Shown piece by piece: positions 1 to 24,485 of a stretch of 24,485 nt of DNA. The position numbers and the translations under genes are program-made. The notes under the pieces were generated by a model. That model was not told the origin of the DNA and made no database searches. It saw only the letters and a program-made list of their open reading frames with translations. This DNA is from a virus (lineage: Duplodnaviria > Caudoviricetes). Within the stretch, counting starts at the first letter, position 1, and each line of letters opens with the position of its first letter. Location: IMG/VR virus record IMGVR_UViG_3300030372_004203, positions 1 through 24,485 of that record. One strand, given 5' to 3'.

Positions 1-2
1 TG

Positions 3-3000
3 ACCATCAAAGATAAATTTGTAATCATTTTTAACTAAACTCATCTTTGGATGTTCATGTTGTCCATCATATGTATGACCTAGGAATACACCATCTTGAG
101 CAAACCCTCCCTCATTACTGTATATAGAACCACTATCTCCTATTTTTAAATCACCTTCAATCTTAACGTTTCCATCAGACTGTAATTTAATTTTATCACC
201 TATACTAAATATATCATTATCCCAAGTGACTAAATCATCTCCTTCAGCATTTGTAAGTTTCATTACTGAACCATTAGCATTTAAACCAAAATAAGTTCTC
301 CAATAATTACCATCATGAACGCCAAATGCATCACTTCCAGCAAAGAATCCTGGATTTCCACTAGGACTTGCAGGTAAGGCAAGGCTAGAATCCATCATTA
401 AAATAACTTCATCAAGATACGCATATAATGAAGAATCAGCGTCATTCTCACTATCATCATTTTCATCTACAACTAAATACGGCTCAACATATTTAGGTTC
501 ACCACTTATTGAAAATCCATCTTGATCGTGGTCATACCATGTAAGATTTGAAGGTACTGTATATGTTCCTGTAGCTTCATGCCAACTATCAGTTGCACTA
601 GCACTTGGACAAAAAGATTTCCAAGTATATTGTTCTTCAGGGACTTGCCCAAAAAACTTTAATCCCCATTTAATATGCCCAATAGGAGGAACTCCATCTG
701 TCCATGTAGATTCAGGTATATAATACCAATATTTACCTGTAAATTTCATTCCAGGTACTACAGGGAATCTTCTTCTTTCATTTTGTAGATCAGCAAGATA
801 AACAACAGTAGGAGAATGAGATTGTGAATGTATAGATTCTATTCTCATAGAATGACTACCATTATATACAATTGTGGTATTTTTTTCAACTTGTGATGGT
901 GTATGGGTATACCATAATTGCATATCAGTATAATCAGAGGCAGGCGCTGGTTCAAATTCCATATCCCAGTCATCTCCAACTATATTTCCAGGAAATGCCT
1001 GAGAAATAAGTTCTGCTGCTTGATAATTAGATAAATTGTCTAAATTTGGTATATCATTAATTTGGTCTTGAAGATTAGTATCTGCATTTTGTAAACTTTC
1101 TAATTCAGCAGATAATAGGTCTCCTTCTACATATAGTATTCCATTGACTATTAATTCACTTCCACTCCAAGATAATCCTATGTTGCTATTATTTGTGTCC
1201 CAATCACTAACTGTCTCTCCAACTCCATCTCCAAGAATTTGTAAGTCAGAACCTAATCTCATAGAGCCATCTTTAAATATTTCTACTTTTTTAGTTCCAC
1301 CTGAATATATATTTAATGGAGTGTTCCATAATCTAATACCATCTTGTTGGTCAAAAGTTAAACCTTTCATATTGGTTGTACTTTCAGTGCAATCATCAGA
1401 TAAAATCATTCCAAAGTTATCATCATCACTAGCATTATAATCTGCTAAACTACGTAAATTTCCTATAGTAATTATCTTTTTAGCAGCATTCCAGGTTGTA
1501 TCTCCATCCTTTGCTGCATTTAATGATATTCTTGGGCCATATGTGTTAAAAACAGAGCCTGTAGAGGTTATTTCTATAAATCCTTTACTTTTGTTATTTC
1601 CTAAGTTATATAATACAACAGCAGCATCTTTAGCTTTCCAAGCATTAGCTCCTGTTCCATCACCATTTCTAGTATGTATTTCATATTTATAACTTGGAGC
1701 ATCTGCCGTTCCTACGCTTACAGGCGCTATATCTTTCGTTCTAATTGCTTCAAACTGTACATCTCCTACAATGTAATCATACTCACCAGTTGATTCATCA
1801 GAGCCAGATAATTCAGATTTTTGTAAAAATACCCAAGCATTCCTAAAATTAGGGTCATCATGTTCAAAATATATATAATCTGTTGTACCAGAAGCTAAAT
1901 CATCAGATAACTTAGATGTTGGAGCAACCCTTAATTGTCCACCTATTGTAGACTGAATATTCATTGCCATTATATTTTGTACAACTAATTCTCCAGCATG
2001 AATACTAGCAAATTGTCTATCAATATCTCCTAAATGAGTAAGTAAATTACCCTTTGGCAAGACATAACCTTCTTCAGTATCAACATTTTCAATATTTGGT
2101 TTTAATTGTATATTACCTTTAGCTTCAAGTAGTAGATTTCCACTTGTGTCTACTTTAAAATCAAAATAATTAGATTCATTATAGGCTATTCTTAACTGAC
2201 CTGTATCACTATTATCTTGAAATACTACAGGAGGAATGCCATCAACATGATCTGTGGCATCATAATGATATTTATCATCGCTTACACCATCACTTATTAT
2301 ACTTCTTTTAACAGATAATCCAGCAGTAAATTTAGTTGGTCCATGAACAATAGTCGTATTATCATAATCTTCATTAGCATTACCTGCTGTATTAAGGTTA
2401 TCTGTATTTAATTTTACATTTCTCTCTAAATCTACGTGATTTGGCTGAGTTTCTGCATAACCTACTGTTAGATTACCATCTAATTCCATATCTCCTGAGA
2501 CTTCTAAAGCATTACTTCCAGATCCAGTTGTAGGTCCATTAATAAATAAAGTTTTACCAGCTCCTGCTGTACCAATTGTTTGATTTTCAGTCCAAGTATA
2601 TGCATATCCAGTATTAAGTTTATGCGTATGATCCCATCTTGCAGCAACATCTTGATCACCTGTATCACCTGGATCTCCACTAACCATAGTTGCTGAACCA
2701 CCATGACTGTCTGGAGCTAAAGGAAAATGTATATTATTTATATGAGTAGGGTCATCTATTGTAACTACTCCAGTATTATAGTCATCTTGATCTAATTGAA
2801 TAGGATTTTGTAATACCCAGTGATTATGTTTGTGGTCTCCTCTTGCAACTAATGTAGATAAACCAGCATCTCCAATTTGAGAGGCTATATCATTATTATA
2901 AGCTAAGCTTTCAAAGGTTACGTCTTTTATTGTTATAAAAGCACCATCATCAATACCGAATCCGCTTTCATCGTGTACAGCCTCTGTAGCCTCTGGGTTT

Positions 3001-3278
3001 TTTGCTTGAAGTGTCAGTCTTGTTGTAGCCCAACCATCTTCGAATCTTGCTTGAAGAAAATAGCCAGTAGAACCATCTGAACCATGGCCTTTGTATAATT
3101 TTATATCACCTGAAGAACCTAAGTGTGTTTTAGCTGAAGAAGTACCACTAGGGTTATTTGCTCCATCAGAAACTTTATTTATGTCTTTATATACTGTATC
3201 TAACGCTCTTTGTATTGCTGGATCATCAACTTTAGGGGCACTTTTCCCTATTTTTCCTATACCTTCTCTTACTGCCAT
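3..3278 (-). CDS. Large tail/receptor-binding structural protein, 3'-truncated by the window edge (>=1092 aa); not in the ORF track
   Basis: Hand translation from the ATG at 3278, which overlaps the upstream TAA (TAATG): MAVREGIGKIGKSAPKVDDPAIQRALDTVYKDINK... stays open to ...SLVKNDYKFIFDG at the edge. The protein is G/D/N/T/S-rich and beta-strand-like, with a carbohydrate-binding-module-like segment at about 400-990. It follows the tail nozzle gene. Confidence 0.85.
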   Translation of the reverse strand, partial: MAVREGIGKIGKSAPKVDDPAIQRALDTVYKDINKVSDGANNPSGTSSAKTHLGSSGDIKLYKGHGSDGSTGYFLQARFEDGWATTRLTLQAKNPEATEAVHDESGFGIDDGAFITIKDVTFESLAYNNDIASQIGDAGLSTLVARGDHKHNHWVLQNPIQLDQDDYNTGVVTIDDPTHINNIHFPLAPDSHGGSATMVSGDPGDTGDQDVAARWDHTHKLNTGYAYTWTENQTIGTAGAGKTLFINGPTTGSGSNALEVSGDMELDGNLTVGYAETQPNHVDLERNVKLNTDNLNTAGNANEDYDNTTIVHGPTKFTAGLSVKRSIISDGVSDDKYHYDATDHVDGIPPVVFQDNSDTGQLRIAYNESNYFDFKVDTSGNLLLEAKGNIQLKPNIENVDTEEGYVLPKGNLLTHLGDIDRQFASIHAGELVVQNIMAMNIQSTIGGQLRVAPTSKLSDDLASGTTDYIYFEHDDPNFRNAWVFLQKSELSGSDESTGEYDYIVGDVQFEAIRTKDIAPVSVGTADAPSYKYEIHTRNGDGTGANAWKAKDAAVVLYNLGNNKSKGFIEITSTGSVFNTYGPRISLNAAKDGDTTWNAAKKIITIGNLRSLADYNASDDDNFGMILSDDCTESTTNMKGLTFDQQDGIRLWNTPLNIYSGGTKKVEIFKDGSMRLGSDLQILGDGVGETVSDWDTNNSNIGLSWSGSELIVNGILYVEGDLLSAELESLQNADTNLQDQINDIPNLDNLSNYQAAELISQAFPGNIVGDDWDMEFEPAPASDYTDMQLWYTHTPSQVEKNTTIVYNGSHSMRIESIHSQSHSPTVVYLADLQNERRRFPVVPGMKFTGKYWYYIPESTWTDGVPPIGHIKWGLKFFGQVPEEQYTWKSFCPSASATDSWHEATGTYTVPSNLTWYDHDQDGFSISGEPKYVEPYLVVDENDDSENDADSSLYAYLDEVILMMDSSLALPASPSGNPGFFAGSDAFGVHDGNYWRTYFGLNANGSVMKLTNAEGDDLVTWDNDIFSIGDKIKLQSDGNVKIEGDLKIGDSGSIYSNEGGFAQDGVFLGHTYDGQHEHPKMSLVKNDYKFIFDG

Positions 3279-6200
3279 TAATCTACCTTACGCATAGTAT
3301 AAGTTATACCTATTGAATCTATTTCTACATTAGAATCAACTAATTCAAGCCTTATTTTTTTAGTTTTATTAGTAGGCATCTTATATTCTCTCTCATGCTC
3401 TTCATCTTTAAACCTTTTGTTATCAGGTGATCCAGAAGTATGTGTAGGATGAGTTACTGTGTATAGTAAAACATCATCAGAATAAACATTCATTGTAAAA
3501 TTAGCTGCTGCTACTTCACTAGCGTTATTAAATATTAATTTAATCTTTTTAATCTTCTTATCTATAGTAGAATAACCTAAATCTATATTAGGTGTATGAT
3601 GAGTCCATTTAGCTCTTGTTTCGCTTTCATTTAATTCATACAAATAACTTCCATCAGATAGGAATCTTTCACCGTATTTACCTTGAACAAAAGCTTTAGG
3701 ATTGGGTATATCAACTAAATCCCATCTATTTCTAGGTATATTATAGTTCCATGAACCTTTTTCTCCATCAATATCTTCCCACATAAATAATACTGTTTGA
3801 TTAAAAGCATCATATGCAACATATGGATCATAAGCATGGTTTATATTGTGCCAGTTTTTCTTTGTTAAGGCTGGACCTAATTCATCATACTTTGAATTTT
3901 TTAAAACATCTGTACCTATAGGTGTTACTTTAGCTCCATTATGCATATACATATTATTAGAATCGCAAAAATACAATCCAAAATCAGTTACTATACTAGA
4001 TTGTTCTCCAAAACATCCAACACCTGCATGTTCATCCTCTATTACTAAAGTATTAGGATCTATTTTGTATAAATTAGCTCTGTCAAATACATATAATCTT
4101 CCAGCCCAATACGCCATAGATGTAGGTTGATTTGGGAGAATTAAGAAGTCTCTAGACCAATTAAATATACTATAGTTTCCTGGTTGACTTCTAAATATAA
4201 AGTTTTGTCCATTTTCTATTTCTTTATGATAGCAATTACCTACAAATAGATACCCACCAGCAGCAGTACTAATACTATAATTTACATTAGTATCTCTTAA
4301 AGATTCAGGCATACCAGTTACAGCTTCATATGTAGCTCCTAATATTCCATTGTCTATTTCAACCTTGAACCAACTTTCTCCAGATTTACCCCAACCTTGT
4401 GATAAGTCTATCTCTGATACCATTCTATAAAAGTCTTCAACATTATTTTTTCTGTATATAACTATATGAGTAGCTCTTGGAGGTGGTTGATCTAACTTTA
4501 CTGACATTACAGCTGTTAAGCAATTATCTGTAGGAACATATGCAAAATTATAAGTTATAATAGGGCTTTCTTGATAACCATCATACAGTATTGACATTTT
4601 ATAAAAATATGTTTTTCCTAGCTCAAAATTATAGTTATCTCCATCAGTTGTATCACCATCAGATATTACTATACCATAAGTCAATTCACTATGTTCATGA
4701 TATTTAACATAGGTATCTAATAATTGGTCCCCTGTTTCACCACTTGATAATCCACTTGGTGTCGCCCATCCAGTTGCTGCTGCCCAAGTACCTCTTGCAT
4801 TAACATAAACTCCCATTCTTGGTGAAAAGAAGAATTTATGATCAGTACCTGAATATGGGTCATATTGTGCAAATGTTGAGCAACCCATATCTTCTAATAT
4901 CATAGGAGTATGATCATTACCAGAATGAGCGCCAATAGAGAATTTCTTTTGTATTGGAGATGTACCACTTCTAGATGGATATTCATATGTATATTTTTGC
5001 AATGTTGTTACATTAGAATTATTGCCCCTTACAGACACAAAAAATATAGGATTATACGCTCCATGAGAACTAAACAAAAACTTACTAAAATACACTACTT
5101 TTGATATATTGTCAGGCATTTGGTTTATGTCACTGTAACCAGGGTAAGTAGTTTCTGATGTTGAATTTTCAAATCCTTGAGCCATCATATTATATTCATC
5201 ATTGCCATCATAATTATATGCAGAGTATCTATATGCATAATCAGAAGTATTATTTATTGCACTTGGGCCACCAATTGAATTTGTAATAGTATCAGCAACT
5301 CTTCTATGTCTAACACCTTTATGTTCATAATCTAAAAAGAACATCATAATCTCATTAAAATCTTCTGTACTAGCATTTCTTGATGGATATATATAATACT
5401 TTCTGTCTGGCCAATTACTATTAGGACTTAATCTTGCAGTAGTGAGTTTACCGCAATCTGTAACATATCTAGCTTTTAATTGAGCTACCATTCCTACTCT
5501 ATGATCTTCTTCTAAATCAACTAATCCGTACCTATGAGGAGTAATTTCATAATCTGAATTTTGATCAAATCCACCATTATATCCTAAATCCCAGTCACTT
5601 ATAGTTGTTGTTCTATCCCAATGTCTAGCATTTAACGAATTCCAACTCTGGTCTTCAGTTCCACCTAAATCATCACATTTCCTATAATAGAATTTATTTT
5701 GCCTACAACTCCAAGTACCTTCATGACAAACATAAGGAAAATGATCAAAATCTATTTTATGTGTAACCCCATCTACATATACAGCTCTACTTGATCCACT
5801 TCCACCACTCCAAGCTTGTTCTCTTTTCATTTTTAAAGCAGGAGGAGTATGAGTCTTAGCAGAAACAGAAGCACCATTCCAAACTATATCAGATACTCTA
5901 AAAGAATAAACAAACTCTTGGTCCCAAGTAAAAGGTGTATAATCTTTATTTGCATATAATACCCAAACTCTATATTGATCATCAGCTCCTGCATCAGCAT
6001 CATAAGTCTCTATAACGTCTGCTATTCTTGCTCCTGGAGGAGGCGGTTGATCAAAATTTAAATCAATTGGTAAGGTAAATGTTTCAGCTTCTATGGTAGG
6101 TCCAGTTAAATCAAATTTTGTTTTAACCATTCTTATTGAATCTCTATGTTTATCGCCAGCCCACCAATAAGCAAAATCTGCTGAATGAGTATGATTTTCT

Positions 6201-7792
6201 ACCCATATATCTTGGCTATCTATATTCCATTTTGCATCATTTATTGTTCTATTTTGTTGATATGCCCATTTACTAGGAGTTATACTTGAAGGCGTAAATA
6301 TTAATCCATTATCTGCTTTAAATTGTTTTCCTAGATTTGAGTTTGTATCAGAATCTGGATCTGCAGTATCTTGATTGTCTATGCCAAATATATGCATTTG
6401 TCCATCTGCTATGCCATAAACTCTATCAGTTGTCATAGCTTGATCAGCTGAACCATTTAATGCTGCGTGTCTATTATATGAAATTTGCATTAGATTAAAT
6501 ACAGCTGCTCCATCATCTAGAGGGTACACTTCTGCATCTTCTAATCTATATTCGTCTAATGTGTGATTAAATTGTTTATGGTCAATTTTACCAAACCATT
6601 TACTTTTTGCTCCTTCTGTATTCCCTATACCCACATACACATCAGCGTTCTTTTTAGTTAAAGTAACATCATCAGGTTGATTTGGAATATCAAAATAATC
6701 TGGTTCACCAGCTACTGAGTTTGAATCTATTTCAAATTTATCACCATAATAATCTTCAATAACTTTCATCCTATATGTTGTTCCAGCCCCAGTATCAGTT
6801 GTTGGGTCATATCCAGGATGGCTAGTGTCATTTTCTGTTATAGAATAATAAGCTAGATTATGTTTACCTTCAAATAATGCAAATTCCATTTCAGTTGCAT
6901 TTACATTTAAAAATTCAGTTTTATCTTGTAAAGAATAGTAAGGAGATGCTGAGACTCCAGTTTGTAAGACCTCATTTTCTGTATTAGCATATAAAGTGTC
7001 TGTATAATAATCTTTAGTTACAGTTCCATCAGCATTATCTGGAGCTTGAACATAAATGCCCATATTTTTAACATTCCATTGAGTACCACCTGTATCATCA
7101 TATTTATCATCAACTTCTATCTCGAATGCTCTAAAAGGAGGCATTAAAAGTTCTGGAACTGCTGCTCCAGCATCATATGTTTCACCACCATATGTTGTTT
7201 CTTCTATAAATTGTTCTCGATTATTTTCTTCACTCCATTCTGTCTCTTCTGATGGATATGGATATGTAGAACCTAATCCCATTACGCCTCTTATAAGATT
7301 TACAGTCATAACTGGTCTTACTTGAGCTTCTAAAGTACTTTTTATATTGTTATAAATATAATCATTATGTGATCTTAAAATTTCTGCATCTGTAGGAGTT
7401 CCAGGTAAACTAAAGCTTGGTATAGGTATGTTTATTTCATAGTCTGCAGAACCTAAGCCTCTATGATTAAATACAATCTTAAAATCATATCCTAAATATC
7501 TATTTCCAGCAGAATCTTTATGCAAATCTGCTGAATTTGGATCAGCCAAAACGGAAGTCCAATTATCAGGCCAACCAGTGTAACCAGCAGGAGCTGGAGT
7601 AGGATAAACTTTAAATGTAAGTCCACCCGCAACAATCTTAACATGCTCTTTGTTACCCTTTAATTTTCCTTCTTCTGAAAAAGGGTCTATATTTTTGCTA
7701 TAAATAGCAGATTCTTCTTGAACATCTGTATCAGAAGTAGAACTCTTTGTTCCATTAATAAATCTTCTTAATTCCTTTATTTGCTTAGGCAT
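3278..7792 (-). CDS. Tail nozzle / DNA-stabilisation protein (tail tubular protein B / P22 gp10-like beta-propeller) with large insertions, 1504 aa
   Basis: The N-terminus (F-x-x-G...D......N-I-D) and C-terminal region (GRLYVFD, GVGCFGEQSSIVTDFGLYFCDSNNMY, WTHHTPNIDLGYSTIDKKIKKIKL, IDSIGITY) resemble podovirus nozzle proteins; it lies in the tail module. Confidence 0.7.
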   Translation of the reverse strand: MPKQIKELRRFINGTKSSTSDTDVQEESAIYSKNIDPFSEEGKLKGNKEHVKIVAGGLTFKVYPTPAPAGYTGWPDNWTSVLADPNSADLHKDSAGNRYLGYDFKIVFNHRGLGSADYEINIPIPSFSLPGTPTDAEILRSHNDYIYNNIKSTLEAQVRPVMTVNLIRGVMGLGSTYPYPSEETEWSEENNREQFIEETTYGGETYDAGAAVPELLMPPFRAFEIEVDDKYDDTGGTQWNVKNMGIYVQAPDNADGTVTKDYYTDTLYANTENEVLQTGVSASPYYSLQDKTEFLNVNATEMEFALFEGKHNLAYYSITENDTSHPGYDPTTDTGAGTTYRMKVIEDYYGDKFEIDSNSVAGEPDYFDIPNQPDDVTLTKKNADVYVGIGNTEGAKSKWFGKIDHKQFNHTLDEYRLEDAEVYPLDDGAAVFNLMQISYNRHAALNGSADQAMTTDRVYGIADGQMHIFGIDNQDTADPDSDTNSNLGKQFKADNGLIFTPSSITPSKWAYQQNRTINDAKWNIDSQDIWVENHTHSADFAYWWAGDKHRDSIRMVKTKFDLTGPTIEAETFTLPIDLNFDQPPPPGARIADVIETYDADAGADDQYRVWVLYANKDYTPFTWDQEFVYSFRVSDIVWNGASVSAKTHTPPALKMKREQAWSGGSGSSRAVYVDGVTHKIDFDHFPYVCHEGTWSCRQNKFYYRKCDDLGGTEDQSWNSLNARHWDRTTTISDWDLGYNGGFDQNSDYEITPHRYGLVDLEEDHRVGMVAQLKARYVTDCGKLTTARLSPNSNWPDRKYYIYPSRNASTEDFNEIMMFFLDYEHKGVRHRRVADTITNSIGGPSAINNTSDYAYRYSAYNYDGNDEYNMMAQGFENSTSETTYPGYSDINQMPDNISKVVYFSKFLFSSHGAYNPIFFVSVRGNNSNVTTLQKYTYEYPSRSGTSPIQKKFSIGAHSGNDHTPMILEDMGCSTFAQYDPYSGTDHKFFFSPRMGVYVNARGTWAAATGWATPSGLSSGETGDQLLDTYVKYHEHSELTYGIVISDGDTTDGDNYNFELGKTYFYKMSILYDGYQESPIITYNFAYVPTDNCLTAVMSVKLDQPPPRATHIVIYRKNNVEDFYRMVSEIDLSQGWGKSGESWFKVEIDNGILGATYEAVTGMPESLRDTNVNYSISTAAGGYLFVGNCYHKEIENGQNFIFRSQPGNYSIFNWSRDFLILPNQPTSMAYWAGRLYVFDRANLYKIDPNTLVIEDEHAGVGCFGEQSSIVTDFGLYFCDSNNMYMHNGAKVTPIGTDVLKNSKYDELGPALTKKNWHNINHAYDPYVAYDAFNQTVLFMWEDIDGEKGSWNYNIPRNRWDLVDIPNPKAFVQGKYGERFLSDGSYLYELNESETRAKWTHHTPNIDLGYSTIDKKIKKIKLIFNNASEVAAANFTMNVYSDDVLLYTVTHPTHTSGSPDNKRFKDEEHEREYKMPTNKTKKIRLELVDSNVEIDSIGITYTMRKVD

Positions 7793-7982
7793 TTTTATCC
7801 TTACACTTACAATTTTTAGGTGGATGGGCCATTTTTTCTAATAAATTAAGGCGCTTATCCATTTCTTTTACTTTATTGTCCAGTTCATTATCATCAAAAA
7901 CATACGACATTATTTTATCAAGCTTAAAATGTTTAACCATTTGATTTGCTACTGTATTTATAAGCATTTTAGGTATTATCAT
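7785..7982 (-). CDS. Hypothetical protein, 65 aa, short coiled coil with C-terminal CKC
   Basis: ORF track; overlaps neighbours at both ends, consistent with translational coupling. Confidence 0.7.
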   Translation of the reverse strand: MIIPKMLINTVANQMVKHFKLDKIMSYVFDDNELDNKVKEMDKRLNLLEKMAHPPKNCKCKDKNA

Positions 7983-8125
7983 TATATACTACCCCAAAGT
8001 TTTTTAAATACAAGAACTACAATAACTATAAATAAAACGCTAATAACATCTATTGCATGATTTCCACTATCACTTTCGACACTACCTATAGGTGTTTCTA
8101 TTTTAAATCGTTCAGTTTTATTCAT
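7982..8125 (-). CDS. Small membrane protein, 47 aa (not in ORF track)
   Basis: MNKTERFKIETPIGSVESDSGNHAIDVISVLFIVIVVLVFKKLWGSI*. It fills the gap exactly, ends in a TAATG overlap with the next gene, and has one hydrophobic helix followed by KK. Confidence 0.75.
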   Translation of the reverse strand: MNKTERFKIETPIGSVESDSGNHAIDVISVLFIVIVVLVFKKLWGSI

Positions 8126-8426
8126 CGTTCATTCCACCTCTTTCCATCATTCTTAAAAACTTATCTTTTAAGCCATTTCCGCTTAATCTAGCAATAATCT
8201 CTACTTGAGCCTTGAATATACCATTTAATTTCTTTTGTTCCATTTGTACTAGTTTCTGCTGATCAATCAGCTTAATAATAATACCTTCCAACCTCTTGAA
8301 ATCTTGGTCTAGTTCTGTCATTAGAGTCTGTTGTATGAACCGATTTTGCTTCCAAATAAAAAATCCGAACGCCATCGCCACTGCAACTGGTATGCCAAAT
8401 TGCTCCAGTATCTGTAAAATATCCAT
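8118..8426 (-). CDS. Putative holin-like membrane protein, 102 aa (single N-terminal TM plus coiled coil)
   Basis: LEQFGIPVAVAMAFGFFIWKQ hydrophobic segment followed by an amphipathic/coiled-coil region, an architecture like BhlA/YvrJ-type small phage membrane proteins. Confidence 0.55.
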   Translation of the reverse strand: MDILQILEQFGIPVAVAMAFGFFIWKQNRFIQQTLMTELDQDFKRLEGIIIKLIDQQKLVQMEQKKLNGIFKAQVEIIARLSGNGLKDKFLRMMERGGMNDE

Positions 8427-8429
8427 CCA

Positions 8430-9188
8430 TTATCCTTCTATTAACTCTCCGTTCACTATTGCTTTTCCATTGTTTATTTCCACTACTTCAACAAAATGAT
8501 TTTTACCTACATATGTTACAATAGCGAATGCCTGCTTCCAATTCAATGGTCTCCCTTTTGTAAATTTATTATCCTCATAGTCCATATTCTTTAAGCAACC
8601 GATGCTATATGCAGTAATAGGGCCATTTAGTTTACTTTTTGCAGTATATACCTGAATATCATGATGATGACCATACATTACATTACATTTAAATTGATTG
8701 CAATGATTAGCTGCATGATGCATACCACCATATTGATCTCCGTGGTAATAACCTAAATCTCCAATTGTCAAAAATTCTCCTTGAGGATAGTATTTATACC
8801 CTCTTTTATCAAGCTTTAAAGCATCTTTAGTATTATATTGGTCTAAATATGGATACTGCTCTACAAATATATCCATCCAAAATTCGTGGTTACCTTGTAT
8901 AAAGTAACGTTCTTTTACCTTAGCCTTGTCTAGGCTTTTATCTATTATATCCATACCTTTATTAACTTCTTCAATCTCTTGAATAAAGTTAGGTAAATAA
9001 TACTCTAGTCTTGGTGGACCTCCTACTTTTTTAAATTTGTGATGACTAATGCTTTCCCAGTCACCTGTGTCTCCTAAATCAATATATCCATATGGCTTAA
9101 TCTTTTCTATGGCTTTACATACTACTGATATACTCTTTTTATTATGATAAGGAAAGTGCTTATCTGGTGTTACTATATACTTTTTCAA
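8430..9188 (-). CDS. Calcineurin-like metallophosphoesterase, 252 aa (TTG start)
   Basis: Ordered motifs PDKH (DxH), LGDTGD (GDxxD), QGNHE (GNH), YHGD and YGHHH (GHxH). Confidence 0.9.
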   Translation of the reverse strand: MKKYIVTPDKHFPYHNKKSISVVCKAIEKIKPYGYIDLGDTGDWESISHHKFKKVGGPPRLEYYLPNFIQEIEEVNKGMDIIDKSLDKAKVKERYFIQGNHEFWMDIFVEQYPYLDQYNTKDALKLDKRGYKYYPQGEFLTIGDLGYYHGDQYGGMHHAANHCNQFKCNVMYGHHHDIQVYTAKSKLNGPITAYSIGCLKNMDYEDNKFTKGRPLNWKQAFAIVTYVGKNHFVEVVEINNGKAIVNGELIEG

Positions 9189-9514
9189 ATATATTCCTTT
9201 CTAGCAGGCAATTCCCAATCATTTGGATTAGACCAAACTTTTGTACTATTTTCTAAAAGTTCTTCGGTTCTTGCCTTATCTAATTTTAAATGCAAATGAT
9301 CACACGTATCGCATATCCAAAGTAAAACTTCTGAAGAAGCTCCCAATATTTCTAAACCTATTATTTCTTTAGACTTACATTGAGAGCATTCTTTAGGACA
9401 TTCTTCAAAAACAGTTTCATCATCTACACCTATTTCAGATAGTCTAGTTGGACCTTCGGCATTTATTACCAGGTCATGATATACTGTTATTTCTGTAATG
9501 TTTAGTTTAATCAT
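9185..9514 (-). CDS. Zinc-ribbon protein, 109 aa
   Basis: Paired CxxC motifs CSQC ... WICDTCDH; ends overlap both neighbours. Confidence 0.7.
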   Translation of the reverse strand: MIKLNITEITVYHDLVINAEGPTRLSEIGVDDETVFEECPKECSQCKSKEIIGLEILGASSEVLLWICDTCDHLHLKLDKARTEELLENSTKVWSNPNDWELPARKEYI

Positions 9515-9692
9515 TAACTAAAGCATCTTTAACTACTTCTTCAACTGATTCCCAGATAGCTGTAAGTATCTTTTCTTCTGTCTTTTCTGAAATGATAGGA
9601 ATATCAACATTCTCATTCATTTTAGTAATTAGTTTAGCTTTCATTTCATCATTGAATATGTATCCAGCGACTATTTTGCCAAAACCACTCAT
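9507..9692 (-). CDS. Hypothetical protein, 61 aa
   Basis: ORF track; SD AAGGAGG lies just upstream; ATGA overlap with the upstream micro-ORF. Confidence 0.8.
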   Translation of the reverse strand: MSGFGKIVAGYIFNDEMKAKLITKMNENVDIPIISEKTEEKILTAIWESVEEVVKDALVND

Positions 9693-9838
9693 TTTTGAGC
9701 CTCCTTATATATTTTAATTAGCATGTAAGTTAAGGTTGCAAATGCTGCTAGCGCACTAAATAAAGGCGGTACCCATTCAAACCAATATACTGAACTCCCT
9801 GCTACTCCCGTTGCTCCTGTTTTTAGTGTGTCTAACAT
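9689..9838 (-). CDS. Small holin-like membrane protein, 49 aa (not in ORF track)
   Basis: MLDTLKTGATGVAGSSVYWFEWVPPLFSALAAFATLTYMLIKIYKEAQK*. SD AGGGGG upstream; a weakly hydrophobic N-terminal segment, a TM helix and a basic C-terminus, as in small class II-type holins. Confidence 0.7.
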   Translation of the reverse strand: MLDTLKTGATGVAGSSVYWFEWVPPLFSALAAFATLTYMLIKIYKEAQK

Positions 9839-9857
9839 TCTTTCCCCCTATGTTTTA

Positions 9858-11414
9858 TTATAATTCAAATTTCCATACACTAGTAGCAGTAGCATATTTA
9901 GCTGCTACGGCACTATCAAATTCTATTCTAATTCTATCTCCTGCTGAAAATGTATTATTAGCACTCCAAGTATAGGTAGCTGTTGTTTCATTTGCTATTG
10001 TTTGGTTTACAGCAGTTTGGTTTGTTCCATTAACTCTTAATGATATATCAGTAGAGCCTGCTGGTAATCCTACACCAGTTGCACACTGTACTACTATCTT
10101 TTCTAATTTTCCATCAAAAGGAACAATAAATAAAGTATCATCATTCCAAGCATCAGTTACAGCCGCAGTCTCTAATGAAGATGGGCCAAAAGGTATATAA
10201 TATGCTGATGCAGAATTAGCGTACCAAGAATGAATCTCTTGATGATAAAAGTGTGATTGACTAATAGTAAGAGTACTACCACTTGCTACCGTTGATAAAG
10301 TATCTCCTCCAGCAATAGTCATATCTGCATTTCCACTAGTAACTGTAGCTGTACTTGCATCATCTCCAACTAATCTAACTCTTGTTATAGTTCCAGCATT
10401 ATCTGTCCAACTAGAGTCATTATCAAATGCACTTAATCTAATTTCACTTAATAGTTTTCTTTTATGAGAACCATTATCCATTACTACTAATTCATCTTGA
10501 CTTCCATCAACCTCTTGTGTCATATCTGTTAATCCAGTAAGGTCCCAACTAAATGTAGTTCCAGATAATTGTAATCCAGTACCAGCAGTATATGTTGTAT
10601 TAGTATCTGGAGGAATAACCCAATCTCCATCTTCTCTTAAATATTTAGTAGTTGTTCCAGTACTTTCAGGACTTGGTACTAATCCACCATTGTCATTATC
10701 AAAATCTGCATAAGTAGTATTAGTATAATTATTAGCATGAACAGTTCCAGCGCCATTTACAGTTAAATCTACAGGTATAGTAGGTTTATTAAGTATTTGA
10801 GAATCACCCGAACTAGAATCCCAATCTGATTGAACGTTAACTTCTGCGCCAGTTGCTATTCCGTCTAACTTAGTCTTTAAAGCATCTGTTAGATTATTTG
10901 TATCACTTTCAGCAAATAAGGCTGTAGAAATTTCTGCTCCAGTTTGATCATCGGTAAAACCTGAATCATTAGTAAATGTAGATATAGGTAAACCAGTTAC
11001 AAAAGAATGAACTTGACCTCCAGTTGATATTGCATTACTACCACTAGTTGGAGCTACTGAATCTGCTATACTAAAAGTACTTAACCTTATTTCACTAATT
11101 AATTTTCTTTTAGCTACTGTTGGCATTGTAGAACTATTATCTATAATTAAAAGTTCATCTTCTGATGGATCAACTGCATTAGTTTTATCCATTAAATCAT
11201 CAAGACTTAAAGTAATAGTCGGAGTTGTTGTTCCGTTACTAACAGATAAACCAGTTCCTGCAGAAACTTCACTAACAGTTCCAGTGGCAGCAGAAGTAAC
11301 AGTTGCCCAACTTGTTGTAGTTCCATTAGTTTTTAAAACTAAATCAGCACTAGGGCTATTAGCTAAATCATCAGCTTTAGGTCTGTGTTGAAGTATTTTT
11401 TTCCAAGTAGCCAT
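9858..11414 (-). CDS. Tail fibre-like protein, 518 aa, with an internal duplicated module
   Basis: T/S/G/D-rich, with AGTGL turns and KLDGIATGAEVNVQSDW...QILNKPTIP motifs typical of fibre shafts; two copies of D-E-L-x-x-x-D-N...KRKL(I/L)SEIRLS(T/A)F; C-terminal beta-sandwich-like domain. Confidence 0.75.
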   Translation of the reverse strand: MATWKKILQHRPKADDLANSPSADLVLKTNGTTTSWATVTSAATGTVSEVSAGTGLSVSNGTTTPTITLSLDDLMDKTNAVDPSEDELLIIDNSSTMPTVAKRKLISEIRLSTFSIADSVAPTSGSNAISTGGQVHSFVTGLPISTFTNDSGFTDDQTGAEISTALFAESDTNNLTDALKTKLDGIATGAEVNVQSDWDSSSGDSQILNKPTIPVDLTVNGAGTVHANNYTNTTYADFDNDNGGLVPSPESTGTTTKYLREDGDWVIPPDTNTTYTAGTGLQLSGTTFSWDLTGLTDMTQEVDGSQDELVVMDNGSHKRKLLSEIRLSAFDNDSSWTDNAGTITRVRLVGDDASTATVTSGNADMTIAGGDTLSTVASGSTLTISQSHFYHQEIHSWYANSASAYYIPFGPSSLETAAVTDAWNDDTLFIVPFDGKLEKIVVQCATGVGLPAGSTDISLRVNGTNQTAVNQTIANETTATYTWSANNTFSAGDRIRIEFDSAVAAKYATATSVWKFEL

Positions 11415-11665
11415 TAAATCTTGATTCCTTTTTCTAAAAGAACACTATGTAGGTAATTTAGTTTATCTGATACAGATTTAACTGTATCTATATCCATTCC
11501 AGATATATTTGTATTCCTTAATAATCTAGTTAAAAATTCAGTATCTTTAATTGTGAACTGTATTCCTAAAGCATCTAAACTATCTTTATTATGAGCTTCG
11601 AGCCGCAAGACTTTTTCTTGCAGCTCTTCTAATTGCCCAACAATAAGGTTTTTGCTTTGCCCCAT
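11414..11665 (-). CDS. Small helical protein between the two fibre genes (possible fibre assembly chaperone), 83 aa
   Basis: ORF track; SD AAGGAG; N-terminal coiled coil; function inferred from position only. Confidence 0.65.
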   Translation of the reverse strand: MGQSKNLIVGQLEELQEKVLRLEAHNKDSLDALGIQFTIKDTEFLTRLLRNTNISGMDIDTVKSVSDKLNYLHSVLLEKGIKI

Positions 11666-11682
11666 TGGTTACTCCTTATTTA

Positions 11683-13119
11683 TTACGGATTAATATGTGT
11701 AGCGTTAGTACATATATATAAATCATCATTAGCAGTATCATAAACAAATGTACCTTGGTTATAAGGTGTATCATTATCGTCTGGTGCTTGACCTAGACTA
11801 TACATTCCCATTATAGCTAAACTACCTAAGTTTTCATCAGTATTAGTAGCCTGATCTGTTTGCATATACCACTGAGAACCTATATTAGAAGCATTTTGAG
11901 CGGGATCATTAACCCATTTAAGCCTTGGATTGTCAGCAGCTGTACCACTAGAACCCTCAGCATCAGTATCTACTATAATGGCTGAACCAGAAGAATCAGC
12001 AGCTCCTGATGAATCTGCATTTAATGTAAATGTTGTGTTATTTGTTGTTAGATCTTCTGAAGCTGATATAGTAACAATTCCTTCAAAATCAGCGGCTCCA
12101 ACTACTGTTAAGTCACCTTGAATATTAGTATTACCAGTACTATTAACAACTGAAAACTTTTGGTTGTTAGAATCATCCTTAACCATAAGGTTTCCACCTT
12201 TAGCAGTAAGTGAACCAGATGTAGTCGCTATAGCTCCAGTTGTAGTTAGTGTAGAAGACATATTTACTGCATTTGTAAATGTAAAGTTCTGTGTACTACC
12301 AAGGACATTAGCAAGATCGCTTAGTGATGTCCATTTTGCTTGACCAGATGATGGCCCAGCATAATCACTTACCATTATCGCGTCATTTGCTGTCATAACA
12401 ATACTGCTGCTTACCCCTTGAACTCCTTTAAGAAGTTCTAATTGAGCTTTTGATACAGTTAATGATGTATCTAATTTACCATTAGAATTAGTTACCACAA
12501 CATGCTCATCATTAGCACTATCATATGCAGGCTGAATACCTGCTTCTGAAAGAGTTTCTGGAACCCAATTTGTTCCATTAAATGTTAAAAGGTCATTATT
12601 TGCAGCTGCATTTGAAGTCATATCTACGTCTGATAAATCATCCATGTTACCTACTGTAGAAACATCTCCCCATGATATATCAGTTCCATCACTTACAAGT
12701 GCTTTTCCACTAGGTCCAAGCCCTAAATATGCTGGATTACCTGAAGCATCACCATAAATTATGCTACCTCTAGTTATATTATCCATTTTTCCTAATGTTA
12801 TTTGATTATCTGCAATGTGAGCGGTATCAATAGAACCAGCTGCATAATGTTCACTATCAATAGCATCATCTGCTATTTTAGTACCATCTACTGCATCAGC
12901 TGCTATCTTTGCTGTAGTTACAGCTAAAGCATCTAATTCGCTTTCTTTTACTGCGCCAGAGATTATCTCACTTGAACCTACTGATGCAGCAGCTATTTGA
13001 GATTGTGTTACTGTATCTAGTTCTGCTAGAGCTCCTAGCGTTGTTCCTGTTATTCCTGAAGCCGTTTGCGAAATTGTTCCACTAGTATTTTCGACAACGA
13101 CTTTTTTCCATGTAGCCAT
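11683..13119 (-). CDS. Tail fibre-like protein, 478 aa, with tandem 10-aa repeats
   Basis: About 8 decapeptide repeats (e.g. LAVTTAKIAA, DAVDGTKIAD, DAIDSEHYAA, GSIDTAHIAD); DDLSDV...NNDLLTFNGTNWVP fibre motif; C-terminal GTFVYDTANDDLYIC; SD AGAGG. Confidence 0.75.
   Translation of the reverse strand: MATWKKVVVENTSGTISQTASGITGTTLGALAELDTVTQSQIAAASVGSSEIISGAVKESELDALAVTTAKIAADAVDGTKIADDAIDSEHYAAGSIDTAHIADNQITLGKMDNITRGSIIYGDASGNPAYLGLGPSGKALVSDGTDISWGDVSTVGNMDDLSDVDMTSNAAANNDLLTFNGTNWVPETLSEAGIQPAYDSANDEHVVVTNSNGKLDTSLTVSKAQLELLKGVQGVSSSIVMTANDAIMVSDYAGPSSGQAKWTSLSDLANVLGSTQNFTFTNAVNMSSTLTTTGAIATTSGSLTAKGGNLMVKDDSNNQKFSVVNSTGNTNIQGDLTVVGAADFEGIVTISASEDLTTNNTTFTLNADSSGAADSSGSAIIVDTDAEGSSGTAADNPRLKWVNDPAQNASNIGSQWYMQTDQATNTDENLGSLAIMGMYSLGQAPDDNDTPYNQGTFVYDTANDDLYICTNATHINP
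12778..13017 (-). repeat. Coding tandem repeat, about 8 x 10 aa (30 nt period), degenerate at the DNA level
   Basis: DTVTQSQIAA/ASVGSSEIIS/GAVKESELDA/LAVTTAKIAA/DAVDGTKIAD/DAIDSEHYAA/GSIDTAHIAD/NQITLGKMDN. Confidence 0.8.
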
Positions 13120-13137
13120 TTAGTTTGCCTCCTCTAT

Positions 13138-13623
13138 TTAGCTTAAGTTGCTCAGCTCGGTATTATAATTACCTAAAGCAGTCGTTGCCTCTGCTGAGTC
13201 ACCATTTGTGTTAATATATAAATATGCTATTCTTGTATGAACTAATGCAACTGCATCTTCAAAATCATCTTTTGCAGAAATTTTGTATACATTTCCATTA
13301 TGAAACCATAAATTTTCAGAAGTTCCATTATGCATCACTGCACTTCCAGCTCTGGTATATGCATCCCTTAATTCTGAAGGTATTTTCATTAGTCCTAAAT
13401 CTGTTTTTTGTTGTGCAGTCATACTTGATGCAACGTATGGCACCATTCTTGTATTTCCTAAAACACTGTCTATATCATCTATTACGGTAGACATCGCATT
13501 ATATAAATGGTCACTTACCATAGTTTTTATTGGACTAGCATTTAATGATGCTGGACCCATAATAGTCGATACTTTAGTTTTTACTGCTGTTGGAGCAGGA
13601 TTTAATACTGCATTATTTGCCAT
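13138..13623 (-). CDS. Hypothetical virion structural protein, 161 aa
   Basis: ORF track; SD AGGAGG; located in the tail module. Confidence 0.7.
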   Translation of the reverse strand: MANNAVLNPAPTAVKTKVSTIMGPASLNASPIKTMVSDHLYNAMSTVIDDIDSVLGNTRMVPYVASSMTAQQKTDLGLMKIPSELRDAYTRAGSAVMHNGTSENLWFHNGNVYKISAKDDFEDAVALVHTRIAYLYINTNGDSAEATTALGNYNTELSNLS

Positions 13624-13632
13624 TTTTCCTCC

Positions 13633-14016
13633 TTAACTTGGGCTTGGGTCATTACCTGGACTTGTGCTATCATCTGGTGTGCTCATATATAATTTTCCAT
13701 CAATCCTAGCCAATAATCCATCTTGAGAATAACTACTAGGAATTTCTGATGGTCTAGAATAATTTTCTAAAGTTAAAACAGGATTATCTATTACTCCAGA
13801 TCTATAAATTGTAAATACAGGTTGGCTATTAAGACTAAAACTAATATCGCTTTGATCGTTAGCTACATCTAAAGTCCATCCTTGACCTAGCTCCCATTTA
13901 GTTTCTGTTGTTGTATTTTCCCATCTTCTAAATGTAGGGATAGCAACTTGTTCAGCAACCTCACCCTCTACTGTAAACGTAGAAGTGTTATTTATTGATT
14001 GTCTGGTAAAAGCCAT
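13633..14016 (-). CDS. Hypothetical virion structural protein, 127 aa
   Basis: ORF track; SD AAGGAGG; the C-terminal P...G-L-L-A-x-x-D-G-K-L-Y motif resembles short fibre-type beta modules. Confidence 0.7.
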   Translation of the reverse strand: MAFTRQSINNTSTFTVEGEVAEQVAIPTFRRWENTTTETKWELGQGWTLDVANDQSDISFSLNSQPVFTIYRSGVIDNPVLTLENYSRPSEIPSSYSQDGLLARIDGKLYMSTPDDSTSPGNDPSPS

Positions 14017-14024
14017 AAACCTCC

Positions 14025-14420
14025 TTAAAATGAATGTGGATTTATTCTACCACCTCTAATATGGTTTCTTTTTGCATATTTTTTGGCTTCTCTAATATGT
14101 AAAGAGTATTGCTGAGCAAAATATTGAGCCAATTGTAAATTAAATTTTTCTCCTGGTAATGTATATAAATCAGAAATAACTTTTAAAGCAAGAGCTTCAT
14201 GAAATTGACTTGGAATTTCAGAACTTGTTGTCATTGAATCTATTGAAAACTCAGCTGCTTTAGAAGTATAAATTAATCTTAAATTTTCACCGCCTGTAGT
14301 TGGAGACTGCCAGTCTGGATCTACATTAACTGCTGTAGAATCTTTCTTCTCAACAATTGCAATTCTTTCTCCATCTATATACCAATAATATTTATCTTCA
14401 TTACTAAGTAAGGTAGCCAT
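14025..14420 (-). CDS. Head-tail adaptor/ring protein-like, resembling a C-terminal half, 131 aa
   Basis: YYWYIDGERIAI...LRLIY...SEIPSQFHEALALKVISDLY...AQYFAQQY: the beta strands, IP-x-x-F-H-x-A-L motif and terminal helices seen in tubular-protein-A-like adaptors. It has its own SD, AAGGAG. Confidence 0.65.
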   Translation of the reverse strand: MATLLSNEDKYYWYIDGERIAIVEKKDSTAVNVDPDWQSPTTGGENLRLIYTSKAAEFSIDSMTTSSEIPSQFHEALALKVISDLYTLPGEKFNLQLAQYFAQQYSLHIREAKKYAKRNHIRGGRINPHSF

Positions 14421-14683
14421 TAAGTTTTGTCTCCTTCTTTAGGTGGATATATTAATCTTTTAATAGATATATTATCAATTTCAACTCTTTTTATAGTTAA
14501 CATTCCAGGATCTAGATCATACCATCTTTTATCTTTAACTAATGTATCTTCACCAATTGCTTCAATTATCTCTGTTTTTGCAGAAAAATCATCTTGAGCT
14601 CTATTTAAAGCTTTTATAATAGCTGTTTCTCCTACTTCAGGATGATGTTGTTGTATAGTTTCAACCAATTCTAAAAGCTTCAT
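14420..14683 (-). CDS. Head-tail adaptor/ring protein-like, resembling an N-terminal half, 87 aa
   Basis: Helix-helix start (LLELVETIQ...IIKALNRAQDDF) followed by Y-D-L-D-P-G-M-L-x-I-x-R-V-E-I, as in the N-terminal part of adaptor proteins. Confidence 0.6.
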   Translation of the reverse strand: MKLLELVETIQQHHPEVGETAIIKALNRAQDDFSAKTEIIEAIGEDTLVKDKRWYDLDPGMLTIKRVEIDNISIKRLIYPPKEGDKT

Positions 14684-14684
14684 T

Positions 14685-15494
14685 CTATTCCCATTCTAAA
14701 TTTAATTTTTGTATAGACTCTTTTAAACTTTCTTCTAATATAGCTTTATTTTGAGTTAATAATGTAAATAACTCTGTATCTTCTTCTTGAGTAGCCATAT
14801 CAGATATTTTTAATTCTATAACTTTTAAAGCTATTCTTTTTATAACTATATCTTCAATATCTCTAGGTAAACTTTTAAATTCAGTCATTGTGTCCCAAGC
14901 TGAATCTGTATCAGTTTCTCCGCCTGTTTCCATTATAGTTTCTCTAGGGTATGCAAAAACAGTTATTGCAGAAGTTCCTTTAGGCATTATATTGGAATCA
15001 CCATATGGACCAGTACCCGCCATCCAACTGTTTGAAACATCAGGATACACATATATAGTTTGTTTTCCACCTACATTTTTAAATGTATATACTGGACTAA
15101 ATTTTGTAGCATAATGTATACTATTAACATCTTGAGCTTTGTGAACATTTTCAAATGCTATAGCCTTGCATGGCTTAGTAACATATCGTTCAGATTTTAT
15201 AGTAGTATTATCTGATTCTAATAAATGGTCAGCTTCAGTTCTTAAAACAAGTAAAACAAGTTCATCTTCTGCATCATAAGGTGGCACAACCGTTAATTGA
15301 CCAGAAATCATATTTTCTGGATCAATAGGCTGTTCTATTTGGGTTAATAAATATCTAGAAGGAACAATACCTGCTATTTCCCATAAAGCCTCATTAAATA
15401 ATTCTTCTGGTGCAGATATTTGATCTAAATAATCAGAATTGTCTTCCCCTAATGTTGATAAAACTCTTGCTTTTATTGTTGTGTTTGTTGCCAT
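14685..15494 (-). CDS. Head-tail adaptor/ring protein, 269 aa
   Basis: Directly after the MCP; helical N-terminus, SPVY...TIYVYP strands and LPRDIEDIVIKRIALK helical C-terminus. Confidence 0.6.
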   Translation of the reverse strand: MATNTTIKARVLSTLGEDNSDYLDQISAPEELFNEALWEIAGIVPSRYLLTQIEQPIDPENMISGQLTVVPPYDAEDELVLLVLRTEADHLLESDNTTIKSERYVTKPCKAIAFENVHKAQDVNSIHYATKFSPVYTFKNVGGKQTIYVYPDVSNSWMAGTGPYGDSNIMPKGTSAITVFAYPRETIMETGGETDTDSAWDTMTEFKSLPRDIEDIVIKRIALKVIELKISDMATQEEDTELFTLLTQNKAILEESLKESIQKLNLEWE

Positions 15495-15509
15495 TTATTT
15501 CCTTAATTA

Positions 15510-15535
15510 GTGCCCCCAGAGTTAACCAGGGGCAC
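15510..15535 (-). terminator. GC-rich hairpin after the MCP (weak terminator or mRNA-stabilising stem)
   Basis: The minus strand reads GTGCCCC-TGGTTAACTCTG-GGGGCAC, followed by TAATT rather than a long U tract; the next gene's SD follows immediately. Confidence 0.65.
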
Positions 15536-15547
15536 AAGTTAATAGAC

Positions 15548-17050
15548 TTAAGCTATAAAATCAATAGTAGCATGAGTTTCAGGTAACATTACCTCAAGCC
15601 CAGCTTCTGTGATTATCATATCTTTTCTACCATCTATATCATTTTCTTGAACATTAGTTTCAACGAATGTATCACGAGATATTCCGTTTCCTGCTAATGG
15701 TCTATATGATACGTTTGATAAGTCAATACATACAGCTTTATTTTCCATATCACCTCTGAATAATGGATGTGCTACGAAATTCATAGAACCCCAAGATGTA
15801 GAGATAGATGTAATATCAATTGGCATAAAGCTAGATGCTTTAACATCTATGTTTGCAGAGAAAACAGTCTTAAGGTCTGACCCACTAAGTGAGTTATCTA
15901 AGAAGTTCCCTGGACCCATTTTATGAAGAGCATTAATTACTTTTCTAGAAGTTAGACATAGTTTTTGACCACTATTTCCACCTTCCCAGTTCATAAAGTC
16001 ATCCATAACATCAACCATTCCATCATAACTAAATGGTTTTTGAACATCATAAGTTGAGTCTGCACCAGGTGTATCACCTGAGAAGTCAAACTGATAACGT
16101 TTTCCACCTTTAGCTTCTAAAAATGGAACGATACCCCATGAATTTCTGGTATCAGCATCAGTATACTTACCATAGCCAAACAAAAATGCATTTTCTAGAT
16201 CCATTTTATGAGATTTTAAGTGTTCTGCGTAAATACGTTTCCACTCATTTGCATAACCTCTGTATCTAGTTGCTTGCATTGAACCTGACATTAAAGGAAC
16301 TGAAGTTTTGAATATCTGCGTATAGAATTCTGTTGCAGATAGTTCATCTCTCCAACCTTCAGGAGCACCAGTTGCCTCACCCCATTGTGATCCAATCACT
16401 TGACCTTGTTTATCCCAAGCAGCAGTAGCGAAATCGTTACCTGTTGCACTGCCTGAAGATACTACAACCATTTTGTCAATGTGAACTGTACAATAACCAG
16501 CCTGCTTACCAGCAGCAGCTTTATTAGATGCTCCTCCTGCTTCTGCGCCTGTATATGTATAGTATGCTGGATCAGCTGTAAGTTTATAAGAAACGCCATC
16601 TAGTCTTAAAATTTGACCAGCAGTTAAATAAAGAGGAGCGTATCCTACGAAATCTGCTGTATCAGGTTTTACTGATGATTTTGTTTGCTGTCCTGTATTA
16701 TCGTAATCAGTCCAAATTACGAAGTGAGTCATATCTGTTCCACTTGGATCAGCAATTGCTGTAATTGCTGCTCCATCACTTCCTGAAGGACCTGTTAATT
16801 TATGTGCGCTAACGCTAAAATTACGTCTTTGCCATTGGTTACGATATTCCAATGGTTTCCACACTGTTTCGTCTATAGGCTTTTTCCCAAGCTTAGACAA
16901 ATACGAAAAGAAAATTGATGTTTCTGGAGCTAATTCTGCAACCTTATCACCAATTCCAAACGTTCTTCGTATATTGTCGACACTTACTGCACCACCAAAA
17001 GCACCCGAAGGTGTAGTAGTTAGGAGTTCGCCGCCACTATAATCTGCCAT
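15548..17050 (-). CDS. Major capsid protein (HK97 fold, SU10/DUF5309-like), 500 aa
   Basis: Follows portal and scaffold; motifs P-E-T-S-x-F-F-x-Y-L-S-K, YTQIFKT, HKMDLENAFLFG and DGRKDMIITEAGLEV..PETH; strong SD AAGGAGG; downstream hairpin. Confidence 0.9.
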   Translation of the reverse strand: MADYSGGELLTTTPSGAFGGAVSVDNIRRTFGIGDKVAELAPETSIFFSYLSKLGKKPIDETVWKPLEYRNQWQRRNFSVSAHKLTGPSGSDGAAITAIADPSGTDMTHFVIWTDYDNTGQQTKSSVKPDTADFVGYAPLYLTAGQILRLDGVSYKLTADPAYYTYTGAEAGGASNKAAAGKQAGYCTVHIDKMVVVSSGSATGNDFATAAWDKQGQVIGSQWGEATGAPEGWRDELSATEFYTQIFKTSVPLMSGSMQATRYRGYANEWKRIYAEHLKSHKMDLENAFLFGYGKYTDADTRNSWGIVPFLEAKGGKRYQFDFSGDTPGADSTYDVQKPFSYDGMVDVMDDFMNWEGGNSGQKLCLTSRKVINALHKMGPGNFLDNSLSGSDLKTVFSANIDVKASSFMPIDITSISTSWGSMNFVAHPLFRGDMENKAVCIDLSNVSYRPLAGNGISRDTFVETNVQENDIDGRKDMIITEAGLEVMLPETHATIDFIA

Positions 17051-17060
17051 TTATTCCTCC

Positions 17061-18056
17061 TTAAAGAATATTATGTTTGTTATCGTCGGTTATTAGTGCG
17101 TCCATAAAAGATTTAGAACCTGTATTAGCAGTTGCAGGGTTAGAAGCAGGTTGAACGCCCATAGGTCTTGGTACTGATTGTGCTCTTTGTGTTTGCGCAA
17201 ATGTTTGACTAGGTTGGGCCATAGCAGGTGCTGATTGAACACTTCCTTGTCCCCTCTTATAATTATAGTATCCAACTAAATCATCCATATTTATAGATTT
17301 TGGATCATTCATTGTTGCTATAAAATCATCTAAGTTTTCACCTAAATCATATTTGTTTTTAACAAAAGACCTTACATTAGCCATTTCCTGTTGTTGTCTT
17401 TGTGCTTGTTTTCTCTGCAATTCTATTTTTTCAAGTCCACTTATCTTTTTATTATAAGACTCGCGCATAGTAGCTATTTCATATTGAGAAGCAAGTTGAT
17501 TATACATTTGCATATCATCTCGCCATTTGTCAACACTATCTAAATACTGTGCACTTTCACTTCTAGGATCACTAAACGCTTCTTCTCTTGAGAAACCCGC
17601 GGGTTGCTGAGGTTTTTCAGGTGGAGGAGGAAACTCTTCCTGTTGTTGCTCACTTGGTGGTGCAGATTGCGCTGGTGGTTTTGCACCTGGCGTAATATTT
17701 TGCACGGCCTCTGGATTGTTTCGGAGATAATCTACCATAGGCATATACTCCTTAACAGTGTCTAGTTGATTCTTCATTTGGGCAGCTTGTGACTGCCAGT
17801 ATTGATACCTAACTTCATCATTTGTTTTGTCAGGGGCTACTTCATTTTTAGAAAAATCTTGTTGCGTTGCCTGTGGCGGTGCAACTTGTTCTTCTGGCAC
17901 GGTATTCCTCGCTGGAGGAGACGTGTTATTTTCTTGAGTAGGTAATCCTAACTCCTGTTCAAATGTAAAATCGGCACTTTCGTTCTCTGTTCGGGTTTCC
18001 TCAATTTGTTTTTCAAATTCAGGAGCCTCATTAACGTTTTGTTCATTAGCTTCCAT
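17061..18056 (-). CDS. Capsid scaffolding protein, 331 aa
   Basis: Between portal and MCP; acidic and P/Q-rich low-complexity segments alternate with coiled coils (RYQYWQSQAAQMKNQL). Confidence 0.75.
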   Translation of the reverse strand: MEANEQNVNEAPEFEKQIEETRTENESADFTFEQELGLPTQENNTSPPARNTVPEEQVAPPQATQQDFSKNEVAPDKTNDEVRYQYWQSQAAQMKNQLDTVKEYMPMVDYLRNNPEAVQNITPGAKPPAQSAPPSEQQQEEFPPPPEKPQQPAGFSREEAFSDPRSESAQYLDSVDKWRDDMQMYNQLASQYEIATMRESYNKKISGLEKIELQRKQAQRQQQEMANVRSFVKNKYDLGENLDDFIATMNDPKSINMDDLVGYYNYKRGQGSVQSAPAMAQPSQTFAQTQRAQSVPRPMGVQPASNPATANTGSKSFMDALITDDNKHNIL

Positions 18057-18058
18057 TG

Positions 18059-20416
18059 CTATTTTTTCCTCTCTTTAGACTGCTTCTTTGATGCTGGAGA
18101 AGGTGAGTCTGCTTTTTCTTTTGCTGCATCAACGACTTCCTTAGAAAGAATTGATAAGTTATCATCTAAACGTTTTTCAAATAGAGTTCCAGCCATTTTA
18201 GCCTTATTCTTAGTTTGATCAAGTTCTGTTTTAAACTTCTCTACTTCGACTTTTTGTTTCAGGTGCACATTTTCTCTAGTTAATGTCTGCATATCACCAC
18301 CTAACTTCTTCAATTGTGACGTTAACTGTTTCACTTGTGACTGTAACTTGCCAATAGTATCTGTTCTTTCAAGAACGCCTTCCATATCGAAGACCTCAGT
18401 TTTCTTAAGGACTTCTTGTTTATCTATGATTCCCTTACCATAAGCATCCATGTAGAATTCGAGTTCCGCATATCTATTAGACGGAAGTGTCGAACCTGAA
18501 ACGTATACAACATCATATTTGCCTACAGTAATATCATTAGTAATTTTTATCTCATTTGTTTTATCATCATATAATTTTTTATTTATAGCATATTCTGTTT
18601 GAGAATTGTTTGGATTAACAACTCTAAATATTTTTTCATTTTGATATAATTCTTGCATCATTTGAATTGCTACTTTTGCTACCCTCTGTAATCCACCTTC
18701 TATATCAGCTAATTTAGACTTTATTTTTCTTTGACCAAATTCATCTAGTGATATAGTAGCTTTATAAGTTTGTGGAGCAGCCTGGGAATTACCCATCATC
18801 ATTTCATAAAGTCCAAGCTGGTGATCTATGTCGTTTTTAGCGGTCTGTTCATTATTATACAACTCATTAGGAAGAGGTGCTGGACTTGCGACAACTGGCT
18901 GCCCCATATCAAAGTCAACTTCTATACCAACCCCTGGTTGAGCCCATTTTTGCTCAAACTCCGCCATATCTACACTACCAGAAGGAACTAAGACCTTCAT
19001 ATTGGTTGATGTAGTAGCATGGGCTATTATAAGTGATCTAGTTTTATTTATATAGTCTTGTAGACCTTTAACCATACGAACATCACTCATTGGATAAGGG
19101 GTTCTAGTATGAAGGTTGGTTAAGGGAACAATAGGATAATTACTAGTAGGTAATATCCTTGAGTATATATGTGAATCTCCTAAGATTACACATTGTTTGA
19201 CTTTTGTTAAAGATATAGGAACAGCCTGAATCATTCCATCTGAAATTAAATGCGCTTTAGTTTTCATAACAACATTTGGTATATTGCCTACATTACCAGC
19301 CTGAGCCATAGCATTTTCTTTAGCTGATGCAATTTGATTATCGATACCTTCTCTTAATTTACCAAGCTCTAACTCCATTCTATCTGGAAGTATATTACCT
19401 AATTGAACTTCTTCTAACATTTGCTGTTCTTGCTCTTGATATTGTACTTCTAATTCTTCACCCATAATATGAATATCTTTTTGAAGCATTTTAAGGTTTT
19501 CTTTTAATATTTTGTCTTTTATTTGACTTTGCTTCTCTTGAGTTTTCTTTATATTATCTGGGCCTTCAATTATTTTATTTTGTAGAATACCAACTTCAGT
19601 TTGAATATATTGTTGAAACTCTTCTTCTGTAAAACGAAACTCTTTTTTATTGTAAGTTTCGAATACTCTATAAGCAGTTTCTTGAACTTTATAATATCTT
19701 TCATAACCTCTTACATATTCATCATCCTCAAGAGTTTCTATTTCACCTGGAAAAACAATTCCAGAATTATCTGTATTGCCAGTTATAATCTGATCACTCT
19801 CATAAGAGCCTTCAGCAGCATCTATTGCTTGTTCATATTGGGGATATAAAGCTTTTGCTTGTGCTTTTGTGAAGTTACGTGATATTATTATATTTTCTGC
19901 ATCATCAAAGAAAGGGTCTCTTGAATTAGGATCGACATAAACATCTAATGGGTCTATATCTTTTATAACTACTTCACCTTTTCCGTCATCTGCTTGTGGA
20001 TTTTGATATACCATAATATATCCCAATCCAGTAACATAGTAATCATCTATAGCTTGTCTTATGATTGTTCTTCCATCAGATATATCATACATATAACTGA
20101 GTAACTGATTTAAAACATTAGCGACTTTAGTGTCACTATCTTCTCTTGGGGAAACTTTAAATGAGGGTCTATTAGCAGTAAGCATAGCTTTTGCTGTTTC
20201 AACTGCTGGATGAATACGATTAACTACAATAGGAGCTTGTCCTCTTGCTTTTAGCGTTTCTTCTTGTTCTTTAGTCCATTGCCTACCTAGTCTGTATTCC
20301 TGGTCTTCTCTAGCTTGAACTTCCCAGACATCTCTTTTTCTTTTGTAGAGATCGAATAATTCTTTGGTTTCGTCGGCAATTGGCTTTGATTCTTGTTGAG
20401 ATTCATAATCAGCCAA
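18059..20416 (-). CDS. Portal protein (P22-like), 785 aa, TTG start
   Basis: G-x-QW...L..RGQAPIVVNRI, DPLDVYVDP, YPIVP, LQDYINK, GKYDV and a C-terminal barrel-like coiled coil; SD AGGGGG; follows terL. Confidence 0.9.
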   Translation of the reverse strand: MADYESQQESKPIADETKELFDLYKRKRDVWEVQAREDQEYRLGRQWTKEQEETLKARGQAPIVVNRIHPAVETAKAMLTANRPSFKVSPREDSDTKVANVLNQLLSYMYDISDGRTIIRQAIDDYYVTGLGYIMVYQNPQADDGKGEVVIKDIDPLDVYVDPNSRDPFFDDAENIIISRNFTKAQAKALYPQYEQAIDAAEGSYESDQIITGNTDNSGIVFPGEIETLEDDEYVRGYERYYKVQETAYRVFETYNKKEFRFTEEEFQQYIQTEVGILQNKIIEGPDNIKKTQEKQSQIKDKILKENLKMLQKDIHIMGEELEVQYQEQEQQMLEEVQLGNILPDRMELELGKLREGIDNQIASAKENAMAQAGNVGNIPNVVMKTKAHLISDGMIQAVPISLTKVKQCVILGDSHIYSRILPTSNYPIVPLTNLHTRTPYPMSDVRMVKGLQDYINKTRSLIIAHATTSTNMKVLVPSGSVDMAEFEQKWAQPGVGIEVDFDMGQPVVASPAPLPNELYNNEQTAKNDIDHQLGLYEMMMGNSQAAPQTYKATISLDEFGQRKIKSKLADIEGGLQRVAKVAIQMMQELYQNEKIFRVVNPNNSQTEYAINKKLYDDKTNEIKITNDITVGKYDVVYVSGSTLPSNRYAELEFYMDAYGKGIIDKQEVLKKTEVFDMEGVLERTDTIGKLQSQVKQLTSQLKKLGGDMQTLTRENVHLKQKVEVEKFKTELDQTKNKAKMAGTLFEKRLDDNLSILSKEVVDAAKEKADSPSPASKKQSKERKK

Positions 20417-20463
20417 GTCTATACCCCCTATTTAGCCTGTAATACGGCACTTTAATATATAAC

Positions 20464-21957
20464 TTATAATGTCATCCAATCAAGAACTTTCTTTAATTTA
20501 CTATCTTTTTTTGTTCCATCAAGTGTTTTTAGCCTTGCTGGCCTAGATCCTTCAAGAGATGTCCATACTGCATCCATAACATCATCGTGTTTACCTTTTG
20601 GATAAGATAAAAACTCAGCTTGAGCGTCTGTATCTTGACTTCTAAAGTAAAATTCTCCTTTAGCAAACATAGGAACTAAAGATAATAACCTTTCACTCTT
20701 ACGAGTTCTAGGTTTAACACCTTTTTCAAGTCCTGGTATATATAAGTTCTCTTCTAACATTCGTTTTTTAACTGCAGCTCTTAAAGCTTCCTGATAAGCA
20801 ACAGTCTCTATTTTCATTTTTTTATGTCTAAACTTTTTAAATTTTTCTATTATTATATCTGGCTGTTCGGCTGGTGATACATGTTTTCTATATAAATCAA
20901 GTAAATACTTATTTCCTTCATGATCTATACCTATAGTTACAAGAACAAAAAAGTCTGCTCTTTGTGATAAAGAAGAGGCGGGGTCTACTCCTCCATAGAC
21001 CTCTACTGGGATGACTTCTTCGCCATCACCCGTCTCTTTTACCAAACAAGGATGTCCTTCTCTTCTTTCGAAGTCGTACTGGTGAAGTTTTATCCATTCT
21101 GGCTTAAATGGAGCCTCATCAGGAGATTGTGCTATATTCATATATTCCTGATAAAACCCGTTTATGTTGCCAACCGAACTATATTCTTCTTTAATTTGTG
21201 AAATTCTTGATTCTGGGAATCTTTCTGGCCATATTGGTGTACCATCATCATTTATTATAGAATACCATAATGTTTTCCATGCTGAGGAATCTTTAGCCCA
21301 ATACAAGAAACAATCCTCCGATATAACTGTTCCTATCATTATTATTCTTCCTTCATCAGATAATGAGGGTATAACAGCCTCTGTCATCCACTTTCTGTTC
21401 TTAGCACGTGCTTCCATAGTAAAAGCATTTAATTCTGATTCAAAATCATCTACTATAATAAGTGTAGGACGTGTATCACCTTCAATAAAACCCCTAACCC
21501 TTTGTCCAGTACCTACAGCTACTATTCTAACTCCATTTGCAGTAACAACATCTGTTGCTGTCCATCTTCTAGCTGTATTAGGCCCCATATCTCCAAATAG
21601 AGCCTTGAATCTATCGCTATGAGTTAAATGATACTTAATACGAGATAAGAAGTTAATAGACTGCGCCTGTGATTCGGATATAATGACGATAAATTCTTCT
21701 TCATCGTCTCTTTTAAACGCTATACGGTGCATTGGAAGGAGAAGTGAGGTAACTGTGGATTTAGCCGTACCACGAGGCGCTGCTATTAATACTCTTTTTG
21801 TATTTCTATTTTTTAAATTTCTATAAATTTCGTGATGAAATGGTGGAGTAGCTTTTCTAAGAGCAGTAGGAAAGCAAGTACGACCAAATAATGCAATATT
21901 GTTATATAACTTTTTAAGAGCTTGTTTCTTCTCGTATAAGGCTTCAAAATCACTCAT
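20464..21957 (-). CDS. terL: Terminase large subunit, 497 aa
   Basis: Walker A APRGTAKST, Walker B IIVDDFE, coupling motif IGT, nuclease motifs GVDPA, IET and HDDVMDA. Confidence 0.95.
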   Translation of the reverse strand: MSDFEALYEKKQALKKLYNNIALFGRTCFPTALRKATPPFHHEIYRNLKNRNTKRVLIAAPRGTAKSTVTSLLLPMHRIAFKRDDEEEFIVIISESQAQSINFLSRIKYHLTHSDRFKALFGDMGPNTARRWTATDVVTANGVRIVAVGTGQRVRGFIEGDTRPTLIIVDDFESELNAFTMEARAKNRKWMTEAVIPSLSDEGRIIMIGTVISEDCFLYWAKDSSAWKTLWYSIINDDGTPIWPERFPESRISQIKEEYSSVGNINGFYQEYMNIAQSPDEAPFKPEWIKLHQYDFERREGHPCLVKETGDGEEVIPVEVYGGVDPASSLSQRADFFVLVTIGIDHEGNKYLLDLYRKHVSPAEQPDIIIEKFKKFRHKKMKIETVAYQEALRAAVKKRMLEENLYIPGLEKGVKPRTRKSERLLSLVPMFAKGEFYFRSQDTDAQAEFLSYPKGKHDDVMDAVWTSLEGSRPARLKTLDGTKKDSKLKKVLDWMTL

Positions 21958-22720
21958 CAGTGGACGTTTTTGCTTCTATTGTTACTTGTTTGCCTTTTAA
22001 TTGAGCTTCTTCTTCGTTTATTTCATCTAAAAGCTTTCTTGTTTGAGTAGCTTCTAATTGTGTAGTAGTTTTAGTGACTGTTTTATCCTTCATACCTAAC
22101 ATATCTTGTATATTCTCTACAACTCTTAAGAAATTAGTTACATCATTCTTAAGTTTAGCCATTTCTAGTCCATCAGATAATAAATCAATAGTTTTTGATC
22201 TATTATATCCCTTTTCGGCTAATACTTCCTTTAATTCATCTTTTACCATACTTTTAAACTCCTGTGTTCTCATCCATCTCTTAGCAGTTCTTATTTTACT
22301 CTTTGATGGGTTATCATATACTTGTTCTATTGCTAGATCCATATTAAAACACGTAGCATACACCATAGCTAAGTTTTTCCATTCTTGTGTCCCTCGTCGA
22401 ACTTCAAGCTGAGGCTTCCCAGTAAGCGTATGATTAGATATTCTCCCATCCGCTTTAAGTTTTTGAGTAGGATACTTAGGAGAATGAAAGGCATACCCAA
22501 AAGGCATACGCACGTAATAAGAACTAACGCCATTATCTCCGTCATATCTCTTCTTTTGGATGACTTTGCCAACATAATTATCATCCGTGAGTGCATACTG
22601 GCCTTTTTCGGCTTCTTTCCAATATACATACTTTATGGACTCCTTGTCAGCTTCTGCTTTTGTGTAGATTTGATAGGTTTGTTTACCTAAATCTCTGTGT
22701 CTAATGCTTATTTCATACAT
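21950..22720 (-). CDS. Probable terminase small subunit, 256 aa
   Basis: Immediately upstream of and overlapping terL; basic N-terminal domain, HTH-like centre, helical oligomerisation-like region and extended C-terminus. Assigned by synteny. Confidence 0.55.
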   Translation of the reverse strand: MYEISIRHRDLGKQTYQIYTKAEADKESIKYVYWKEAEKGQYALTDDNYVGKVIQKKRYDGDNGVSSYYVRMPFGYAFHSPKYPTQKLKADGRISNHTLTGKPQLEVRRGTQEWKNLAMVYATCFNMDLAIEQVYDNPSKSKIRTAKRWMRTQEFKSMVKDELKEVLAEKGYNRSKTIDLLSDGLEMAKLKNDVTNFLRVVENIQDMLGMKDKTVTKTTTQLEATQTRKLLDEINEEEAQLKGKQVTIEAKTSTDE

Positions 22721-22812
22721 TAATACTTTTTCTTAGGTTTAGCCTTACTTTTGTTCTTTTTCTTTGGCGGTCTACCTCTTTTAGAGCCGTAAGTTCCTTT
22801 ACCTTGTGGCAT
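22720..22812 (-). CDS. 30-aa highly basic AT-hook peptide (not in ORF track)
   Basis: MPQGKGTYGSKRGRPPKKKNKSKAKPKKKY*. SD AAGGAG at the end of the lysin gene; TAATG overlap with the downstream gene; KRGRPPK matches the AT-hook core. Confidence 0.8.
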   Translation of the reverse strand: MPQGKGTYGSKRGRPPKKKNKSKAKPKKKY

Positions 22813-22814
22813 AA

Positions 22815-23207
22815 TTACTCCTTTATTTCAAAATGTGGAAAATCATCGAATCTATTGTCGTGTACATACCAATCCTGATCCCAATCTCCTCCCCATCTTA
22901 AGTTTATCTCCATAGACTTAGCAATGCCAAGCACAAAACCAGCGAAAAGATGAAACCGTTCCCTATCATTCCAATCAATAGGATAAGGGACCACATCAAC
23001 AGCCCTACTTGGATTAGCGTTATGACGACCATTGGGGTATCTAACTTTAGTTTTACCTTCTTTAAACAGTTTATCTTGTCTTTCACCACTTCTATGTCCT
23101 TCTATTACACTGCAATCTACGTGTTTAATTACTTCATTAAAGACTTTTTGTAGTCTTTCATCACATGTTTTTAAGTTATTTCTTGATCTACTACCGAATT
23201 TAGGCAT
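22815..23207 (-). CDS. Endolysin, peptidase M15 family (L-Ala-D-Glu peptidase-like), 130 aa
   Basis: EGHRS..RQ..LF..GKT, H-x6-D zinc site (RHNANPSRAVD region), RWGGDW and DFPHFE; catalytic domain only. Confidence 0.9.
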   Translation of the reverse strand: MPKFGSRSRNNLKTCDERLQKVFNEVIKHVDCSVIEGHRSGERQDKLFKEGKTKVRYPNGRHNANPSRAVDVVPYPIDWNDRERFHLFAGFVLGIAKSMEINLRWGGDWDQDWYVHDNRFDDFPHFEIKE

Positions 23208-23311
23208 TATTCATCCTCATCAGGGTAAGTTCTTACATTATCGACTGATACTTCACCATTCCAAGGAGCTCCTATATCAGTAGTCTTAAGTGTATCGTAT
23301 TTACTAGTCAT
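23207..23311 (-). CDS. 34-aa micro-protein similar to the MCP N-terminal arm (not in ORF track)
   Basis: MTSKYDTLKTTDIGAPWNGEVSVDNVRTYPDEDE*. GGAG SD upstream of the ATG; the stop overlaps the lysin start (TAATG). Confidence 0.75.
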   Translation of the reverse strand: MTSKYDTLKTTDIGAPWNGEVSVDNVRTYPDEDE

Positions 23312-23411
23312 TACTACTCCAGAAATATATTTAAATAAAGTTATAGATAGCGTATCTAAAGTCTATATGTAGACCTATAGAGTTAAGGAACGCCGTAATC
23401 TATAGTATACT

Positions 23412-23441
23412 AATATACTACACTTTAGTAGTTAAATCCAA
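23412..23441 (-). promoter_or_regulatory. Candidate sigma70-like promoter for the late operon
   Basis: The minus strand reads TTGGAT-N18-TATATT about 100 nt upstream of the first late ORF; identified by eye in AT-rich DNA. Confidence 0.35.
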
Positions 23442-23443
23442 TA

Positions 23444-23725
23444 CCTAATTTTAGCCTAAAAAATATTTGTATGGTACCTTAACCTATCTTTCCTGGTAAT
23501 CTTGCCTAAAAAGACCTGTTTTTAGTTGAATTTGGAAAATTTGCCCTAGAATCTGAGTACGTGATATACGTTGTACCGTCCCCGTTGAATTCTACGGTTC
23601 GCCTTGCTCACCAGGTTGAATTCTATACGGGACTGTCCATTGAGCCTTACGGCTCTGCCACTGTCAGCTTGGGCTGTAGTTAATTAGTGCACTACACCTG
23701 TAATATATTCAAGCACTAATAAACT
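23444..23725. other. Divergent non-coding region with short direct repeats, palindromes and hairpins (possible genome terminus/packaging site or structured RNA)
   Basis: GCCTAAAAA x2 (23454, 23504); GTTGAATTCTA x2 (23584, 23615); hairpins GAGCC-TTAC-GGCTC and ATTAGTGC...GCACTAAT; the coding strand switches here. Confidence 0.5.
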
Positions 23726-23744
23726 TAATAAAGGAAAACAGTAT

Positions 23745-24203
23745 ATGAAAAATGTAATGAACATAAGTAAAATAGTAAACAAAGAGTTAACAGATAATAG
23801 TGTTAAGATAACTACTAAATCAGGTAATCAGCGAAACAGTAGAATTTATCTTGATGATAATGGTAATCGCGTACCTGAACTTATTAATGGTGTAAAGAAT
23901 CCATCAGCGAAGACATTAGCATATGGTAAAGGTATTAAGGTTACCATAGTGTCTAATTGCTTTGAGATAGATGATAAAACCAAGCAGGTAACCAATGTTC
24001 CGAAATCTCTTGATAGTGCTACATTATTAGCGGTTAAGGCACAGTTAGACGGTAGTAAATGTGAGATTGATGAAACTACCTATGAACTATCTAATAGCCA
24101 ATTCGAAGACAATTTGTTTGAGATTGAGGAAGATAGCGATTTAATGGCGGTAACTAAGTTGTATTATCCTAAACGACAGTATGCTTCTGTAAGTATTCTG
24201 TAG
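23745..24203 (+). CDS. Hypothetical protein, 152 aa, first gene of the divergent (probably early) arm
   Basis: ORF track; SD AAGGA upstream; followed by a terminator hairpin. Confidence 0.8.
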   Translation: MKNVMNISKIVNKELTDNSVKITTKSGNQRNSRIYLDDNGNRVPELINGVKNPSAKTLAYGKGIKVTIVSNCFEIDDKTKQVTNVPKSLDSATLLAVKAQLDGSKCEIDETTYELSNSQFEDNLFEIEEDSDLMAVTKLYYPKRQYASVSIL

Positions 24204-24220
24204 TCGTTTGGGATGTAAGA

Positions 24221-24250
24221 GAGAGTGGACAATAGTCCATTCTCTTTTAT
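24221..24250 (+). terminator. Rho-independent terminator
   Basis: GAGAGTGGAC-AATA-GTCCATTCTC stem (10 bp with one G-U pair) followed by TTTTAT, 17 nt after the stop codon. Confidence 0.75.
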
Positions 24251-24329
24251 AGTGACACCACAATAGAGCGAGTAGTAGTCCTTTTAGTATACATAAAATA
24301 AACACAATAGCAATGAAAGCGAGGTTTAA

Positions 24330-24476
24330 ATGGTATTTAAAATGAGCATAAATAGCCCTAAATGGTATTATTATAATTATTTCAATAGAGTTATTACAAT
24401 TGAAAAAAGTGCTGTAAATCACTGCGAAAGTGAAGCACACAAAGAAGCCGTAAAAATGGCGAAAGGAATGAACTGA
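24330..24476 (+). CDS. Small hypothetical protein, 48 aa (not in ORF track)
   Basis: MVFKMSINSPKWYYYNYFNRVITIEKSAVNHCESEAHKEAVKMAKGMN*. GAGG upstream; TGATG overlap with a further ATG preceded by AAGGA at the window edge. Confidence 0.5.
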   Translation: MVFKMSINSPKWYYYNYFNRVITIEKSAVNHCESEAHKEAVKMAKGMN

Positions 24477-24485
24477 TGAAGATTT

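What the first reader, a model, noticed from the sequence alone, without database searches (positions are those of the whole stretch)
23207..23311. Unannotated 34-aa micro-protein that resembles the N-terminal arm of the phage's own major capsid protein
Seen in sequence: the first ORF of the late operon (GGAG SD, TAATG-coupled to the endolysin) encodes L-K-T-T-D-I-G-A-P-W-N-G-E-V-S-V-D-N-V-R-(gap)-T-Y. This aligns by eye with MCP residues 10-31 (about 16958-17023), L-T-T-T-P-S-G-A-(gap)-F-G-G-A-V-S-V-D-N-I-R-R-T-F. The alignment has 13 identities, W/F, V/I and Y/F substitutions and two single gaps, with an exact VSVDN core. Codons differ at identical residues (Ser TCA vs AGT, Asp GAT vs GAC, Arg AGA vs CGA), which points to protein-level constraint rather than a recent DNA duplication. 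The peptide ends in an acidic PDEDE tail. Established knowledge: HK97-fold N-arms mediate scaffold, portal and inter-capsomer contacts, and some defence systems (CapRel-SJ46; Lit via the T4 Gol peptide) are triggered by capsid proteins. Inference: a free N-arm mimic could be a decoy for a capsid-sensing defence or capsid-hijacking satellite, an assembly-timing inhibitor, or a minor virion component that supplies a missing N-arm at the portal vertex.
Basis: partly seen in the sequence, partly recalled or inferred. Interest (0 to 1): 0.85.

Follow-up and report, generated by a model that had tools for sequence, protein, structure and literature searches.

The report
Free-standing copy of capsid protein's arm
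A large group of uncultured marine phages keeps a tiny conserved gene that copies only the first ~30 residues (the N-terminal arm) of their own capsid protein, lineage by lineage, and its product likely plugs arm-binding sites left empty where the DNA-entry portal replaces a capsid pentamer.

Summary
The 34-codon ORF (23207-23311, minus strand) is a real gene: present in 22 of 22 close relatives with enough upstream DNA, dN/dS about 0.19, and part of an unnamed family of 277 clusters. The single pairwise match is modest (P 0.00085 against the MCP, 0.012 against the proteome), but family profiles align it with the MCP N-arm over 28 columns (probability 97.9). Two more distant capsid clades carry their own clade-matched arm copies; a fourth has none (0 of 11 genomes). 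A double change (DN[IV]R to DSLR) occurs in both genes on one branch. The acidic tail is an exception (4 of 40); the tail is normally Lys/Arg-rich. In the distant clades the gene is coupled to the next gene (38 of 40), which is the head-tail adaptor-like gene in 36 of 40. Best reading (0.4, inferred): a low-copy head component filling N-arm sites vacant at the portal vertex. Rivals: assembly regulator, capsid-wide DNA tether, defence decoy. Binding and translation were not tested directly. Closest precedent: Milano LP2, an arm-only paralogue of a decoration protein; I found no described arm-only paralogue of an MCP.

The parts
23207..23311 (-). Micro-gene, 34 aa, arm-only paralogue of the major capsid protein; first gene of the leftward late block
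23222..23299 (-). N-arm-like core (residues 5-30), aligning with MCP residues ~4-31
23210..23224 (-). Acidic tail (PDEDE); Lys/Arg-rich in most orthologues; kept through synonymous changes in L008
23317..23320 (-). Shine-Dalgarno-like GGAG, 5 nt before the ATG
   Evidence: similar purine-rich sites in most orthologues
23325..23332 (-). AAATATAT motif just upstream of the SD, seen by eye in most clade A orthologues; candidate late-promoter element (inferred, not scored)
   Evidence: the sigma-70 scan lists no site here (4 sites in the region, 4.2 expected)
22815..23207 (-). Endolysin gene, overlapping the micro-gene's stop (TAATG)
   Evidence: phrog_465 E 1.3e-41
16958..17050 (-). MCP N-arm, residues 1-31: the segment that is copied; R28 and R29 invariant in 79 MCPs; unconfident in the monomer model
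15548..17050 (-). Major capsid protein, HK97 fold, SU10_MCP family; nearest solved structure 9IN6 (Vibrio phage VP1)
14685..15494 (-). Head-tail adaptor-like gene (269 aa); its orthologue directly follows the micro-gene in 36 of 40 clade B/C loci

Best explanation
The ORF encodes a conserved arm-only paralogue of the phage's major capsid protein, and its product is likely a low-copy head component that binds in trans in the N-arm sites left empty around the portal vertex, where no capsid pentamer supplies an arm. Shown: it is a gene under purifying selection, homologous to MCP residues ~1-31, matched to the MCP clade that carries it, and in two clades coupled to the adaptor-like gene. Inferred: because arm and copy change together they answer to the same binding surface; in a finished HK97 shell the MCP fills its own arm sites, so spare sites are expected mainly beside the portal; the charged tail (basic in most, acidic in the window's small lineage) would be a secondary contact to DNA or neck proteins and is not the conserved function.
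For: Gene reality: 22 of 22 distinct clade A terS alleles with >=2,500 nt upstream carry it, 29 of 30 with >=1,500 nt; pooled dN/dS 0.19 over 5 pairs, Fisher P 1.6e-9. Homology: profile-profile with tails removed, clade A micro vs clade A arm probability 97.9, E 6e-13, 28 columns; B vs B 93.5; C vs C 97.7; cross-clade C vs A or B arms <=5.6. Profiles built from MCP arms alone pull clade-matched micro-genes out of 9,706 small ORFs; reversed and shuffled sets give 0-2 hits at E<1. 66 of 66 micro-proteins score best against their own clade's arms (partly circular for B and C, whose seeds came from arm profiles). Within clade A cognate pairs beat permuted pairs (24 pairs, P 5e-5); DSLR in both genes 4 of 4 against 0 of 20, one starred terL clade. 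Context: in clades B and C 38 of 40 micro-genes overlap or abut the next gene, and that gene is the orthologue of window 14685-15494 in 36 of 40 (34 of 35 B, 2 of 5 C), 1.9-6 kb after the MCP start; 7 of 27 members of that family match SU10_adaptor, best E 5.8e-7, and the SU10 adaptor contacts portal and capsid (PMC9509320 section 10). The arm is unconfident in the monomer model (residues 1-43 pLDDT <50) and the peptide has no secondary structure alone, as expected of a segment that folds on a partner. Precedents: Milano LP2, P74-26 PVP, crAss001 gp57.
Against: Dispensable across the group: no second arm copy in 11 of 11 clade D records, 13 of 14 clade C records, and 6 of 19 clade B records, and no arm-like segment fused to another protein in the fetched loci (best non-family iE 0.044). 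In clade A, the window's own, the gene sits before the endolysin, about 6-7.5 kb from the MCP and not by the adaptor. Fine-scale tracking is weak: clade B P 0.083 (36 pairs), clade C P 0.93 (5 pairs), clade A without the DSLR clade P 0.038, rows not independent; window and L008 share a 91% identical peptide with MCPs only 68% identical. Five clade B variants lack the D-x-R-R half. The window peptide lacks one of the two invariant MCP arginines. The SU10 passages read mention no such peptide. Position between decoration and adaptor genes fits any capsid accessory protein, not only a vertex one.
Confidence: 0.4

Rival explanations
1. Transient assembly regulator: the free arm would compete with MCP arms for the scaffold or for the neighbouring E-loop/P-domain site, damping off-pathway polymerisation or timing scaffold release and expansion, and would leave before the virion is finished.
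For: In HK97-fold proheads the N-arm binds scaffold and its refolding triggers maturation (PMC11922011 passages). First position in the late block of clade A would supply it before the MCP. Dispensability and loose fine-scale tracking suit a tuning factor. All homology evidence fits equally.
Against: Coupling to the adaptor-like gene downstream of the MCP in clades B and C is the place of a structural protein; a conserved charged tail (145 of 147 short relatives net >=+4) has no evident use for a competitor.
Confidence: 0.22
2. Capsid-wide lining or cementing peptide: it would bind a quasi-equivalent arm-like groove on many subunits and use the basic tail to tether packaged DNA to the shell, like P68 gp21 or (recalled) microvirus J.
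For: Bipartite anatomy, arm plus Lys/Arg tail, in 36 of 40 clade A, 37 of 37 clade B and 6 of 6 clade C sequences. P68 gp21 is a 55-residue, mostly unstructured inner capsid protein linked to ordered DNA (PMC6795507 section 7). Gene follows the decoration-like genes in B and C.
Against: Each MCP brings its own arm, so a second shell-wide set of arm sites has to be assumed. The window's lineage keeps an acidic tail under purifying selection. P68 gp21 is not described as an MCP paralogue in the section read.
Confidence: 0.15
3. Decoy: a soluble arm copy would soak up a host capsid-sensing defence protein or a satellite's capsid-hijacking protein that recognises the N-arm.
For: Patchy presence in clades B and C, probable independent origin in clade C (no profile match to A or B micro-proteins), hypervariable MCP arm starts, first place in the late block in clade A. 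Capsid-triggered defences such as CapRel-SJ46 and Lit are recalled, not tested.
Against: Fixed in clade A (22 of 22) and strongly conserved in B, unlike most arms-race genes; embedded in the structural block after the MCP in B and C; a ligand copy could as well trigger a sensor; one search for decoy + capsid + CapRel gave a single editorial listing. Host unknown, so no defence system could be linked.
Confidence: 0.13
4. Shared processing or targeting tag: the common segment would be a protease or chaperone motif, as with the Prp motif shared by phage 80alpha capsid and scaffold proteins, serving to load a charged peptide into the head.
For: Precedent for shared N-terminal motifs on head proteins (PMC5744158 passages); dibasic core.
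Against: No other window protein, scaffold included, carries the motif, nor do other proteins in relatives' loci; the match spans about 28 columns from residue 1, longer than a tag; no prohead protease among the 18 window proteins scanned.
Confidence: 0.06
5. Chance likeness or a decaying duplication without function.
For: Single-pair significance is modest (P 0.012 against the proteome); the clade A profile did not reach any MCP at E<=0.001 in 1.84 billion proteins; no RNA contig covers the ORF (uninformative).
Against: dN/dS 0.19, conservation, three clade-matched versions, reciprocal profile hits.
Confidence: 0.01

Closest known systems
Agrobacterium phage Milano linking protein 2 (LP2, gp128) (PMC10491603, passages)
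   Same: [quoted passage not shown]
   Different: LP2 copies a decoration protein's arm, not the MCP's; it covers the whole shell and is disulfide-linked; the window peptide has no cysteine and ends in a charged tail.
Portal-vertex-specific proteins: P74-26 PVP (PMC12407722, passages) and crAss001 gp57 (PMC10172136, passages)
   Same: Extra proteins that make up for contacts lost where the portal replaces a pentamer; the PVP N-arm joins an MCP P-domain sheet and its Lys2 touches DNA. crAss001 MCP is among the top fold matches of this MCP.
   Different: Both have folded bodies and are not described as MCP-arm paralogues in the passages read; location at the vertex is shown for them and only inferred here.
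Staphylococcus phage P68 inner capsid protein gp21 (PMC6795507, section 7)
   Same: Small, largely unstructured protein bound to an HK97 shell and linked to DNA order.
   Different: Icosahedrally arranged; no stated similarity to the MCP arm.
Phage 80alpha CP/SP shared Prp-cleavage motif (PMC5744158, passages)
   Same: A short N-terminal sequence shared between the capsid protein and another phage protein.
   Different: There the motif sits on long proteins and on host L27; here it is the whole gene, and the scaffold lacks it.

Membership tests
Arm-only paralogue virion proteins (Milano LP2 kind) | Separate small gene whose product matches the N-terminal arm of a capsid-associated protein of the same phage | tested here: met
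   (the parent here is the MCP)
Arm-only paralogue virion proteins (Milano LP2 kind) | Present in the virion at sites equivalent to the parent's arm | not testable with these tools
   no cultured close relative; needs proteomics or cryo-EM
Portal-vertex-specific proteins (PVP, gp57) | Located only at the portal vertex in 5-10 copies | not testable with these tools
   gene context only
Portal-vertex-specific proteins (PVP, gp57) | Folded globular body | tested here: not met
   34 aa, model without helix or strand, pTM 0.13; it may work like them without being a member
SU10_MCP / HK97-fold major capsid proteins | P-domain, A-domain and E-loop | tested here: not met
   only the arm is present; no Pfam or PHROG match for the peptide or for 38 family members in PHROGs
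Prp-type shared cleavage motif | Same motif on scaffold or other head proteins | tested here: not met
Phage anti-defence decoys or sponges | Binds and blocks a host defence protein | not testable with these tools
   host unknown; capsid-bearing contigs in genome bins span unrelated taxa

The most novel reading that the evidence does not exclude
These phages have, at least twice, spun off their own capsid N-arm as a separate gene that is kept in step with the capsid and acts outside the finished shell, as a self-mimic decoy for a host sensor or a satellite protein that reads the N-arm: a class of capsid-PAMP decoys.
Probability: 0.13. Interest if true: 0.88.

Novelty: new variant of a known kind. 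Interest (0 to 1): 0.66.

Why it matters
It is a clean case of a virus keeping a separately encoded copy of a disordered interaction arm of its own main structural protein and holding the two in step across capsid lineages only 26-45% identical. If it plugs the portal vertex, it shows a simple evolutionary route (duplicate the arm) to repair the missing-pentamer contacts, and predicts small unassigned densities in podophage vertex maps. If it is a regulator or decoy, it is a ready-made probe of N-arm partners. Either way it names a family of hundreds of unnamed 32-52 aa marine phage proteins and gives a testable site.

Tried and rejected
RNA evidence: one metatranscriptome among 21 runs held a small share of the region; its contigs touch the endolysin and upstream DNA but not the ORF: uninformative. 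A DNA contig covers the ORF with no differences but may be the source sample. ESM Atlas look-alikes of the peptide (score 0.90, 153 shared features, FAS1_DH on 13-23% of members) rejected as noise. Cultured phages: two weak MCP matches (25-27%), no match for the window peptide or a clade B peptide. PDB by sequence: nothing for the MCP alone, 9IN6 and 7Z45 with the profile, nothing for the adaptor-like family. Recent duplication or gene conversion: not supported by codon sharing, though old conversion cannot be excluded. Link between the acidic tail and the Lys-rich 30-aa ORF: none (1 of 4 acidic, 5 of 36 basic). Fused arm in other proteins of clades lacking the gene: none found in fetched loci. 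Whole-library profile search did not reach MCPs: 28 of 30 hits are micro-proteins, one a repeat artefact, one (P0028, 1,559 aa, no scoring stretch) not viewed. Literature: ten searches found no description of a separately encoded MCP N-arm; the library lacks most subscription journals, and I did not see the VP1 (9IN6) paper or any supplements, where small extra capsid chains might be reported.

Full report
Observation. The window is a 24.5-kb fragment (47% complete by CheckV) of a marine podovirus-like phage with a leftward late block: micro-ORF, endolysin, a Lys-rich 30-aa ORF, terS-like gene, terL, P22-like portal, scaffold-like gene, MCP, adaptor-like genes (the terS and scaffold labels are inferred from position). 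The pair alone scores 48 (BLOSUM62), P=0.00085 against the MCP and P=0.012 against 22 window proteins: suggestive, not decisive.

It is a real gene. tblastn and profile searches over loci fetched with MCP, terS and endolysin found it 0.48-2.1 kb upstream of terS in the window's clade (A): 22 of 22 distinct terS alleles with at least 2,500 nt upstream and 29 of 30 with at least 1,500 nt (the miss is L466); 40 distinct sequences. Pooled dN/dS over 5 pairs is 0.19 (Fisher P 1.6e-9). A profile search of 1.84 billion cluster representatives gave 30 hits, 28 of them 32-52 aa family members; a combined A+B profile gave 277 clusters among 778 candidates, and the 120 listed carry no Pfam domain and no functional name. 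Direct evidence of expression was not obtained.

It is homologous to the MCP N-arm. After the family itself, the best hits of a 10-seed profile among 64,644 six-frame segments are MCP N-termini (iE about 1e-6). A 20-member profile without the window's peptide and L008 ranks the window's MCP arm second of 853 segments. Profile-profile comparison gives probability 86.7 against a 79-MCP alignment and 97.9 over 28 columns against clade A arms. The match begins at residue 1 and stops at MCP F31. The MCP has the HK97 fold (Foldseek 9IN6 E 3e-17, crAss001 7QOF 1.5e-8; VIA Z 17.8, rmsd 6.1, 344 aligned); residues 1-43 are unconfident in the monomer, and R28/R29 are invariant. Against this, the whole-library search did not reach any MCP at E<=0.001, as expected for a 30-bit match.

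It tracks the capsid lineage. 342 MCP starts fell into four large clades, B, C and D being 40-45, 26-30 and 32-35% identical to the window's MCP. Profiles built from MCP arms alone recovered, from 9,706 small ORFs, clade-matched micro-genes for A, B and C and none for D; reversed and shuffled sets gave 0-2 hits at E<1. Iteration gave 37 B and 6 C full-length sequences. All 66 scored best against their own clade's arms (circular in part for B and C). The reverse also holds: the C micro profile hits the MCP arm in 12 of 14 C records and in none of 19 others. A and B micro-proteins share an IG-x-PW-x-G-like segment (probability about 90) and probably descend from one gene; C matches neither and is confined to close relatives of L141, so it likely arose separately. 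Within A, cognate pairs beat permuted pairs (24 pairs, P 5e-5), mostly through one terL clade (95/89 support) in which both genes read DSLR (4 of 4, against 0 of 20): one event, with different codons in the two genes. Without it P=0.038; B gives 0.083 and C 0.93. So tracking is clear at deep splits and loose at fine scale. Identical residues share a codon in 57 of 124 cases, near codon-usage expectation.

Distribution in near-complete records: clade A 4 of 5 (the fifth record starts inside terS); clade B 9 of 19 clear, 2 divergent (G021 E 2e-4; G024 E 0.15, weak), 2 half-arm variants, 6 none; clade C 1 of 14; clade D 0 of 11. The gene is accessory for the group, fixed in clade A.

Anatomy and context. 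The usual form is arm plus Lys/Arg tail: net charge +4 or more in 36 of 40 A sequences and 145 of 147 short database relatives; +3 to +13 in B and C. The window, L008, L426 and L450 end in acidic tails. In B and C the gene lies 1.9-6 kb after the MCP start, behind a variable set of decoration-like genes (label inferred), and abuts the next gene in 38 of 40 loci; that gene is the orthologue of window 14685-15494 in 36 of 40, an SU10_adaptor-like family (7 of 27 members, best E 5.8e-7, not the window's own member; Atlas score 0.97, family on 36% of the cluster). No other protein carries the motif.

Mechanism. Shown: gene, homology, clade tracking, context. Inferred: two sequences that change together answer to one binding surface. 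In HK97-fold heads the N-arm binds scaffold in the prohead and then pairs with a neighbour's E-loop and builds capsomer junctions (PMC11922011, passages); at the portal vertex the hexons must make up for contacts with the absent penton (PMC12407722, passages). A free arm has spare sites there, and the adaptor coupling points to the neck region. I put this at 0.40, a transient assembly regulator at 0.22, a shell-wide DNA tether at 0.15, a decoy at 0.13, a processing tag at 0.06. The patchy presence, the position before the endolysin in clade A, the acidic tail of the window's own lineage and five half-arm variants all count against a simple essential structural role.

Comparison. Milano LP2 is the nearest kind (38 residues, copy of a decoration protein's N-terminal strand; PMC10491603, passages); PVP and crAss001 gp57 (PMC10172136, passages) are vertex-specific substitutes with folded bodies; P68 gp21 is a small inner lining protein (PMC6795507, passages and section 7). 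For SU10 I read passages and section 10, for 80alpha passages; PMC13728456 only as a listing. CapRel, Lit and microvirus J are recalled. Ten searches found no separately encoded MCP arm. Four earlier AI notes describe capsid-fragment mini-genes in other phages; they are unchecked leads suggesting the pattern recurs, not support.

Verdict. A real, conserved, undescribed micro-protein family that copies its own capsid's N-arm; function inferred. New variant of a known kind; interest 0.66.

Noticed in passing
L144 (~9890-10000), L213:100-165, L175:2196-2285, L227, L038: Clade B half-arm variants: a Lys run at the N-terminus, then only the first half of the arm-like segment, ending before D-x-R-R; they lie 6-8 kb upstream of the MCP, in L144 abutting the endolysin, the clade A position.
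   Followed up: partly
L233:11387-11485 and L485:~7970-8040: The L233 micro-protein shares a 7-residue run before the RR core with the MCP arm of another clade B phage (L485), with most synonymous sites different; not with its own MCP.
   Followed up: partly
window 23325-23332 (-): AAATATAT-like motif shortly before the SD in most clade A orthologues; possible late-promoter element.
   Followed up: no
window 22720-22812 (-): Lys-rich 30-aa ORF between endolysin and terS; related ORFs in 6 of 40 clade A loci and many unrelated contigs, including RNA-library contigs.
   Followed up: partly
window 15548-22720 against L008 and L001: Mosaic head module: L008 has terS/terL/portal 94-96% identical but MCP 68%; L001 has MCP 82% with scaffold 60%.
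   Followed up: no
L412:6202 (G021) and L410 (G024): Divergent clade B micro-genes with Asp directly before RR, as in their own MCP arms; a second possible co-change.
   Followed up: partly
L485-L493: Related MCP contigs sit in genome bins of unrelated taxa (marine archaea, Bacteroidota, Saccharibacteria, Dehalococcoidia, Roseobacter), probably mis-binned; L485 also carries a clade B micro-gene; host remains unknown.
   Followed up: partly
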